From the NCBI GenBank assembly GCA_964510385.1, contig CAZECA010000001.1, positions 17,340 through 81,339 of the forward strand: DNA of 64,000 nucleotides, given 5' to 3'. Below the pieces are notes generated by a model. It was not told the origin of the DNA. It saw only the letters and a list, made by a program, of their open reading frames with translations, and did not search any database. The position numbers were made by a program, and so were the translations under genes. Source of the stretch: an uncultured bacterium (GTDB taxonomy: Bacteria > Fidelibacterota > Marinisomatia > Marinisomatales > TCS55). Of this stretch, positions 1 through 64,000 are shown piece after piece (the first letter of the stretch is position 1; every line of letters begins with the position of its first letter).

Positions 1-14
1 AAATCAAATCAGGA

Positions 15-971
15 CTATAATCCCAAGTAAAGCATAGTTCGTATTGTTAATCCTTTTAGAGATGATTCAGGTGAATCTGCAATTTGCCTTCTGTCGTTCA
101 AATACCATTTACCTGGACCGATTGTCCCTTGGTTATATCCCAGGCTCAATCTAAGACCCACTCGATCCATGATCTGCCACTTTACTGAAACATAGGGCTG
201 AAAGTTAAAGAATGTCCCACTAAGGTCAGTCATCCCTCCATACCCATTAACGGTTGCAAGGGTCGCCCCCTGAAGGGTAGCGATCACAGAATCTGCCTGA
301 GAACTAGTATAAGAGGAATCTACGCTGTAATACAAGTTGCCGCCCAAAACGGTTCCATAGGAATTCTGAAACATATTATTCCATTGAGCCTCACCAGTGT
401 GTTGGTCTATGCTAACATTGACTCGTCCAATTCCCATTAGTGCTCCGCCAGAGACTTCTAGGTCACGGAATACAGGAACCACATATTCCAGCATCATGGC
501 TCCCAGAGTAAAAGAAAACTTGGCATTAACCGTTGGTCGGAAACTGCCTTCATATAGAACGATTTTATCCCCAGTATTGTCCAAAGGGGAGGCTGGAATT
601 TGAATCCCCAAAGAATCATTGGACTCTTGGTAAAAATACACATCCATAATATTGCTGATTGTAGACGACCCGATTCCAGCGTAACCGCCCAATCTCCATC
701 TTCCTGCAATATGGGTAAAGCCTTCACCGCCGTGCACAATGAACGGATCTTCAAAATTCTTTGGATCTAAGCCCAGGGCAGACATTTGTGCTGTCCCTGG
801 AATAGAATCGAGCGTCATATACATTGGGCTATACCCAATGCCGCCCCCATAGTAATCCTGGATGGGATAGAGATCACTTTGTGCATTCAAAAGCCATGGA
901 ATGGCCTGTATGATGAAAAACGCCTTTTTTAGCACAGTTTTCCTGTGGATTCTTTTTCGTTCATTGATCAA
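15..971 (-). CDS. Secreted hypothetical protein, probable outer-membrane beta-barrel
   Basis: 318-aa ORF with a signal-peptide-like start (a GTG at 935 would give MLKKAFFIIQAIPWLLNAQ), Gly/aromatic amphipathic strands (RWRLGGYAGIG, DLEVSGGALMGIG, QPYVSVKWQ, GLRLSLGY) and a terminal strand TIRTMLYLGL. Confidence 0.6.
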   Translation of the reverse strand: MINERKRIHRKTVLKKAFFIIQAIPWLLNAQSDLYPIQDYYGGGIGYSPMYMTLDSIPGTAQMSALGLDPKNFEDPFIVHGGEGFTHIAGRWRLGGYAGIGSSTISNIMDVYFYQESNDSLGIQIPASPLDNTGDKIVLYEGSFRPTVNAKFSFTLGAMMLEYVVPVFRDLEVSGGALMGIGRVNVSIDQHTGEAQWNNMFQNSYGTVLGGNLYYSVDSSYTSSQADSVIATLQGATLATVNGYGGMTDLSGTFFNFQPYVSVKWQIMDRVGLRLSLGYNQGTIGPGKWYLNDRRQIADSPESSLKGLTIRTMLYLGL

Positions 972-1123
972 TTTATGTGTTCAAAGCTCAATTTAGGAAA
1001 GGAAATTTAGACAATTCTATAAGTAAATAAGGCCCTTTTCCTTGGTTTTTTCGAGAGGGGTTATCTATATTCTAATTCAGATGAGGTAAGGGAACATCAC
1101 AAATAAAGGCAATACTGTTTGCC

Positions 1124-3214
1124 GTGAAATTTCCTGTACAGAAACAGAAATTTGAGTTTATGAAAAACGGTCAATTAAAAAACCCGGCCAATTTACTATT
1201 TGTACTACTGATAATTTTAATAAGTACTGATATTAAAGCAATGAATATCAGCGGTCCTTTTGATATTAACAAAAATACACTGAATGAAATTCTATTGTTT
1301 GATAAAGAGAAAATTGAATTTTTTGAAATAGGTAATGATGGTTCTCATAAACTCCTTTGGCAATTTAACGCTGATGGGAGTTTGATAAAAGATGCGATGG
1401 TCTATGACCTGGAAGACGATGGCTCCTATGAACTTATTTTATTTACTGACCCCATTCCCGGAAATCGAAAAAAGGGAAATACTTGGATTCAGATCTTTAC
1501 CTGGTCTGGATCTACGTTTGTTGATGCTCCCCTTACTTTGGATAATGGCGACCTGTACCATGTAAACAATGGCGACGTAGATTCCTTTTCCGGGATTCTA
1601 TCTGCTGCAGTTGGCACACCATTTCGGGCTGCAGTTTTACTACAAACCCACCTTGCAGGTGACTCACTGGAGGGCATCACAGTTCATATCGAACTTCCTG
1701 ATCAATTGCAAAATGGATACGGACCTGTGTTTGCTAATTTTATTAATGTTTCTGGTGAGCCGCATTTAACGATTTTCAGTCCGGAAAACGACCAACTCAA
1801 AGCGGTAGTTTTCGGAGCACAGAAGGAACTAGCGCTGTTAGATGAAAAAATCTTTCCTTTAGATGGCGCCAAGCATCTGATAGGATCTGCGGTACAAAAA
1901 ACAGATTTGAATAATGATAACATTGAAGAACTGCATCTCCCTTTTTTCAGCGGAGAAGTAAAAACATTGTCATTTATTGATAGCACCCTGACCCTCACTG
2001 AAAGCGTTATTAATGATTTATCTATCTTTGTTGTTCCTGACACGGCTACAGAAATCACGATCAATGCATTGGTAGATGCTAGAATAGCTGCTGGATTGTA
2101 TGACGTTGAGCACGAGACTGCATTGGAAATTATACCAGATGATACACTTCTACTCGGAGATACATTAATTTTTCAAGCCGCCATGGATACTACTTCTGGT
2201 TTTTATAGTTTTCATTGGCTTTCTCCACCGCCAGACAGCGCGAATTTTGATCCAAGCACCGGCCTGATAACATGGATGCCGCGGAGGAAAGACTTGGGAT
2301 TTTATGAATTTAAATTTTTTGCTGAACAGAGGTTAAAAGAGGAACTGGTTTCTGATGTGGATGAACTTGGGGACAGGCATCGAATTATACCGGTAATTGA
2401 AGAAGAGGAGAGGTCTTTTGTGGTCATAGTCATGGACACGATATCTCCGCCAATCATTTATGTTTCCCCTCCCTACGAACCCTATTTAGTATCCGCTCAC
2501 ACTCTTTCAAAAGAGAAAGGCAAGGATCGATTTATATTTGATGGAGAACCATCATTTCATATGACAGTAGATGCGCTTCCCATTCCTAAATATCCTTCCA
2601 CATCTCATTCTATGGCTATCAATCTTGGTTATGTGGATTCTGATAAATTTGCAAAATTTTCTTATGTCTCGAAACCTGACAGCGGTACAGTACTCTCCAC
2701 AATGACTCTGACACATAACCTGGCTATCAATCAATTTATTGCATCCGTAGAACCATACTTAGATTCCACATCTGCAGAACTAAACCCCTCAAATTGGCGC
2801 AATGAACTGGCCCACTATCCATCCTATAAATTTAATGGATTCCCCGAGTCCCTGCGATTAGGGGAAGATGAAAGCGGTATTACATTGTTTCAAAGTCAAG
2901 AAGTGCTGAAAACCAAAAAGAATTCATATATTTCGGTACAGACACCATTATCTGATAACAGGCACATGATATCTATTGCAGGAAAAGCTATTGACTTATG
3001 GAATATGACAGGAGTCGTAATGGTGGATAGTGCAGGGAATAAATCTGTGACCACGACAATTACATTTTCTGGAGATTTAGATATCTATGATATAAAAAGT
3101 GAAATGTTTACTGATGCAGAACTAGCAGAACGCATGAAAGAACTTCAGCATAAACGTTTGGAATTTTTGGGCGTTGACAGTGTTGCAGTGGGCTCCGATA
3201 GGGGCATGGAATGA
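1124..3214 (+). CDS. Secreted protein with FG-GAP-like Ca-binding motif and putative Ig (He_PIG/cadherin-like) domain
   Basis: 696 aa; hydrophobic signal (NLLFVLLIILISTDIKA); DLEDDGSYE and DLNNDNIEE motifs; Ig-like PPPDSANFDPSTGLITWMP. Start could be ATG 1160. Confidence 0.6.
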   Translation: MKFPVQKQKFEFMKNGQLKNPANLLFVLLIILISTDIKAMNISGPFDINKNTLNEILLFDKEKIEFFEIGNDGSHKLLWQFNADGSLIKDAMVYDLEDDGSYELILFTDPIPGNRKKGNTWIQIFTWSGSTFVDAPLTLDNGDLYHVNNGDVDSFSGILSAAVGTPFRAAVLLQTHLAGDSLEGITVHIELPDQLQNGYGPVFANFINVSGEPHLTIFSPENDQLKAVVFGAQKELALLDEKIFPLDGAKHLIGSAVQKTDLNNDNIEELHLPFFSGEVKTLSFIDSTLTLTESVINDLSIFVVPDTATEITINALVDARIAAGLYDVEHETALEIIPDDTLLLGDTLIFQAAMDTTSGFYSFHWLSPPPDSANFDPSTGLITWMPRRKDLGFYEFKFFAEQRLKEELVSDVDELGDRHRIIPVIEEEERSFVVIVMDTISPPIIYVSPPYEPYLVSAHTLSKEKGKDRFIFDGEPSFHMTVDALPIPKYPSTSHSMAINLGYVDSDKFAKFSYVSKPDSGTVLSTMTLTHNLAINQFIASVEPYLDSTSAELNPSNWRNELAHYPSYKFNGFPESLRLGEDESGITLFQSQEVLKTKKNSYISVQTPLSDNRHMISIAGKAIDLWNMTGVVMVDSAGNKSVTTTITFSGDLDIYDIKSEMFTDAELAERMKELQHKRLEFLGVDSVAVGSDRGME

Positions 3215-6200
3215 TGCGCCACTCTATTTTCATTCTGGGACTTGTATCCAGTGTTGTCTTTGGGAAAGATCTCCAGGTAATTCACATGGAAGGAACCTAC
3301 GACCTCGATAATGACGGGCTCGTGGAGTTTGCTGCTGTTGAGGTTGGCCGGGACAATGGCCATTCGGTCTCCATGATCCGCTATTATGAGATCGATGGTG
3401 ATGGTTACCAGCAGCTTAATTGGGAGCTGGCGGCTCCAGATGGATTATTAGGTAATTTTGTAAATTTGAAACTGGGTGACCTGGACGGGAATGGAGAGCC
3501 GGAGCTGGTTACCGTTATGAATCTCACAGATGAAAATGAAGAACGTATCCTACATCCGATTGTTTACTATTATCCATGGGATGGTGAAGGTTTTAGCGAG
3601 ACCCCTGCCAGCACATTGAACCTGTCTGAGCGAAATACATTTTTACGTTGCCACAACTTTGAATTGATTGATCAGGACGGTGATAATGATCAGGAGCTGG
3701 TGGTCTCTCTTGGTAGCCCTGTACGAGGTCTGGCCATTGTAGATGTTAATGAAAGTGGAGAGCTGGAGATAACATCAAAACTTGAGCCAGAGTCCATGCG
3801 CTTCGGATCTGGCTTTGTTTATGCGGGTGCCGTTGACTGGGATATGGATGGTCTAGATGATATCATCAGTTTCAGCCCCGAAGGTAATGTGCTGAAAGCA
3901 CAGCCCTATAGAAATGTGAACGGTGACTATGTGGAAGGAGAAGCTGCCCAGATTACCGTGCCCGGAATGAATGGGTTTATTAACCGATCCGTAGCAGAAA
4001 CAGATTGGGACGCCGATGGCTTTGTAGATGTAATCGCCCCTTTTCAAAGCGGCCACCTCATTGCCCTGACGTTATCAGAGGCTGGAGTAGCCATTGAAAG
4101 TATTCCCAATGAAGCCGGCCCGCTTTCCGATATGCAGATCTCTGATCTGGACCAAGATGGCTATAAGGATCTATTGCTTATATCAGGCGAAATGAATATG
4201 ATGACCGTTTCATTTGGGGCCGAAAGACCGGTAGAAAAAAGTGAAAGCTATTTCACCTTGACGATGGACACTGTGGATATTCAGGTGTTTTCTGCAATAC
4301 CAATCGTATCCAATGGTCAGTACACAGGAACTACCATCGCTGCTGGCTGGGACGGAGTTGAAACCTCAGTTTTTCTTACCGACCTTGGGCTGCCACCACC
4401 AATTAATAAACCAACCGTTAACGATTCGCTGACCGACCCAGTTGACCTTCTAGATATGTTTCCAGAGATCGTTGGTGATGGCCCAATCGACCTGGGGATA
4501 AGACCCATGAAATCTATTGGGCAAGCCTTACCTAAGGGTGTTTTACCAAGGCATGTACTGCCGGTGGATCAATTATTTATTTATTCTATTCCTGAAGATG
4601 AGGCCAACCAGTTCTATAGTTTTCGATGGCTGTTGCCACCACCAAAAGGAATGTTTTTTCATTACGAAACGAGATCAATACAATGGGTTCCCAATGGAGA
4701 ACAGCTTGGGGCATATAAGCTGGCTTACCATGTGGAAATGAAAGTAGGAGAAGATGTGGAGCTTGAATCAGAATCAGAAGACTCTCTGCTGACCTATAAG
4801 GTTATTCCCCATCTGGAAGGCTACGATGAACGGCTCTGGATCTATGTTAATGATACACCGGAATTCATCTCTGAACCGGAAGAAAAAGAATTTGTTGCTA
4901 AGTCACTATTTACTTATACACCCTCTGTGAGTGATTTTAATTCGGATGCGAAGATCCAATTTCTTTTGGAATCGGCCCCAGATGGAATGGAAATGGATTC
5001 CAGTGGCGCATTATACTGGCAGACGGATAGTAGCCATGTGAATATTTATGATGTGCGGATCGTGGCCACGGATGGGTTTGACAGGGCCGCCCAGGAATTC
5101 AAGCTGTTTGCCCGCGCTGGAGTAAAGATCCTATCTGAACCCGATTCTATTATTCGTGTGAATGAATTATTCAAGTATCAGGTAGATGTATGGCGGCCGG
5201 ACCTTGATCAAGAGTTAACATACAAAATGCTGTACCATCCGCAAGGCATGTCTCTTTCAGAAACAGGCATGCTGGAATGGACCCCGGCTGTAACACAGGT
5301 AGATACACAGAATTTTGCTGTGGTAGTAAATCACGGCCTAGCAGCAGACACTCAAGATGTTGTATTGTATGTTAATCACCCCCCGGTTATTGACAGGGCC
5401 CCGCCTTCCATGAATAAAGTAAACCTAGGTTTTGCATGGGATTTTCAGTTGGAAGTATCCGATCCGAATGTGAATAGTGAACTAACTTTTACAGCTGTTG
5501 AAATGCCAGATGGAATGCGCATGGATCCATTTACTGGTAGACTTCGTTGGGAGCCAACCCGAAAAGAAATGGACTTTGGCCATCTAAAGATCGAGATTGA
5601 TGATGGTATTGATGTTCGGACAGTGGAGGCTGATTTCTTTATAAATGCCCCAATAAAACTTGTATCCATTCCGGTCATGAAGGCCTCTGTGGGTGAACAA
5701 TATAAATATAAGATCATGACCACAGATATGAATAGAGGGACCCTGCTTCCATATGGATATATTGTAAAGCTGGACGATATTGAAAAAGCCCGGGTTTATT
5801 CCGTTAATATAGCCGATGATGTTTACCGGGAAAATATTGATCGTTATATCGGAGATTGGAATGCAGCTGAAGTAGTCTACCAGACAGGTCAAGGAGAAAT
5901 AGACTCCGAGGAATTTACCCGACTTAATTTGAAAAGATATGTTCACTCAATTTTCTGGGAGGATGACAGGCTTATGGTTGTCATTGAAGAGAAAGATGAA
6001 CGTTCAGTAAAAATCAAGGATGTACTATGGGAGTTTTTTCAAGGCTCAAAAGGGAAACCTCCCAAGGTCATTGTAGAACGAAGGGGCATCGTCCGCTACA
6101 CCCTGGAAGAATTTCCTGACGGAATGGAGGTTGATGAGTTTACCGGAACATTGTTGTGGACTCCGGGGAAAGATCAATATGATTCGTATCCAATTAAACT

Positions 6201-6876
6201 TGTTGTGTCAGACGGATACACGAAAGATGAACAATCATTTAACCTCTATGTGAACCATCCCGCCACTATTGTTTCTCAGGCACCAAAAGCAGCTTTGGTA
6301 GAAGAAATATATAAATACCAGGTCCAGGTAGAAGATAAAAATGCTGATGCTGAACTCCGTTATGAATTGGCCAAAGGCCCACATGGGATGCAAATGTCAA
6401 ATACAGGTAAGATTGTATGGATTCCCAAAGTTTCCCAGGTGAATAAACATGAGTTTGAAGTCAGAGTATCTGATGGATACCATGAGGATGCGCAGAGAGG
6501 AAAGGTTTTTGTAAACATACCTCCTTCAATTATTTCCAAGCCAAAACCAGTTGGATTAACCGGGTATGAGTATCGTTATAATATGATCGCTGAAGATTTG
6601 AACAATGATCGGGTTACCTTTCGATCTATTCGTCTTCCCAAATATTCATCATTCAATAAAAAGACCGGACTCTTCAAGTGGCGCCCTAGAAACAACCAAA
6701 GGGGGCCTCATGATGTGATAATTACAGCCATTGATGCTCGGGGCGCTACCGCAACGCATCAATTCCAAATACATGTATTTGAAAACCCGGATGCCCGACG
6801 ATTTGTAAATACAGGATGGCCCCTCATGCTCACCTTTGTAGGTGTTATGTTCGCCTGGGGTGTGGCCCAGTTTTAA
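3211..6876 (+). CDS. Large surface protein: FG-GAP/VCBS-like beta-propeller plus tandem putative Ig domains, C-terminal membrane anchor
   Basis: 1221 aa; repeated DxDxDG motifs (DLDNDG, DLDGNG, DQDGDN, DWDMDG, DWDADG, DLDQDG); at least six PxGM...G.L.W.P Ig repeats; hydrophobic C-terminus WPLMLTFVGVMFAWGVAQF; ATGA overlap with the upstream gene. Confidence 0.8.
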   Translation: MMRHSIFILGLVSSVVFGKDLQVIHMEGTYDLDNDGLVEFAAVEVGRDNGHSVSMIRYYEIDGDGYQQLNWELAAPDGLLGNFVNLKLGDLDGNGEPELVTVMNLTDENEERILHPIVYYYPWDGEGFSETPASTLNLSERNTFLRCHNFELIDQDGDNDQELVVSLGSPVRGLAIVDVNESGELEITSKLEPESMRFGSGFVYAGAVDWDMDGLDDIISFSPEGNVLKAQPYRNVNGDYVEGEAAQITVPGMNGFINRSVAETDWDADGFVDVIAPFQSGHLIALTLSEAGVAIESIPNEAGPLSDMQISDLDQDGYKDLLLISGEMNMMTVSFGAERPVEKSESYFTLTMDTVDIQVFSAIPIVSNGQYTGTTIAAGWDGVETSVFLTDLGLPPPINKPTVNDSLTDPVDLLDMFPEIVGDGPIDLGIRPMKSIGQALPKGVLPRHVLPVDQLFIYSIPEDEANQFYSFRWLLPPPKGMFFHYETRSIQWVPNGEQLGAYKLAYHVEMKVGEDVELESESEDSLLTYKVIPHLEGYDERLWIYVNDTPEFISEPEEKEFVAKSLFTYTPSVSDFNSDAKIQFLLESAPDGMEMDSSGALYWQTDSSHVNIYDVRIVATDGFDRAAQEFKLFARAGVKILSEPDSIIRVNELFKYQVDVWRPDLDQELTYKMLYHPQGMSLSETGMLEWTPAVTQVDTQNFAVVVNHGLAADTQDVVLYVNHPPVIDRAPPSMNKVNLGFAWDFQLEVSDPNVNSELTFTAVEMPDGMRMDPFTGRLRWEPTRKEMDFGHLKIEIDDGIDVRTVEADFFINAPIKLVSIPVMKASVGEQYKYKIMTTDMNRGTLLPYGYIVKLDDIEKARVYSVNIADDVYRENIDRYIGDWNAAEVVYQTGQGEIDSEEFTRLNLKRYVHSIFWEDDRLMVVIEEKDERSVKIKDVLWEFFQGSKGKPPKVIVERRGIVRYTLEEFPDGMEVDEFTGTLLWTPGKDQYDSYPIKLVVSDGYTKDEQSFNLYVNHPATIVSQAPKAALVEEIYKYQVQVEDKNADAELRYELAKGPHGMQMSNTGKIVWIPKVSQVNKHEFEVRVSDGYHEDAQRGKVFVNIPPSIISKPKPVGLTGYEYRYNMIAEDLNNDRVTFRSIRLPKYSSFNKKTGLFKWRPRNNQRGPHDVIITAIDARGATATHQFQIHVFENPDARRFVNTGWPLMLTFVGVMFAWGVAQF

Positions 6877-7910
6877 GATAAATTAATTAAATGTAATAGA
6901 TCTCCCTTGTCTTTTTGGGATAGTACAATATCCACTTCCACAGCGAATATTGGTAATTTCTTCAGCCCCGTCATTTTGGCTAGATCCTTTTCTGTGGTAA
7001 TAATAGCTTGAGCTTCAGCCGCTAGAAAAACTTCCCGTATTGCTTCCAGATCAGAATCTGAATATTCTGCATGATCATCTTGACGGAAATGATGTACGTA
7101 ATCCAGTTTTGATTCTTCCAATATGATTTCAAAGCTGTCCGGGTCGCCCACGCCGGACACCGCGACCACAGGCCCACTGATTTCATTTAATGGTTTTCGG
7201 GATCCATCCATCCCTAAAAGACCTTTAACCGGCAGTAATTCTGTTTTGAAGGTGTTTGAACATTTATTATACACGGATCGGAACAGTTCATCATCTGGGG
7301 GTGTCAAGTTAGATTTTGTAAAGATAACAGCATCGGCTCGTTTCAAATTGCGAAGAGGCTCACGGAGCAGTCCATATGGCAAGAGTCTTGGTTTGCTATG
7401 GTTGCTGTTGATAAGAACAATATCCACATCACGGTACACACGACGATGTTGAAAGGCATCATCCAAAATGATAACATCGGGATTAAATTCGCTGCAAATG
7501 AATTGCCCTCCTCGATAACGATTTTCATCAACCACTACCGGAATATTTTCAAATTTTTTAGCCACCATATACGGTTCATCACCACTCTCTTCTAAAGATG
7601 TTTTGATTTCTTTTCCATCGCTCACAACCAGTGTGCCCTTGGACTGCCGTTTATAACCCCTACTTAAAACGGCAACAGATCGTTCCTTATTCATAAGAAT
7701 GTTCGTTAATAATATTACGAATGGTGTTTTTCCGGTACCGCCCACTGAAAGATTCCCCACGCTGATAACCCTACAAGGAAGTTTTCTAGAAACAAAGAAT
7801 CCAACATTATAAAAGAAATTCCGCCAAAAAATGAGTAGCCAGTAAAAAAACCCAAGAGGCCAGAGAAAAAGACGATATTTCTTTAATGAAAGGGGATCAA
7901 ATTCCTGCAC
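6873..7910 (-). CDS. lpxK: Tetraacyldisaccharide 4'-kinase
   Basis: VISVGNLSVGGTGKTP, LSRGY, GDEP, ILDDAFQH, LLPYGLLREP, ITTEKD motifs. Confidence 0.96.
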   Translation of the reverse strand: MQEFDPLSLKKYRLFLWPLGFFYWLLIFWRNFFYNVGFFVSRKLPCRVISVGNLSVGGTGKTPFVILLTNILMNKERSVAVLSRGYKRQSKGTLVVSDGKEIKTSLEESGDEPYMVAKKFENIPVVVDENRYRGGQFICSEFNPDVIILDDAFQHRRVYRDVDIVLINSNHSKPRLLPYGLLREPLRNLKRADAVIFTKSNLTPPDDELFRSVYNKCSNTFKTELLPVKGLLGMDGSRKPLNEISGPVVAVSGVGDPDSFEIILEESKLDYVHHFRQDDHAEYSDSDLEAIREVFLAAEAQAIITTEKDLAKMTGLKKLPIFAVEVDIVLSQKDKGDLLHLINLS

Positions 7911-8544
7911 GTTTCATGGCCTCCTGTTCCAACCTATCCAATTCCGATTTTAATTTTGCCGAGCACTCATCAAAATCATCATCTTTTGTAAAGATCAATG
8001 GTTCTCCGATTAGTAAATGAATATTTCCAAAAGGTTTTGCCACATAGAACGTATCCCAGTTTGTGGCTGCCCAATTAGCAGATACAGCACTCCCAACAGG
8101 CAGAATTGCCGCCCCTGTTCTCATGGCAGATTTGACAGCTCCCGCCTTTAATTCTTTAGCGGGGCCTTTGGGCCCATCGGGAGTAATAAATACCAAGGCA
8201 CCATTTTCATTATCTAAAGTATTTACGATCTGTTTATACGCTTCCCGTCCACCTTCCGTACTGGAACCCCGGATGGTTCTGTATCCCAGTTTTACCGCAA
8301 TACGGGAAATGATCTCTGCATCGCCATGTGTACCTGCCACGCCATAGGGTTGTTTATCCGCCACATACATATAGCCAGGCAATAGGTTCCCATGCCAAAT
8401 GGCAAAAATGATAGAACGACCTTCAGTGCGCAATTTTTCAATCTGGCCATCTCCTTCAATATACCAGCGGTTGCTCCCGTAAAGAAATTTCAAGACCCAC
8501 TTCCCGAAGAATACGCCCAGAAAAAATAAGATCTTTTTTTTCAT
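7897..8544 (-). CDS. DUF374 / lysophospholipid acyltransferase family protein
   Basis: 215 aa; FAIWHG, IRGSST.GG and ITPDGPKGP motifs; lies between lpxB and lpxK. Confidence 0.85.
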   Translation of the reverse strand: MKKKILFFLGVFFGKWVLKFLYGSNRWYIEGDGQIEKLRTEGRSIIFAIWHGNLLPGYMYVADKQPYGVAGTHGDAEIISRIAVKLGYRTIRGSSTEGGREAYKQIVNTLDNENGALVFITPDGPKGPAKELKAGAVKSAMRTGAAILPVGSAVSANWAATNWDTFYVAKPFGNIHLLIGEPLIFTKDDDFDECSAKLKSELDRLEQEAMKRAGI

Positions 8545-9695
8545 ATTTTTATCCGAGATAAAATCGCTTCTGCAGCACGTTCATATGCGCCGGGGATACC
8601 CAGGGTACGTCTCACTTCTTCGTATCCCAGGAGCATTGTTTTTCGTTTTGGGGTATCATTTAACAATGGTTGAATTGCCTGTGAAAGGTTTTCAGGTGTC
8701 ATCTCACTTTGTAAAAATTCAGGTACTACTTTTTTGCCTGCTATGAGGTTAGTCATGGCCGCATACGGAACCTGAGACAAATTTTTTGCCAAGAGCCAAC
8801 TGCCGGCTGACAACTTATAGCTGACCACAGCGGGGATATCGTGCACAGCAGATTGAAGCGTTGCTGTTCCTGAAGATGTTAAAACAGCTGTTCCATATTC
8901 CAAACAAAGGCTGGTGTCCTTTTCTTCCGTAGACCAATGTGATGGAATATTCCCCAGAACCACTTGTGGAGCCTTACCGATGATGACCTGCATTTGGCCA
9001 TCTAATAATGAAACAGCTTTCTTAAAAACAGGTAAATGATTGTCCACCTCCTGCTGTCGACTACCAGGGAAAAGGACCAGTAACGGCTTATTTTGGTCTA
9101 ATTTGTGCTTGAGGAAAAAATCAGCTTTTGTTTGAGTTGGTTGATAGAGTTCAGTAAAAGGGTGACCTACAAAATTAGTATTTACTCCGCGCTCCTCAAA
9201 CCAGGGCTGCTCAAATGGGAAAATACACAATGCCTGATCCACACAGCGTTGAATGATCTTTACACGCTTTTCTTTCCAGGCCCAGATCTGGGGAAGAATG
9301 AAATAAGTGATGGGGATTCCCAGGGGGTGAATATTTTTTGCAAGCCGCAAGTTGAAGCCGGGGTAATCAATAAGAATAAGTCTGATCGGGCGAGCTTCCC
9401 GAATCTTTCCCAGGGTCTGTCCCATAACATTCATCATATAGGGCAGATGTCTCACCACCTCCGTAAAACCTATTATTGCTAGATCATTTACATGTTCCAT
9501 GATCTCTAATCCAGCGGACTTCATTTTATTTCCCCCGTGACCAATAAAGGTAGACTCCGGGCATTTAATAGTGATCTGTTCCATGAGTTTCGCACCGTGG
9601 ATATCGCCTGACTCTTCACCTGCAACAATGAAAAACAATGGATGTTGATTTAAGGTCATGGGGATTTGCAACACATGATCACAGAATTCATTCAA
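8541..9695 (-). CDS. lpxB: Lipid-A-disaccharide synthase
   Basis: IVAGEESGDIHG, IDYPGFNLRL, PQIWAW, IFPFE, FVGHP, FPGSRQQE, SGTATL motifs. Confidence 0.96.
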   Translation of the reverse strand: MNEFCDHVLQIPMTLNQHPLFFIVAGEESGDIHGAKLMEQITIKCPESTFIGHGGNKMKSAGLEIMEHVNDLAIIGFTEVVRHLPYMMNVMGQTLGKIREARPIRLILIDYPGFNLRLAKNIHPLGIPITYFILPQIWAWKEKRVKIIQRCVDQALCIFPFEQPWFEERGVNTNFVGHPFTELYQPTQTKADFFLKHKLDQNKPLLVLFPGSRQQEVDNHLPVFKKAVSLLDGQMQVIIGKAPQVVLGNIPSHWSTEEKDTSLCLEYGTAVLTSSGTATLQSAVHDIPAVVSYKLSAGSWLLAKNLSQVPYAAMTNLIAGKKVVPEFLQSEMTPENLSQAIQPLLNDTPKRKTMLLGYEEVRRTLGIPGAYERAAEAILSRIKI

Positions 9696-9701
9696 TAAGG
9701 A

Positions 9702-10277
9702 TCAGGCAAATTGCTGACGGATTACAACTAAAAGTAATATGAGGAAAATATTCTGTAAAGTGCGTTTTTCTGTTTTCAGAGTTTTTATGAAGGTTATGGG
9801 TTGTCTGTGATCGTTGTTTGGCCAAGGCGATATCCTGGGAACTAGGCGTGGAACATTTTGTTGATATAATAAATATTCATCCCCAAATAAACCAATTAGG
9901 GTTTCTTCTTCAAGAGAAATGATAAGTGCATATTGTGTGAGGAAAAAGATCCATGTAACACCTAACATAATCCAAATATTTGGTGAGCCTGCAATGAGGA
10001 CAGCTCCAGAAAAAACGAATAGATTACCAATGTATAAAGGGTTACGCACGTGTGCAAAAGGGCCAGATGAACACAGTTTTGGAGCCCCAACTTTTGTGGT
10101 CCGTGTGACCCCTCCTGCATAGCTAACTGCCCAAAAACGGATTGTTTCGCCTAGAAATAAACATACCAAGCCATACCAAAAGTGTGGCAGAATAGGCATG
10201 GAGAAATAAATGATCATTAACGCTAAAGGAACCGGCGTATAGCTGCGGTTCTTGAAAAAGAAATTCCGAATATCCAT
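9702..10277 (-). CDS. Isoprenylcysteine carboxylmethyltransferase (ICMT/PEMT)-family membrane methyltransferase; candidate LmtA-type lipid A phosphate methyltransferase
   Basis: 191 aa membrane protein with GPFAHVRNPLYIGN and EEETL..LFGDEYLLYQQNVPRLVP motifs; directly upstream of lpxB. Confidence 0.85.
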   Translation of the reverse strand: MDIRNFFFKNRSYTPVPLALMIIYFSMPILPHFWYGLVCLFLGETIRFWAVSYAGGVTRTTKVGAPKLCSSGPFAHVRNPLYIGNLFVFSGAVLIAGSPNIWIMLGVTWIFFLTQYALIISLEEETLIGLFGDEYLLYQQNVPRLVPRISPWPNNDHRQPITFIKTLKTEKRTLQNIFLILLLVVIRQQFA

Positions 10278-11266
10278 TAATGAAGACCTTCCAGGATCAT
10301 TTCGTGGATTTTTGTAGCCACATCCAAGGCTTCCCTGCCGGAACTGCCATCCACGATGGGTGATTCATCACCATTAACAGCAGATATGAAATTGGCCAGT
10401 TCCCTTTCCAGGGCATCAAATTGATTTACATCTGGTTTTTCATAAACAATCTTCTTATGGTTCCCGTATGCATCCAAGGCCGCAGATTCAATGGCATCCG
10501 GATTGTCTTGGTCCTCATCCAGCACACGATAAACCTCTGTAAGCCCCAATAACAAATCAATAGTAGCGTACATCTCTTTCTGGAACACCTTGATCTTGCG
10601 GATCTTGTTACGGGCAATCCTACTGGAGGTAATATTGGCCACAGTTCCATTTTCGAACCGTAGACGGGCATTGGCAATATCCACGGAATCGGATAAGATA
10701 GATACGCCGCTGGCCCGAATATTTTTTACTGGGTATTCTACCAATGACAATATAATATCAATGTCATGTATCATAAGATCAAGCACAACAGGAACATCTG
10801 TGCCCCGCACAGTATAAGGAGCTAACCGCTGAACCTCAATGAATTTTGGGTTCAAGTCCAATTCCCTCAAAGGTATTAGGGCAGGGTTAAGCCGTTCAAT
10901 ATGCCCTACCTGGATGAGAACATTCTGTTCTTTAGCCATATTAATGAGTTCATCCGCTTCAGCAACTGTTTTGGTTATGGGTTTTTCAATAAAGACGTGT
11001 TTCCCGGACGAAATGCATTTTGCAGCTATTTCTGCATGAGTTGGTGTTGGGGTAACTATTGAGAGAGCATCCACGTTTTCTAGCATTTCCTCAAGGGAAT
11101 CAAAATTATTGCATCCGAATTCCTGCGAGACCCCTACTGCCCTATCATCATCGATATCTGTGATACCAGATAAATAAGCATCGGTACGGGTAGCAAGGTG
11201 CTTGACGTGATGGTAGCCCAAGTGGCCAACCCCCACAACACCGATCTTTGGAAAATGATCATCCAT
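10277..11266 (-). CDS. Gfo/Idh/MocA oxidoreductase, GnnA-like (UDP-GlcNAc 3-dehydrogenase candidate)
   Basis: GVVGVGHLG, KHVFIEKP, QVGHIERLNP, DVPVVLDLMIHDID motifs; first gene of the lpxB operon. Confidence 0.85.
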   Translation of the reverse strand: MDDHFPKIGVVGVGHLGYHHVKHLATRTDAYLSGITDIDDDRAVGVSQEFGCNNFDSLEEMLENVDALSIVTPTPTHAEIAAKCISSGKHVFIEKPITKTVAEADELINMAKEQNVLIQVGHIERLNPALIPLRELDLNPKFIEVQRLAPYTVRGTDVPVVLDLMIHDIDIILSLVEYPVKNIRASGVSILSDSVDIANARLRFENGTVANITSSRIARNKIRKIKVFQKEMYATIDLLLGLTEVYRVLDEDQDNPDAIESAALDAYGNHKKIVYEKPDVNQFDALERELANFISAVNGDESPIVDGSSGREALDVATKIHEMILEGLH

Positions 11267-11427
11267 AATAAGATGGGGAAATTACACTTCTACACTATTA
11301 TGATAATAAGTGTTCCCTAAAAAGCTAAATGAGGAATTTTCTTGCATTTCCTTCAGAAAACGTCCAATTTTCAGACATAATCGAGGTAAGTCCATTTACA
11401 TGAAACAAGTAAATAGCCAAAGCTGAC

Positions 11428-12009
11428 ATGGCATCAAACATAAGATCTGGTATTAGTTTTCTGATACCTCTTGGGGCCATTGTTGGTTTCGTGTTATCCA
11501 TTTTAGGTGAGAACTATATATTGGGTATCTTTTTTGCTGTGGCCGGGGTTCTCGTTTGGTTGCTCTATCTTGCGGTCATGGATACAGCTGCTCCAGACAC
11601 CATGGGCAATTTCATCATTCTTTTTGGGGTGTTGCTTGCGTTGGCAGTATTCATGAATTTTGGTTGGGAGCAGAATATCTGGGGAGGAATTGAATTCAAG
11701 GCAGAAGGGTCGGTCATGGCGCTGCTTGTCTTGTTCTTTGGTACTTTGAGTGGTGTTTTATACCGTCAAAGACTCAATACTGAAGGACAACAATTAACGG
11801 TCCGGGAACAGGAATTGGTGGACAGAGCCATCCAAGGCGAAGAGGATACTAGGGTGATTGTTGTGAAACAGGAATCAGACGAGGTGGATGAAGATGAAGA
11901 GGATGAGGATGATTATGATGAATACGATGAATATGATTATTCATATCCCTATTATTTTGATGAGGATGACGAATATGAATACGTTTATGAGGAGAATGAT
12001 GAGGACTGA
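11428..12009 (+). CDS. Hypothetical membrane protein with Asp/Glu/Tyr-rich cytoplasmic tail
   Basis: Four hydrophobic segments, then DEVDEDEEDEDDYDEYDEYDYSYPYYFDEDDEYEYVYEENDED. Confidence 0.75.
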   Translation: MASNIRSGISFLIPLGAIVGFVLSILGENYILGIFFAVAGVLVWLLYLAVMDTAAPDTMGNFIILFGVLLALAVFMNFGWEQNIWGGIEFKAEGSVMALLVLFFGTLSGVLYRQRLNTEGQQLTVREQELVDRAIQGEEDTRVIVVKQESDEVDEDEEDEDDYDEYDEYDYSYPYYFDEDDEYEYVYEENDED

Positions 12010-12039
12010 CAGATCCTCAAACATAGAAACATTTTGGTG

Positions 12040-12061
12040 GGGCAGTTTACTGCCCTTTTTT
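12040..12061 (+). terminator. Intrinsic terminator hairpin between convergent genes
   Basis: GGGCAG-TTTA-CTGCCC followed by TTTTTT. Confidence 0.7.
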
Positions 12062-12536
12062 ATTTCCTATCTGTCCCAGTCATAGCTAACACTATATTTG
12101 TGCTGCCGATGAATGCCCTGTGCTGGGCCAAGGTAGCTTTCGTATAATAATAGATAGTCAATATATAAAAAATGTGAAACCACCATTCGCTCACCTTTCC
12201 CAGAAAATAAGCTCCATCTAAAATAACAGCTGCCATAAACAGCATGGTCACCATCATGGTGGGTGGATAAAGAGTTCGCTTGATCCCTAAAATACCTTTA
12301 TAGAATTTGTCCCCGATCTCCGGGTGAGTGTGAGTGTACTCTTTAATATTCACTCCTGTTCCAACAAAAAAGAACATGACGAGCGTTTGAGCGGCAATGA
12401 ATATGATACTCACCAGCAAGTCAAGAGTGATATGATTTGTGGGCCAGATGTTGAAATAGTGGTTCACTCCCACAAAGACAAGCCCAATGCCGGACAGAGT
12501 CACTAGAACGTAGGATGTTATCATAAAGAAAAACAT
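12060..12536 (-). CDS. Hypothetical membrane protein (about 4 TM)
   Basis: 158-aa hydrophobic ORF 8 nt downstream of ychF on the same strand. Confidence 0.7.
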   Translation of the reverse strand: MFFFMITSYVLVTLSGIGLVFVGVNHYFNIWPTNHITLDLLVSIIFIAAQTLVMFFFVGTGVNIKEYTHTHPEIGDKFYKGILGIKRTLYPPTMMVTMLFMAAVILDGAYFLGKVSEWWFHIFYILTIYYYTKATLAQHRAFIGSTNIVLAMTGTDRK

Positions 12537-12544
12537 GCTAGAAC

Positions 12545-13645
12545 CTACACATTGAAATGAAAATAAATGCAGTCTCCTTCATCCACCACATAGTCCTTAC
12601 CCTGAAGTTTGGCGAGCCCGGCATCCTTCACAGCTTTCTCCGATCCTAGCTTAACTAAATCGTCAAATTTGATGACCTCTGCTTTTATAAAACCACGCTG
12701 AAAATCAGTATGGATCTCTCCGGCGGCTTCCGGAGCTGTGGCGCCCTGTTTAATGGTCCAGGCCCGAACTTCCTTGTCACCACCGGTGAAGAATGTTTCC
12801 AGCTCCAGCAACCGAAATCCAGCGTGAATAAGCTTATGGAGCCCCGGTTCCGATAGATTATATTCTTCTAGGAATGGAGCTTTTTCATCATCAGACAATA
12901 CAGCGATCTCCTGTTCCAGTTTTCCGCATAAACGAATAGCCAGGTTGCCTTCTTTTTCAGCAAAGTCAACCAATTCTTCTTCAAGCGCACCTCTTTGATC
13001 ATGGGTGATCTCTGTTTCATCCACATTGGCCACATATAATATGGGTTTTCGTGTTAACAAGTGCAGGGAGCGGACAATTATTGTTTCTTCTTCATTGGCC
13101 TGGAATGTTCTGGCTCGATGGCCTTCATTGCAATGAACCAACAAACGTCGTATTACATCAAATTCTTTTTGTTCCTGTTTGCCTCCAGACTTAGCGGCTT
13201 TCTCCGCCTTGAACACTCGTTTCTCCAGAGTTTCTAGGTCCGCTAACAAAAGTTCTGTCTCGATCAATTCCGCGTCTCTAACCGGGTCAACCACGCCTTC
13301 TACATGAGTTACGTTTCTATCATCAAAGCACCTGATAACATGAATAATTGCAGCGACTTGTCTGATCTGCCCCAGGAATTGATTTCCCAAGCCCTCACCT
13401 TTGCTGGCACCACGTACGAGACCGGCAATATCAATGAATTCAACTGTGGCAGGCGTGACCCTTTCAGGGTTAAATATTTTGGCCAGGTCAGCCAACCGCG
13501 GGTCAGGCAGTTCTACGATGCCAACATGAGGATCAATTGTGCAAAATGGGTAATTCTCGGCCGGGACAGAGGAAGCTGTCAGGGCATTAAAAATTGTGGA
13601 CTTCCCAACATTGGGGAGCCCAACAATACCGCATCGAAGTGCCAT
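12545..13645 (-). CDS. ychF: Redox-regulated ATPase YchF (Obg family)
   Basis: GIVGLPNVGKST, NYPFCTIDP, DIAGLV, C-terminal AGEIHTDFQRGFIKAEV...YVVDEGDCIYFHFNV. Confidence 0.98.
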   Translation of the reverse strand: MALRCGIVGLPNVGKSTIFNALTASSVPAENYPFCTIDPHVGIVELPDPRLADLAKIFNPERVTPATVEFIDIAGLVRGASKGEGLGNQFLGQIRQVAAIIHVIRCFDDRNVTHVEGVVDPVRDAELIETELLLADLETLEKRVFKAEKAAKSGGKQEQKEFDVIRRLLVHCNEGHRARTFQANEEETIIVRSLHLLTRKPILYVANVDETEITHDQRGALEEELVDFAEKEGNLAIRLCGKLEQEIAVLSDDEKAPFLEEYNLSEPGLHKLIHAGFRLLELETFFTGGDKEVRAWTIKQGATAPEAAGEIHTDFQRGFIKAEVIKFDDLVKLGSEKAVKDAGLAKLQGKDYVVDEGDCIYFHFNV

Positions 13646-13667
13646 GTTTTATTGAAGAAATACTTTG

Positions 13668-14213
13668 TTAAAATGGGTCAAGTGCGGGGTCCATACCGGA
13701 ATCCCACACCAGTTTATCAAATAGTCCTACCTGAAGATCTTTGGCGAAATATATGGCTTTATCTTTTACTTTTAATACCGCATCTCCCCAAGCCATAAAG
13801 GTAGGCTTGGTAATGAACCTTCTAATATCAATTTCATAGGTGATCATTGTATGATACGGACGAACCTGACCTTTGAATTTGACATTTTTTACGCCAAGGG
13901 CCCTTCCCCGACCTTTACCGCCGGTCCATGAAAGAAAAAATCCAACCAACTGCCAGAAACCATCCACCCCAAGACACCCAGGCATGACAGGATCATTTTT
14001 AAAATGACAATCAAAAAACCAATTGTTTGGATTAATGTCTAATTCCGCCTTTATGTAACCGTTCCCATACTTACCACCATCATCATTGATTTCTACAATG
14101 CGATCCATCATCAGCATAGGGGGAGTAGGTAGTTTGCCGTTGGCTTTGCCGAACATTTTTCCGGTCCCAATATCCAAGAGGTCTTGTTTGGTGAATGAGG
14201 ATTTCTTTTTCAT
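13668..14213 (-). CDS. fabA: 3-hydroxydecanoyl-ACP dehydratase/isomerase FabA
   Basis: LPTPPMLMMDRI, WFFDCHFKNDPVMPGCLGVDGFWQLVGFFL (His plus Asp dyad of FabA; FabZ has Glu), GRGRALGV. Confidence 0.92.
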   Translation of the reverse strand: MKKKSSFTKQDLLDIGTGKMFGKANGKLPTPPMLMMDRIVEINDDGGKYGNGYIKAELDINPNNWFFDCHFKNDPVMPGCLGVDGFWQLVGFFLSWTGGKGRGRALGVKNVKFKGQVRPYHTMITYEIDIRRFITKPTFMAWGDAVLKVKDKAIYFAKDLQVGLFDKLVWDSGMDPALDPF

Positions 14214-14340
14214 TTAAGATCCTTTTTTATAAGAATAGAATTTACACAAGATTGCAGGAACCCTCATTATTCTTTTGTGATCATGGTTTGCGGTGGGCGT
14301 TGTCTTACCTAAATTCATACCGTAATTAATGGAGCAATAC

Positions 14341-15123
14341 ATGTCCGAATGGGTACTATTATTAGGTGGGTCAACCGGCCACGGAGCGGCAACAGCTAAA
14401 CGTCTTGCAAAAGATGGATACGGCATTATCGCATTTCATTTTGATCGGGGTGAAGCAAAAAAGATTGCTGAAGAAACAATTTCGGAGGTCAATGAATCAT
14501 CTGGTGGCCGTTGTCATTATTTTAATACCAATGCTGCCTCGCAAGAGGCCATGGAAAAATTTATTCCCCAGATTAGCGAGATCACGGGTGGGCAGCCATT
14601 GAAAATGTTGCTCCATTCAATCGCCTTTGGCACCACCACCAATTTTTTTGGTGAAAAACCGGTAAACCAGAAACAAATGGATATGACGGTTCATGTTATG
14701 GGGAATTCTTTACTCTACTGGACACAAAAATTGTACAACGTAGGACTGCTTGGCCAAGGATCAAGAATACTAGGCCTGACCAGTGAAGGAAATTATGTGG
14801 CCATGGAAGGTTATGGTCCAGTGAGCGTTGCCAAGGTGGCTATGGAAGCGATCATTCGACAGATAGGATGGGAGTTGGGTCAGTACGGGATAACCGCCAA
14901 CGCGGTCCAGGCAGGCGTAACACCTACGCGAGCACTGACCAAAATCACAGAAAATTGGGAGGACTGGGTAGAAAATACGAAAAAACGAAATCCCATGCGT
15001 CGCACTACCACACCGGAAGACGTTGCAAACACTATCTCACTTTTACTGCGTCCTGGAGCAGATTTTATTAATTGTTCTATTATTTATTGCGACGGCGGTG
15101 AAAGCCGTTCGGGTTCATTTTAA
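14341..15123 (+). CDS. SDR-family enoyl-ACP reductase, FabL-like
   Basis: LLGGSTGHG; catalytic YGPVSVAK has the YxxxxxxK spacing of FabI/FabL; NAVQAGVTPT. Start set at ATG 14341 after GGAG; the ORF track starts at 14329. Confidence 0.75.
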   Translation: MSEWVLLLGGSTGHGAATAKRLAKDGYGIIAFHFDRGEAKKIAEETISEVNESSGGRCHYFNTNAASQEAMEKFIPQISEITGGQPLKMLLHSIAFGTTTNFFGEKPVNQKQMDMTVHVMGNSLLYWTQKLYNVGLLGQGSRILGLTSEGNYVAMEGYGPVSVAKVAMEAIIRQIGWELGQYGITANAVQAGVTPTRALTKITENWEDWVENTKKRNPMRRTTTPEDVANTISLLLRPGADFINCSIIYCDGGESRSGSF

Positions 15124-15136
15124 AAGAAATTTCTAC

Positions 15137-15511
15137 TTACGATTCGGTGTTTTGGAGGTCTGCGCGTTTACGCAGCAGGAAAACCATATCATAATGTTGT
15201 TTGGTCGGCATTAGATCAAAACAGGTTTCGGCCTCTTTCAAGGCATAATTCCACCAATCTTTTTTTGTATACATTAATGCAAGATTATAATGAGCGTTGG
15301 CCAGCATTTCATATTCGTCTCGGCTCAACAATTTAATATCGCTGGGCAATAGCCGTGTGACCTCCCTGAACTCTAATATAGCCTCATCTACTAATCCCTT
15401 TTGCCCATACCATTGGCCAAGTTGTAAATGACGGCCGGGACCGTCTTTGCAGCCAAAAATAGTCAGGGCAACAAAAACAGCAATAAGAGTGTTTTTTAAA
15501 TTAGTGTTCAT
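15137..15511 (-). CDS. TPR-containing lipoprotein
   Basis: Lipobox LTIFG-C; TPR-like helices HLQLGQWYGQKGLVDEAILEF and AHYNLALMYTKK. Confidence 0.75.
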   Translation of the reverse strand: MNTNLKNTLIAVFVALTIFGCKDGPGRHLQLGQWYGQKGLVDEAILEFREVTRLLPSDIKLLSRDEYEMLANAHYNLALMYTKKDWWNYALKEAETCFDLMPTKQHYDMVFLLRKRADLQNTES

Positions 15512-15574
15512 CCTCGGATACCTTAGTGGAATTTCATGGCGCTCCGTCAGTAAAACAAGGAAAAATTCAAAAAA

Positions 15575-16834
15575 TTATCCTTCTTTATGAGGCGCCAAAC
15601 TAGGTTCTTTAACCCAGAAATGGAGCAAGACCAAACCAATGAAAATAATCATACCCAATATTATAAACAGATTACGGGTGCCGATAATTGGATCAAGAAC
15701 ACTGGCAAAAATAATCATCACTACAATGAATGGAGCGAGGAAGGTATCGATAAGGGCCATATAAATTTTGCTGTCACGGGTATCGGCAAATTCATACACC
15801 ATGTTCATAGCAGAAGGCATAAATCCTCCATGTCCAAATCCTAAAAACAAAAAGATAGCATAAACATGAACCATGTTTGTTGCAAAAACGGTCGAAACGA
15901 CTGCCAACAAATAACCAGAAAAAGAAAGTGTAATCGCCATCTTGTGTCCCCACCTGTCGCCTATTTTACCGGAAAAAATACTTCCTAATCCAAAAGTGAT
16001 GACCTGTAAAACAATAAATATACCAGCTTCACTGACCTGGAAACCAAAGAGGTCTTGTGTGTAAACTGCATACAAGCTCATTGCCGGAAAGTGGGCAGTT
16101 ATGAAAATGCGGCTAAAAAGGTATTTCCTAAAATTACTGTGCGTCGTGATTATTGAACGGGTATCTTTCCAGACCTCTAATATGGTCTTGTGTGGCAATG
16201 TGCTTGGCTTGTCATCTACATTATAAAATATGTATACCAGCACTCCCAAAGTCATGGTCGCCCCCATAATGATGAACCCCCAACCAAAATCGGCTGGAAA
16301 CGATAACCTGCCATCCAGAAGTACCTTTACAATGATTCCGCCGATAAATCCACCAATGCTGTTAAATGCAAACGAAATCCCTAGATAATGCCCCCTTGAT
16401 TCTCTAGGGAATACATGGCCAAGAAAATCTGTCCAGATGGGAATAATAAATCCCAGGGCAAGACAATAAAAAATAAAACACATATAATAGTATACCCAAG
16501 CATCCGGACCCGCAGGGGCAAAAAACGCAAACAGGAAACCGGCAATAAAAATGGGCGGCAGAACAAGACTATGCGCCAGAAGGACAGCCCGTTGAATATT
16601 GCGAATGTTTCGTGCTATCACAGCCGAAAAAAACATGGGGAATGCAATCAAAATACTAAATAATCCAGCAACTGAAATAATGACCCCATTTGGGGCACCC
16701 AACTTTTTTAAGAAAAGAGGTATAATCGCATACGTAGAATGAAATGCAATCCCAAATCCCCAGCAAAATTCGTGAATGCAATTATAGAATAGATTTTGTG
16801 AAAGACGTTTCTGGTTCAGATCAGACATTCGCAT
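15575..16834 (-). CDS. MFS transporter
   Basis: 419 aa, about 12 TM; loop motif SGKIGDRWGHK. Confidence 0.9.
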   Translation of the reverse strand: MRMSDLNQKRLSQNLFYNCIHEFCWGFGIAFHSTYAIIPLFLKKLGAPNGVIISVAGLFSILIAFPMFFSAVIARNIRNIQRAVLLAHSLVLPPIFIAGFLFAFFAPAGPDAWVYYYMCFIFYCLALGFIIPIWTDFLGHVFPRESRGHYLGISFAFNSIGGFIGGIIVKVLLDGRLSFPADFGWGFIIMGATMTLGVLVYIFYNVDDKPSTLPHKTILEVWKDTRSIITTHSNFRKYLFSRIFITAHFPAMSLYAVYTQDLFGFQVSEAGIFIVLQVITFGLGSIFSGKIGDRWGHKMAITLSFSGYLLAVVSTVFATNMVHVYAIFLFLGFGHGGFMPSAMNMVYEFADTRDSKIYMALIDTFLAPFIVVMIIFASVLDPIIGTRNLFIILGMIIFIGLVLLHFWVKEPSLAPHKEG

Positions 16835-17723
16835 TCTGACGTTCCTGTGTCAGCAGTATGATGGAAGCCAGCAACACAATGGCGCCGGCCGCCTGAGCTG
16901 GAGACATGGCTCGTCCTCTGATAAACCAATCCACACAAATAGCTGAAAGAGGCCAAAATAATTCATAGATAGTAGTGTGGGAGGCTGGCAAATGGTTCAA
17001 TCCATAATAATAAATGAAAAGCGCCACCGCGCCAGTAGAAACAACAATGGTCCCAAGAGCAAGCCATTGAGAAGATTCTATAGAACGAAATGCAGAAACA
17101 TCCTGAATAAATATCAGAGCAACGCCAGCCAGAATGGCTGTGGTTGATAATCGTAAAGCTGTCACAACCTGGAAAGGGAGTTTATTCAATGCGTGCTTTC
17201 CCAAAACAGTAGAGCTCCCCCAGCTAAAGGCAGCCAACATCGCAAGGAGCGATGCAATGGTAGTCTTATCGTCCCAAGCGGCCATGGGTGCTGTACCAAA
17301 GCTGACCAGATACCCTCCAATAAAAGCGCTGGACGCAAGCAGCAGGAATCGCTTGGTCAATCTTTCTTTTAAAATAACAGCTGCTAATACAATGGCAAAC
17401 ACTGGCTGGAATTTTTGTAATAGAACGACCACAGACAGATCAATATAATTGACATAGCTCAGGGCCTTGGTATAGAAAAATGTTCCCAGAATTCCACCGC
17501 ACACGCTGATCCAGAGGACGGATCCCCAACCGCGCTGATCTAATGATTTTATTTGGGTCCATTCTCTAACGAGAAACGGTAAAAAAAGAATTGCTCCAAA
17601 AAGATGTTCCAATGTTATGATGGTAAAAGAAGAGATACCATATAGCTCTTGCCGTAGAAACCCGTCTAGGCTCCAAAGCATAGCCGCAGTAATCACAGCT
17701 AATGGTGGAAGGTATTTTTTCAC
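16821..17723 (-). CDS. DMT/EamA family transporter
   Basis: 300 aa, about 10 TM in two repeats; LAAVILKERL, AFSWGSSTVLGK. Confidence 0.9.
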   Translation of the reverse strand: MKKYLPPLAVITAAMLWSLDGFLRQELYGISSFTIITLEHLFGAILFLPFLVREWTQIKSLDQRGWGSVLWISVCGGILGTFFYTKALSYVNYIDLSVVVLLQKFQPVFAIVLAAVILKERLTKRFLLLASSAFIGGYLVSFGTAPMAAWDDKTTIASLLAMLAAFSWGSSTVLGKHALNKLPFQVVTALRLSTTAILAGVALIFIQDVSAFRSIESSQWLALGTIVVSTGAVALFIYYYGLNHLPASHTTIYELFWPLSAICVDWFIRGRAMSPAQAAGAIVLLASIILLTQERQNANV

Positions 17724-17770
17724 GGACGGGAAATTAATGCAAGGGAAAGTCTAAATATACTAAATAAGTA

Positions 17771-18328
17771 TTAAGCTGATCCTCCCAGCCCAGAGAACTC
17801 CGACAGGTCTATGCCAAAGGATTTTGCAGCCACATCCCACATAAATTTTTCATCCGTGTGAAACACAAAGTCTGATGTAGTATTCTGGAGGAGCCAATCG
17901 CCGTTCTCAATCTCTGCTTCCAACTGATATTTTGCCCAACCAGAGTGCCCAAGCATGAGCTTGAATTGTTTCGGTCCCTTACCATCGGCAATATCCTGGA
18001 TGATATCTTTATTGCTGGTCAGGGAGAATTTATCGCCAATCTTGATGGTGCTTTTCACTCTATATTCGGATGAATGCAAGACGATGCCCCGTTCAACCAT
18101 CACCGGCCCTCCAAAATATACTTCTGGGACCAGTTTCAAAATATCATCATTCTCCGGGAAAAAATCTTCAAACATTTCCTTCAGTTCAGGCGTTTCAAAG
18201 GGTTTGTTTACAATGAAGCCTAGAGCCCCATCTGCATTATGTTCACAGATTAAGATCACAGCTCTACCAAAATAGGGATCCCGCATATGGGGCATTGATA
18301 TGATGATCTGGTTTTTCAGTGATGCCAT
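17771..18328 (-). CDS. YqgE/AlgH family protein (UPF0301)
   Basis: DPYFGRAVILICEHNADGALG, FGGPV, LGHSGWAKYQLEAEIENGDW. Confidence 0.93.
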   Translation of the reverse strand: MASLKNQIIISMPHMRDPYFGRAVILICEHNADGALGFIVNKPFETPELKEMFEDFFPENDDILKLVPEVYFGGPVMVERGIVLHSSEYRVKSTIKIGDKFSLTSNKDIIQDIADGKGPKQFKLMLGHSGWAKYQLEAEIENGDWLLQNTTSDFVFHTDEKFMWDVAAKSFGIDLSEFSGLGGSA

Positions 18329-18520
18329 TGATCAAATGTACCTTGTATTGTAAGGAGAAGCAAGGTGATTGGAGAGGGCTATAATCCATAATCATCATTA
18401 ATTAAAATTTTATATATATCTCTTTGCTCATAGTAAGATAATAGTAAATGGTTTTATGAAAACGGCTGAAAAGGTTGTAAATTCTAGGCTGCCGTTTCGG
18501 AATGGAAAAGTAAGAGTAAA

Positions 18521-21370
18521 ATGCAGTCAAATAAGATCATTATAAAGGGTGCTCGCCAACACAATCTCAAGAATATTGACCTTGAGATTCCACGGAATAG
18601 ATTAGTGGTAATTACCGGCCTTTCCGGATCGGGGAAATCATCGTTGGCCTTTGATACTATCTATGCGGAAGGTCAACGGCGGTATGTAGAATCTCTTTCA
18701 TCTTATGCTAGACAGTTTTTGGGCCTTATGGAAAAACCTGATATGGATACCATCGAAGGCCTATCCCCAGCTATCTCCATTGAGCAAAAAGCCGCAGCAA
18801 GAAACCCGCGATCGACTGTCGGAACAGTTACCGAAATTCATGATTATTTTCGTCTTCTTTTTGCTCATATTGGCTACCCTCATTGTTGGATATGCCAACG
18901 CCCCATTCAAAAGCAGACAGTTCAACAGATTGTGGATACGGTCTGTAAATTCAATGAAGATAGTAAAATATTTGTACTAGCACCTGTTGTCCGAGGAAGA
19001 AAAGGTCAACATAAGGGTGTATTTGAGGAAATTAAAAAAGAGGGATTCATCCGGGTCCGTGTTGATGGGAAGGTCTATAGCATTGATGAAAAATTGATTC
19101 TGGAAAAGAATAAGAAACATAACATTGAAGTAGTTATAGACCGATTGATTATTGAAGGTGATTATCAGGAACGCCTCACTGAGTCCATCGAACTAGCATT
19201 AAAGATTGGCTCGGGGCTTGTGATAATCCATGAGCTTCCCAACAAGGATCATTTATTCAGCGAACATTTTGCATGTCCTCACTGTGAAGTTTCATTGGAA
19301 GAATTATCTCCCCGCATGTTCTCTTTCAATTCGCCTTATGGCGCATGCCCCCATTGCGATGGGTTAGGTTCTCATATGGAGATTGATCCGGAACTGGTAG
19401 TCCCTGATAAGACCAAGTCATTGATCCAGGGCGCCATGACGCCTTTAGGTGAGCAACCAAGAGGAAACTGGTACGGGAGCATCTTAAAAAGCCTAGCCAA
19501 ACATTTCGACTTCAAATTCACAACTCCATGGATAAAATTGGACGCAAAGATAAGGGAAATGCTTCTATTTGGAACTGGTTCTAAAAAAATGAAAATGACT
19601 TATTCTTCACAGAAATGGACCGGGACATATGAAGGTGGCTGGGAAGGAGCAATACCAAACTTAATGCGCCGTTATAAACAAACCAAATCCGGACATATTC
19701 GCGGTTGGATAGAGCAATTCATGAGTATGCGGCCGTGCCCAGAGTGTGAAGGAGCGCGCCTTCGCTTAGAAAGCCGTTCGGTGTTGATTAATGAAAAGAG
19801 TCTGGGGGATATTGCCTCCATGTCTATCAAAGACGCTCTGGAATTTTTTCAACATATTGAATTGAATGATGTGGAGCACCAAATTGCGGAACAGATATTA
19901 AAAGAAGTAAAAAGTCGTCTCGGGTTTCTGGTGAACGTAGGATTGAGTTATTTAACGCTGGACAGGTCCGCTGCCACACTTTCTGGTGGCGAATCTCAAC
20001 GGATACGGCTGGCCACACAGATCGGCTCCCAGCTTGTGGGAGTTCTGTATATATTAGATGAACCATCCATTGGCCTCCACCCGCGTGATAATGCCCGTTT
20101 GTTGGACACTCTCCAGACATTACGAGACCTGGGGAATACAATACTGGTTGTGGAGCATGATAAGGAAACCATGGAATCGGCTGATCAGGTAGTGGACCTT
20201 GGCCCTGGAGCTGGAGAACATGGTGGTGAAGTGATTTATTCCGGCACACCCAAACAGTTGTTAAAATGCAAGAATTCCATTACAGGTGCCTATTTATCCG
20301 GTAAGCGTTCGATTACAATTCCTAAACAGCGCCGCAACGGTAACGGCTACGCTTTGACCATTACAGGAACAAAAGGTAATAATTTGAAAAAATTAGATGT
20401 GTCATTCCCTCTTGGAAAGCTGGTGGTGGTGACGGGTGTATCCGGGAGCGGTAAAAGCACACTGGTCAATGAAACACTGTTTCCTATTTTACATAAAGAA
20501 TTGAATAATGCACGGGCCTATCCCCTGCCCTATGAAACAGTTAACGGGCTGGAGTATTTGGATAAGGTTGTAGATATAGATCAAAAACCTATCGGCCGAA
20601 CTCCCCGATCCAATCCGGCTACTTATACAGGAGTATTTACATTTATTCGGGATCTTTTTGCCCAGCTGCCGGAATCTAAAATACGGGGATATAAACCGGG
20701 TCGGTTTTCTTTTAATGTTAAAGGCGGCCGGTGTGAGTCCTGCGAAGGAGACGGAATTATTAAGATTGAGATGAATTTTCTACCCGATGTATACGTTACC
20801 TGTGAAGTATGCAAAGGGGCCAGGTACAATCGGGAAACATTGGAGATATTGTATAAAGGAAAAACTATTGCTGATGTGTTAAGCATGTCTGTAGAAGATG
20901 CATTGACGTTTTTTGAAAATATCCCATCGATTAAGAAAAAACTTACCACACTTTATGAAGTAGGCCTTGGTTACATTCGCCTGGGACAACAGGCCACAAC
21001 GTTATCCGGCGGTGAAGCCCAACGAGTTAAGCTAGCGACTGAACTATCCCGGGTTACTCGGGACAGAACCCTATACATATTAGATGAGCCTACAACCGGT
21101 CTCCATTTTGAAGATGTAAAAATGCTTTTAGCAGTTCTCCAGCGATTGGTTGAAAAAGGAAACACGGTTATCGTGATCGAACATAATCTGGATGTGATCA
21201 AATCTGCGGATTGGATAATTGACCTTGGTCCCGAAGGCGGAGACGAAGGTGGAGAATTGGTTTTTTCTGGCACACCGGAAGAATTGGCCAGGCATAAGAT
21301 GTCTTATACTGGATTCTTTCTTAAAAGAACCCTCAACGGCCAAATGAATGGAACAATGAGCAAGACATGA
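18521..21370 (+). CDS. uvrA: Excinuclease ABC subunit A
   Basis: 949 aa; two ABC modules ([10 protein letters not shown] and [12 protein letters not shown]; [10 protein letters not shown] and [12 protein letters not shown]) and CxxC zinc fingers. Confidence 0.99.
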
Positions 21371-23688
21371 AACACCCTTCAGAATTAAAAAATGTATTTC
21401 ATCATTGGGAGGTTACAAAAGATCTTATAGATCAATGCATCGATATTATGCTGAATCTGCGCCAAAGCGGTCACCCTGGAGGGTCCAGGTCAAAGGTCTA
21501 TGGAATGATCGTAACATTGCTGTCTGGGGCCATGAGGTGGGATATCCGAGAGGCTGGGAAGCGGTTTGCTGATCGATTTGTTTTAGTGGCCGGTCATGCT
21601 AATCCTGTCGTTTACGCAACACTGGCCGTGTTGAATGAAGCAATGCGCATAAAATTTGAACAGACCGGGGACAAAAAATATCAGCACTTCAAAGGTCAAG
21701 ACTTTCAATTGGTTTGGGAAGACCTGTTAACACTCAGGCAGAATGGTGGACTTCCGGGCCATGCTGAGATGGAAGGTAAAACACTATTCTTTAAATTTAA
21801 TACTGGCCCCAGTGGACACGGTTCGCCCGCTGCCGCTGGAGAAGCGCTGGCACTAAAACTGGGCAATGTTCCTGAAGTGAAGGTTTTTGCCTTTGAAGGT
21901 GAGGGAGGACTTTCAACCGGAGCCTCACACGAAACGATTAATTCTGCGTGGGGCTTGGGACTTGATAATCTGGTCTATTTTATAGATTGGAACGATTATG
22001 GCATTGATGATCGTCCTTTCAGTTCAATTATGTATGGTACGCCAGAGGATTGGTTTGGTTCGCACGGTTGGCACGTGGAGGGAACTATGGATGGCGAAGA
22101 TTGGGCATCTTTTACTGAAGCATATCACCGACTTTTAGTAGACAATGCAAAACCTGGCCAGCCAAAAGTAATGTATGCAAAAATGCGAAAAGGACGTGGA
22201 TATTATAAATTTGATAATGCTAGCCACGGAGCCGCTCATAAAAGGAACTCCGAACTCTTTTGGAAAACCAAAATAGAATTCGCTGAAAAATATAACCTTG
22301 AATTTGAGGGAACAGGAAATGATGCTCCAGAAAACTGGGGCGATCAACTGGATCAGGCCCGATCTTTTTTCAGGACTGTCTTTTCAGTTTTGCGGGGAAA
22401 TCAAGAGCTAGTGGATTATTTGACGGAAACATTAATAGAGCTTGGAGAAACCGTACCAGAGAATATTCCCGGGTGCAGAGTTTCTGAATCCTGTCCCGCA
22501 GATGATCCAGACTTGTTCAGTATTAACACGCTCCCGGATGAATTGTTTGTTTCCCCCGGGGAAAAAGCACCTAACCGGGTAGGGTTTTCAAAATATGCCA
22601 GTTATATTAATTCCATATCTGAGGAAAAATATGGTCGGCCTTTAGTTATAGCCATGAGCGCAGATTTGGCTGATTCAACTAACATATCCGGTTTTGCCAA
22701 AGGATGGAACGGAAAGCAAGATCGCGGCCTTTACAATAAAGAATCAAATACGGATAGCCCGCTCATGCCGCAGGGGATCACAGAATTCACCAATTCTGGC
22801 ATGATGGCTGGTCTGGCAACAGTGAATTTTAATGAAGACCCTTATGCGTCATATAATGGCTTTTTTGGCGCAATGAGCACCTACGGATCTTTTAGTTATT
22901 TGAAATACGGCCCTATGCGTTTGTTCAGCCAGATTGCCCAAGATTCTGATTTGAAAGTAGGGAAAATCATATGGGTTGTTGGCCATTCTGGACCGGAAAC
23001 AGCCGAAGATAGCCGCACTCATTTTGGTATCTTTGCTCCCGGAGTAACACAGCTATTCCCCGATGGTCATATTGTAAATATTCACCCCTGGGAACACAAT
23101 GAAGTGGCGCCGGCACTGGCAGGAGCATTCAACACGGACATTCCCATAATCGGACTTCATCTAACCCGACCACCCATAATGATTCCAGATAGAAAGGCGC
23201 TGGGTATAGACAGTCATAAGAATGCTGCAAAGGGAGCTTATTTGATTAAGGATTACGATAAGGACAAGCCAGAAGGAGGAGTTGTTATCGTTCGAGGTAC
23301 CAGCTCCACAAATTCTTTGGTTGAACTACTACCCAGGATCAAGAAAGAAGGCCCGAATGTTAAAATTGTAGCTGCGATTTCGTGGGAGCTGTTTATGTGT
23401 CAGCCGGAATCCTATCGAGATAAAATTATTGGAAAAAAGGAATGGCATGATGCCATGGTTGTCACTAATGGCGGACTAAGACTGATGCATAAGTGGATGG
23501 CTAATAAAATAGTTGAGGAATATTCCCTCTCACCAGATTGGGATAATCGTTGGCGGACAGGTGGCTCCGTAGAACAAATCGTGGAAGAAGCCCATTTGTC
23601 TCCCTCATGGGTATGGGATGGCATAAGCAAATTTGCTGAAGATCAGAAAAAAAGATTAAGAAAAATCAAGGAAGGTTTAGCTGAATAA
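21367..23688 (+). CDS. tkt: Transketolase (long, divergent type)
   Basis: 773 aa; [20 protein letters not shown], ThDP motif EGEGG...DWND, SADLADS, GITEF, EDSRTH. Confidence 0.8.
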
Positions 23689-23699
23689 TATCTCAAAAT

Positions 23700-23729
23700 T
23701 TGACGACCCCTACCTCATTTTAGTATCTT
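23700..23729 (+). promoter_or_regulatory. Putative sigma70 promoter for the ruvB operon
   Basis: TTGACG (23700-23705), 18-nt spacer, TATCTT (23724-23729), 43 nt upstream of the ruvB ATG. Confidence 0.45.
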
Positions 23730-23772
23730 CCGGGGTTTTAAAAGGATGATTTACACAAGTTAACTCATATTT

Positions 23773-24798
23773 ATGACTGAAATACACATAACGGACCCCA
23801 CGCCTCAAGAAGAAGATATCATAGTTGAGAAGTCCCTCCGTCCAGAAAAATTTGACGAATTCATTGGACAAAAAGAAGTGGTGGACAGTTTAAAACTATA
23901 TATTGAAGCAACAAACCAACGAAAGGAATCCTTGGATCATGTTCTGCTGTTTGGCCCTCCCGGATTAGGAAAAACAACTTTGGCCAATATTATTTCCAAA
24001 GAATTGAGTGTAAATCTGCAGCAAACATCGGGACCAGTTTTAGAACGAGCTGGTGACCTTGCTGGTGTATTAACCAACCTTCAGGGTCGTGATGTTTTCT
24101 TTATTGATGAGATTCACCGTTTGAATTCTGTTGTGGAAGAATATCTGTATTCGGCGATGGAGGATTACCGGATCGAAATCATGATCGATAAAGGCCCAAG
24201 CGCAAGGAGCGTGCAGCTAAATGTTGAGCCTTTTACGCTAATCGGGGCCACAACACGTCTTGGCAATTTGACATCACCATTACGGGATAGGTTTGGCGTA
24301 GTGTTGCGGGTAGATTTTTATAATATTAAGGATTTGTCGAACATTATCCATCGTTCTGCACAAATCCTTGAAGTAGAAATTGATGAGAGTGGAATCGATG
24401 AGTTGGCCCGAAGGAGCAGGGGAACCCCCAGGATTGCTAATCGGATCTTGCGTCGCGCACGGGACTATGCTGAAGTAAAAGCCAATGGCAAGATCAATAA
24501 AAATGTTGCCCAGCAAGCCCTGGACGGCATGGGCATCGATATCCATGGGCTGGATGATATGGACCGCCGGATATTGGAAGCCCTTATTGATCAATTTAAG
24601 GGTGGGCCGGTTGGCGTGAACTCGCTTTCTGTTGCTGTCAGTGAAGATTCAACGACAATAGAGGATGTATATGAGCCATATCTTATAAAGGAAGGTTTTA
24701 TTCAGCGAACATCACGCGGAAGAATTGCTCAGGAAAAAGCTTTTAAACTATTAGATAAACCATTTAACGAGGAAATACAACAAAGGTTATTTAAATGA
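23773..24798 (+). CDS. ruvB: Holliday junction helicase RuvB
   Basis: [53 protein letters not shown]. Confidence 0.99.
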
Positions 24799-25847
24799 TA
24801 AATAAGAAAAAAAAATATAAACTAGTTGATTTTGACTACTCATTACCGGAAAAATATATTGCCCAGTACCCCGCAAAGCGTCGTGATCTTTCTAAGCTCA
24901 TGGTTGTGGATAAGGAAACGGGTGAAATAGAGCATAAAACATTTTCGAATATTGTGGAATATTTTAGGAAAAATGACCTGATCATTATGAACAATACCAA
25001 AGTGTTCCCAGCTAGGCTTTATGCCAGTAAGGATAAAACAGAAGCAAAAGTTGAGGTGTTTCTTCTCCGCGAGCTGGAAAATGAGCTCTGGGAGGTAATG
25101 GTTCGTCCGGCACGGAAAGTGCGTATTGGGAATAAGCTCATGTTTGCAAAAAATGTTTTTTGTGATGTAATAGATAATACTATCTCTGGAGGCCGCGTGG
25201 TTCGTTTTGAATACGAGGGAGATAATTTCTATGAAATTATTGATAGGATTGGCACATCTCCCCTCCCTCCATATATAAAACGACCTGCGGAGGCTAAAGA
25301 TAAAGTTCGATATCAAACAGTCTATGCGGATCAGCGGGGTGCTGTAGCTGCCCCAACTGCCGGACTTCATTTTACCGAAGGGTTATTAAAGCGACTCAAA
25401 AATAAAGGAGTGAAGGTAGAGTATACCACTCTTCATATTGGCTTGGGGACCTTTCGTCCAGTGCAGGTTGAGGATTTGAACCGCCATCAAATGGATTCAG
25501 AATATTTTGAAGTAAATCCAAAGACTGCGTTGTCAATCAACGAGACGAAAAAGAAACGACGGAAGATTTATGCTGTCGGGACATCCACCGTGCGCGGATT
25601 AGAAACAGTTGCTGTTTCCGGTTTTCAGGTTTCTCCTAAGCGTGGCTGGACTGATAAATTTATATATCCACCATATAATTTCAAAATGGTGGACGGGATT
25701 ATAACCAATTTTCACCAACCGAAAAGTACATTGCTTATGATGATTTCTGCGTTTTCGGAAAGAGACCTTATTATGAAGGCCTACCGGGAAGCAAAAAAGA
25801 ACAATTATCGTTTTTTGAGTTACGGCGATGCCATGTTAATCAAATAA
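24795..25847 (+). CDS. queA: S-adenosylmethionine:tRNA ribosyltransferase-isomerase
   Basis: [61 protein letters not shown]. Confidence 0.98.
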
Positions 25848-26515
25848 TGTCTAACAGTTTTAAAGTTGGGGCGGTTATCGCTGCGGCCGGGCTCGGTAAC
25901 CGTTTTGGAGATAAAAAACAGTTCAAAAAACTGGGCCAACGACCCCTCCTCTTTCACACATTAACACCCTTTTTAGAATGTACAGATATTGATGAGATTG
26001 TGGTTGCGGTTCCGGAAGAAAACCTAGGGGAAACCCAAAGAGAGCTATCGTCATTTACATCAGCAAAACCTGTAAAAACAATTGCTGGTGGTCTACGTCG
26101 ACAGGATTCCGTTTTGAATGGATGTCATGCTTTATCTGATGACGTGACCATTATAGTTGTTCATGATGCTGCCCGCCCTTTTGTTTCGGCGGCTTTGATC
26201 ACAGACACCATAAATGGATGTGACGAATCAGATGGCTGCATTGCTGCCCTGCCTGCAAAAGATACTGTTAAACAAGTAATGGGAGAAAAAATCCATAAAA
26301 CATTGGACCGTGAAAGGATTTGGATGGCCCAGACGCCCCAAACATTTAAAAAAGAAATATTGATTGAGGCGCTTCAGCTAAAAATTGAAGCCACCGATGA
26401 GGCGTCCATGGTAGAGGAAATAGGCGGTCAAGTTTCAGTTATTAATGGCTCAACATCTAATTTCAAGATCACTACAATAGAGGATTGGTCCTTAGCAGAG
26501 AGCTTGATTAATTAA
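25847..26515 (+). CDS. ispD: 2-C-methyl-D-erythritol 4-phosphate cytidylyltransferase
   Basis: AAAGLGNR, GGLRRQDSV, VHDAARP, QTPQTF, TDEAS, NFKITTIED. Confidence 0.96.
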   Translation: MSNSFKVGAVIAAAGLGNRFGDKKQFKKLGQRPLLFHTLTPFLECTDIDEIVVAVPEENLGETQRELSSFTSAKPVKTIAGGLRRQDSVLNGCHALSDDVTIIVVHDAARPFVSAALITDTINGCDESDGCIAALPAKDTVKQVMGEKIHKTLDRERIWMAQTPQTFKKEILIEALQLKIEATDEASMVEEIGGQVSVINGSTSNFKITTIEDWSLAESLIN

Positions 26516-26517
26516 TA

Positions 26518-26991
26518 ATGATAAAATCAGGCATAGGTTACGATGTCCACCCTCTGGCTGAAGGTGAAAAACTCATCATTGGTGGAGTAAAGATCGAAAG
26601 CCCCGTAGGATCTGTGGGCCATTCAGATGGAGACGTGCTGCTTCACGCAATCGTAGATGCGCTGCTTGGTGCGGCAAACCTTGGTGATATTGGGAAGCAT
26701 TTTCCTAGCTCCGATGATCAATGGAAAGGAAAAGAAAGCTTACATTTCCTGGAACATGCCACTATGCTTGTAAGACAAGAGGGGTTTGAAATTGATAATA
26801 TTGACAGTACGGTTATTCTGGAGGAACCAAAGCTAGCGGATATTATTCATGAAATGATTTATAAGATTTCCTGCGCGCTTCAAATAGACAAATCCGCCGT
26901 TTCTGTCAAAGCTACTACAACAGACAAAATGGGATTTATCGGTAGGGGTGAAGGTGTAGGCGCGGTGGCAGTAGCTACTATTTCAAAATAA
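26518..26991 (+). CDS. ispF: 2-C-methyl-D-erythritol 2,4-cyclodiphosphate synthase
   Basis: GIGYDVH, GHSDGDVLLHA, GDIGKHF, VKATTTDKMGFIGRGEG. Confidence 0.97.
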   Translation: MIKSGIGYDVHPLAEGEKLIIGGVKIESPVGSVGHSDGDVLLHAIVDALLGAANLGDIGKHFPSSDDQWKGKESLHFLEHATMLVRQEGFEIDNIDSTVILEEPKLADIIHEMIYKISCALQIDKSAVSVKATTTDKMGFIGRGEGVGAVAVATISK

Positions 26992-27827
26992 TGATTTATA
27001 AATCCCATGCCAAAGTGAATATTGGCCTTCAAATTATTGGTGATCGTGATGATGGCTACCATAATATTCACACTATTTTTCAAGAGCTGAATTTTCATGA
27101 TACCGTTCACCTGTCCAAAAAAGATCATGGATGTGTACTGACATCGAATAATAAAAATTTTCCTACTGATGAATCAAATACATGTTTAAAAGCAATGGCT
27201 ATTGTAAAAGAGAATTTTAAACATTTGGGAGGCGTCTCGATTCATGTGGAAAAAAACATTCCTCAAGGAGCTGGTCTTGGGGGCGGTTCCAGTAATGCTG
27301 CTGCGGTTATCCAGGGGGTGAACGAATTATATGCCTGCAATTTTTCGGATGAAGAAATGAAAGATATGGCCAAGGCGGTTGGTGCAGACGTTCCTTTTTT
27401 TCTCAAAGGAGGCACCCAGCTTGGTGAAGGAATTGGTGAGCAATTGACCCCTATTGATTACAAAAATCCCCATACATTTTTGTTGGTTATTCCTCCAATT
27501 TCAATCTCTACATCTTGGGCATATATGTCCCTGAAAAAACCTTTGGAGGGCAGGCCTGAAAAAGCTAATTTTCCCGATCTTTTCAGAAGGGATCCAATCC
27601 CTTTTGAGTTTTTTAAGAATGATTTTGAACGGATCGTAATTCCAGCACATCCAGAGATTGGTGTTATTAAAGACTCTTTATTGAGAATAGGAGCTAAATA
27701 TGCCAGTCTGTCGGGCAGTGGTTCGACTGTGTTCGGAATGTTTGACAAAGACACTACCGCAAAGGAAGCCGAGTCTATATTATCGTCCGACTACCGAACC
27801 ATCCTGACTGCTCCCATTCAACGCTGA
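26991..27827 (+). CDS. ispE: 4-diphosphocytidyl-2-C-methyl-D-erythritol kinase
   Basis: AKVNIGL, GYHNI, KNIPQGAGLGGGSSNAA, GADVPFF, LSGSGSTVF. Confidence 0.96.
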   Translation: MIYKSHAKVNIGLQIIGDRDDGYHNIHTIFQELNFHDTVHLSKKDHGCVLTSNNKNFPTDESNTCLKAMAIVKENFKHLGGVSIHVEKNIPQGAGLGGGSSNAAAVIQGVNELYACNFSDEEMKDMAKAVGADVPFFLKGGTQLGEGIGEQLTPIDYKNPHTFLLVIPPISISTSWAYMSLKKPLEGRPEKANFPDLFRRDPIPFEFFKNDFERIVIPAHPEIGVIKDSLLRIGAKYASLSGSGSTVFGMFDKDTTAKEAESILSSDYRTILTAPIQR

Positions 27828-27847
27828 AATTATATCTAAAGAACCCT

Positions 27848-27918
27848 TGGGGCGTCGTCTAATGGCAGGACACCTGGTTTTGGTCCAGGCAGTTGGGGTT
27901 CGAATCCCTGCGCCCCAG
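27848..27918 (+). tRNA. tRNA-Gln (anticodon UUG)
   Basis: Acceptor stem TGGGGCG/CGCCCCA, D arm GTCTAATGGCAGGAC, anticodon arm CCTGG-TTTTGGT-CCAGG, T loop GTTCGAATCC; U1-A72 pair; CCA not encoded; classic ispE-tRNAGln-prs position. Confidence 0.97.
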
Positions 27919-27922
27919 CACA

Positions 27923-28870
27923 ATGAGTGAAGAAGCAATAAAGTTATTTGCCGGTCGTAGCAATCCGGAGCTTGGTCAAAAGATCGCGGATCATCTTGAC
28001 GTCCCTCTGGGACAATTGAATATTAAGGACTTCGCTGATGGTGAGATTTGGATCAAGTTTGAAGAAAACATTCGAGGTAGTAATGTTTTTATTGTCCAAA
28101 GCACCAATGGTGCCGCGAAAAATATTCTTGAACTGGTCTTAATTATTGATGCAGCGGTTCGGGCCTCAGCAAAAAGTGTTACAGCTGTAATCCCCTATTT
28201 TGGTTACGCCCGCCAAGATAGAAAAGACACTCCTCGAGTACCCATTTCAGCTCGGGTAATGGTGGATATGTTCACAGCTGCAGGAACGGATAGAATTGTT
28301 ACAATGGATCTTCATTCAACGCAGATTCAAGGGTTTACCAATATCCCTTTTGATCATCTTTATAGCCGCATGGTATTATTGGATGAGATCAAGGCATTGG
28401 GATTAGAACCCAGTAGCTCTGTGGTTCTATCACCCGATGTGGGGTCAGCCCGCATGAGTCAGGCGTACGCTAAATATCTTGGAATGCATTTTGCATTAAT
28501 TGATAAACGTAGGTATGCGCCAAACAAGGCTGAGGTTATGCATTTGATTGGAGATTTGGACGGGAAAGATGTTTTAATCATTGATGATATGATAGATACT
28601 GCAGGGACAACCGTAAACGCTGCAAATGCGGCAAAAGAAAATGGGGCAAATTCAGTTACAGCAATTGGAACACATGCTTTATTATCCGGTCCAGCAATTG
28701 ACCGGATCAGAGATTCCTATATCAGCCAGATAGTTGTCACCGATACTGTAAATATTGCCGAAGAAAAGATTTTAGAAAATATGAAAATAGTAACAGTATC
28801 TAACGTTTTCGCTGAAGCGATATCGCGAATTCATAATAGTGAATCTGTTAGCTCACTGTTCGAATTTTAA
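27923..28870 (+). CDS. prs: Ribose-phosphate pyrophosphokinase
   Basis: FADGEI, PYFGYARQDRK, DLHSTQIQGF, SPDVG, DDMIDTAGT. The ORF-track start 27893 lies inside the tRNA, so ATG 27923 (MSEEAIKLF) is used. Confidence 0.96.
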   Translation: MSEEAIKLFAGRSNPELGQKIADHLDVPLGQLNIKDFADGEIWIKFEENIRGSNVFIVQSTNGAAKNILELVLIIDAAVRASAKSVTAVIPYFGYARQDRKDTPRVPISARVMVDMFTAAGTDRIVTMDLHSTQIQGFTNIPFDHLYSRMVLLDEIKALGLEPSSSVVLSPDVGSARMSQAYAKYLGMHFALIDKRRYAPNKAEVMHLIGDLDGKDVLIIDDMIDTAGTTVNAANAAKENGANSVTAIGTHALLSGPAIDRIRDSYISQIVVTDTVNIAEEKILENMKIVTVSNVFAEAISRIHNSESVSSLFEF

Positions 28871-28882
28871 CGGAGATAAATC

Positions 28883-29581
28883 ATGGCAGATTATTATCAG
28901 CTAGTAGTAGAAAAAAGGGACAGTTTTGGGCGTGGAGCCAATCGTGCGCTACGAAGAAATGGGAAAATCCCCGCAAACTATTATTATAAAGATACGGGAA
29001 ATATAAACTTGATACTGGATTCAAAGAACCTCTATCATGCTCTCCATTCAGGGCAGCACATCTTTGAAGTGGATCTTGAGGGTGAAACACAATATGTGAT
29101 GATTAAGGAGATTCAATATCACCCCGTGAATGAAAGTGTTATTCATGTAGACATTATGCGCGTTCGCCGCGATGTGAAAATGACAATTTCAGTGCCTATT
29201 CATTTAGAAGGAGAAGCTGTGGGAGTGACAGAAGGAGGAGTGCTTTCACAAATTCTAACTTCACTAGATATTGAATGTTTGCCCACTGATGTTCCCGAAT
29301 TTATACCGATTGACGTAACCGATTTAGAAATGAACAGCAGTGTTTCTGTAGCCGATATTAATGTAAGCGGTGACGTTGCTATTATAACTGATGAGGAACA
29401 AGTTGTTGCAACGATTGCACCTCCGAAGGAAGAAGAAGAACCTGAGGTTGAAGTTGATGAAGAGGAAGGTGAAGAAGGTGAAGAAGAAGGCGAAGCCACT
29501 CATGATGGAGAAGAAAAAGAAGCCTCAGCTGATGAAGCAAGCGAAAAAGGCGGCGACAAAAATGAAGAAAGTGCTGAATAA
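28883..29581 (+). CDS. rplY: 50S ribosomal protein L25/Ctc (long form, acidic tail)
   Basis: GRGANRALRRNGKIPANYY, IQYHPV, HVD, ECLPTDVPEFI. Confidence 0.96.
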   Translation: MADYYQLVVEKRDSFGRGANRALRRNGKIPANYYYKDTGNINLILDSKNLYHALHSGQHIFEVDLEGETQYVMIKEIQYHPVNESVIHVDIMRVRRDVKMTISVPIHLEGEAVGVTEGGVLSQILTSLDIECLPTDVPEFIPIDVTDLEMNSSVSVADINVSGDVAIITDEEQVVATIAPPKEEEEPEVEVDEEEGEEGEEEGEATHDGEEKEASADEASEKGGDKNEESAE

Positions 29582-29583
29582 TT

Positions 29584-30138
29584 ATGAAAGCACTTGTTGG
29601 CTTGGGTAACCCTGGATCGGAATATGCTGAAACAAAACATAATGCTGGTTTCTGGGTTTTGGATGAATTGGCCAGACGCTGGTCACTTCAGTTTCGGCCC
29701 GGACAAGGGTCCTTTGTGTTTGCTGATTCTGAAGACAGGGATGTCATAATGGTGAAACCCACCACAGGAATGAACGCCAGCGGAGTTGCAGTAAAGTCAA
29801 TAGTACAGGATTATAAAATAGCAATTCATGACCTTCATGTGATAGTGGATGACGTGGATCTTCCTTTGGGCTCTATGCGATTACGTCCCAAAGGAGGGGA
29901 CGGATGTCATCGCGGAATGGAATCGGTGATTTACCATCTAGGCCACACAGGATTTCCTCGATTCCGGTTTGGTGTTGCCGCGGCTGATCATAGGAGACCG
30001 GCTGAAGAATATGTGCTTAAGTCATTTAAAAAAAATGATAAACACGACGCTAATGATATGACTCAGACCATTGCAGATGCAGTAGAATATTATATGTTGC
30101 ATGGCATGGACAAAACAATGAATAAATACAATTCATAA
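29584..30138 (+). CDS. pth: Peptidyl-tRNA hydrolase
   Basis: VGLGNPG, TKHNAGF, KPTTGMNASG, DDVDL, GHTGFPRFRFGV. Confidence 0.96.
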   Translation: MKALVGLGNPGSEYAETKHNAGFWVLDELARRWSLQFRPGQGSFVFADSEDRDVIMVKPTTGMNASGVAVKSIVQDYKIAIHDLHVIVDDVDLPLGSMRLRPKGGDGCHRGMESVIYHLGHTGFPRFRFGVAAADHRRPAEEYVLKSFKKNDKHDANDMTQTIADAVEYYMLHGMDKTMNKYNS

Positions 30139-30150
30139 GGAATTATATAT

Positions 30151-32298
30151 ATGGACACTAATTTTATGATGTATGTGAACCTGACTCTTGGAGCTGGAGT
30201 GTTGGCCCTACTTTTTTCAGCATGGAAGACCAGCTGGATTAATAAGCAAGATGAAGGCACAGATAAAATGAAAACGATTGGTGCAAATATTGCAGAAGGC
30301 GCAATGGCCTTTTTGAATGCCGAATATAAAGTATTAACTATTTTTGTAGTCGTAGTGGCCGGTTTGTTGGCCTATGCAAATGCAGGGAACCCAGAATCTA
30401 GTTCTCTGTCTGCAGCATCTTTTATAACAGGTGCTCTGTGTTCAGGGTTGGCCGGATTTTTAGGAATGCGTGTTGCTACAAAAGCAAATAATAGAACTAC
30501 CAACGCTGCTCGAACAGGTCTGGCCCCTGCTCTGAATGTGGCTTTCACTGGAGGTTCTGTTATGGGATTATCTGTTGTAGGACTAGGTGTTTTGGGCCTT
30601 GGAGGATTATTTGTTGTTTATATGAATCAAGACTGGGCAATTGGAAAAGTATTGAACGTGATATCTGGTTTTTCACTGGGGGCATCTTCCATCGCCCTAT
30701 TTGCACGTGTAGGAGGAGGTATTTATACTAAAGCAGCTGATGTTGGTGCAGATCTTGTTGGAAAAGTGGAAGCTGGTATACCAGAAGACCACCCATTGAA
30801 CCCTGCAACCATAGCAGATAATGTGGGAGATAATGTGGGAGATGTTGCTGGAATGGGAGCTGATTTGTTTGAATCTTATGTGGGTTCTATTGTTGGCTCT
30901 ATGGTATTAGGTGCCAGCATACTTGTGGCGGGTGGTTTTGATTTGAGTTTTGTTGTTTTACCTTTATTGATCGCAGGATCGGGTGTCGTGGTCTCTATAA
31001 TTGGAACCTTTATGGTCTCAGTTAAAGAAGGAGGGAATCCTCAAAAAGCACTCAATATTGGAGAATTTGGCTCATCGGCAATTATGGTAGCTGTTATGTA
31101 TCTTTTGATCACCAATTTCCTCCCAGACTCCTTTGAATTGAAAAATGTAAATTATACTAGTATGGGAGTTTTTTGGGCTTCCACCATTGGATTAGCGGCC
31201 GGTTTGGGTATTGGTATGATCACCGAACACTATACTGGCACCAATACTACTCCGACTACTTCCATCACTCGTCAATCTTTGACAGGACCAGCGACGAATA
31301 TCATTGCCGGACTCGGCGTTGGGATGCAATCTACTGCTGTGCCTACCCTGATTATTGCTAGTGGAATTATGGGCGCATATCATTTTGCAGGGCTATATGG
31401 TATTGCAATGGCCGCTTTGGGGATGCTTGCCAATACAGGTATCCAGTTAGCTGTTGATGCCTATGGTCCTATTTCTGATAATGCAGGAGGAATCGCTGAA
31501 ATGGCAGATCTGCCTCGCGAGGTTCGTGAGCGTACAGATAAACTGGATGCGGTTGGGAATACTACCGCTGCTATTGGTAAAGGATTTGCCATTGGCTCTG
31601 CAGCTCTGACAGCTCTTGCGTTATTTGCAGCATACATGGTTCAAACAAACATAACCGGTATAGATATTGCCAATCCAATGGTAATGGCAGGTTTATTCGT
31701 AGGCGGCATGCTGCCATTTCTTTTTTCATCATTGGCAATGAATGCCGTGGGAAGAGCGGCCATGTCAATGATAGAAGAAGTTCGTAGACAATTCAATTCA
31801 ATACCAGAACTTAAAGCAGCATTGGCTGTCATGAATAAATATGATGAAGGGTCTGAATGGTCGGCGGAAGACAAAGCAACATTTGATGCAGCAGATGGTA
31901 AAGCTCAATACGGAAAATGTGTGGAAATATCTACAACATCTGCTATCAGAGAAATGGTGATCCCTGGACTATTAGCCATATTGACGCCTGTGTGTGTTGG
32001 GTTTGTATTTGGGCCTGAAACATTAGGAGGCCTCTTAGCCGGCGTGACAGTGTCTGGAGTATTAATGGCAATTTTCCAATCAAATGCGGGTGGAGCATGG
32101 GATAATGCAAAGAAAATGATCGAAGAAGGTATCGAAGTCGATGGGGTATCGTATGGGAAAGGATCAGAGGCCCATAAAGCAGCCGTTGTCGGTGACACAG
32201 TAGGAGACCCGTTTAAAGACACTTCAGGACCTTCGCTAAATATTTTGATAAAATTAATGTCAGTGGTGTCATTAGTAATTGCACCACTGTTGGTTTAA
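30151..32298 (+). CDS. hppA: Membrane-integral K+-dependent (probably Na+-translocating) pyrophosphatase
   Basis: [55 protein letters not shown] (Ala marks the K+-dependent type), [23 protein letters not shown]. Confidence 0.96.
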
Positions 32299-32307
32299 GG
32301 AGAATCT

Positions 32308-32772
32308 ATGAGATACTATGAAATACTATATATCCTGAATCCAAACTTCGAGCAGTCTCGAGTCAGTGATATTTTAAAAGAAGTTGAGGAATTTATATCC
32401 AAATCCAGTTCTGTCATTAATCATCGTGTTTGGGGGAAAAAGCGTTTAGCATATCCTATTGATCAGCACAAGTATGGGATCTATATCCTTTTACAATTCG
32501 AATCCGATCAAGCAGGTTCATTGGTTGGGTTTGAGGACTTCCTCAAGTTAAATAATTCAGTTTTACGTCATCAAAATGTACGTTTGGATGAAAAGCCGGA
32601 AAAAGATGAAAGTCATATTATTGATGATAGCGAAGATATAGATGAAGATGCTCCCGTGGAAGAAAAATTAGATGATGTTTCTGAAAATATTCAAGAAAAG
32701 TCAGAAAACGAATCAGAGGTAGAGTCGGCAGAAGAACCAGAACCAGAACCAGAAGAAGAAACTTCAGAATAA
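32308..32772 (+). CDS. rpsF: 30S ribosomal protein S6
   Basis: MRYYEILYIL, WGKKRLAYPI, VLRH; acidic tail. Confidence 0.96.
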   Translation: MRYYEILYILNPNFEQSRVSDILKEVEEFISKSSSVINHRVWGKKRLAYPIDQHKYGIYILLQFESDQAGSLVGFEDFLKLNNSVLRHQNVRLDEKPEKDESHIIDDSEDIDEDAPVEEKLDDVSENIQEKSENESEVESAEEPEPEPEEETSE

Positions 32773-32788
32773 TTAAAGAGAGGAAATC

Positions 32789-33016
32789 ATGGCATTTGTT
32801 AGTAGAAGAAAATTCTGTTATTTTAAAGAAAATAGTATTTCAGAAATTGACTATAAAGATGTGAAACTATTGCGCCGTTTTGTAACAGAGCAGGGAAAGA
32901 TTATGCCCCGCAGAGTGACGGGCACAAGCGCAAAAATGCATCGCAAATTGATTAGGGCCATTAAACGCGCACGTAATATTGCATTGATGCCTTACACAAA
33001 TTTGGATGAAAATTAA
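32789..33016 (+). CDS. rpsR: 30S ribosomal protein S18
   Basis: [39 protein letters not shown]. Confidence 0.98.
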
Positions 33017-33028
33017 AGGAGTATCGAT

Positions 33029-33472
33029 ATGGATATTATTTTACTCCAAGATGTGGAGTCATTAGGTACCGCTGGTGATATTGTTTCGGTTAAACCCGGT
33101 TATGCGCGGAATTATCTATTCCCAAGGCGGCTTGCATTGCGGGCTTCCAAGCGTAACCTGGCTATTGCAGATGAGCGCAAGCGTAATGCTGAGAAACGTC
33201 ATGCACATGATGTAAAAATTAATCAAGATGTTGCAGATCAGTTAAATAATCTGGAAATGACATTTGAGGTACAAGTGGGCGAAGAAGAAAAAATGTTTGG
33301 GGCTGTTACAGCAAAAGATATTTATAATAAATTAGAAGAAAAGGGGATTTCAATCGATCGCAATCGTATCGAACTTACTGAGTCCATCAAAGCGCTTGGG
33401 ATTTATCATGTCCCGGTGAGAATATCATCTGATATGAAGCCGGAGCTAAAGGTATATGTTATCAAGGCATAA
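33029..33472 (+). CDS. rplI: 50S ribosomal protein L9
   Basis: LGTAGDIVSVKPGYARNYLFP, MFGAVT, IKALG. Confidence 0.98.
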   Translation: MDIILLQDVESLGTAGDIVSVKPGYARNYLFPRRLALRASKRNLAIADERKRNAEKRHAHDVKINQDVADQLNNLEMTFEVQVGEEEKMFGAVTAKDIYNKLEEKGISIDRNRIELTESIKALGIYHVPVRISSDMKPELKVYVIKA

Positions 33473-33495
33473 TTGAGGATATTAAATTCACAACT

Positions 33496-33535
33496 AAATA
33501 ACCCCCTGCAATTTTTGTGGGGGGTTATTTTTTTT
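33496..33535 (+). terminator. Intrinsic terminator after rplI
   Basis: AAATAACCCCCTGCA-ATTTT-TGTGGGGGGTTATTT stem (15 bp including two G-U pairs) followed by a T run. Confidence 0.85.
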
Positions 33536-33583
33536 ATAAAGAATTCTTGTTGAAAGAAATAACTGCATATAGTTTCACCAATC

Positions 33584-35812
33584 ATGTTTGCTGATATTGT
33601 ATTTCCCATCTCAAGCTATGTGCAATTCACATATAAAATTCCAGATGAATTGACAGAAGAAATCCAAATTGGATCACGCGTCAAAGCTCCACTTGGCAAT
33701 CGAAAAGTCATTGGAATTGTAACATCAAAACGTAAGCAATCCCGTTTTAAGGGGAAGCACAAGTCTGTGATTGAATTAATCGATTCTAATCCGGTGATGG
33801 ATGCATCTTTGTGGTCTCTTGCTCAGTGGATGAGTAAGTATTATTTTACCCCACTGGGTCAAGTAGCTAAAACAATACTGCCATCCAAGCTATCATCAAA
33901 ATATCAACCCCCCACTACTGCTATGGTTTCATTTAAACGGTTTGGTGAATCTTACTCCAATATGGAAAAACGAGCACCTGCTCAAGCGAAAATTCTAGAA
34001 TTTTTACACCTACAGAAAGGATCCGTTCCTGTATCTTCGTTGAATAAGATTGTCAGCAATCCCAATGTCATTTGCCGATCTTTATTTGAAAAGGATCTAG
34101 TTGATTTAAATGAAACAATACGTTTTCCAGATGTAACCGGTTTTACTTTTTCGCCCATAGATAAGGAGATTTATTTTACTAAAGAACAAAAAACAGTTCT
34201 TAATGGAATGATAAAAAAATTAAACGATGAAACGTTCAGTCCATCACTACTACATGGAGTAACTGGAAGCGGTAAAACAGAAATATACATAGAATTGGTT
34301 CGTCAGGCGTTACAACAGGGGAAAACAGCGATTCTGCTACTCCCAGAGATTTCATTGACACCTCAAATTGCAGGACGATTCAGAGCGGTTTTTGGTGAAT
34401 CGGTTGCCTTATGGCACTCCAAACTTTCCCAGTCGGCCCGCTCTTGGACATGGAAACAGATGTGTAATGGTCGCATCAAAGTGGCCATAGGAGCACGTAG
34501 TGCCGTATTTGCACCTATGAAGAATCTGGGGGTTATTATTATAGATGAAGAACAAGAGCATTCATTCAAGCAGGAATCACCTGCGCCAAGGTACCATGCA
34601 AGAGACGTTGCGCTTGTGAGGGGGAAATTAAATAATGCATTAGTTGTTTTGTCTAGCGCTACACCCGGCCTGGAAACCTATTATAATTATATTAAGGGTA
34701 AGTATGATTATTACCGATTGGAAAAAAGATATAGCGGAGAACCATATCCCCGTGTTTATGTCGTGGATATGATAAATGAACAAGAAGAAACTGGAAAATA
34801 TCAGCAGATCATTTCAAGTGTTTTGCAAAAGAAAATGGAAAATTGTTTTGCAAAAGGCGAGCAGGTCATTCTTCTACAAAACAGAAGAGGATATGCGCCC
34901 ATTTTTCGTTGTGGTGATTGCGGTTATGTTGCAACCTGTAATGATTGTGAGGTCTCTCTTACCTATCACAGCTATAATAAGACATTAAAATGTCATTTTT
35001 GTGGTTTTCAAACAAAAGAAATTTCAGTTGCATGCACCAGTTGTAACAGTATAAATATGAAATTACTGGGAGTGGGAACCCAGAAGGTGGAAGATGTATT
35101 ACATGAACATTTTCCGGATATTATTACTGCGCGATTAGATCAGGATTCAAGTAAAGATGCCAAAAAGCTAACTCGTATTTTAGAGGAATTTGGCAATGGA
35201 AATATCCATGTATTAATCGGGACTCAAATGATCGCTAAGGGATTGGATTTTGAAAACGTAACACTTGTAGGGGTAATCAATGGCGATACTGGATTATTTT
35301 TGCCAGATTTCAGATCTGGAGAGCGCGGGTTCCAATTGATTTATCAAGCTGCCGGAAGATCGGGACGCACAAAAAAAGGCGAAGTAGTGATCCAAACTTA
35401 TAATGTGGAAAACCCTGTATTAAAACATGCTGCAAAGCTTGAACAAAAGGCCTATTACAATATATCCCTAAGCGAGCGAGAGGCTTTGAATTATCCCCCC
35501 TTTTCTTGGATGATACGTATAGAGACCATGGGTAGTAAAAGAGATAACGTAAAGGAACATGCGGAAAAAATTATAAAAATACTGGGGCAACCTCCCAGGG
35601 GTATTGAAATTTTAGGCCCGGCATTTTGTTATCGGGAACGCTTACGTGGTAAATATCGTATGCATATCATGTTAAGATCCAATAAAAAGCAAGACCACAG
35701 AGGGGAAAAAGTGCACAGGTTTTTGCGAGACCGATTTAAAAAAGGGTTTATTGTAAAATCTCCATCAGGACTCAATACATTTATCGATGTCAATCCAGTA
35801 TCTGTACTATGA
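33584..35812 (+). CDS. priA: Primosomal protein N' (replication restart helicase)
   Basis: GVTGSGKTE, LLPEISLTPQ, IDEEQE, SATP, NRRGY, zinc motifs CGDC, CNDC, CHFC, CTSC, GTQMIAKG, QAAGRSGR. Confidence 0.97.
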   Translation: MFADIVFPISSYVQFTYKIPDELTEEIQIGSRVKAPLGNRKVIGIVTSKRKQSRFKGKHKSVIELIDSNPVMDASLWSLAQWMSKYYFTPLGQVAKTILPSKLSSKYQPPTTAMVSFKRFGESYSNMEKRAPAQAKILEFLHLQKGSVPVSSLNKIVSNPNVICRSLFEKDLVDLNETIRFPDVTGFTFSPIDKEIYFTKEQKTVLNGMIKKLNDETFSPSLLHGVTGSGKTEIYIELVRQALQQGKTAILLLPEISLTPQIAGRFRAVFGESVALWHSKLSQSARSWTWKQMCNGRIKVAIGARSAVFAPMKNLGVIIIDEEQEHSFKQESPAPRYHARDVALVRGKLNNALVVLSSATPGLETYYNYIKGKYDYYRLEKRYSGEPYPRVYVVDMINEQEETGKYQQIISSVLQKKMENCFAKGEQVILLQNRRGYAPIFRCGDCGYVATCNDCEVSLTYHSYNKTLKCHFCGFQTKEISVACTSCNSINMKLLGVGTQKVEDVLHEHFPDIITARLDQDSSKDAKKLTRILEEFGNGNIHVLIGTQMIAKGLDFENVTLVGVINGDTGLFLPDFRSGERGFQLIYQAAGRSGRTKKGEVVIQTYNVENPVLKHAAKLEQKAYYNISLSEREALNYPPFSWMIRIETMGSKRDNVKEHAEKIIKILGQPPRGIEILGPAFCYRERLRGKYRMHIMLRSNKKQDHRGEKVHRFLRDRFKKGFIVKSPSGLNTFIDVNPVSVL

Positions 35813-36708
35813 AGAAATTAATCTGTTCCAGCATTATTTTTACCTGGTTGACTGGAGCATCCTTTATGGGGATGGATCACTGGTATCACCCCCATCAAAT
35901 TTCTTTATCAGGAGCAGGCGGAACATTTAATAATGTATCTTCAGATATTTCAAACCCAGCTGGTTTATGGAGCCTCCCCAGGTCTTTTAATGTGGGCGTT
36001 GTTTCTTATCCGGCAGATATAATTACACAGTCTGCACATTTATCCCTTCCAGGAAATGAAGCGGTGACAGTATATGGAATTCGACATCTAAATTATGGAT
36101 TGTTTGAAGGAAAAAATGATGTTAATGAAAAAACATCAGATTTTTATGCATCCGATACATGGTTTAGCTGGGCAGCTGCAGGACATTCTTCTAATTGGCC
36201 TTTGTTGTGGGGAGTGAGCGTCGGATTATTTTATAGTTCTATAGAGCACAAAGAAGCCATCGCGATTACCTATTCAGTAGGCAGCATTCTGGTTTTAGAA
36301 AAACTAGATGCAAAATTGGGAATTGCCATAATGAACGGAGGAACAGTAATAAAAAAATATACCTCTTTCCAAGAGGATCTACCCACAGTTCTATTGATTT
36401 CATTTGCAAAGGAATTGGAATACCTACCCCTGACGCTTTCAGCAGATGTTTTCAATCGTTTTAATGACGATAAAATCGACGTCAAACTTGGCGGTCTCTT
36501 CGATCTGCCAAATAATATAAAATTGAAATTTGGGACATCATCTAACAGGGTTAAACAATCTGTAGAAAAGAACTTCTCAAAAGATTTATTGGCGGATACG
36601 GGTTTTGGAATTGGTTGGGAGTATGAAAATTACCATTTTGAAACAGGATTTTATTCCTATGGCCCTGGCGGTTGGATGTCGGGGTTGTCGGTTGGTATTC
36701 AGTTTTAG
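35809..36708 (+). CDS. PorV/PorQ/FadL-like outer-membrane beta-barrel protein
   Basis: Signal peptide; SLSGAGG...DISNPAGL N-terminal hatch motif; amphipathic strands; terminal SVGIQF. Confidence 0.65.
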   Translation: MKKLICSSIIFTWLTGASFMGMDHWYHPHQISLSGAGGTFNNVSSDISNPAGLWSLPRSFNVGVVSYPADIITQSAHLSLPGNEAVTVYGIRHLNYGLFEGKNDVNEKTSDFYASDTWFSWAAAGHSSNWPLLWGVSVGLFYSSIEHKEAIAITYSVGSILVLEKLDAKLGIAIMNGGTVIKKYTSFQEDLPTVLLISFAKELEYLPLTLSADVFNRFNDDKIDVKLGGLFDLPNNIKLKFGTSSNRVKQSVEKNFSKDLLADTGFGIGWEYENYHFETGFYSYGPGGWMSGLSVGIQF

Positions 36709-36711
36709 ACC

Positions 36712-39471
36712 GTGATTAAACAATATGCAGTTTTCTGCCTTGGGATCATGATTTCCCCATGGTTTATATATTCTCAAGGGTTAGATGTTTCCTATGAACT
36801 GGATCTATATTTTTATCCCGACTCATCAAATTCATCTGGTAAAATTTCAGGTGTGAACCATGTTTTAGTTATCAATAATTCTCATCAAGAGCTTCGTGAA
36901 TTATATTTTCATATCGCTGGGAATAATCCCTTTCTTGACAAACCGCATACAACTATTAAGCAAGTGAGAACATCTCATGGCGGCCGTGTAGCTGGAAGTG
37001 ATAGTTTAGTCATGCGGGTGGGGCTGTTCCCGCCATTACAAAAGGGAGAGAAGGCTCTGGTTGATATTGAGTTTGAAACTGAGTTTTCCATAATAATTGA
37101 TGCCGGAATTGCCACCGCAGGCTCAAAAAAAGATACAACTGTCTATAATGGGATTAATTTTTATCCTGTTTTAGAATATTTCTATCCGGATGGCTGGCGC
37201 GTGGATGAATATGGAAAGACCGCCAAACCATACAGCGCTTTCGCATCCTATTTTGTGACATTAACCATCCCTAAACAATTTCAAATATCTTCATCCTCTA
37301 AGGTCGACGAATCAAAAGAATTGGATACGGGACATGTGGAATACGTGATTAAGGATGAAATGACGCGTAGTGTCTCTGTGGCCATTTATGATAACTTGAA
37401 AAAATCAACGTTTAATATAAACGGTCGAAAAGTAGAAATAGCATTTCCTCCTGGAAAGGCGAAACAAGCGGAAGAAATAAAAGATCGCTTATATAAGCTG
37501 ATTCCTTTTTACGAATCCCAGTTCGGCAATGCTTTGATGGACAAGCTGGTGATTGTGAACGGTTATTCAATAGGGGCTCAGGCCATATCGAACAGTAATT
37601 ATCTAATTATTCAGGATGGCAATTATGTTAATCACCTGCTTGATCATGAGATTGCCCACCAATGGTTTGATTATTCGATTTTTCCAAATGAGCCAGAAAT
37701 ATCGTGGATGAATGAATCCTTAGCAGAATATGCAAGCTCGTTGTTTGAACAAACTCTATTTAAAAAACCAGACCCATTTACGTTTACTCAACCTATCCCA
37801 GATATTGGAGTTTGGGAGCAGGTTAAGGCCATGGATATGGAAGACTGGGCCCGGACGTTAATGGAAATAATTGGAGACAGATCCCTCCCCCCCACATATG
37901 ATCCGGGTAAGCAAATTGGCTGGGAATCTGTTGAAACTATCTATTCAAAGTATATTTCTGGAAGACACGCCCTGCAAATGCTTCAGATATCAATAGGCGA
38001 TACGATCATGAGCCAGATAATGAAAGATTATTATTTACATTTCAAAGGTAAATCTGCTAGTCCTAAAGATTTTATTCAAACAGTAAGAAAATTTACAAAT
38101 GAAAATGAAGCTGAAAATTTTCGTTTAGCTTTAACAACTAATTTATCTTCCGATATGATTATAGATAAGGTAAAAAGTGTTCAGACTCAAAATGGTCATT
38201 GGACCCATTCAATTTTTACAAGTGTTGAAGGACAATGGATTTTGCCTGTGGATGTGATGATTGTTTCCGAAATGAACGATACAACAATTAAAGAAAATCA
38301 AAATATCGTGAACTCATCTGTGATCGAAATACAAACAAAAGATCAAATGAGGAGTACAGTGCTAGACCCCTATAAACGATTGTTTGATTCTAATCGATTA
38401 AACAATCGCTGGCCAAGACAAATCTCGTTAAGGCCTGACTATGGACTGCCAAGTTGGGAAGCCTATAAGGTTTATTATAGGCCAAGACTCAAACGAGATT
38501 GGAGAGGCAACTGGAGGACAGGTATGAAATTGTCGGGCGGTATCGGCATAAATATGATGCCAATAAGACCGGCCTTTTATCAAAATCAATTTGATTTAGA
38601 GATTACATTTTCAACGGGTATTCCGCAATATAATTGGGGTGGGAAAATAAATTATCGGTCTCCATTGCGTTCCACTGTAAACACATACTGGGAATTTGAA
38701 TATGGTTATGAATACCCCAAGAAATGGTCAAAGGTATCGTTCAATAATTACATTGGAGAACCTAAATATCTGGCTGTACATGGGGAATCACACTACTCCC
38801 GCATAACTACGACATTTTCTAGCAACGAATACGTTGTGGCCGAAGTAGATGGATGGTGGTCAGAAGGTTTAAGTATAACACTTAAAGAAAAATGGACAAT
38901 CTTTTCTTATAAACCAAGCCAGCGTTATTTGATTGAAACACATTTAATCTGTGGTTTTCAAGAGGATGACACCTTTTATAATTTTGGATTGGCCACAGAT
39001 TTTGAGACGCATAATATTGCCAATTATATCGTTCGTATTCATGGAGAGGCGGGATTTGCTTGGGATGAACGTGAGGGGAATGAATTAGCCTTTCGTTTGT
39101 TGTACACACCTAAAGTCTGGCAAACTATTCAAGGGCGGGTTCCATTATTTCGAGGAGTGTCAGAAGAAGAAAAGAAATGGCATGATAATATTGCTAGTTT
39201 CGGATTAAGTGTCGGTTGGGAAACATCTGGGCCTGTTTGGCCTATGGTATATATTGATGCAGCTAAAGCACATGATTTTAATGGGACACTAATAGAAAGG
39301 ATCGATAGTTTTTCAAAAGAAGAAAAAACTTTTATATCTGCTGGCATTGGAATCGAATCCCAAACTTTGATGGAGATCGGTTTATATTTTCCTCTGTGGG
39401 TCTCACACCCCGTACGAGGCGAAAGTAAATTTGCTTTGCGCACACTGCTCCAGTGGGGGTTTTACTTTTAA
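36712..39471 (+). CDS. M1-family zinc metallopeptidase with C-terminal beta-barrel-like domain
   Basis: HEIAHQWF then WMNESLAEY (HExxH-x18-E); C-terminal third rich in amphipathic strands, ending LQWGFYF. Confidence 0.8.
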   Translation: MIKQYAVFCLGIMISPWFIYSQGLDVSYELDLYFYPDSSNSSGKISGVNHVLVINNSHQELRELYFHIAGNNPFLDKPHTTIKQVRTSHGGRVAGSDSLVMRVGLFPPLQKGEKALVDIEFETEFSIIIDAGIATAGSKKDTTVYNGINFYPVLEYFYPDGWRVDEYGKTAKPYSAFASYFVTLTIPKQFQISSSSKVDESKELDTGHVEYVIKDEMTRSVSVAIYDNLKKSTFNINGRKVEIAFPPGKAKQAEEIKDRLYKLIPFYESQFGNALMDKLVIVNGYSIGAQAISNSNYLIIQDGNYVNHLLDHEIAHQWFDYSIFPNEPEISWMNESLAEYASSLFEQTLFKKPDPFTFTQPIPDIGVWEQVKAMDMEDWARTLMEIIGDRSLPPTYDPGKQIGWESVETIYSKYISGRHALQMLQISIGDTIMSQIMKDYYLHFKGKSASPKDFIQTVRKFTNENEAENFRLALTTNLSSDMIIDKVKSVQTQNGHWTHSIFTSVEGQWILPVDVMIVSEMNDTTIKENQNIVNSSVIEIQTKDQMRSTVLDPYKRLFDSNRLNNRWPRQISLRPDYGLPSWEAYKVYYRPRLKRDWRGNWRTGMKLSGGIGINMMPIRPAFYQNQFDLEITFSTGIPQYNWGGKINYRSPLRSTVNTYWEFEYGYEYPKKWSKVSFNNYIGEPKYLAVHGESHYSRITTTFSSNEYVVAEVDGWWSEGLSITLKEKWTIFSYKPSQRYLIETHLICGFQEDDTFYNFGLATDFETHNIANYIVRIHGEAGFAWDEREGNELAFRLLYTPKVWQTIQGRVPLFRGVSEEEKKWHDNIASFGLSVGWETSGPVWPMVYIDAAKAHDFNGTLIERIDSFSKEEKTFISAGIGIESQTLMEIGLYFPLWVSHPVRGESKFALRTLLQWGFYF

Positions 39472-39528
39472 TAATACGTCGCGAATTCCTTAATATTTAA
39501 GTATATTTATTAATATTACTAAAATATT

Positions 39529-39563
39529 AATGAAATTATAAATTATACGTAATAATTTCATTA
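39529..39563. promoter_or_regulatory. Perfect 12-bp inverted repeat (candidate operator) upstream of the Lrp/AsnC gene
   Basis: TAATGAAATTAT-N11-ATAATTTCATTA; TATAAT at 39538-39543 overlaps it; ends 2 nt before the ATG. Confidence 0.5.
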
Positions 39564-39565
39564 TT

Positions 39566-40027
39566 ATGTTTGATGATAAAGATTACCAGATTCTTTCAGC
39601 TCTTCAGTCCAATTCACGTACTACGGCCAGCGATATTGCAGAATCAGTAGAGATGTCCATACCAGCTGTTGCAGAGCGGATCAAGAAACTGACCGAGAAT
39701 GGAGCAATTGAGTCATTTACTGCAAAACTGGATGGAAAACAGCTGGGGTTTGATCTAGCTGCTTTCATTGCGGTGGTAAGTGCATCATCAGAGCATTATG
39801 AAAAAATAATAAAGAAAGCGATTTCGCACCCTTCAGTTATGGAATGCCATTCTGTCACCGGTGATGGGAGCCATATGTTAAAAGTTAGAGTTAGAAACTC
39901 CTCTGAATTAGAAAAACTACTGCGAGTGATCCAATCCTGGCCGGGGATTATTAGAACCCATACATCTGTCATTATGAGTACCTATAAAGAAGGTTTTGAT
40001 TTGGATCTTTCATCAATACACACATAA
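39566..40027 (+). CDS. Lrp/AsnC family transcriptional regulator
   Basis: DDKDYQILSALQSNSR HTH, ERIKKLTENGAI, ECHSVTGDGSHMLKV, RTHTSVIM. Confidence 0.93.
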   Translation: MFDDKDYQILSALQSNSRTTASDIAESVEMSIPAVAERIKKLTENGAIESFTAKLDGKQLGFDLAAFIAVVSASSEHYEKIIKKAISHPSVMECHSVTGDGSHMLKVRVRNSSELEKLLRVIQSWPGIIRTHTSVIMSTYKEGFDLDLSSIHT

Positions 40028-40042
40028 ACCAAAGGAAAAACT

Positions 40043-41053
40043 ATGGAAAAAATAAAAGCAGAATATATTTGGATAGATGGACACAGGCCCACCTCTAAGC
40101 TACGATCGAAAACAAAAGTTATTGATGCCCCCGTTACAAGTCTGGATCAAATACCTTTATGGGGGTTTGATGGATCCAGTACTATGCAGGCAGGGGGTGG
40201 TGACAGTGACTGTATGCTAAAACCGGTCAAATTCATTCCGGACCCAATCCGGGGCGGGGATGATATTCTGGTCATGTGTGAAGTTCGACTACCTGATGGT
40301 TCTGTGCATGAATCTAATACAAGAGCTCATTTAGTCAAGATCGCAGAAAAATATAAGGATCATGATCCATGGTTTGGCATTGAACAGGAATATACATTCT
40401 TTGTTGGCAGGTCCCCACTGGGGTGGCCGGAAGGCGGCTATCCAGCCCCTCAAGGGCCCTTTTATTGTGGTGTGGGTGCAGATGAAGTCTTTGGCCGGGA
40501 TATTGTTGAGGAGCATATGGAAGCCTGTATAGTAGCCGGAATTGAAATTTCTGGAATCAATGCGGAGGTGATGCCTGGGCAGTGGGAATTTCAGGTAGGC
40601 CCCGTAGGAGCAATAGAAGCCGGTGACCAGCTTTGGTTGGCCAGATGGCTTTTATATCGGATTGCTGAAGATTATGATGTAAATGCCACGCTTCATCCTA
40701 AACCCGTAACCGGTGACTGGAATGGTGCAGGAGCCCACACAAACTTCAGTACAAAATCTATGAGAGAGAATGGGGGAATGAAAGTGATTGAAGCTGCCTG
40801 CGAAGCACTTAGTAAAAAACATGAAGATCATATTGCTGTTTATGGAGCTCATAACGAAGAAAGGCTCACCGGCCTCCACGAAACATGTTCAATTCATGAA
40901 TTCAGGTATGGAGTCAGTGACAGAGGAGCATCGATTCGTATTCCAATGCAGACCGCCAATGATGGCCATGGGTATTTAGAGGATCGAAGACCTTCTGCCA
41001 ATATGGATCCTTATCAGGTGTGCGCAGCATTGTTAGAGACCTGCTGCTCATAG
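40043..41053 (+). CDS. glnII: Glutamine synthetase type II (eukaryote-like GSII)
   Basis: 336 aa; AEYIWIDG, LRSKT, WGFDGSST, WFGIEQEY, QGPFYCGVG, NAEVMPGQWEFQVG, GDWNGAGAHTNFST, RLTGLHET, RGASIRIP, YLEDRRPSANMDPY. Confidence 0.93.
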   Translation: MEKIKAEYIWIDGHRPTSKLRSKTKVIDAPVTSLDQIPLWGFDGSSTMQAGGGDSDCMLKPVKFIPDPIRGGDDILVMCEVRLPDGSVHESNTRAHLVKIAEKYKDHDPWFGIEQEYTFFVGRSPLGWPEGGYPAPQGPFYCGVGADEVFGRDIVEEHMEACIVAGIEISGINAEVMPGQWEFQVGPVGAIEAGDQLWLARWLLYRIAEDYDVNATLHPKPVTGDWNGAGAHTNFSTKSMRENGGMKVIEAACEALSKKHEDHIAVYGAHNEERLTGLHETCSIHEFRYGVSDRGASIRIPMQTANDGHGYLEDRRPSANMDPYQVCAALLETCCS

Positions 41054-41075
41054 CAAATTCTACTTGTCAACCTCT

Positions 41076-41103
41076 CAATGCCTTCATAAATATGGGGGCA
41101 TTG
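41076..41103 (+). terminator. Hairpin downstream of glnII, possible terminator or processing site
   Basis: CAATGCCTTCAT-AAAT-ATGGGGGCATTG 12-bp stem with two G-U pairs; weak U tract. Confidence 0.4.
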
Positions 41104-41154
41104 GTGTTTATAGAACTTGTATAATTATATCTTTCTGGTTATTGTCCCAGTCCT

Positions 41155-42522
41155 ATGAACAAACATATTATTATAGTATCATTTTTATTGTTCATTTTCA
41201 TTGGCTGTGATGAAGAACCGGAAAATGAAGAGATAGTAGTAACATCCGCAGGACGAGATAGTTGGGAGATCATTCAAGAGAATATTTTTGCAGAAAACTG
41301 CGTGGAGTGTCATACTGCAGGAACATCGTTTGCAAATCAATCCAACCTGGTTTTGACGCCTGATGTTGCCTACGAACAATTAATACACCAGCCTGTCGAT
41401 AATCAAGGAGCAATTGAAGATGGATTAGAGCGCATAGGTACAGATGGTTTGAGTAGCTTATATAAAAGCTTTCTCTGGGAAAAGATAAATGCTCCTGATA
41501 AAGAGCATTTTTATGGGGATCATCCTCAATATGGATCTCTAATGCCATTGGGCATGCCGTATTTAACAAATGGTCAATTAGAATTTGTGCGCCAATGGAT
41601 TATTGCAGGGGCTCCGGAAACAGGTGCTGTTGCAGATACAGCCTTACTGGCAGATACTCTGCGCTTTGAAGATGTGGAATTCACTCAGCCCACACCACCG
41701 GAAAATGGATTTCAGATCCATTTAGGCCCATTTGAAATTCTTCCTAACTATGAACGTGAATTTCTTTATTTGACCGAACTGGATACCACGGGAGACCTGT
41801 ATGTAAACCAGGTGGAGATCACCATGAGGCCTGGGAGCCACCATTTTATCTTGTATACGTTTGATAACCGGATGCCGGATATTCTTAACCCTGAACCAAA
41901 TACGTATCGGGACCTTCGTGATGTTAATGGGCAATATATCACTGATAATATGGTCGCCATGTTTTATCATGAATTTTTTGCGGGGACACAATGGCCGTAT
42001 ATTAACCGTTCGTTTCCTCAAGGGATGGGGTTGAAGGTGCAAGCAGATGAGGGCCTGGATTTGAATTCACATTATATCAATCGTACCGATGAAACCAACA
42101 TCGGCGAAGTGTTCGTTAACATTCATTTAGTCACTCCAGATGAGATTGAAAAAGTTGTAAATGTATTACAATGGAATCATAATGATTTTGTCCTCCCTGC
42201 AAATGAAATAACAACCCTTGAAAAAATATTTTATGCAGAAGAACGGATGCATATCATACAACTATTCTCGCACGCTCATGAGCATAATCTGGAATTTTCA
42301 GTTGAAATAGTTGGCGGTGAACGCCATGGTGAATTAGTCTATATTTCATATGATTGGGAACACCCCCCTATCCTTGAATTAGATCCCCCTTTGGTATTGG
42401 AAGAAGGAGAAGGATTGAAACTGATCGCCACCTATGATAACTGGACCTCTGAAGACTTGACTTTTGGATTGTTGAGCGAAGATGAAATGATGATTTTATT
42501 CGGCTATTTTTATACTGATTAA
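41155..42522 (+). CDS. Lipoprotein: c-type cytochrome domain fused to copper type II (PHM/DBH-like) monooxygenase domain
   Basis: Lipobox FIFIG-C; CVECH heme motif, GSLMPLG and FVRQWIIAGAP; copper ligands GSHHFILY, LNSHY, FSHAHE, EDEMM. Confidence 0.75.
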   Translation: MNKHIIIVSFLLFIFIGCDEEPENEEIVVTSAGRDSWEIIQENIFAENCVECHTAGTSFANQSNLVLTPDVAYEQLIHQPVDNQGAIEDGLERIGTDGLSSLYKSFLWEKINAPDKEHFYGDHPQYGSLMPLGMPYLTNGQLEFVRQWIIAGAPETGAVADTALLADTLRFEDVEFTQPTPPENGFQIHLGPFEILPNYEREFLYLTELDTTGDLYVNQVEITMRPGSHHFILYTFDNRMPDILNPEPNTYRDLRDVNGQYITDNMVAMFYHEFFAGTQWPYINRSFPQGMGLKVQADEGLDLNSHYINRTDETNIGEVFVNIHLVTPDEIEKVVNVLQWNHNDFVLPANEITTLEKIFYAEERMHIIQLFSHAHEHNLEFSVEIVGGERHGELVYISYDWEHPPILELDPPLVLEEGEGLKLIATYDNWTSEDLTFGLLSEDEMMILFGYFYTD

Positions 42523-43752
42523 ATGTTCTATTCAGTCCCATTTTATATATGCAGAATTCTGTTCTGCGTATTGTTAATATCTACAACTTTTTCCCAAAAT
42601 ACATACCCAATAGTACTGGTCCATGGATTTATGGGCTGGGGAGAAGATGAAATGGCGGGCTATAATTATTGGGGCGGAAAAAGTGACATTGTTACCCATT
42701 TAAGAGACGCGGGTTACGAAGTCCATGAGGCTTCAGTAGGCCCGGTATCATCAAATTGGGATAGGGCTGTTGAATTATTTTACCAGATCAAAGGAGGCCA
42801 GGTAAACTATGGGCAAAGTCATTCAAATGAATATGGTATTCTTCAAGCACCTCCCAATAAAATATATCCCGGTTTATATCCCCAATGGAACGAAGACCAC
42901 CCTATTCATATCATTGGCCACAGTATGGGTGGTCAGACAGCACGCATGTTGAATTATTTGTTAAATGAAATCATTTACATAGACCAAGATGAATTGTATC
43001 CAGAGACAACTGATCTGTTAGGGAATGTCCATGATGGATGGATCAGGTCTATAACAACTATTTCAGCGCCGCACAATGGGACTACGCTTTCCGACATCAT
43101 TACCAAAGGTATTCCCTTTTTACAAGACGTAATTGGACTAGCAGCGGTAGTTGGAAATGATTTTTATGATTTTGATCTTCAGCAATGGGGCTTTGAGAAA
43201 CAAATAGATGAGACCTGGCCCTCATATTTCAGACGAATGAGAGAGCATCAGGCTTGGGGAACTCGGAATATGTGTGCGTGGGACGTAAGTATTGAGGGAG
43301 CGAGAGAGCTAAATACATTATCACCAGCTGACCCCAACATATTCTATTTCTCTTTCAGCACATCAAATACCCGTTTAGACACTGTAAGCGGGTATCATGT
43401 GCCTGATAAAACAATGAGTTTGATTCTTCGAGCTAATGCTCGAATAATGGGACGAAATAAGGCCTACTGGTATGATGGAAAGGCGACTGATTCAACATGG
43501 TTTGAAAACGATGGTATCGTTAATACTATTTCTCAATATGGTCCGACAACAGGATTAGACGGCTCGGACCCTATAGCCGAGTATCGAAAAGGAGAATTAC
43601 TCATACCGGGTCAATGGTATCATATAAAAACCTATTTTGTTGATCACAGGATTTTGATTGGTCATGGAGCCAATGATGTCCAGTCAGCAAACATGATAAC
43701 TCTTTTTGAAGATCACGCAAAGTTATTATGGTCTATACCAGCCAGTGAGTAA
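42523..43752 (+). CDS. Secreted lipase (family I.5/I.6, Geobacillus/Staphylococcus type)
   Basis: Signal-like N-terminus; YPIVLVHGFMGWG, VGPVSSNWDRAVELFYQIKGGQVNYG, IGHSMGGQTAR, PHNGT, ENDGIVN, VDH. Confidence 0.9.
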   Translation: MFYSVPFYICRILFCVLLISTTFSQNTYPIVLVHGFMGWGEDEMAGYNYWGGKSDIVTHLRDAGYEVHEASVGPVSSNWDRAVELFYQIKGGQVNYGQSHSNEYGILQAPPNKIYPGLYPQWNEDHPIHIIGHSMGGQTARMLNYLLNEIIYIDQDELYPETTDLLGNVHDGWIRSITTISAPHNGTTLSDIITKGIPFLQDVIGLAAVVGNDFYDFDLQQWGFEKQIDETWPSYFRRMREHQAWGTRNMCAWDVSIEGARELNTLSPADPNIFYFSFSTSNTRLDTVSGYHVPDKTMSLILRANARIMGRNKAYWYDGKATDSTWFENDGIVNTISQYGPTTGLDGSDPIAEYRKGELLIPGQWYHIKTYFVDHRILIGHGANDVQSANMITLFEDHAKLLWSIPASE

Positions 43753-43760
43753 GTTAAGGC

Positions 43761-44090
43761 ATGGTTACAATAGATGAATTCAAAAAAGTAGATTTACGCA
43801 TTGGTACCATTATTGAAATTGAAGATTTTCCGGAAGCGAAAAATTCTGCATATAAACTGAAAATCAATTTTGGTGGATTTGGTATAAAACAGTCCAGTGC
43901 AAAAATAACAGATTTATACAATAAAAAAGACCTGATAAATCGTCAGATCGTGGCCGTTGTCAATTTCCCAACAAAAAAAGTAGCAAATTATAATTCTGAA
44001 GTATTGGTTCTTGGAGCAGATAGTCAGTATGGAGGAATTATATTACTTGAAATAGAAAAACCGATGCAAAATGGATTAAAGGTCAGTTAG
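43761..44090 (+). CDS. csaA: tRNA-binding protein / secretion chaperone CsaA
   Basis: FKKVDLRIGTI, AYKLKINFG, VVNFP, SEVLVLG. Confidence 0.88.
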   Translation: MVTIDEFKKVDLRIGTIIEIEDFPEAKNSAYKLKINFGGFGIKQSSAKITDLYNKKDLINRQIVAVVNFPTKKVANYNSEVLVLGADSQYGGIILLEIEKPMQNGLKVS

Positions 44091-44092
44091 TA

Positions 44093-44129
44093 TTGTCACA
44101 TATCATAAATATTTGTAATATACAAATAT
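44093..44129 (+). promoter_or_regulatory. Sigma70 promoter with overlapping palindromic MarR operator; predicted leaderless transcript
   Basis: TTGTCA (44093-44098)-N17-TAATAT (44116-44121); perfect inverted repeat ATATTTGTA-ATA-TACAAATAT (44109-44129) covers the -10 box and the ATG at 44128. Confidence 0.75.
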
Positions 44130-44562
44130 GGAATTTGGCGAATTATTAAAATTATTTCTTCTGGATCTTCAAAACCTTTTCCGGTCACGTATAGCCTCTA
44201 ATGAACTAACTCTCCCTCAAATTTTATTGATTTCATGTATACCAGATAACGGTATTGATATGACTTCTCTGTCAAATCGGCTTGGAGTCGACAATAGTAC
44301 ACTTACTCGTGTTGTAGATAATCTATTTAAAAAAGGAAGTGTCAAACGGGAGAAGAATGTACATGATAAACGGATCACAATCTTGAAATTAACAGCTTCT
44401 GGAATTAAGCTCCAGGAATTGATCGAAAAAAACATTGACCATTTTGGTGAGCATATATACAATTCTATTTCTATTGAAGACAGAGATGAAGTAAAGGAAG
44501 TCCTATCTAATTTTCACTGGACACTATCAAAAATTTTAATGAAAAATGAGAAATTTGTATAA
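44128..44562 (+). CDS. MarR family transcriptional regulator
   Basis: 144 aa; LTLPQ, LSNRLGVDNSTLTRVVDNLFKKGSV, DKRITILKLTASG. Confidence 0.92.
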   Translation: MEFGELLKLFLLDLQNLFRSRIASNELTLPQILLISCIPDNGIDMTSLSNRLGVDNSTLTRVVDNLFKKGSVKREKNVHDKRITILKLTASGIKLQELIEKNIDHFGEHIYNSISIEDRDEVKEVLSNFHWTLSKILMKNEKFV

Positions 44563-45625
44563 TACAAGAAATATATCTAATTCTTTGATAGAATGGTACA
44601 GCAACAATAAAAGAGATCTTCCTTGGAGAAAATCTAAAAATATTTATTCAGTCTGGCTATCTGAAATCATGCTGCAACAAACTCAAGTAGATACAGTCAA
44701 ACCTTTTTATAACAACTGGATCAATCAATATCCATCTATAGCTAGTGTTGCAAAAACAAACGAAGAAAATCTTTTAAAAATATGGGAAGGATTAGGATAT
44801 TATAATAGATGTAGAAATTTTCATAAAGCATCAAGATTAGTAATGGACAATTATAATGGTAACATACCAATAGTACATAGTGATTTTATCAAACTACCAG
44901 GGGTGGGTCCATATATATCTGCGGCAGTTCTTTCAATCTCTAAAGGAAAACCACTACCCGCTGTTGACGTAAATATTAAAAGAGTTCTTTCAAGAATATT
45001 AAGATTAAAAAAAGATTCAAAACGAAATCTAAAATATATGCTCAGCACTATTGAAAAGTGGATGAAGCATAATAATCCAGGAGATATTAACGAAGCATTA
45101 ATGGATCTTGGTGCAACAGTGTGCAGGCCTAACCAGGCGCAGTGTCATATTTGTCCTCTGTCAAAAAATTGTAATGGTTATCTTTCGGGAAATCCTGAGA
45201 AGTATCCTCAGAAAGTTATAAAAAAATCAATACCCCATTTTTCAGTTGTTACTTGTTTACTATGGAGAGATGATCGTTTTTTAATAATGAAACGAGATAA
45301 GAAAAATCATCTTGGTGGTTTGTGGGAGTTCCCTGGGGGAAAGATCAAGGAGAATGAACAAATGGATTATGCTTTGAGGAGAGAATTAAAAGAAGAGTGT
45401 GGTATATCAATTAATATTGGTAAAAAAATCGGTAAGGTTAAACATAAATACAGTCATTTTTCCATTGACCTTTATGCATATCACTGTACAACAAAAAATG
45501 GGTCCAGCATTAAAACAGATCAGCCATATTTATGGGTTGAACCAGAGGATATAGATCAATATCCTTTTCCTAAAGCAAACCACAAACTCTTCGATATATT
45601 AGATAGGCAGGAATGGAATGTATAG
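44546..45625 (+). CDS. mutY: A/G-specific adenine DNA glycosylase with C-terminal Nudix domain
   Basis: RDLPWR, WLSEIMLQQTQ, WEGLGYYNR, LPGVGPY, VDVNIKRV, ALMDLGATVC, [4Fe-4S] motif C-x6-C-x2-C-x5-C. Confidence 0.95.
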   Translation: MRNLYNTRNISNSLIEWYSNNKRDLPWRKSKNIYSVWLSEIMLQQTQVDTVKPFYNNWINQYPSIASVAKTNEENLLKIWEGLGYYNRCRNFHKASRLVMDNYNGNIPIVHSDFIKLPGVGPYISAAVLSISKGKPLPAVDVNIKRVLSRILRLKKDSKRNLKYMLSTIEKWMKHNNPGDINEALMDLGATVCRPNQAQCHICPLSKNCNGYLSGNPEKYPQKVIKKSIPHFSVVTCLLWRDDRFLIMKRDKKNHLGGLWEFPGGKIKENEQMDYALRRELKEECGISINIGKKIGKVKHKYSHFSIDLYAYHCTTKNGSSIKTDQPYLWVEPEDIDQYPFPKANHKLFDILDRQEWNV

Positions 45626-46343
45626 GACAATCGTTTCCATAATTTTATGGCCAATAGCTTTTATAGTTTTTGTAATCGGAGCATTATTTTATGCGTTCTT
45701 AACTTATTTTATACCACCGACCCGTTTATATCTAGTTGCCCAGACTGTTTGTAGATCTATGTTGTTAGCAGGCGGACAATGGTTGCGGATTGAGGGTAGC
45801 ATTCCCACTAAAGAAGGTCAACCATATTTATATTTATTCAATCACGAGTCACTTATGGATCCCTTTATGCTGGGTGGAGCTATTGACCATTATGTTACAG
45901 CAGTGGGCGCTGAATATCAGTTTTCATACCCCGTATGGGGAATGCTTGCCCGCAGGCATGGAGCAATCCCGATCAAACGTAAACAGTTAAAAAATGCTAT
46001 TCACAGTTTGAGCAAGGCTGAGGAGGCGATAAAAAGTGGGATCTCTTTCATCATATCACCTGAGGGTACGCGAACCGTATCCGGTGAAATGGGAGAGTTC
46101 AAAAAAGGCCCATTTCATGTGGCATTGAATACGGGTGTTACCATTGTCCCCGTAGCATTGAAGGGGGCATATGCGGCCAAGAAAAAGACAGATTGGCGCC
46201 TGTCTCCCGGTTTTCTCACTATTCGATTTGGTAAGCCAATTAATTCGCAAGAGTACAATAATTTGGACCTCCACGCCTTACAAGTATTAGTGAGGGGAAA
46301 AATTCAAGATTTAATTGATCATAAAAAAGGAGACAAACCATGA
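45618..46343 (+). CDS. plsC: 1-acyl-sn-glycerol-3-phosphate acyltransferase (PlsC family)
   Basis: NHESLMD, SPEGTRT, FKKGPF, IVPVAL. Confidence 0.85.
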   Translation: MYRTIVSIILWPIAFIVFVIGALFYAFLTYFIPPTRLYLVAQTVCRSMLLAGGQWLRIEGSIPTKEGQPYLYLFNHESLMDPFMLGGAIDHYVTAVGAEYQFSYPVWGMLARRHGAIPIKRKQLKNAIHSLSKAEEAIKSGISFIISPEGTRTVSGEMGEFKKGPFHVALNTGVTIVPVALKGAYAAKKKTDWRLSPGFLTIRFGKPINSQEYNNLDLHALQVLVRGKIQDLIDHKKGDKP

Positions 46344-46756
46344 TCACCTGTTTCGGTTGTGAGATTACTGTTCTTTCCATTGTGCAATTATTTATAGGTT
46401 TATTTATTGCAACTGCATTGCTTCAATCAGGGTTAGATAAGATAATTGATAGATCAGGTAACCTTGAATGGCTGACAGGCCACTTTAATAAGTCCCTACT
46501 TACAGGAATGGTCCCACTGGTGTTGACCATCATAACATTCCTTGAATTAGCGGGCGGCGGCCTGTGTTTGATCGGCGGAATTGCGATTATCTTTTACAAG
46601 TGTGATCAATATCTTTTTTATGGGTTAATCATTTCTGGAATCAATTTTATTGCTCTTTTCTTTGGCCAACGCATAGCAAAGGATTATGAAGGGGCCGCAG
46701 TATTGGTGGGGTATTTTATTTTGGTAATACTTGGATTATTAACATTTACCATTTAA
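46340..46756 (+). CDS. DoxX family membrane protein
   Basis: LQSGLDKIIDRSGNLEWLTGHF, ELAGG, LFFGQRIAKDYEGA. Confidence 0.8.
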   Translation: MITCFGCEITVLSIVQLFIGLFIATALLQSGLDKIIDRSGNLEWLTGHFNKSLLTGMVPLVLTIITFLELAGGGLCLIGGIAIIFYKCDQYLFYGLIISGINFIALFFGQRIAKDYEGAAVLVGYFILVILGLLTFTI

Positions 46757-46769
46757 TTGAGGAAGAAAA

Positions 46770-48110
46770 ATGAAATCAAATATTTCTTTGACAACCATAA
46801 GAGAATTCAAAAAAGAATCCAACGGCAACAATCAAGTTAAATTAGCCAGAAACGCAGCAGTGCGAGGAGATGTAATGGATCTGGCCATGGATTGGGGAGC
46901 GTTCAGAAAGATAGACCACACGTTTTCTGATATGATCAGTGGACAAATGAAAGTGACCAATCAAAAATCTAGTGGGCGATGCTGGGGCTTTGCCGGCCTT
47001 AATTTGTTTCGGATCTACCTGGGCAGGAAATACAATCTTAAACAATTTGAATTCAGTCAAAATTATTTCATGTTTTGTGATAAGCTAGAAAAGTCTAATT
47101 ATTTTTTAGAAAGTATAATTTCAACAATTGATAAACCTTTAGATAGTCGATTGGTCATGCACTTACTAACAGATCCAATTCAGGATGGCGGACAATGGCA
47201 TATGTTTGTGAATTTGATCAAAAAGTATGGCGCTCTACCACAGACAGAAATGCCGGAGAGTTTTCAATCAAGTCAGTCCATGCGCATGAATCGAATGATA
47301 ACTCGAAAATTAAGAGGGTTTGCAAAAGACCTTCGCGATGTTGGTAAAAGTGGTGCCGGATTGAACAAATTACGGACTATGAAAAAACAAATGTTAGGGA
47401 CAGTATATCAAATGTTGACTATAAGCTTAGGAACACCACCAGATACTTTTGATTGGCAGGTGAGAGATAAGGATAAACAGTTTATGCGGTTTGAAAAATT
47501 GACTGCTAAAACCTTTTTTAAAGAGCACGTTGCAATTGACTTGGATAATTATGTGTGTTTGATCAACTGTCCTATGTCTAATAAAATATACAATGAAGTA
47601 TATACTGTTGATTATTTAGGAAATGTGATTGAAGGAGAAAAAATACGTTATTTGAATCTTCCTTCAGTGCGACTGAAAGAAGTAACCGTGGAGTCTATTA
47701 AACATGATGACCCTGTATGGTTTGGCTGCGATGTAGGAAAATATTTTCATCGGAATCTTGGTGTCATGGATATGAACATTTTCGACTTTGAACTTTTTTA
47801 CAGTACTGATTTTCCTATGACAAAAGCTGATAGACTTGAATATGGGGACAGTCAAATGACCCATGCTATGCTTTTTACCGGAGTAGACTTGGACAATAGG
47901 GGTAATCCAAGGAAATGGAGAGTAGAAAATAGCTGGGGCGATAAGCGCAGCGATAAGGGATTTGACATTATGACAACCTCTTGGTTCAATGAGTTTAATT
48001 ATGAAGTAGTAGTTAATAAGAAATTTATTTCCGAAAAAGAACGATCAATTTATGAAAAAGATCCTGTCCATTTACCTCCCTGGGATCCTATGGGTGCTCT
48101 TGCAAAATAA
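46770..48110 (+). CDS. pepC: Aminopeptidase C / bleomycin hydrolase (peptidase C1B)
   Basis: NQKSSGRCW (Cys), FEFSQNY, DGGQW, MTHAM (His), WRVENSWG (Asn), WDPMGALA. Confidence 0.95.
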   Translation: MKSNISLTTIREFKKESNGNNQVKLARNAAVRGDVMDLAMDWGAFRKIDHTFSDMISGQMKVTNQKSSGRCWGFAGLNLFRIYLGRKYNLKQFEFSQNYFMFCDKLEKSNYFLESIISTIDKPLDSRLVMHLLTDPIQDGGQWHMFVNLIKKYGALPQTEMPESFQSSQSMRMNRMITRKLRGFAKDLRDVGKSGAGLNKLRTMKKQMLGTVYQMLTISLGTPPDTFDWQVRDKDKQFMRFEKLTAKTFFKEHVAIDLDNYVCLINCPMSNKIYNEVYTVDYLGNVIEGEKIRYLNLPSVRLKEVTVESIKHDDPVWFGCDVGKYFHRNLGVMDMNIFDFELFYSTDFPMTKADRLEYGDSQMTHAMLFTGVDLDNRGNPRKWRVENSWGDKRSDKGFDIMTTSWFNEFNYEVVVNKKFISEKERSIYEKDPVHLPPWDPMGALAK

Positions 48111-48113
48111 TTT

Positions 48114-49244
48114 ATGAAGGACCAGTATCTCTTAGATCCGTCAATTACATTTTTGAACCATGGTTCATTTGGCGCCTGCTCAAAACCAGTATTTGAGGCC
48201 TATCAACACTGGCAACTCACTTTGGAAAAACAGCCCGTAGAATTCATGGCCAAACAGGTCTATGGTCATTTACAAAACGCTCGTAATGTTCTTGGTGAAT
48301 ATGTCGGATGTCATGGCGATGACCTCATTTATGTTACAAATCCAACATCAGCTGTTAATACTGTTATTCGCAGCTTGGATCTTGATTCGGGCGATGAAGT
48401 GCTCATGACGGATATGGAATATGGTTCATTGGTTCGAGCTTGGGAATTGTATGCCGATGAAAAAGGATTCGCAATTATAAAAAGCGTTACGCCAATGCCC
48501 TTGACAACGCATTCCGATTATGCAGACCACTTCTTGAATAATGTAACAGAAAAAACAAAAATCATTTATTTAAGTGAGATTACCAGTTCTACCGGGATGA
48601 TTTTGCCAGCTGGTCTAATCTGTCAAAAAGCACGTGAACTAGGCATCATAACCATTATAGATGGGGCACATGTTCCAGCACATATTCCGTTAAATATTTC
48701 CAGTATGAAACCGGACATTTATGTTGGCGCCTGCCATAAATGGCTTTCTGCACCAAAAGGATCATCGTTCCTCTATGTAACACAATCATTTCAGGAAAAT
48801 ATTAAGCCGTCTATAATTAGCTGGGGCTCAGAGGCAGATCCTGCCCCAACTGAATTTATTTATGAGAATCAATACCATGGGACTTGGGACCCAAGCGCAT
48901 TTTTGACCGTCCCAACTGCTATTCAGTTTCAACAAGACCACATTTGGGATTCAGTAAGCGCAAAATGTAGACAATTAAATAGGGAAACTCTTGACAGGGT
49001 TTATGAGATAATAGATACCGATCGACTTTGCCCCAATAATGATGAATGGCTGGGGCAAATGGCAAGCGTGTTTGTAAATGTTTCGGATCCAAGTGCACTT
49101 AAAGAAAGATTAATGAACAAGTATCAAATTGAGATACCTGTATTTGAATGGGACAATAAAATCATTCTCCGTTTTTCATTTAATGCATATAATGATGAAC
49201 AAGATGCGGATAAATTGATTCACGCAATATCAGATGTGTTTTGA
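48114..49244 (+). CDS. PLP-dependent class V aminotransferase (isopenicillin-N epimerase / C-S lyase-like)
   Basis: FLNHGSFGAC, IDGAH, GACHKWLSAPKGS. Confidence 0.88.
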   Translation: MKDQYLLDPSITFLNHGSFGACSKPVFEAYQHWQLTLEKQPVEFMAKQVYGHLQNARNVLGEYVGCHGDDLIYVTNPTSAVNTVIRSLDLDSGDEVLMTDMEYGSLVRAWELYADEKGFAIIKSVTPMPLTTHSDYADHFLNNVTEKTKIIYLSEITSSTGMILPAGLICQKARELGIITIIDGAHVPAHIPLNISSMKPDIYVGACHKWLSAPKGSSFLYVTQSFQENIKPSIISWGSEADPAPTEFIYENQYHGTWDPSAFLTVPTAIQFQQDHIWDSVSAKCRQLNRETLDRVYEIIDTDRLCPNNDEWLGQMASVFVNVSDPSALKERLMNKYQIEIPVFEWDNKIILRFSFNAYNDEQDADKLIHAISDVF

Positions 49245-49909
49245 GAAAAAAACTTTTTTTATTTGATATTGACGGAACTCTGGTTTCTCCAGGGTCTGTA
49301 TCACGAAAAATACTGAACAATGTCATGACAGACCTTTTGGGGGTATCTCCAGATCTGCAGTTTGAAGATGTGGCTGGAAACACTGATCAGCTCATTGTTA
49401 AAACCGGTTTAAAGCGTGTTGGAGTTAACGAAGAAGAAATTAACAACTGGATAAAAAAGATACTTAAAGAATATGCAGATCGGCTGCCGAATATCTTTAA
49501 CGAATCAAAAGAACCTTTTGCATATGAAGATGCCCAAAAATTGTTGAAACAGGTTTTAGAAAACAAATTTTCCGTAGGAGTCTTGAGCGGAAATATTAAA
49601 GCTGCAGCAGAGGTAAAATTGAAACGATTTGGATTGTTGGATCATTTTCCATTTGGGGTTTACGGCGATGATACTGATGACCGTTCCGCCATGCCCATTA
49701 TCGCCCGTGAGCGAGCCTGGGATGCGTATAATGAAGCATTTCGTTTTGAGGATATGGTATTGGTCGGTGATACAGCAGCTGATGCTAGGGCAGCAGCAGA
49801 TAATGGGTGTAAAAGTATTATTGTATGCCGAAGAGAAAAAACGAATGAACAGGCAATGGACGCAGACGCAACATTAATTGTATCTTCTTTGGATAAGGTT
49901 GATATATAA
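49241..49909 (+). CDS. HAD-superfamily hydrolase
   Basis: FDIDGTL, SGN, KL, VGDTAAD motifs; TTGA overlap with the upstream stop. Confidence 0.88.
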   Translation: MRKKLFLFDIDGTLVSPGSVSRKILNNVMTDLLGVSPDLQFEDVAGNTDQLIVKTGLKRVGVNEEEINNWIKKILKEYADRLPNIFNESKEPFAYEDAQKLLKQVLENKFSVGVLSGNIKAAAEVKLKRFGLLDHFPFGVYGDDTDDRSAMPIIARERAWDAYNEAFRFEDMVLVGDTAADARAAADNGCKSIIVCRREKTNEQAMDADATLIVSSLDKVDI

Positions 49910-49933
49910 TCAACTTTTTATCTAAAAATAAAA

Positions 49934-50908
49934 TCATTTTAAAAAATATGTAGCGAGTCCTAGAACACATAGAAGAGTTACCCAGAAAAGCATGAACAAC
50001 CTTAGGCCACCTTTAGCTCCTTCCCTTTCATAAAAAGTCCGCGCTCTAATACCTTGAGAAATAAAAATTATATTTCCTGAAAGTTGGACACAGACAGTAT
50101 TTATTAATAAAAGAAGGAATGCACCAAAAGCTAATTCAAATTCATTGTATGCAAGTAAAATTGCAAAGCATGCCGCTGGAGGTAACAAAGCCACTGAAAC
50201 CATAACGCCAACTAAAGCAGCAGATATCCCTGTTGTCATGGAAAGTGCGGCAGCTGCCCCTGATGCTAAAGCTAAAACAATATCTCCAATGCCAACTTGT
50301 GTCCTAGCTATTATTTCTGGACTTTGGTAATTAATATCAGCAAAGCTTGATATTCCATAACCTAAACTTATTGATATTAAAATGCCGATTATAATTGAAG
50401 ATAAAGATGAAATAATCAGGTCTTTGTTTCCTATAGCCGCTGCAAAAGATAAAGCTATATTTGGACCTAAAAGTGGAGCAATAACCATTGCTCCAACTAC
50501 CACTGCAATATTATCCTCAGAGAGCCCTATAGTTACAACAATCGTCGATAAAGCGACCATAAATATATAATTTATATTAAGATCTACGCCTTTTATCACC
50601 TGCTCATATAATTCTTCTCTTGTTGTTTTACTTTTTTTATCTTTTTTTTCTGATTGTTCCTCTTGCATTCTTGGAATTGATGCATCAACAGGAAGTATTA
50701 AAATTTTTGCATTAGTGTCACTTTCGAACAGAGTTTGTAGACTATCTAATACAGATTGTCTTGCATCATCCGTCACAACCATGGTAAAAACCTGTCTTCG
50801 ATCTTCCAGTTCTGAGGACCACCAAAAGTCAATGACTCCTTGCTTTTCCGCAATAGTTATCAAAACTCTCTTGTATTTAACATCGGAAATAACTTCACAG
50901 ATTCTCAT
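49934..50908 (-). CDS. TIGR00341/DUF389 family membrane protein
   Basis: AVVVGAMVIAPLLGP, LALASGAAAALS, GVMVSVALLPP. Confidence 0.9.
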   Translation of the reverse strand: MRICEVISDVKYKRVLITIAEKQGVIDFWWSSELEDRRQVFTMVVTDDARQSVLDSLQTLFESDTNAKILILPVDASIPRMQEEQSEKKDKKSKTTREELYEQVIKGVDLNINYIFMVALSTIVVTIGLSEDNIAVVVGAMVIAPLLGPNIALSFAAAIGNKDLIISSLSSIIIGILISISLGYGISSFADINYQSPEIIARTQVGIGDIVLALASGAAAALSMTTGISAALVGVMVSVALLPPAACFAILLAYNEFELAFGAFLLLLINTVCVQLSGNIIFISQGIRARTFYEREGAKGGLRLFMLFWVTLLCVLGLATYFLK

Positions 50909-51158
50909 ATAAAACCCCTAATTAGGCTTAACTAATAACTATACAGTAAATATACAATGTAGTTTTAAAATACCTCATATTAAACTTTATATATTCCTTA
51001 ATGCTTCAAATTCCAAATATATATATTATTATTCTGTACAAATAACCATAATTAATGCGCATATGATGCAGAAAGACCTAAGTAAATAAAAGAATGTTAA
51101 TGTTTTAAAATAATATTGTTTATCAAATATGAATTCACTAAAAATAAGTCTGTTATTT

Positions 51159-52601
51159 CTAAAGTATTTCCGCCTTCCTTAATGCAGAATGCCACTTAGC
51201 TAATTTCTCTCGCCTTAAATTTTTATTCATTTTTGGAGTAAATATTTGATCACATTTTCCTAGTTTATCCACTATTTTTTCTCTCGCTGCTTTTTTTAAT
51301 AAGCTGAATACTCCAAAGGATGTTCTGTCTTTCATTGAAGAATGACCGATCGTTTTTCCTGTTATATCTGCTATAAATTGCAGAAGTGGTTCTCTGGCTC
51401 CGCCCCCGCTAGTTGGAATTAAATTTTTAGACTGGTTGATGTTCATAGTTTGTAGAATGTCATGGACCAAAAATCCAATAGACTCCATTCCTGCCCGAAT
51501 AATTTCATTATGTGGCACATCTTCCAATTGATAAAAAACAGTATTAAATCCACTCTTCCAATAGGGCGCAGCCAGACCTGAAAATCCAGGAATCAACACA
51601 CCATTGGTTTCTGTTTCTGTACATCTTTGCTGCCATTTCATTTCTTCATGGGGTATCCCCAACTCTGATTCCAGCCAATAAAAAAGGGAATTGCATGCGT
51701 TTATAGACCCTTCCAACAAGTAGTTTTTGCTCTCGTCATTTGAAAACAATACATTCGTCAGCAGACCATTTATTTGGTTTGGCTCATCGCCAGAATTCAT
51801 TAACACAGATCCAGAGGTGCCAAAGTTCAAGGCCAAGAACCCCTCGTTGTCGCCATCCTGTCCAATCAGTGCGCTTTGCTGATCCCCAATGACACAATGG
51901 ATTGGAGTAGAATTGAATTGACCAAATTTTCTAACCGTAGGGCACAGCTCTGGAAGACAATCTGAATTTATTTCAAATAGGTTTATTAATTCTTTATCCC
52001 ATTCAAGGGTTCTAATATTCATTAACTGAGATCTTCCTGCAATGGTATGATCAATTGAGGGAACACCAGTGAATTTATGTAAAAGATATGCGCTTAAGGG
52101 GCCAAACCAAATCTCTCCATTTTCCGCTTTTGTTTTTAATTCGGAATCATTTTGTGTCAGGTGAGCATATTTGGCTCCGCCGAAGTGGGGACTTAATGGA
52201 ACACCGCTTTTTTGGTGAACAAGAGCATTAAATTCTGCAAGAACATTTGTGATATCACTGGCCCGGCTGTCTTGCCAGCTTAATGCGGGAGATGCTGGCT
52301 GCAGACTAGATTTATCCCAAAATAAAAATGTCGACCGCTGGACAGCAAAACCCATTGATGCAATTGTAATAGAATGTTCTGTTGAATAATCTTGTGCGCG
52401 CCAGATCAAGGATTGACAGGCGTTGAATATTTCTTCCGGATCACATTCCACTTCATTGGGCCCCAACAATGAAATGCCATGTTTAATACGGTCACTAAAT
52501 AACAGTTTTCCAAAAGTATCAAACAAAAAACATTTGGTGGAAGATGTGCCTTGGTCAATAATGAGAAAATGTGAGGAACCGGAAGGGTCCGGCACGATCA
52601 A
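51159..52601 (-). CDS. FGGY carbohydrate kinase, glycerol kinase-like
   Basis: IDQGTSSTK, SWQDSR, GDQQSAL, NFGTSG, PGFSGLAAPYW, SGGGA. Confidence 0.85.
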   Translation of the reverse strand: MIVPDPSGSSHFLIIDQGTSSTKCFLFDTFGKLLFSDRIKHGISLLGPNEVECDPEEIFNACQSLIWRAQDYSTEHSITIASMGFAVQRSTFLFWDKSSLQPASPALSWQDSRASDITNVLAEFNALVHQKSGVPLSPHFGGAKYAHLTQNDSELKTKAENGEIWFGPLSAYLLHKFTGVPSIDHTIAGRSQLMNIRTLEWDKELINLFEINSDCLPELCPTVRKFGQFNSTPIHCVIGDQQSALIGQDGDNEGFLALNFGTSGSVLMNSGDEPNQINGLLTNVLFSNDESKNYLLEGSINACNSLFYWLESELGIPHEEMKWQQRCTETETNGVLIPGFSGLAAPYWKSGFNTVFYQLEDVPHNEIIRAGMESIGFLVHDILQTMNINQSKNLIPTSGGGAREPLLQFIADITGKTIGHSSMKDRTSFGVFSLLKKAAREKIVDKLGKCDQIFTPKMNKNLRREKLAKWHSALRKAEIL

Positions 52602-52945
52602 TCAGCGACTGTGTAATCGTAAAGTGATTCGAATTCTTCTGTTGGAAGCATTCGAATGGCATCCCAGGTCAGTTTTGTACAAACTCGGGCGCAGATCTGA
52701 CAGCCGATGCATTCATCAAAGCGCACTTGGACGGGAGGAATAGGAATATCATATTTTTCAGCGGGAACTGTCTCAATACAATCTACAGGACAAAAAGGAA
52801 CACAGACCTGACAGCCGGTACAGTTATCCTCATCTACAACGGCAATAAGTTTTGGTTTTTTCTTTTTTGTGTTAATTTTTTCTGCTGGTTCAGGAACAGC
52901 CTTATAGTGATCGTATTTAAATGAATCTGCCATTTTTCTATTCAA
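52598..52945 (-). CDS. 2x[4Fe-4S] ferredoxin-like protein
   Basis: CTGCQVCVPFCP and CIGCQICARVC motifs; start may be ATG 52933. Confidence 0.88.
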   Translation of the reverse strand: MNRKMADSFKYDHYKAVPEPAEKINTKKKKPKLIAVVDEDNCTGCQVCVPFCPVDCIETVPAEKYDIPIPPVQVRFDECIGCQICARVCTKLTWDAIRMLPTEEFESLYDYTVAD

Positions 52946-52987
52946 ATTGAAGCATGAAATTATAGTGGGTCATTGTAAAACTAAAAG

Positions 52988-54175
52988 TTAATTCAACGAC
53001 CGTAATTCTTTGGATGAAAGTCCAATTAAACCGGTCACCACCGCACCCAGTCCAAATACTAAAAACACTGTCCGCACCGGCATAAGAGAAGCAAAGATAC
53101 CCACCAAGGCTGATGATGTTGCCGTCATCCCCACAACAGCCAGATGGACCATTGAGAACAGGCGTCCGTGAAACTCATTAGGCGTATTGCGATGAATAAT
53201 TACCGTTCGAGAAATGGAAATCGCAGGTATGCCTGCTCCATGAAGTATTATCATGCCAAAGGCTAATGGAACAGAGGGAATCCAATAAAAGAATGCATAT
53301 GTAATACCGTCCCAAAGCAATCCTAACAATAGCAACTTTCCATTTTTGATTTTATGTGCATATCGATAGACAAACCATGAACCCATCAGCATCCCACCGG
53401 CCATTCCAGCTTCCACAAAGGCAAAATCAGATGCTGTACCACCAAGAGTATTTTTAATGAAAATGGGCATACCTACAATGGCAGGTCCCATAATAAAAAT
53501 ATTATTCAAGATAGTCAGCAATATCAAATAACCAATCGTTTTATGTTGTTTGATATAGTGTAACCCAGACAGCAGTTGTTTAAGCGTTGCATGAGCTTCT
53601 GTATTCCTAGGCATTTTATTTCTAACCAAAAATAATAGTAAAAAACTTGCTCCTAAGAATGAAAATGCATCGAATATGAAAAGGGCTTTTACGGTCATGA
53701 CCCCCAATAATACACCGGCTAATGCCGGGCCTATTAGATACGCAAACTGCGAACTAGAAACAATAATTGAATTCACTTGAGTTAAATCTTCAGGCTTAAC
53801 CACTTCGGGTAAAAATGCATTTAGAGCCGGCGGGAACATGGTCCCAAAGCTGGTTCGAATAAACGCTAGCAGGCCAATAAGTGCAGCATCGGTTACACCG
53901 TAAAATAAAGTAAGAGGAATGACAAGAACAGTCAAAAACTGACTGACATTCGATATGTGCATTATGGTCAACCGGTTGTATTTATCAGCAAATACGCCTC
54001 CTAACAGACCAAATAGCATAGCGGGTAAATATGCGCTCATGGCGACCAAACCCGTGATTACAGATGATCCTGTCAGGTCCAGTATTAGCCAGATAAGTGC
54101 CAGCTGGTACACAGCATCCCCCATAGCAGTAATGAGCTGAGCAAACCAAAGAATGGTTACATTTCTATTCCACAT
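52988..54175 (-). CDS. MFS transporter (macrolide/enterobactin exporter-like)
   Basis: 395 aa, about 12 TM; GVFADKYNRL, LIGPALAGVL. Confidence 0.88.
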   Translation of the reverse strand: MWNRNVTILWFAQLITAMGDAVYQLALIWLILDLTGSSVITGLVAMSAYLPAMLFGLLGGVFADKYNRLTIMHISNVSQFLTVLVIPLTLFYGVTDAALIGLLAFIRTSFGTMFPPALNAFLPEVVKPEDLTQVNSIIVSSSQFAYLIGPALAGVLLGVMTVKALFIFDAFSFLGASFLLLFLVRNKMPRNTEAHATLKQLLSGLHYIKQHKTIGYLILLTILNNIFIMGPAIVGMPIFIKNTLGGTASDFAFVEAGMAGGMLMGSWFVYRYAHKIKNGKLLLLGLLWDGITYAFFYWIPSVPLAFGMIILHGAGIPAISISRTVIIHRNTPNEFHGRLFSMVHLAVVGMTATSSALVGIFASLMPVRTVFLVFGLGAVVTGLIGLSSKELRSLN

Positions 54176-54288
54176 AAATAAACAGTAGGAAATTTACTGT
54201 CAAAATCCGTTTCCCCTTTTTAAAAAACACACCTAAATTTTCTACTTAGTTTTATAAAGATAAATAACAATTGACTTAGGAGAAACGA

Positions 54289-54594
54289 ATGACTTACATA
54301 ATCGCGGAACCTTGCGTAGGCACATGTGACACTGCTTGTGTTGAAGTATGCCCAGTTGACTGTATCCATGGGCCTAATGATAAAACGGGTGCTGGAGCGG
54401 AAGCAAAAGCAGACGGATTTATCCCCAAGGACGATGATTCATTATATATTGATCCTGAGGAATGTATTGACTGCGGAGCCTGCGAACCGGAGTGCCCAGT
54501 TGAGGCAATTTTTGAAGAAAGCGAAGTTCCAGAAGAATGGCAAAAATATATTAAGATCAATTATGAATGGTTTGGTCGAGATTATAGCGGCTAA
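54289..54594 (+). CDS. Ferredoxin (FdxA-like dicluster)
   Basis: MTYIIAEPCVGTCDTACVEVCPVDCI...LYIDPEECIDCGACEPECPVEAIF. Confidence 0.93.
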   Translation: MTYIIAEPCVGTCDTACVEVCPVDCIHGPNDKTGAGAEAKADGFIPKDDDSLYIDPEECIDCGACEPECPVEAIFEESEVPEEWQKYIKINYEWFGRDYSG

Positions 54595-54624
54595 TCCCCA
54601 TTTCAACAAATTTCATATTAATAG

Positions 54625-54651
54625 AACGGCTGTTGATTACAGCCGTTTTTT
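54625..54651 (+). terminator. Intrinsic terminator after the ferredoxin gene
   Basis: AACGGCTGT-TGATT-ACAGCCGTT perfect 9-bp stem followed by TTTT. Confidence 0.75.
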
Positions 54652-54663
54652 ATGTTATAAATC

Positions 54664-55776
54664 ATGGAAAAGCAAGAAGTACTAAATTTATTAAAAACCA
54701 TTAACTATCCCGGTTTTAGCCGGGATATTGTATCGTTTGGCATGGTGCAGGATGTATCGATAGAAGGCGACTCTATATCTGTTGCATTAAAGATCTCTAC
54801 TCAAAAAGAAGAAAAGATAAATGAGGTGATAGATGCTGTTAAAAATAAATTAGCAGATACTGGTACCTTTAAAGAGATTGATGTAAATACAACCGATCAA
54901 GGGCCATCGGCATCTTCCCCTCCAGCGCAACCCGGCCCGTCGCTTCTTAAGGGTATTAAACATATTGTGGCGGTGGCAAGCGGCAAGGGAGGAGTAGGTA
55001 AATCTACTGTGGCAGCCAATATTGCTTCGGCACTATCACAGAAAGAGCTAAAGGTTGGATTGTTGGACCTAGACATTTACGGGCCATCACTTCCTATTAT
55101 TTTGGGAATCAATGAAAGCCCGCGCCTCACCCAAGATAAGAAACTGATACCCCTTGAACGGTATGGAATGAAAGTCATGAGTTTTGGTTTTATCAGTGGA
55201 AACGATACACCAACTATATGGAGAGGTCCATTGGTTGGACGAATGACAGAACAGTTTTTCCAGGATGTCGTTTGGGGAGACCTTGATTATCTTATATTGG
55301 ATCTCCCCCCAGGGACTGGAGATGTACAGTTGACACTAACTCAAAAACTTCGTTTAAGTGGCGCTATCATCGTTACCACACCGCAGGATATCGCTTTGTC
55401 AGATGTCCGAAAAGGTGCTGATATGTTCCAAAAGGTCCAGACACCAGTTTTAGGTGTGGTTGAAAACATGTCGGGACTTGTTTTTAAAGGTAAGCTTTCC
55501 GGAAACAAACCATCAATAGACATAGATGGTATTGACCCCATAGCAGTTGACGAAAATGGACGTTTTGAGTTTCAAGTAGATGTATTCAAAAAAGGCGGTG
55601 GGACACAGGAAAGCGATAGGTTGGGAGTTCCATTAATTGGAGAGATTCCTATCTCAACTGAGCTGATGGAAGCAACTGACCAAGGGAAGCCATTGGTGTT
55701 AAGTAATCCCGAATCATCAACCACTGAGGAATTTATGCAAATAACAGAACGGATCATCACGATTCTTGATTCATAA
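54664..55776 (+). CDS. mrp: Mrp/ApbC/NBP35 family P-loop ATPase (cysteine-free variant)
   Basis: N-terminal DUF59-like YPGFSRDIVSFGMV; SGKGGVGKST, DLDIYGPS, IWRGP, DLPPGTGD, TTPQDIAL, VVENMS. Confidence 0.9.
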   Translation: MEKQEVLNLLKTINYPGFSRDIVSFGMVQDVSIEGDSISVALKISTQKEEKINEVIDAVKNKLADTGTFKEIDVNTTDQGPSASSPPAQPGPSLLKGIKHIVAVASGKGGVGKSTVAANIASALSQKELKVGLLDLDIYGPSLPIILGINESPRLTQDKKLIPLERYGMKVMSFGFISGNDTPTIWRGPLVGRMTEQFFQDVVWGDLDYLILDLPPGTGDVQLTLTQKLRLSGAIIVTTPQDIALSDVRKGADMFQKVQTPVLGVVENMSGLVFKGKLSGNKPSIDIDGIDPIAVDENGRFEFQVDVFKKGGGTQESDRLGVPLIGEIPISTELMEATDQGKPLVLSNPESSTTEEFMQITERIITILDS

Positions 55777-55790
55777 ATCTGCAGTGTAAA

Positions 55791-56582
55791 TTGGTCTCCT
55801 ATTTTTCAGACATCCTCATACATACACTTTTCGGGTTTGCCGCTTTATATCCTCTTTATTTTTGGTTTGTCCCCAGAGAAAATATCGATTCTGGCTTTTA
55901 CAATTTTAATTTAGGCCTTTCAGGTCTCATTGGTGGAATGGCATTGACACTTGCATTGGCAGCGGGGATGGTGCAGCCATTTCTCTATGGGATGTCTGGT
56001 TGGTTAGCCCTTCATTTATTGGTTACATTTATCAACTGGGATAAAGAAAAGATCGTTTTTCTACCCATTTTATTCTCTTCACTCGTTGGGATAATTGTAT
56101 TTATTCTTTTGGGATTTCGCATGTTCAGCGAATCAAATATTATTATAGTTTCATTTGTAGGATTATTGGGACAAGGAATTTTAACCGGGGTAATATTTGC
56201 CATGATCTTGGGGCACTGGTATCTGAATGTTATTCAGCTTCCCATATCTCTATTACAAAACACTACAAATTTTTTTGGCGTATTACTTGGCATCCGACTG
56301 CTATGGGATTGCGTTTATTTACCTTCAGCTTCCGTTATTGATTCTTATGGAAAAACCATTTCCATCTTGCACTATATGTGGACATTAGACGGATTTTTTT
56401 TGGGTGTAGCACTATTTTTTGGTCTTTGTGTTCCACTGGTCCTTCATTTTTTTATTTTGCGAACACTCAAACTTCACGCCACCCAAAGTGCCACTGGATT
56501 ATTATATATTAGTGTATTGTCTATTCTTGTGGGGGAACTGTGTTATAAATTTGTACAGTTTCAAGATGGACTTTTCGGTTGA
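55791..56582 (+). CDS. Hypothetical polytopic membrane protein (MILGHWYL motif)
   Basis: 263-aa hydrophobic ORF, about 8 TM, TTG start 14 nt after mrp. Confidence 0.7.
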   Translation: MVSYFSDILIHTLFGFAALYPLYFWFVPRENIDSGFYNFNLGLSGLIGGMALTLALAAGMVQPFLYGMSGWLALHLLVTFINWDKEKIVFLPILFSSLVGIIVFILLGFRMFSESNIIIVSFVGLLGQGILTGVIFAMILGHWYLNVIQLPISLLQNTTNFFGVLLGIRLLWDCVYLPSASVIDSYGKTISILHYMWTLDGFFLGVALFFGLCVPLVLHFFILRTLKLHATQSATGLLYISVLSILVGELCYKFVQFQDGLFG

Positions 56583-56869
56583 TGGAATTTGATAACTGCC
56601 CCAAATGTAATTGTGAACATTTTTACAAACAAAAAGATTTCAATCGTGCTATAGGATGCTTGGTAATTCTAGCTGGAGCAATATTGGTACCTTTCACGTA
56701 TGGGTTAAGCCTGGCGGTGGTTGCCATTATAGACTGGTTTCTATATAGTCGAGTACCGGATGAAGTGGTTTGTTATAAATGTAGAGAGGTTTTTAAAGAC
56801 ACAAAAATTTCTCAAAAGATAAAGCCTTTTGATCACCATATTGCTGAACTCTATGAGGAACCCGAATGA
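56579..56869 (+). CDS. Small membrane protein with split zinc ribbon (CPKC...CYKC)
   Basis: 96 aa; two CxxC pairs flank a hydrophobic hairpin; overlaps the upstream stop. Confidence 0.7.
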   Translation: MMEFDNCPKCNCEHFYKQKDFNRAIGCLVILAGAILVPFTYGLSLAVVAIIDWFLYSRVPDEVVCYKCREVFKDTKISQKIKPFDHHIAELYEEPE

Positions 56870-56959
56870 TTTGTCGGCGTTATAGTCCATACATCGGTTG
56901 TTTATAGAGAATGTAACAAGTAATTTTGCCCGCAATTTTTAGACTAAAATAGTTTTTTC

Positions 56960-57712
56960 ATGTCGACAGATACATTGAGAGATACAATACTTGAAAACGG
57001 AAATATTCCTGTCCATATTGCTATTATAATGGATGGAAACGGCCGTTGGGCCAAAGATAAGGGACTGCCTCGTTTTGCTGGTCACAATGAGGGAATCAAT
57101 TCTGTTCGAGAAATCACACGTATTTGTGGTGAGATTAATGTAAAATATTTAACCCTGTATACATTTTCTTCCGAAAACTGGTCAAGGCCAAAAAAAGAAG
57201 TATCTGCCCTTATGAAACTCTTATTGAAAACTATCAATAAAGAAGTGGAAGAATTAAATAAAAATAATGTTCGACTGACTACCATTGGTGAATTGGATAA
57301 TTTACCCGAAGATGCCCAAAAAGGTATTTTAGATGGAATTGAAAAAACAAAAAAGAATTCTGGCCTAAACCTTGTCCTTGCTTTAAGCTATGGAAGCAGA
57401 CAGGAAATTTTGTCAGCTGTAAAACAAATATCTGCAGATGTTAGATCTAGGATAATTGATACCGAAAAAATAAACACGGCTCTATTTTCTACATATTTAA
57501 ATACTTCTGATATGCCGGACCCTGAATTGCTGATTCGTACGGGAGGTGAAAACAGGGTAAGTAATTTTCTCCTTTGGCAGATTGCTTATACAGAATTATT
57601 TGTAACAGATACTTATTGGCCGGCATTTCGTGAAAATGAATTATTTGACGCAATCCATGATTTTCAAACTCGTGAGCGACGGTTTGGTAAAGTTAGTGAG
57701 CAGCTGAGTTAA
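56960..57712 (+). CDS. uppS: Undecaprenyl diphosphate synthase
   Basis: HIAIIMDGNGRWA, YTFSSENWSRP, ALSYGSRQE, DPELLIRTGGENRVSNFLLWQIAY. Confidence 0.98.
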   Translation: MSTDTLRDTILENGNIPVHIAIIMDGNGRWAKDKGLPRFAGHNEGINSVREITRICGEINVKYLTLYTFSSENWSRPKKEVSALMKLLLKTINKEVEELNKNNVRLTTIGELDNLPEDAQKGILDGIEKTKKNSGLNLVLALSYGSRQEILSAVKQISADVRSRIIDTEKINTALFSTYLNTSDMPDPELLIRTGGENRVSNFLLWQIAYTELFVTDTYWPAFRENELFDAIHDFQTRERRFGKVSEQLS

Positions 57713-57715
57713 AAA

Positions 57716-60106
57716 ATGTATAAACAATTCATAGCTATTCTATTCTTTACAGTTGCTCTAGCACAACAGGATGAACTTAGGATCAATACTCTCTCTGTCT
57801 CTGGCAATGACCTCACATCGGAATCCATGATTAGATACACTTCTGGTCTCAATGAAGGGAGCACTATAAATCCTGGTGATTTTTCACGGGCGGTTAAACG
57901 ATTATGGCAGCTGGGCCTATTCAGCGACATTCAGATCAAAATGGAAAATGAATCGACTGAAGGATTGGATCTGATAATCGTTGTTGTAGAGAATTATATA
58001 CTGGGAAATGTTTTGTACGAGGGTAATAAGAAAATTAAGGATAAGAAATTTGATGAAGAATTAGGTTTAAGAAAGGGCATGAGAATACAGCCAAACCTGC
58101 CAAATAAAACCATAACAAAAATGAAAGATCTCTATGCCGAGGATGGTTACCTGCTTGCAGATATTGAATACAGGCTGGGGGTTCCCAAGGAAAATGTTGA
58201 TTCTGGAGATTTAAAAAATCAAAAAACCAGAAACCTTATTTTTGAAATACAAGAGAATAAAAAGGTCAAGCTCCGCAAAATTATATTTGATGGAAATGAG
58301 CAATTTTCATCATATCGTTTGAGAAGGCAATTGGAAAACACTAAAATGCAAAGATGGTATCTTTTCTGGCGCTCAAATTTTGATGAAAAGAAATATGAAG
58401 AAGATAAGCTTAACTTGGTCAATTTTTATCATAATGAAGGATATAGAGACGCATCCATCCTCTCAGATTCTGTGTATTATGATGAAAATAAAAAATCTAT
58501 GAATGTACTCATTCGTATTAATGAAGGCCCTCAATACCATTACAGAACTTTTTCTTGGGAAGGAAATTCGCTCTATACTGAAGAAGAACTGGACCGTTCA
58601 TTAGATTTGAAAACAGGCGAAAAATATAATAAAGAAGAATTCAATATTGCGGTATTCGAAAGGATGCATGGTCTGTATATGGACAAAGGGTATATATACA
58701 GCAATATTGTACCAAAATTTACTCCGGTTAGTCAAGACTCTCTGGATATTCATTTTGAGATAACAGAAAATCATAAAGTATATGTTCGGAATATCTATGT
58801 GTATGGAAATGAAAAAACCAGAGAGAATGTAATTCGCCGTGAACTTCATGTGTTCCCAGGGGATGTTTTTAACAGACAGCTCTTGCAGCGGAGTGCCCGA
58901 GAATTATTCATCTTGAATTATTTTGGAAATGTTATTCCTGACGTTGTCCCTGTAGATGAGGATGAAATCGATTTGGAGATTACAGTAGAAGAAAAATCAT
59001 CTGATCGAGCTAATGCCAATGTAGGTTATAGCGGTGTATATGGACTCATGGGAGGAGGAGGCGTTGAGTTCAATAATTTTCGAGGTATGGGACAGCAACT
59101 GGTCATGAGCTATCAGGTGGGTTCCCAGCGATCAATGAATTATTATAGCGCTAACCAAGGATCAAAATATGAATCATTCAGTATTCGGTTTATGGATCCG
59201 ATGATCTTTGATACTCCAAACCGTGTCGGATTCTCCTTTTATAATTCTTTCAGAGGTAGTTCCACCGGCTATGGAATCCCAGTAGATATTCAGGTTATTG
59301 GAGGATCTGTTCAATGGGGGAGAAGGTTTAAATGGCCTGATGACTATTTTAGAGGATATTGGGTATTAAATTCATCCGTTAAGAATTATACCGGTTCTCA
59401 AAGCGATATTGATACTTATGCGGCCGGATTAGATCAAACCAGAGGATTAAGTATCTCACAAGTGATAGCCCGAGACAGCAGGGATAGACCAGAATTTACA
59501 ACTAGAGGATCCCGATTTACTTGGGAAGCAACCATGTCCGGGGGACCGTTCGGCGGGAATGAGGACTTTTTGAAACACGTATTGAATTTGGAATGGTATA
59601 CTCCTACATTCTGGAAATTAGTACTGATGAGTTCATTGAAAATGGGTGTAGTTGATGATATTCCATCAAAAGAAGAACGTTCTGTAATCCCCTATGATGA
59701 AAAATTTATTATGGGTGGGAATGGGATTCCTTTTGGGAATATGCTCCGTGGCTACAGTGAGAATTCGATCGGGCCGAGATCTTCGAATGGTAATACCATA
59801 TATGGGACCAATATGATTAGGTTTGTAACAGAATTGCGAGTTCCTTTTTCAGAACAGCCTGTCATTTATGGCCTTGCTTTTGCTGAAGCTGGAAATGTTT
59901 GGGATTCAAGTACGATGACGGAACCATTCAGCATTCCACGTACCGGGCCATTAAGCCTAAAAAGATCTGCTGGCGTTGGAATTCGATTTTTCATGCCTAT
60001 GATAGGAATGCTAGGATTTGATATGGGCTATGGGTTTGATGATAATGATGGAGACGGAGAAGCAGAAGGCTGGAACTACACCATTATTTTTGGTCAACAA
60101 TTTTAA
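57716..60106 (+). CDS. bamA: Outer membrane protein assembly factor BamA
   Basis: 796 aa; POTRA repeats (GNEKTRENVIRREL), C-terminal barrel with LRGY and FMPMIGMLGFDMGYGFD...IFGQQF. Confidence 0.96.
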   Translation: MYKQFIAILFFTVALAQQDELRINTLSVSGNDLTSESMIRYTSGLNEGSTINPGDFSRAVKRLWQLGLFSDIQIKMENESTEGLDLIIVVVENYILGNVLYEGNKKIKDKKFDEELGLRKGMRIQPNLPNKTITKMKDLYAEDGYLLADIEYRLGVPKENVDSGDLKNQKTRNLIFEIQENKKVKLRKIIFDGNEQFSSYRLRRQLENTKMQRWYLFWRSNFDEKKYEEDKLNLVNFYHNEGYRDASILSDSVYYDENKKSMNVLIRINEGPQYHYRTFSWEGNSLYTEEELDRSLDLKTGEKYNKEEFNIAVFERMHGLYMDKGYIYSNIVPKFTPVSQDSLDIHFEITENHKVYVRNIYVYGNEKTRENVIRRELHVFPGDVFNRQLLQRSARELFILNYFGNVIPDVVPVDEDEIDLEITVEEKSSDRANANVGYSGVYGLMGGGGVEFNNFRGMGQQLVMSYQVGSQRSMNYYSANQGSKYESFSIRFMDPMIFDTPNRVGFSFYNSFRGSSTGYGIPVDIQVIGGSVQWGRRFKWPDDYFRGYWVLNSSVKNYTGSQSDIDTYAAGLDQTRGLSISQVIARDSRDRPEFTTRGSRFTWEATMSGGPFGGNEDFLKHVLNLEWYTPTFWKLVLMSSLKMGVVDDIPSKEERSVIPYDEKFIMGGNGIPFGNMLRGYSENSIGPRSSNGNTIYGTNMIRFVTELRVPFSEQPVIYGLAFAEAGNVWDSSTMTEPFSIPRTGPLSLKRSAGVGIRFFMPMIGMLGFDMGYGFDDNDGDGEAEGWNYTIIFGQQF

Positions 60107-60127
60107 TCATAATAACAAGGAGGACTT

Positions 60128-60661
60128 GTGCGTAAACACATAGTTCAAATAATGACCTCTATGATAGTGCTGTCAACAGCATTATGTGCTGAGATCAAGA
60201 TCGGATATGTCCAATCAGACAGAATTCGAGCTGAATATGAAGAATTCCGCGATGCAGAATCGCAGTTACAAATGGAATTTGGTAAAGTTCAATTGGAATA
60301 TCAAAGACAGCTTATGGCTCTTGACAGTCTCAAGAATGCCTATGAAACACAACGTTTGATGAGTTCCCCAGAGTGGCGTCGTGAAAAAGAGCAGGAAATT
60401 ACTACAATGGAACGGAATATTCAGGTATTCCAGGCAGAACAAGTTGGCCCTCAAGGCGTTATTTATCAAAAGCAGGCTCAAATGGAATATGAAATTTTAG
60501 CCAAAGTCAAACGAGCTGTCGATAAAGTCGCTGCAGAAAAAGAATACGATTATATCATGGATGGATCCGTTTCATTACTTTTTGGTAATCCAGCCTATGA
60601 TGTGACGGATGATATCTTGTTCGAACTTCGGAAATACAACCTCTCCGAAAGCGATAAGTAA
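60128..60661 (+). CDS. skp: OmpH/Skp periplasmic chaperone
   Basis: Signal peptide, KIGYV, AVDKVAAEKEYDYIMD, YDVTDDIL; position after bamA. Confidence 0.92.
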   Translation: MRKHIVQIMTSMIVLSTALCAEIKIGYVQSDRIRAEYEEFRDAESQLQMEFGKVQLEYQRQLMALDSLKNAYETQRLMSSPEWRREKEQEITTMERNIQVFQAEQVGPQGVIYQKQAQMEYEILAKVKRAVDKVAAEKEYDYIMDGSVSLLFGNPAYDVTDDILFELRKYNLSESDK

Positions 60662-60668
60662 TTACCTC

Positions 60669-61664
60669 TTGGTAACCTTAAAAGATCTTGCCGCTCTCAC
60701 GGGCGGACAAGCTATTGGCAACCCAGAACTTGAAATTACAGGTGTTTCAGAAATTCAAAATGGATCTCCTACCACCATTACTTTCTTGAGTAATTCAAAA
60801 TATATAAAGTATGTTACTGAAACAGATGCGAGTGCTATTATTGTAGCGGATGAAAGCCAATTATCAGGAAAAGACGGGATAGTAGTTTTAAATCCACAAT
60901 TGGCATTTTCAAAGATATTATCTCATTTTTATTCCCCCCCCGAAAAAGAAAAAGGTATACACCCAACAAGCATGATTTCTGACAAGGCTTCCCTTGGAAA
61001 AAATATTAATATTGGCCCCTATTCGGTTATTGAGGGAAATGTAACAATCGGCGACAATACAACTATTGGTTCCCATGTGATCATCGGTTCTGGATCAACG
61101 GTCGGCTCATTCTGTGAGCTTCATAACAATATCCATATTTATCATGAATGTTCTGTAGGTAATGATTGCGTTGTCTTCAGCGGGACAGTCATTGGATCTG
61201 ATGGCTATGGGTACGTTGAAAGTGAAGGAATCCACCATAAGATTCCCCAAACTGCGGGCGTGAAAATCGGTAATGGAGTTGATCTTGGAGCATGCTGTAC
61301 CATTGATCGCGGAACCATAAGTGATACAGTCATCGGTGACGGAACAAAACTGGATAATCAAGTTCATATTGCTCACAATGTTAAGATTGGGAAAGGATGC
61401 TTGCTTGCTGCTCAGGTTGGGATTGCAGGAAGCGTTGAAATAAAAGATTTTTGTATATTGGCAGGTCACACTGGAGTTGTTCCGCACGTAAAGATAGGCA
61501 GTAAAGCCATATTTGCAGTCAAAAGTGGTGTCACCAAATCGCTTCCAGGTGGAACAGTTTATGCAGGAATGCCAGCCAGAGAGATTAGGGAACAGAATAA
61601 AAAAGATGCCATTCTCGTAGAGATTGAATCTATAAAAAACAAATTGAAAAAATTAGAATTATGA
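60669..61664 (+). CDS. lpxD: UDP-3-O-(3-hydroxyacyl)glucosamine N-acyltransferase
   Basis: ITFLSNSKY, NPQLAF, hexapeptide repeats, IGSDGYGY, TIDRGT, LDNQVHIAHNV. TTG 60669 chosen as start; the ORF-track start 60609 overlaps skp. Confidence 0.93.
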   Translation: MVTLKDLAALTGGQAIGNPELEITGVSEIQNGSPTTITFLSNSKYIKYVTETDASAIIVADESQLSGKDGIVVLNPQLAFSKILSHFYSPPEKEKGIHPTSMISDKASLGKNINIGPYSVIEGNVTIGDNTTIGSHVIIGSGSTVGSFCELHNNIHIYHECSVGNDCVVFSGTVIGSDGYGYVESEGIHHKIPQTAGVKIGNGVDLGACCTIDRGTISDTVIGDGTKLDNQVHIAHNVKIGKGCLLAAQVGIAGSVEIKDFCILAGHTGVVPHVKIGSKAIFAVKSGVTKSLPGGTVYAGMPAREIREQNKKDAILVEIESIKNKLKKLEL

Positions 61665-62614
61665 CCGCAGCCCATCACAGAAGACAACGAACCATCAAAG
61701 AAGAATCTTCTTGTACAGGAGTGGGCTTACATACTGGCGTGGAAAGCACTATCACGTTTAAACCGGCCCCGGAAAATTATGGTATTAGATTCAAACGTAC
61801 AGATATTGAAGGGAGTCCTTCAATTCGTGCAGATATCGATCATGTTGTTGACATATCACGGGGTACAACTATAGAACAGAATGGTGTTCGTATCCATACA
61901 GTAGAACATGCATTAGCAGCTGTTTCAGGATTGAGAATTGACAATGTTCTCATTGAATTGACTAGTAAAGAAACGCCCGTGATGGATGGTAGTGCAAAAG
62001 ATTTTGTGGAAGCACTGAAATTATCAGGTTTAGTGATTCAGGAGGCAAACCGCAAAGTCCTGGCTATTGGAAATGCAGTGACCTATTCAGATACAGTTAA
62101 AGAGATCGATATTCATGTGATCCCCTCAGATAGGTTTCGTGTCACATTTATGGTTGAATACCCCCTTCCACAGCTTGGAACACAGTATGAAGCAATTTAT
62201 AATATGGAAGAAGATTTTGCAAAAGAGGTTGCCCCTGCAAGAACATTTTGTTTTTTAAGTGAAGTAGAAATGCTAAAGCAACAGGGATTAATTAAAGGTG
62301 GCAGCTTGGACAATGCGGTGGTGATTATCGATAAAGAGATCGAAGAAAATGAAATTAATCATTTACGAAATCTCTTTGGGATTGAAGAAACCATCATTAC
62401 AGGTGCAAATGGTATTTTGAATGGTAAGGCTTTACGATATAAAAATGAACCTGTTCGCCATAAGACCCTTGACCTCATTGGCGACCTTGCACTGTTAGGA
62501 GTGCCTATCAAGGGGCATGTAACAGCTGCTCGTAGTGGTCATGCAAGTAATGTAGAGTTTGTTAAAATGATCAGAAAAGAATATTCAGATTACTTTAGCA
62601 AAAATAGTAAATAA
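61661..62614 (+). CDS. lpxC: UDP-3-O-acyl-N-acetylglucosamine deacetylase
   Basis: QRTI, GVGLHTG, HTVEHALAA, PVMDGSA, APARTF, GGSLDNAVVI, EPVRHKTLDLIGDL, GHASN. Confidence 0.96.
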   Translation: MTAAHHRRQRTIKEESSCTGVGLHTGVESTITFKPAPENYGIRFKRTDIEGSPSIRADIDHVVDISRGTTIEQNGVRIHTVEHALAAVSGLRIDNVLIELTSKETPVMDGSAKDFVEALKLSGLVIQEANRKVLAIGNAVTYSDTVKEIDIHVIPSDRFRVTFMVEYPLPQLGTQYEAIYNMEEDFAKEVAPARTFCFLSEVEMLKQQGLIKGGSLDNAVVIIDKEIEENEINHLRNLFGIEETIITGANGILNGKALRYKNEPVRHKTLDLIGDLALLGVPIKGHVTAARSGHASNVEFVKMIRKEYSDYFSKNSK

Positions 62615-62635
62615 TCGATTTATACGGAGAGTAGA

Positions 62636-63076
62636 ATGTTGAATATAGATGAGATCATGAAACTCATTCCGCACAGATATCCTTTTATCCTCATAGACAG
62701 AATAATAGAGATTGAGCAAGAAAAGAGATGTGTTGCCATCAAGAATGTCACCATTAATGAACCCTTTTTTCAAGGACACTTCCCGGGGCAGCCTGTTATG
62801 CCGGGCGTCTTGATCTTAGAGTCCATGGCCCAAGCAGGATCTTTTTTGGTATTGAATTCTATAGAAAATCCTATGTCTAAAAACATGTTCTTTTCAGCGG
62901 TGGAAAAATCAAAATTTCGCAAACCAATAGTCCCGGGTGATCAGATCCGTATTGAAATGGATTTATTAAAACTTCGAATGAATGCGGTCAGACTGGCTGG
63001 TGTAGCAATTATAGATGATAAGGTGGTTGCAGAAGCGATTATAATGGCCAATATTGTCGATCGCGCCGGAGTCTGA
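62636..63076 (+). CDS. fabZ: 3-hydroxyacyl-ACP dehydratase FabZ
   Basis: IPHRYPFILIDRI, KNVTINEPFFQGHFPGQPVMPGVLILESMAQ, FRKPIVPGD. Confidence 0.97.
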   Translation: MLNIDEIMKLIPHRYPFILIDRIIEIEQEKRCVAIKNVTINEPFFQGHFPGQPVMPGVLILESMAQAGSFLVLNSIENPMSKNMFFSAVEKSKFRKPIVPGDQIRIEMDLLKLRMNAVRLAGVAIIDDKVVAEAIIMANIVDRAGV

Positions 63077-63852
63077 TTATTATAGGTAATATTCATTCTA
63101 CAGCTCTAATTAATAAAGGGGCACATCTTGGAGAAGATGTTACTATAGGACCATACAGTGTTATTGAAGATAATGTTGTTATTGGGGATGGAACCAGTAT
63201 TGGCAATTATACTACTATTAAATCCGGAACTACGCTTGGTTCCAATACGCGTATTTTTCACAACTGCTCTATAGGTGAGATCCCTCAGGATATGAAATTT
63301 GGAGGAGAAGAAACCCAAACATTTATAGGTGATAACGTTACAATCCGTGAATGTGTGACGGTTAATCGCGGAACCTCTGCGCGCGGCTCTACAGATATTG
63401 GGAATAATGTTTTACTAATGGCATATACTCATATTGCACATGATTGCGCAGTCGGCAACAATGTGATTATGGCAAACCTGGCTACTTTAGGTGGCCACGT
63501 TGAATTAGGAGATTGGGTCTCCTTAGGAGGAGGCGTTCTTGTTCACCAGTTTTCCAAGGTTGGAACCCATGTGTTCGTTGGCGGAGGGTTTCGAATTGTA
63601 CAGGACGTACCCCCATTTGTTCTTGGAACCGGAGAACCTCTTCAGTATTCAGGGATTAATCAGATTGGAATGCGTCGAAGAGGTTTTGATGCTGAATCAC
63701 GAAAGTTAGTGAAAGAGGCCTATCGACTTTATTTTAGGTCAGAATTAAATCGTAAAGAAGCTTTGGAAAAAATCAGTACTGAATTAAATCAAACAGATGA
63801 AATTAAAATGATTATCGAATTCATTGAATCAAGTGAACGCGGTATCATTTAG
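63073..63852 (+). CDS. lpxA: Acyl-ACP--UDP-N-acetylglucosamine O-acyltransferase (non-canonical start)
   Basis: The frame upstream of ATG 63292 encodes IHSTALINKGAHLGEDVTIGPYSVIE and IGEIPQDMKF; downstream IRECVTVNRGT, HIAHDC, QDVPPF. Only CTG 63073, ATT 63076/63079 or ATA 63082 can supply the start. Confidence 0.92.
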   Translation: MIIIGNIHSTALINKGAHLGEDVTIGPYSVIEDNVVIGDGTSIGNYTTIKSGTTLGSNTRIFHNCSIGEIPQDMKFGGEETQTFIGDNVTIRECVTVNRGTSARGSTDIGNNVLLMAYTHIAHDCAVGNNVIMANLATLGGHVELGDWVSLGGGVLVHQFSKVGTHVFVGGGFRIVQDVPPFVLGTGEPLQYSGINQIGMRRRGFDAESRKLVKEAYRLYFRSELNRKEALEKISTELNQTDEIKMIIEFIESSERGII

Positions 63853-63867
63853 AAATGAATCATTATT

Positions 63868-64000
63868 ATGAAAAAATTAAATCATATTTTCATTATTCTA
63901 CCATCACTCATCTTTTCTCAATGGCTGACGTTTGACCTTTCTAAAGCTGATCCACAAAATTTTAAAAGTCAAGTAACCCCAACAATCATAGCATCTACAT
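63868..64000 (+). CDS. Start of a probable secreted protein, truncated by the window edge
   Basis: MKKLNHIFIILPSLIFSQWLTFDLSKADPQNFKSQVTPTIIAST is open to the end and begins like a signal peptide. Confidence 0.55.
   Translation, partial: MKKLNHIFIILPSLIFSQWLTFDLSKADPQNFKSQVTPTIIAST

Follow-up and report, generated by a model that had tools for sequence, protein, structure and literature searches.

The window, which is the whole stretch of 64,000 nt analyzed here, belongs to a 1.6 Mb MAG of Marinimicrobia (SAR406). Five tightly packed ORFs on its minus strand encode a GnnA-like oxidoreductase, an ICMT-fold methyltransferase, LpxB, a DUF374 protein and LpxK (Table 1). The original prediction had described a packed run of these genes at 6873-11266, and all five ORFs were recovered at those positions with the packing confirmed. 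The gnnA and methyltransferase genes overlap by 1 nt (TAATG), the methyltransferase and lpxB genes are spaced by 6 nt, and the remaining junctions are overlaps of 4 nt (lpxB/DUF374) and 14 nt (DUF374/lpxK). The region upstream of gnnA is the sole gap longer than 14 nt associated with the five-gene run. Within these 161 bp no convincing sigma-70 consensus was found, and matches were not above shuffled expectation. Judged from the overlapping or near-abutting genes, the run from gnnA to lpxK appears to be one transcription unit.

Table 1. Lipid A genes and associated features of the window, with positions counted from its first nucleotide.
Feature	Coordinates	Strand	Details
gnnA-like UDP-GlcNAc 3-dehydrogenase (putative)	10277..11266	-	Gfo/Idh/MocA family, 329 aa; PF01408 108 bits
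short LmtA-related ICMT-fold membrane methyltransferase	9702..10277	-	191 aa; PF04191 39 bits, PF04140 25 bits
lpxB, lipid A disaccharide synthase	8541..9695	-	384 aa, TTG start; TIGR00215 241 bits (cut-off 190)
DUF374, LpxJ-family late (3' secondary) acyltransferase homologue	7897..8544	-	215 aa; PF04028 65.4 bits (cut-off 26.8)
lpxK, tetraacyldisaccharide 4'-kinase	6873..7910	-	345 aa; TIGR00682 233 bits (cut-off 92)
divergent intergenic region 5' of gnnA	11267..11427	.	161 bp; presumed operon promoter
lpxD	60609..61664	+	TIGR01853 329 bits
lpxC, separate from fabZ	61661..62614	+	TIGR00325 260 bits
fabZ	62636..63076	+	TIGR01750 184 bits; ATG start, preceded by GGAGAG
lpxA	63073..63852	+	TIGR01852 331 bits; without canonical start codon

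The DUF374 gene of the original prediction was present, and its family can be named: DUF374 has been renamed LpxJ, a late-acyltransferase family (PMC6148475). The likeness to LpxJ of Helicobacter, Campylobacter and Rickettsia described there is the Pfam DUF374 match, and the gene here lies between lpxB and lpxK. The best explanation of the run is that it would supply the later part of the Raetz pathway to lipid A (lpxB, an lpxJ-type acyltransferase and lpxK) together with two tailoring enzymes.

For the oxidoreductase, the top PDB match was Acidithiobacillus GnnA (7bvj/7bvk; 208.8 bits, full length), and the runner-up scored 82.9 bits. Entry 7bvj is A. ferrooxidans GnnA and is 91-94% identical to the Acidithiobacillus loci; the alignment with it (36% identity) conserves the Rossmann GxGxxG, EKP and D-L-M-I-H-D motifs, and both proteins are encoded beside lpx genes. 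Structure 3q2k, which we take to be WlbA-type, reached only 39.6 bits. A grouping with the WbpB/WlbA O-antigen enzymes, named in the original prediction as evidence that would count against it, was ruled out because the enzyme is far closer to GnnA (209 bits vs. 40 bits). The best NCBIfam match was the archaeal UDP-GlcNAc 3-dehydrogenase (198 bits, under the cut-off of 450). One full-length GnnA orthologue was found in each of four Leptospira genomes (37-40% identity, 207-228 bits), and Leptospira has a proven all-GlcN3N lipid A backbone (PMC10248169). Across the phylum, a single-copy GnnA orthologue occurred in 72 of 81 sampled genomes and in 44/44 genera, 1-Mb genomes included, and gnnA headed the lpxB operon in all 43 Marinimicrobia loci with a visible upstream side. 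The homology evidence for a GnnA orthologue, which was the reading of the original prediction, is strong. Compared with the proteobacterial order lpxA-gnnA-gnnB-lpxB, gnnB is not adjacent here, and the methyltransferase gene fills the slot between gnnA and lpxB.

The original prediction had seen no gnnB in the window, correctly, as the 64,000 nt hold no DegT gene. A search of the genome returned one true DegT aminotransferase on another contig (C21:24595-25818, 407 aa, PF01041 340 bits), the sole one in this genome and in each of four relatives (96-99% complete). A candidate was therefore found, but it was rejected as an orthologue of proteobacterial GnnB, its identity to the gnnA-adjacent proteins being only 32-36%; no clear Leptospira orthologue was found either. 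It shares the fold family (PF01041) with GnnB, the UDP-3-keto-GlcNAc aminotransferase of Acidithiobacillus and Geobacter, but belongs to a longer subfamily and scores higher against enzymes of the AHBA synthase/BtrR type. Its nearest solved relatives are presumably C3-type aminotransferases, e.g., AHBA synthase (RifK), BtrR, WbpE and QdtB. The DegT gene adjoins no lpx gene. The distribution of its orthogroup does not follow that of GnnA, with occurrences in GnnA-less genomes and absences from many GnnA-bearing ones.

The lack of co-variation with GnnA and of lpx linkage would also fit an ordinary glucosamine backbone, with the GnnA-like enzyme partnerless or working in another sugar pathway and DegT acting on, e.g., a dTDP-4-keto-6-deoxyhexose. 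RmlD, an unassigned extended SDR and further enzymes of sugar-nucleotide metabolism are encoded in the genome, which may thus offer other keto-sugars as substrates. We nevertheless regard a glucosamine backbone as quite unlikely, given that GnnA is kept in single copy even in 1-Mb genomes, heads the lpxB operon wherever the upstream side is visible in Marinimicrobia, and is much nearer to GnnA than to WlbA-type enzymes, and that the five related genomes offer no candidate partner besides DegT. As DegT is unlike proteobacterial GnnB and does not co-vary with GnnA, the diamino (GlcN3N) backbone was graded likely at most for the host lipid A.

The original prediction further likened the methyltransferase to LmtA, the Leptospira lipid A Kdo2 1-phosphate O-methyltransferase modelled by TIGR04571 (Boon Hinckley et al. 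2005, as cited in PMC4402001). TIGR04571 was the best NCBIfam match (57.9 bits), far under the family cut-off of 325, with true Leptospira LmtA scoring 425-468 bits for comparison. BLASTP against Leptospira LmtA gave 33% identity over 163 aa, and LmtA was the reciprocal best match: the short-family profile ranked it first (87-93 bits, positions 4-188/190; next paralogue 38 bits) in four Leptospira genomes, and the LmtA HMM found the short methyltransferase as the only ORF in this genome. All of 24 diverse family members matched TIGR04571, the best E-value being 1e-24 for LmtA vs. 2e-12 for ICMT. Among the columns conserved at ≥90%, 27 of 44 were identical in LmtA, including an N-terminal F-x2-R-x3-P-x-P outside the generic ICMT core. 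In the tree, the short family and LmtA grouped together, apart from 10 other paralogues (98/96; SH-aLRT 96 and 91 in a further tree).

Both are ICMT/Ste14-type polytopic membrane proteins with common N-terminal F-x2-R-S-Y-x-P and SAM-binding R-x-P-x-Y ... E-E motifs. Compared with LmtA (253 aa), the short form has ~190 aa and lacks ~45 C-terminal residues and the loop between the first helices; an invariant Asn (R-N-P-L-Y) replaces the His of R-H-P-x-Y, and E-E-E is present. Leptospira lmtA lies in no lpx operon but beside an unrelated acyltransferase, whereas the short form is embedded in the lpx operon. The AF2 model (pLDDT 88) had Ma-ICMT 4a2n as its best fold match (TM 0.57, probability 1.0), and by this model the protein is an ICMT/Ste14 membrane fold with the Asn variant of the SAM motif. 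The likeness to ICMT (Ma-ICMT 4a2n; eukaryotic 5vg9) comprises the predicted fold and an aligned C-terminal SAM-binding half, but at 20-27% identity; the conserved motif of the N-terminus is absent there, and a prenylated-protein substrate is not expected in the host. A dN/dS of ~0.06-0.08 indicated purifying selection. The comparison with LmtA thus stood on reciprocal best matches, the tree and the conserved neighborhood described below, but not as membership of the LmtA family proper, as the protein falls under the cut-off and has a distinct short form. An LmtA-like role is the best lead.

Family context was sampled at 96 species loci from ~ten phyla, with the short family found in Marinimicrobia, Calditrichota, Ignavibacteriota, KSB1, Gemmatimonadota, Latescibacterota, Poribacteria and others. 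In Marinimicrobia, lpxB-lpxJ-lpxK lay downstream of the methyltransferase gene in 47/47 species loci and gnnA upstream in 43/43. For the other phyla, lpxB was downstream in 25 of 45 loci, and lpxB or gnnA was adjacent in 39 of 49; at the single annotated Poribacteria locus the gene followed lptF-lptG. Linkage to three kinds of LPS gene (gnnA, lpxB-lpxK, lptFG) bears on whether the substrate is a non-LPS membrane lipid, by phosphatidylethanolamine N-methylation or on polyprenyl phosphate, with the operon position reflecting envelope co-regulation only. The Pfam PEMT model does score slightly above the ICMT model (39 vs. 25 bits), and Leptospira lmtA itself is without operon linkage. The PEMT match is, however, superfamily-level only and is outscored by the curated LmtA model. 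An LPS substrate is favored because repeated linkage to LPS genes in ~ten phyla is hard to explain otherwise, and we consider a non-LPS lipid very unlikely. Lipid A methylation by the short methyltransferase is likely on these genomic grounds.

The acceptor group is less constrained. Homology does not reveal it, since relatives of the ICMT/PEMT type variously act on carboxylates, amines, thiols or phosphates; a phosphate is plausible. An enzyme tailoring lipid A or the Kdo core at the 4'-phosphate, at a Kdo or uronic-acid carboxylate, or at an amino group would fit the neighborhood equally well. Carboxylate methylation is the ancestral ICMT chemistry, and within the superfamily ICMT acts on carboxylates and MddA on thiols; the distinct short subfamily, with its invariant Asn for the LmtA His and no LmtA C-terminal extension, also leaves room for such a target. 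LmtA is, however, clearly the nearest characterized relative, and the common conserved residues reach beyond the SAM-binding core. GlcN3N-dependent N-methylation in particular is unlikely, because 6 of the 31 carriers in other phyla that were searched whole had no GnnA orthologue, and in 3 of these 6 the gene stood directly before lpxB. We rate another lipid A or core acceptor as unlikely overall.

In the reading that we prefer, GnnA would oxidize UDP-GlcNAc at C3, and an aminotransferase, for which the genome's only DegT is the best candidate, would then make UDP-GlcNAc3N. From this, LpxA, LpxC and LpxD would build lipid A in which at least some units bear their 3-acyl chains in amide linkage. 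The 191-aa ICMT-fold protein would methylate a lipid A intermediate made by LpxB/LpxK on the cytoplasmic side of the inner membrane, using S-adenosylmethionine; the most likely acceptor would be the 1-phosphate, as in Leptospira LmtA, with one negative charge removed. The complete scheme of a late Raetz operon, a GnnA/DegT diamino backbone and lipid A 1-phosphate methylation is given a probability slightly better than even. The Leptospira-like, charge-masked lipid A anticipated by the original prediction is still a prediction for this host.

To our knowledge, lipid A phosphate methylation has been described only in Leptospira. Since LmtA is the nearest studied relative of the methyltransferase, this chemistry may be widespread among uncultured bacteria that are themselves abundant; SAR406 ranks with the most abundant lineages of the deep ocean. 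Should the short family share the function of LmtA, the modification would occur in SAR406 and several other phyla, and expectations would change for outer-membrane charge, for cationic peptide and metal resistance, and for innate immune recognition of environmental LPS.

The short methyltransferase gene is accessory: roughly half of the phylum lacks it, 1-Mb relatives with a retained GnnA among them. Other Marinimicrobia lineages carried instead a long LmtA-type protein (TIGR04571 208-271 bits, cut-off 325; ≤53% identity to LmtA), which by sequence is a true LmtA-type form and is new here. None of the sampled genomes held both forms (one search, E≤1e-10, uncorrected for phylogeny). A broader proposal is that lipid A phosphates are methylated in many mostly uncultured lineages by two sister enzyme forms, the short one linked to lpxB/lpxK/gnnA/lptFG and the long LmtA-type one of Leptospira and other Marinimicrobia, which would replace each other within Marinimicrobia against a near-universal GnnA and would give abundant ocean bacteria an amide-rich, charge-reduced lipid A. 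We hold this tentatively, at a little under an even chance. On gene content alone, the GnnA distribution also suggests that diamino-sugar lipid A could be near-universal in the phylum.

The five minus-strand open reading frames that the original prediction had assigned to one run were recovered at exactly the coordinates claimed, and their identities were backed by both Pfam and NCBIfam. Spacing is tight throughout: gnnA and the methyltransferase gene have one base in common (TAATG), six bases separate the methyltransferase gene from lpxB, which starts with TTG, and the lpxB/DUF374 and DUF374/lpxK pairs overlap by 4 and 14 nt. Promoter and terminator scans gave no excess of matches over shuffled sequence. 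The genome (G000), which belongs to Marinimicrobia (SAR406; synonyms Neomarinimicrobiota and Fidelibacterota), is a 1.62-Mb assembly in 61 contigs, ~90% complete.

Coordinates of the features discussed, in the window, on other contigs of G000 and at compared loci
Feature	Location	Coordinates	Strand	Basis or remark
Gfo/Idh/MocA oxidoreductase (gnnA-like)	window	10277-11266	-	Pfam + NCBIfam
PEMT/ICMT-family protein	window	9702-10277	-	Pfam + NCBIfam
lpxB	window	8541-9695	-	Pfam + NCBIfam, above curated cut-off
DUF374	window	7897-8544	-	Pfam + NCBIfam
lpxK	window	6873-7910	-	Pfam + NCBIfam, above curated cut-off
FG-GAP / He_PIG Ig-domain protein	window	3211-6876	+	1221 aa
ORF	window	11428-12009	+	193 aa
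ORF	window	12060-12536	-	158 aa
lpxC + fabZ	window	61661-63076	+	same frame, TAA between
lpxA	window	63073-63852	+	TIGR01852, 331 bits
DegT aminotransferase	C21	24595-25818		407 aa; PF01041, 340 bits
RmlD	C6	42490-43335		above cut-off
GalE	C6	25312-26292		
Extended SDR	C17	6997-7968		fits no curated family
Long-form methyltransferase	L350 (G066)	7325-8065	-	
Long-form methyltransferase	L351 (G058)	7705-8448	+	
Long-form methyltransferase	L352 (G088)	7691-8434	+	
Long-form methyltransferase	L353 (G067)	2399-3124	-	
gnnA, methyltransferase, class-V aminotransferase	L035 (4-Mb MAG 'bin522')	4977-7696	+	PF00266
lptF-lptG, methyltransferase	L092 (Poribacteria)	3225-6555	+	

By its sequence, the oxidoreductase is a GnnA orthologue. 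The best match among all solved structures was 7bvj/7bvk (208.8 bits, full length; next 82.9 bits), with 36% identity to 7bvj over 315 residues (BLASTP); 7bvj is cited as GnnA, and Acidithiobacillus loci encode proteins 91-94% identical to it. The WlbA-type entry 3q2k scored only 39.6 bits. One full-length orthologue was present in each of four Leptospira genomes (37-40% identity, 207-228 bits; next match <40 bits), and all of Leptospira lipid A is built on a diamino-glucose backbone (PMC10248169). Within an even sample of the phylum, a single GnnA copy was found in 72 of 81 genomes and in all 44 genera, 1-Mb streamlined genomes included. The GnnA of the window is an additional member of an already known enzyme kind, and a GlcN3N-containing backbone is probable in the window's organism. 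No report on Marinimicrobia lipid A chemistry was found in the literature searched.

Lack of a gnnB gene anywhere in the genome had been named as a result that would count against the prediction; G000 encodes one true DegT aminotransferase, flanked by smpB on one side and a small heat-shock gene on the other, with no polysaccharide cluster nearby. It is a tentative candidate for GnnB. G000 and four relatives of 96-99% completeness each have this DegT and no other, so a gap in the assembly does not explain its being alone, and the presence of the gnnA operon in the window's close relatives was counted in its favour. Its nearest solved relatives are AHBA synthase (RifK), BtrR, WbpE and QdtB, enzymes known to aminate a C3-type keto group. 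In Acidithiobacillus, Geobacter and many gammaproteobacteria, where the order is lpxD-fabZ-lpxA-gnnA-gnnB-lpxB, the GnnB encoded beside gnnA differs in being 364-369 aa long and is only 32-36% identical to the G000 enzyme; no Leptospira orthologue of the latter stands out among the many paralogues there. RmlD, GalE and an extended SDR are also encoded, so the organism would make other modified sugars, and other keto-sugar substrates for the DegT enzyme are conceivable. Co-variation with GnnA was considered as an argument for gnnB and dropped, as DegT orthologues did not track GnnA among 31 genomes of other phyla: they were present in GnnA-less genomes (a Caldithrix, Poribacteria) and missing from most GnnA-positive Ignavibacteriota-type genomes, which bear a different DegT of ~375-390 aa.

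For the window's methyltransferase, the best curated match was LmtA (TIGR04571), at 57.9 bits where the cut-off is 325, which places it outside that narrowly defined family; reference LmtA sequences, taken from four non-pathogenic or environmental Leptospira genomes, scored 425-468 bits. Identity to LmtA was 33% over 163 residues (BLASTP), the alignment beginning near the N terminus at a common motif (window protein, NFFFKNRSYTP; LmtA, NFLFRWRSYIP). A family alignment of 24 sequences from about ten phyla was prepared and each member scanned separately; all 24 matched the LmtA model (best E 1e-24), with ICMT second (best E 2e-12). Run over the four Leptospira genomes, the family profile returned LmtA at the top (87-93 bits, positions 4-188 of 190), the sole further match being a 38-bit paralogue in one genome. 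Among the columns conserved at ≥90% in the family, 27 of 44 are identical in LmtA. In a maximum-likelihood tree the family grouped with LmtA, and ten further PEMT/ICMT paralogues from these genomes fell outside that group (support 98/96); the same grouping was obtained with more taxa (SH-aLRT 96 and 91), to be read with caution given the long branches of the outgroup. An AlphaFold model from the family alignment (pLDDT 88, pTM 0.84) had Ma-ICMT and eukaryotic ICMT as its best matches. Against close relatives dN/dS was ~0.06-0.08, with synonymous sites saturated. No methyltransferase-LpxB fusion was found at E≤1e-5, using a concatenated query of which the methyltransferase part alone scored; shared 5-residue words were needed, and distant fusions could escape.

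Gene neighbourhoods were compared across 96 species-level loci fetched by homology. In Marinimicrobia, lpxB-lpxJ-lpxK lay downstream of the methyltransferase gene in 47/47 loci and gnnA upstream in all 43 with that side visible. Elsewhere lpxB was directly downstream in 25 of 45 loci (Calditrichota, Ignavibacteriota, Chlorobiaceae-labelled MAGs, Bacteroidota MAGs, KSB1, Delongbacteria, Kryptonia, Gemmatimonadota, Latescibacterota), gnnA was upstream in 19 of 48, and one or the other was adjacent in 39 of 49. Poribacteria account for eight of the ten exceptions, and in the one annotated locus of these eight (L092) the gene follows lptF-lptG, which encode LPS export permeases. Adjacency to lpxB-lpxK, gnnA and lptF-lptG thus makes three kinds of LPS gene recurrent neighbours. 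The family forms a sister group to LmtA that is large and uncharacterised; it has an architecture of its own and keeps to one position in LPS operons. In Marinimicrobia the methyltransferase averaged 64% identity to its counterpart in the window, against 58% for LpxB, 55% for LpxJ and 50% for LpxK; its level of conservation equals that of GnnA and exceeds that of the downstream enzymes. The methyltransferase is independent of GnnA: a Caldithrix, a Delongbacteria and a Bacteroidia genome have no GnnA orthologue and still carry the gene directly before lpxB, which counts against a role tied to the 3-amino group. At L035, gnnA overlaps the methyltransferase gene and a class-V aminotransferase gene follows in place of lpxB; the opposite strand carries a DUF374 gene 3 kb upstream.

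An early impression that the methyltransferase is universal in Marinimicrobia was wrong, having arisen from the homology-fetched loci. In the even sample the short form (~190 aa) was found in ~25 of the 81 genomes; ~13 gave weak matches (31-38% identity), mostly in open frames of ~250 aa, and ~43 gave none, including 1-Mb sister-family genomes that retain GnnA. Five genomes of ~1 Mb from the same order (G061, G072, G080, G108, G116) have a GnnA orthologue at 42-46% identity and neither methyltransferase form, so the predicted methylation step is dispensable. The long form, known from four fetched weak matches (241-247 aa), aligned end to end with TIGR04571 (208-271 bits; cut-off 325), reached 53% identity to Leptospira LmtA and shared a clade with it (SH-aLRT 94); the four genomes concerned do not have the short operon form. 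Long-form genes adjoin the housekeeping genes mutL or miaA rather than lpx, and Leptospira lmtA likewise lies outside the lpx genes. Both forms together were found in 0/81 genomes at E≤1e-10, in one search near threshold and with no correction for shared ancestry. In G000 an LmtA HMM search found only the window's methyltransferase, confirming the absence of the second form, and no other superfamily members were present. Such a complementary distribution within one phylum is what functional equivalence of the two forms would predict.

From the gene anatomy, GnnA and an aminotransferase would supply UDP-GlcNAc3N, which LpxA, LpxC and LpxD would acylate; LpxB would then join the two halves and LpxK phosphorylate the 4' position. 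We know of no sequence signature for LpxA selectivity towards UDP-GlcNAc3N. A secondary acyl chain would come from the LpxJ-type enzyme; DUF374 is the LpxJ family (PMC6148475), and the homologue in the operon is an ordinary one. The ICMT-fold enzyme, encoded in the same apparent transcription unit and with its active site presumably at the cytoplasmic face, as in ICMT and LmtA, would use SAM to methylate a lipid A intermediate that has yet to be exported. Lipid A or its core is predicted with good confidence to be the target of the methyltransferase; a phosphate as the acceptor has about an even chance. The position would be the 1-phosphate by analogy with LmtA, whose acceptor is the lipid A 1-phosphate (PMC4402001). 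Compared with LmtA, the short form invariably has Asn in place of the motif His and is missing the C-terminal extension and one loop, so its acceptor may be shifted relative to that of LmtA. The literature searched yielded no account of phosphate methylation in organisms other than Leptospira.

Further genes of the pathway, lpxD, lpxC, fabZ and lpxA, lie at 60.6-63.9 kb of the window. An interrupted lpxC/fabZ fusion was suspected from the stop codon and rejected: fabZ begins at an ATG (62636) preceded by a ribosome-binding site of its own, so the two are separate genes. PRK13188 (fused bifunctional LpxC/FabZ) was the best NCBIfam match for both, and the pair therefore looks like a split version of the fusion. 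The open frame of lpxA has no ATG, GTG or TTG before about residue 74 and reads CTG ATT ATT ATA GGT after GGAG; its start is likely non-canonical (ATT, ATA or CTG). Beyond the operon, the FG-GAP / He_PIG protein gene converges on lpxK, their stop regions overlapping by 4 nt, and is a conserved neighbour in many Marinimicrobia loci (52-86% identity). The stretch from the operon to ychF-fabA holds two ORFs without a Pfam or NCBIfam match; the 193-aa ORF is divergent from gnnA and is retained in most Marinimicrobia loci.

Follow-up and report, generated by a model that had tools for sequence, protein, structure and literature searches.

The window, by which we mean the whole stretch of 64,000 nucleotides that was analysed, carries on its forward (+) strand, to which all coordinates below refer, a gene (41155..42522) whose 455-aa product is predicted to be a lipoprotein joining a haem-c domain to a PHM-like two-copper monooxygenase core, referred to below as the oxygenase. 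The gene is single-copy in its own genome, a streamlined 1.62-Mb assembly that is ~90% complete. Its stop codon, TAA at 42520-42522, abuts the ATG of a second gene (42523..43752) with no gap, the junction reading TAAATG, as an earlier note on this DNA had described; the span 41155-43752 singled out in that note consists of two separate genes, not one. The second gene encodes a secreted triacylglycerol lipase of the Geobacillus/Staphylococcus type (409 aa), which is not part of the enzyme. It matched Pfam Lip_C (PF24708) over the cut-off (E 5.8e-65) and PDB 5ah1 (E 8e-77), and alignment to 5ah1 placed the GHSMGG nucleophile elbow and the NDG and DH motifs. Upstream of the oxygenase gene, a consensus scan found a terminator-like hairpin with a 13-pair stem and a T-rich tail (41075..41104), 22 nt past the glnII stop. 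It suggests that the oxygenase gene opens a new transcription unit, but this is only a hint, because promoter and terminator scan counts in the region were no higher than in shuffled sequence.

The N-terminus of the oxygenase, MNKHIIIVSFLLFIFIGC, reads as a signal peptide with a lipobox-like F-I-G-C (41155..41208), in which Cys18 closes the hydrophobic stretch and is followed by the acidic DEEPENEE. The lipobox, MNKHIIIVSFLLFIFIG-C18, has Phe rather than Leu at -3, and the lipoprotein signal (IG-C) noticed earlier was recovered here as FIGC18. A Cys ending the hydrophobic region recurs in most homologs without a T9SS tail, a lipobox-like motif was picked up by a crude regular expression in ~48 of 80 loci, and the members of the family are lipoproteins or T9SS-secreted proteins. 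Besides the lipobox and the haem motif, the protein contains no Cys. The extra domains of the long relatives (T9SS tail, FG-GAP, Ig-like, PD40, DUF4214 and DUF5648) were considered as a clue to the substrate and rejected, since they point to location instead. An extracytoplasmic location is indicated by the predicted signal peptide and lipobox, and by the T9SS tails and the FG-GAP, Ig and PD40 modules of relatives.

Residues 31-175 (41245..41679) form a helical N-domain predicted to bind haem on the basis of an AF2 model, weak profile matches and split homologues; the model of this domain was all-helical (pLDDT 88.7, pTM 0.86). The covalent haem-attachment motif CVECH (C49, C52 and H53; residues 49-53) lies at 41299..41313, exactly where it had been placed before, and Met130 (41542..41544) in YGSLMPLG is the candidate sixth haem ligand. 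Conservation was assessed in an alignment of 48 diverse relatives, reaching down to 25% identity. Every member bearing an N-domain had the Cys, Cys and His of the haem motif as well as Pro131, with CX3CH or CX4CH in relatives where the oxygenase has CX2CH, and Met130 was kept in all of these members but one, which has Cys there. Met130 was also invariant in alignment A1 and present in the split haem proteins described below (MPLG). The methionine of GSLMP, which had been proposed as an axial ligand, is therefore near-invariant, and its conservation is no more than suggestive of a covalent haem with His53/Met130 ligation. With the family profile, the N-domain gave weak matches to c-type cytochrome domains (FoxE, E 0.0025; hydrazine synthase alpha, E 0.0028). 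Among the 48 members, Pfam matches to PSCyt1 (8/48, best E 0.0047), CTI (6/48) and Cytochrome_CBB3 (5/48) stayed below the cut-offs, as did the match of the oxygenase itself to CTI (E 0.008, residues 116-159). No cytochrome family passed its cut-off when the oxygenase sequence was compared with Pfam/NCBIfam, a narrower N-domain profile found only cytochrome c6 (E 0.9) in the PDB, and Foldseek gave the N-domain model no significant match there at all, to a solved cytochrome or otherwise. Because no cytochrome was matched by Foldseek and the profile matches were weak (E about 0.003), the case for haem binding rests on motif conservation. On contig 12 of the same genome there are CcmF-like (661 aa) and CcmC-like (221 aa) frames, with PF01578 over the cut-off.

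The remainder of the protein, residues about 181-455 (41695..42519), is a PHM/DBH-fold core of two beta-sandwich subdomains, predicted to be catalytic and identified by Foldseek, profiles and Pfam. An AF2 model of the whole protein (pLDDT 82, pTM 0.75) was compared with the PDB, and the best 31 matches were all PHM or DBH (E 2e-14 to 5e-10), with PHM at E 2e-14 and a TM-score (target) of 0.62-0.67 and DBH at E 1e-13; the linker between the two domains (residues 155-182) is conserved and was modelled with pLDDT 79-90. A search of the PDB with the family profile gave PHM at E 4.5e-9 and DBH at E 1.3e-6 and aligned every one of the six copper ligands. H229-H230 in GSHH (41839..41844) correspond to the CuH ligands H107/H108 of PHM ('gsHHfil' against 'TVHHMLL') and H306 in NSHY (42070..42072) to the CuH ligand H172 ('NsHy' against 'QVHY'), while H373-A-H375 in SHAH (42271..42279) match the CuM ligands H242/H244 ('SHtH' against 'VHTH') and M445 in DEMM (42487..42489) the CuM ligand M314 ('seDEMm' against 'SSDEMC'). 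H229, H230, H306 and H375 were invariant in 48/48 relatives, and H373 and M445 were each present in 47/48. Conservation of this degree, in relatives as distant as 25% identity, shows that the copper and haem motifs are not due to chance. Homology to PHM/DBH was visible only by profiles and structure and not in single-sequence scans: phmmer with the oxygenase sequence against the PDB returned noise only, and the oxygenase alone passed no curated Pfam/NCBIfam threshold, reaching 12.8 bits with Cu2_monoox_C against a cut-off of 23 and giving no match to Cu2_monooxygen. Among the 48 members, however, 42 matched Cu2_monoox_C at E <= 0.1 (best E 3.5e-12), several of them over the cut-off, and the oxygenase thus represents a distant branch of the copper type II ascorbate-dependent monooxygenase superfamily (PHM/DBH; Pfam PF01082 and PF03712) that is only partly covered by curated models. 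The HMM search suggested in the earlier note was therefore positive for Cu2_monoox_C at the level of the family, while the single sequence stayed below the Cu2_monoox_C cut-off and did not match Cu2_monooxygen. The note's candidates for all six PHM/DBH-type ligands hold up in the profile alignment and in their conservation, and its fusion of a cytochrome c-type domain to a PHM/DBH-type core is supported by the PHM profile match, by Foldseek and by the CcmF/CcmC-like genes.

The family comprises >1,197 proteins, with 1,577 representatives at 50% identity. Its members come from Marinimicrobia, Cytophagales, Gemmatimonadota, Latescibacterota, Poribacteria and further groups; one carrier, Ekhidna lutea DSM 19307 (locus L019), is cultivable. 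Of the representatives whose core is complete, 66 were fused forms (31 with CX2CH, 8 with CX3CH and 27 with CX4CH) and 14 were short stand-alone forms; the stand-alone copper cores, of ~312 aa, keep all six copper ligands. In three of the four stand-alone-core loci for which upstream sequence was available (L091, L093 and L094), a haem-domain gene lies directly upstream on the same strand. The products of these genes (133-162 aa) are homologous to the N-domain (blastp 5e-24 to 3e-17) and have CX4CH and MPLG, and both of those that are complete, of the three, are lipoproteins. Stand-alone copper cores with a separate haem-domain gene immediately upstream are new here. Because the same haem domain occurs as a separate gene directly upstream of stand-alone cores, this split/fused (Rosetta-stone) pattern supports reading the haem domain as a built-in electron relay, an idea already put forward in the earlier note, which in this way gains independent support, with the direction of electron flow presumed. 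A literature search turned up no publication on PHM-like enzymes of bacteria that are fused to a haem domain, in agreement with the previous remark that no characterised enzyme of this architecture was known.

Our preferred reading, to which we assign a probability of roughly 0.7, is that the gene encodes an exported, lipid-anchored enzyme with a c-type haem and a two-copper PHM/DBH-fold core, in which the haem feeds CuH, and which works independently of the lipase on a substrate other than those of PHM. The N-domain would be a mono-haem c-type domain, in which C49/C52 bind the haem and His53 and Met130 serve as its axial ligands, packed through the conserved linker onto a core with two mononuclear copper sites, CuH (H229, H230, H306) and CuM (H373, H375, M445). 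Electrons would reach the haem one at a time from a donor, periplasmic or external, and move on to CuH, which is the site reduced by ascorbate in animal PHM and DBH. They would then cross from CuH to CuM, where activation of O2 would lead to hydroxylation of the substrate at a C-H bond. Independence from ascorbate and anchoring at the surface, both part of the earlier proposal, are plausible.

The abutting stop and start codons could instead mean that the oxygenase and the lipase act as a two-enzyme unit at the cell surface, the products of the lipase being hydroxylated or the reverse, and the earlier note had suggested that they work together. The pair is kept in 11 of the 80 loci surveyed across phyla, all of them in Marinimicrobia, with gaps of 0-50 nt, 54-73% identity and, in some, differing upstream neighbours; hydrophobic residues at the positions of the PHM substrate anchors and the weak match between the N-domain and fatty-acid cis/trans isomerase (E 0.008; 6/48 members) would also suit a lipid substrate of this kind. 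Against this, no lipase is nearby in the other 69/80 loci, and the co-occurrence check in related genomes, 81 from the same order, found the lipase in 61 and the oxygenase in 21, with adjacency limited to one family (f1, 5/5) and seen in 0/10 other genomes carrying both genes; in these 10 the two lie on different contigs, and 6 genomes carry the oxygenase but no lipase. Where the oxygenase is missing, relatives retain the array GlnII-lipase-CsaA-MarR-MutY in the same order, including four genomes of the same family in which the lipase stands in this array after GlnII, one of them with a sulfotransferase-like gene in the slot, and the functionally unrelated GlnII, CsaA, MarR and MutY flanks are as syntenic as the lipase. 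As adjacency is limited to one family and the lipase keeps its slot without the oxygenase, a partnership is not supported; the lipase looks like a neighbour through conserved gene order rather than a partner, and we regard a functional unit of the two enzymes as improbable. More widely, the survey of the 80 loci, covering four genes on each side, yielded no partner common to the family and none pointing to a substrate. The commonest neighbours were Amidohydro_2 (12 loci, in Latescibacterota and Gemmatimonadota), an ABC ATPase, the lipase (11), a 299-aa protein that has no annotation, terminates in Phe and may belong to the outer membrane, an LTXXQ protein, an SDR and GPP34; all were rejected as substrate clues.

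The protein might alternatively be a true peptidylglycine/N-acylglycine alpha-hydroxylating enzyme, that is, a bacterial PHM orthologue in which haem replaces ascorbate. It shares with PHM the fold, all six ligands and the DEM sequence at the liganding Met, but identity to PHM is only 14-18%, and the residues aligned with R240, N316 and Y318 of PHM, which we take from the PHM-substrate structure 1OPM to be the carboxylate/backbone anchors, are F371, I447 and F449. Among the 48 relatives these three positions are occupied by F/T/S/V, I/L/V/F and F/Y/I, and never by Arg or Asn, so the anchors of PHM proper (EC 1.14.17.3) appear to be missing. Moreover, PHM carries several disulfides, whereas the only Cys of the oxygenase are those of the lipobox and the haem motif, and no PAL-like lyase gene was linked to it in the neighbourhood survey. 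With the carboxylate anchors replaced by hydrophobic residues, the earlier idea of N-acylglycine or Gly-extended peptide substrates is weakened, and orthology to PHM seems to us slightly less probable than a unit with the lipase. As the anchoring Arg and Asn have given way to hydrophobic residues, the substrate would probably not present a C-terminal glycine carboxylate as those of PHM do, and is more likely to be uncharged or hydrophobic. The haem itself might also be catalytic or a sensor instead of a relay, or the protein a copper/haem oxidase or peroxygenase and not a hydroxylase. In fatty-acid cis/trans isomerase, to which residues 116-159 are weakly similar, the haem has been suggested to play such a catalytic or sensor role, and other copper oxygenases use peroxide-driven chemistry, for which we have LPMOs in mind. 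In addition, we know of no respiratory donor outside the outer membrane, where the T9SS-secreted relatives would work, and the lack of a known electron donor for these members counts against a relay. On the other hand, the isomerase match is under the curated cut-off, a six-coordinate haem with the predicted His/Met ligands is typical of electron carriers, and stand-alone cores keep the six ligands with the haem protein persisting next door, as expected of a redox partner. We consider a haem that is not a relay, or chemistry other than hydroxylation, about as improbable as cooperation with the lipase.

Read as a haem-fed copper oxygenase, the protein can be compared with several known systems. 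PHM, the core of PAM (PDB 1PHM, 1OPM, 1SDW and 3MIC), has the same two beta-sandwich subdomains, the same HH...H ligands at CuH and HxH...M ligands at CuM and the same DEM motif at the Met, and takes its electrons from ascorbate; the oxygenase differs in having neither disulfides nor a PAL domain, and in being a predicted bacterial lipoprotein with a c-type haem domain fused N-terminally. DBH, tyramine beta-hydroxylase and MOXD1 (PDB 4ZEL) share the copper core, and DBH too has an extra N-terminal module, which is a DOMON domain, accompanied by a dimerisation domain, whereas that of the oxygenase is a helical CxxCH domain; a phenylethylamine substrate is unsupported for the oxygenase. In cytochrome c-tethered copper nitrite reductases, e.g. 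NirK of Ralstonia pickettii, a fused mono-haem c domain is the built-in donor. By analogy, the oxygenase may resemble these in principle, with a mono-haem c domain feeding an electron-accepting copper site, although they are cupredoxin trimers that reduce nitrite and carry a classical class I haem domain at the C-terminus. The cytochrome domain of cellobiose dehydrogenase (CDH) feeds LPMOs, and cytochrome b561/CYBDOM supplies DBH and PHM via ascorbate; in both cases a haem protein likewise gives single electrons to a secreted copper oxygenase, but these systems use haem b, separate proteins or other membranes, and other folds, whereas the haem and copper domains here are linked covalently or, in split forms, by adjacent genes. 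The N-terminal haem region of the isomerase CTI (PF06934) and PSCyt1 (PF07635) show weak similarity to the N-domain, all below curated cut-offs, and the remaining about 600 aa of CTI are absent from the oxygenase.

PHM and DBH are textbook two-copper enzymes, which use O2 and two electrons from outside to hydroxylate C-H bonds. They have been studied almost only in their animal, ascorbate-driven forms, and the way in which electrons get to CuH and from there to CuM is a matter of debate. A natural bacterial counterpart that is compact, lacks disulfides and brings its own haem donor would be spectroscopically tractable, and electron entry could be triggered and timed. It would also reveal a large group of prokaryotic proteins with the PHM/DBH fold that obtain their electrons in another way. 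The gene has been retained in a streamlined genome and turns up across many abundant marine lineages, where secretion tails are frequent, for which reason O2-dependent surface oxidation may be common in marine heterotrophs. A broader proposal, which we offer as a speculation that is unlikely to hold, is that these proteins constitute an ascorbate-free class of bacterial extracellular or surface copper monooxygenases, with the haem c donor fused or next door and export as lipoproteins or by T9SS, through which marine FCB-group bacteria, to our knowledge largely without LPMOs, would oxidise, at the cell surface, substrates that are uncharged or hydrophobic, for example lipids or recalcitrant dissolved organic matter. 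If true, this class would correspond in function to the CDH/LPMO system, with the PHM fold as its basis.

The span 41155-43752 given in the earlier note holds two co-directional ORFs rather than a single one, of 455 aa (41155-42522) and 409 aa (42523-43752); the fusion protein is the product of the first (+), here called the oxygenase. The N-terminus of the oxygenase is MNKHIIIVSFLLFIFIGC, and its three cysteines are the lipobox-like Cys18 and the two in CVECH, the haem motif read from the sequence at residues 49-53 (41299-41313). Further motifs are YGSLMP (M130), GSHH (H229/H230), NSHY (H306), SHAHEH (H373/H375) and DEMM (M445), and the stop codon TAA abuts the ATG of the 409-aa ORF with a gap of 0. 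ORF translation, motifs and the stop/ATG junction were re-read, and all earlier statements on the sequence letters were correct. C49, C52, H53, M130, P131, H229, H230, H306, H373, H375 and M445 were invariant in 25 close relatives.

The proposed core of the type found in peptidylglycine alpha-hydroxylating monooxygenase (PHM) and dopamine beta-hydroxylase (DBH), with six copper ligands, was borne out by profile and structure searches. The Cu2_monoox_C model scored the single oxygenase sequence at 12.8 bits, under the cut-off of 23, an NCBIfam scan of it found none, and phmmer against the PDB returned noise only. Of 48 diverse relatives, picked down to 25% identity, 42 matched Cu2_monoox_C when scanned individually (best E 3.5e-12). 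A profile built from these 48 matched rat PHM (E 4.5e-9) and human DBH (E 1.3e-6) in the PDB. The alignment to PHM placed 'gsHHfil' on 'TVHHMLL', 'NsHy' on 'QVHY', 'SHtH' on 'VHTH' and 'seDEMm' on 'SSDEMC', and therefore all six ligands are in register. H229, H230, H306 and H375 were present in 48/48 of the diverse set, and H373 and M445 in 47/48 each. An AlphaFold2 model of the oxygenase (25 sequences; pLDDT 82, pTM 0.75) was searched against the PDB with Foldseek, and each of the first 31 matches was a PHM or DBH structure, with E from 2e-14 to 5e-10 and TM-scores of 0.55-0.67 on the target. Because of the profile match, the matches of individual members to Cu2_monoox_C and the Foldseek matches, the core belongs to the PHM/DBH superfamily in both fold and ligands, as a true though distant member, and copper loading and a copper chemistry like that of PHM and DBH would be expected. 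In P0183, a distant relative of 510 aa, the CuM ligands H373 and M445 are replaced by Tyr and Val, but the CuH histidines and haem motif are kept; it may be a degenerate or repurposed family member.

The N-terminal domain (residues 31-175), modelled separately, was all-helical (pLDDT 88.7, pTM 0.86), and Foldseek of this isolated model against the PDB gave no significant match. Its profile matches, to c-type domains in FoxE (E 0.0025) and in hydrazine synthase alpha (E 0.0028), were sub-threshold, and weak matches to PSCyt1, CTI and Cytochrome_CBB3 were seen in 8, 6 and 5 of the 48 relatives. Every member of this set bearing the domain kept Pro131 and the haem-motif Cys, Cys and His, and all but one, which has Cys there, kept Met130. 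Together, the invariant attachment motif and Met, the sub-threshold profile matches and the weak member matches suggest a cytochrome, and we infer that the oxygenase likely binds haem. The motif occurs at the same position as CX2CH, CX3CH or CX4CH in 31, 8 and 27 representatives with a complete core, which is an unusually variable spacing where c-type haem is attached. The source genome (a 1.62-Mb assembly, 90% complete) has one copy of the oxygenase gene and contains CcmF-like and CcmC-like genes.

Some 14 representatives, about 312 aa long, are stand-alone copper cores with all six ligands and no N-terminal domain. Contigs were fetched for five of them, and four have upstream sequence; in three of these four, a 133-162-aa homologue of that domain is encoded by the immediately preceding gene, in the same orientation (L091:3-404, L093:318-806 and L094:2523-2996; blastp against the window's domain, E 5e-24, 3e-17 and 1e-17). 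No haem-domain gene was found upstream of the core at L090. The separate haem proteins carry C-x-x-S-G-C-H (CX4CH, compared to CxxCH in the window) and the methionine of MPLG; the L091 gene is cut by the contig end, and the two complete ones are lipoproteins. Thus, the same two modules occur either fused or adjacent, which, judged from gene arrangement, is a classical sign of functional coupling. No other result supports as strongly the earlier idea of a haem domain working for the copper core. Residues 155-182, the linker, are conserved and modelled with confidence, which agrees with a fixed docking better than with a loose tether. We infer haem loading and the electron donor; by analogy, electron supply would resemble that of cytochrome-tethered copper nitrite reductases and the CDH/LPMO pair. 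Downstream of the stand-alone cores is a conserved gene for a protein of about 200 aa (L091:1542-2138, L093:1779-2426, L095:1117-1716), possibly an outer-membrane barrel, whose last residue is aromatic in 2/3; the next gene at L091 (2205-2813) is of the copper-binding MbnP family. Haem protein, copper core and possible outer-membrane protein may form a small split operon.

In the PHM-substrate complex, the glycine carboxylate is held by R240 and Y318 and the backbone by N316. The HMM alignment maps R240, Y318 and N316 to F371, F449 and I447 of the oxygenase, and across the 48 relatives these positions hold F/T/S/V, F/Y/I and I/L/V/F, with Arg or Asn in none. Since these anchors are replaced, a PHM-type peptidylglycine or N-acylglycine site is not conserved in the family, and the oxygenase is not PHM proper; its pocket looks hydrophobic. 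The neighbourhood survey found no gene neighbour common to the family. The one neighbour seen across phyla was an Amidohydro_2 (PF04909) gene, which lies ahead of the oxygenase, in the same orientation, at 12 Latescibacterota and Gemmatimonadota loci (position -1 in L060, L066, L067, L069, L071, L072, L074 and L077; -2 to -4 in L027, L028, L031 and L036). A periplasmic protein with an LTXXQ motif is often encoded there as well.

The product of 42523-43752 is a clear Geobacillus/Staphylococcus-type lipase (Lip_C E 5.8e-65; PDB 5ah1 E 8e-77, with GHSMGG, NDG and DH aligned), and cooperation between it and the oxygenase had been proposed. Co-occurrence was checked over 80 loci (one genome per species) and 81 genomes of the window's order, and left the link unsupported. 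The lipase directly follows the oxygenase at 11 of the 80 loci, 9 labelled Marinimicrobia and 2 without a phylum label. Within the order, 21 genomes had the oxygenase and 61 the lipase; they were adjacent in 5/5 carriers from the window's family, one of which is the source genome, and in 0/10 other genomes having both, and 6 genomes had the oxygenase without the lipase. Synteny of the co-directional array at 35809-46343 with L084-L089, from a 299-aa protein ending in Phe through MutY and beyond, gave the order p299, M1 peptidase, Lrp, GlnII, a slot, lipase, CsaA, MarR and MutY across the family, with individual genes missing in some genomes; the genes around the slot are functionally unrelated housekeeping genes. 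GlnII, a eukaryote-like type II glutamine synthetase (40043-41053; NCBIfam equivalog E 3e-168), lies just upstream of the oxygenase and is preceded by an Lrp/AsnC regulator. The slot may be occupied by the oxygenase or by a sulfotransferase-like gene, or be empty: in three family members without the oxygenase the lipase directly follows GlnII, and in a fourth, G065, the sulfotransferase-like gene lies on the opposite strand (L086:5409-6188). This variable slot, and a lipase that keeps its place without the oxygenase, argue that the abutting ATG reflects insertion or loss in a compact, syntenic genome. A terminator-like hairpin follows glnII and none precedes the lipase; co-transcription of oxygenase and lipase in the source genome is likely, and a shared function is not indicated. 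In-frame stops were seen in the lipase frame of several relatives (G058, G021, G006, G046, G034, G039, G063 and G075, the last in three fragments with many stops), possibly pseudogenes or assembly errors.

The oxygenase signal peptide has F-I-G-C followed by an acidic stretch, with Cys at the same place in many homologs, and other branches without that Cys carry a T9SS C-terminal sorting domain (13/48 members) or FG-GAP, Ig-like and PD40 modules. From the lipobox Cys, T9SS tails and extracellular-type modules, the family is predicted to be extracytoplasmic, part of it certainly sent across the outer membrane on these signals. A word-seeded search gave at least 1,197 relatives, the best 120 of which had 51-82% identity over nearly full length, and an exhaustive search (E <= 0.001) of representatives clustered at 50% identity matched 1,577. 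Some public records of relatives are already labelled, automatically, 'Copper type II ascorbate-dependent monooxygenase, C-terminal domain', and literature searches found no study of a haem-fused PHM-like family. The oxygenase family is a real and widespread one; it is uncharacterised, and its mechanism makes it attractive.
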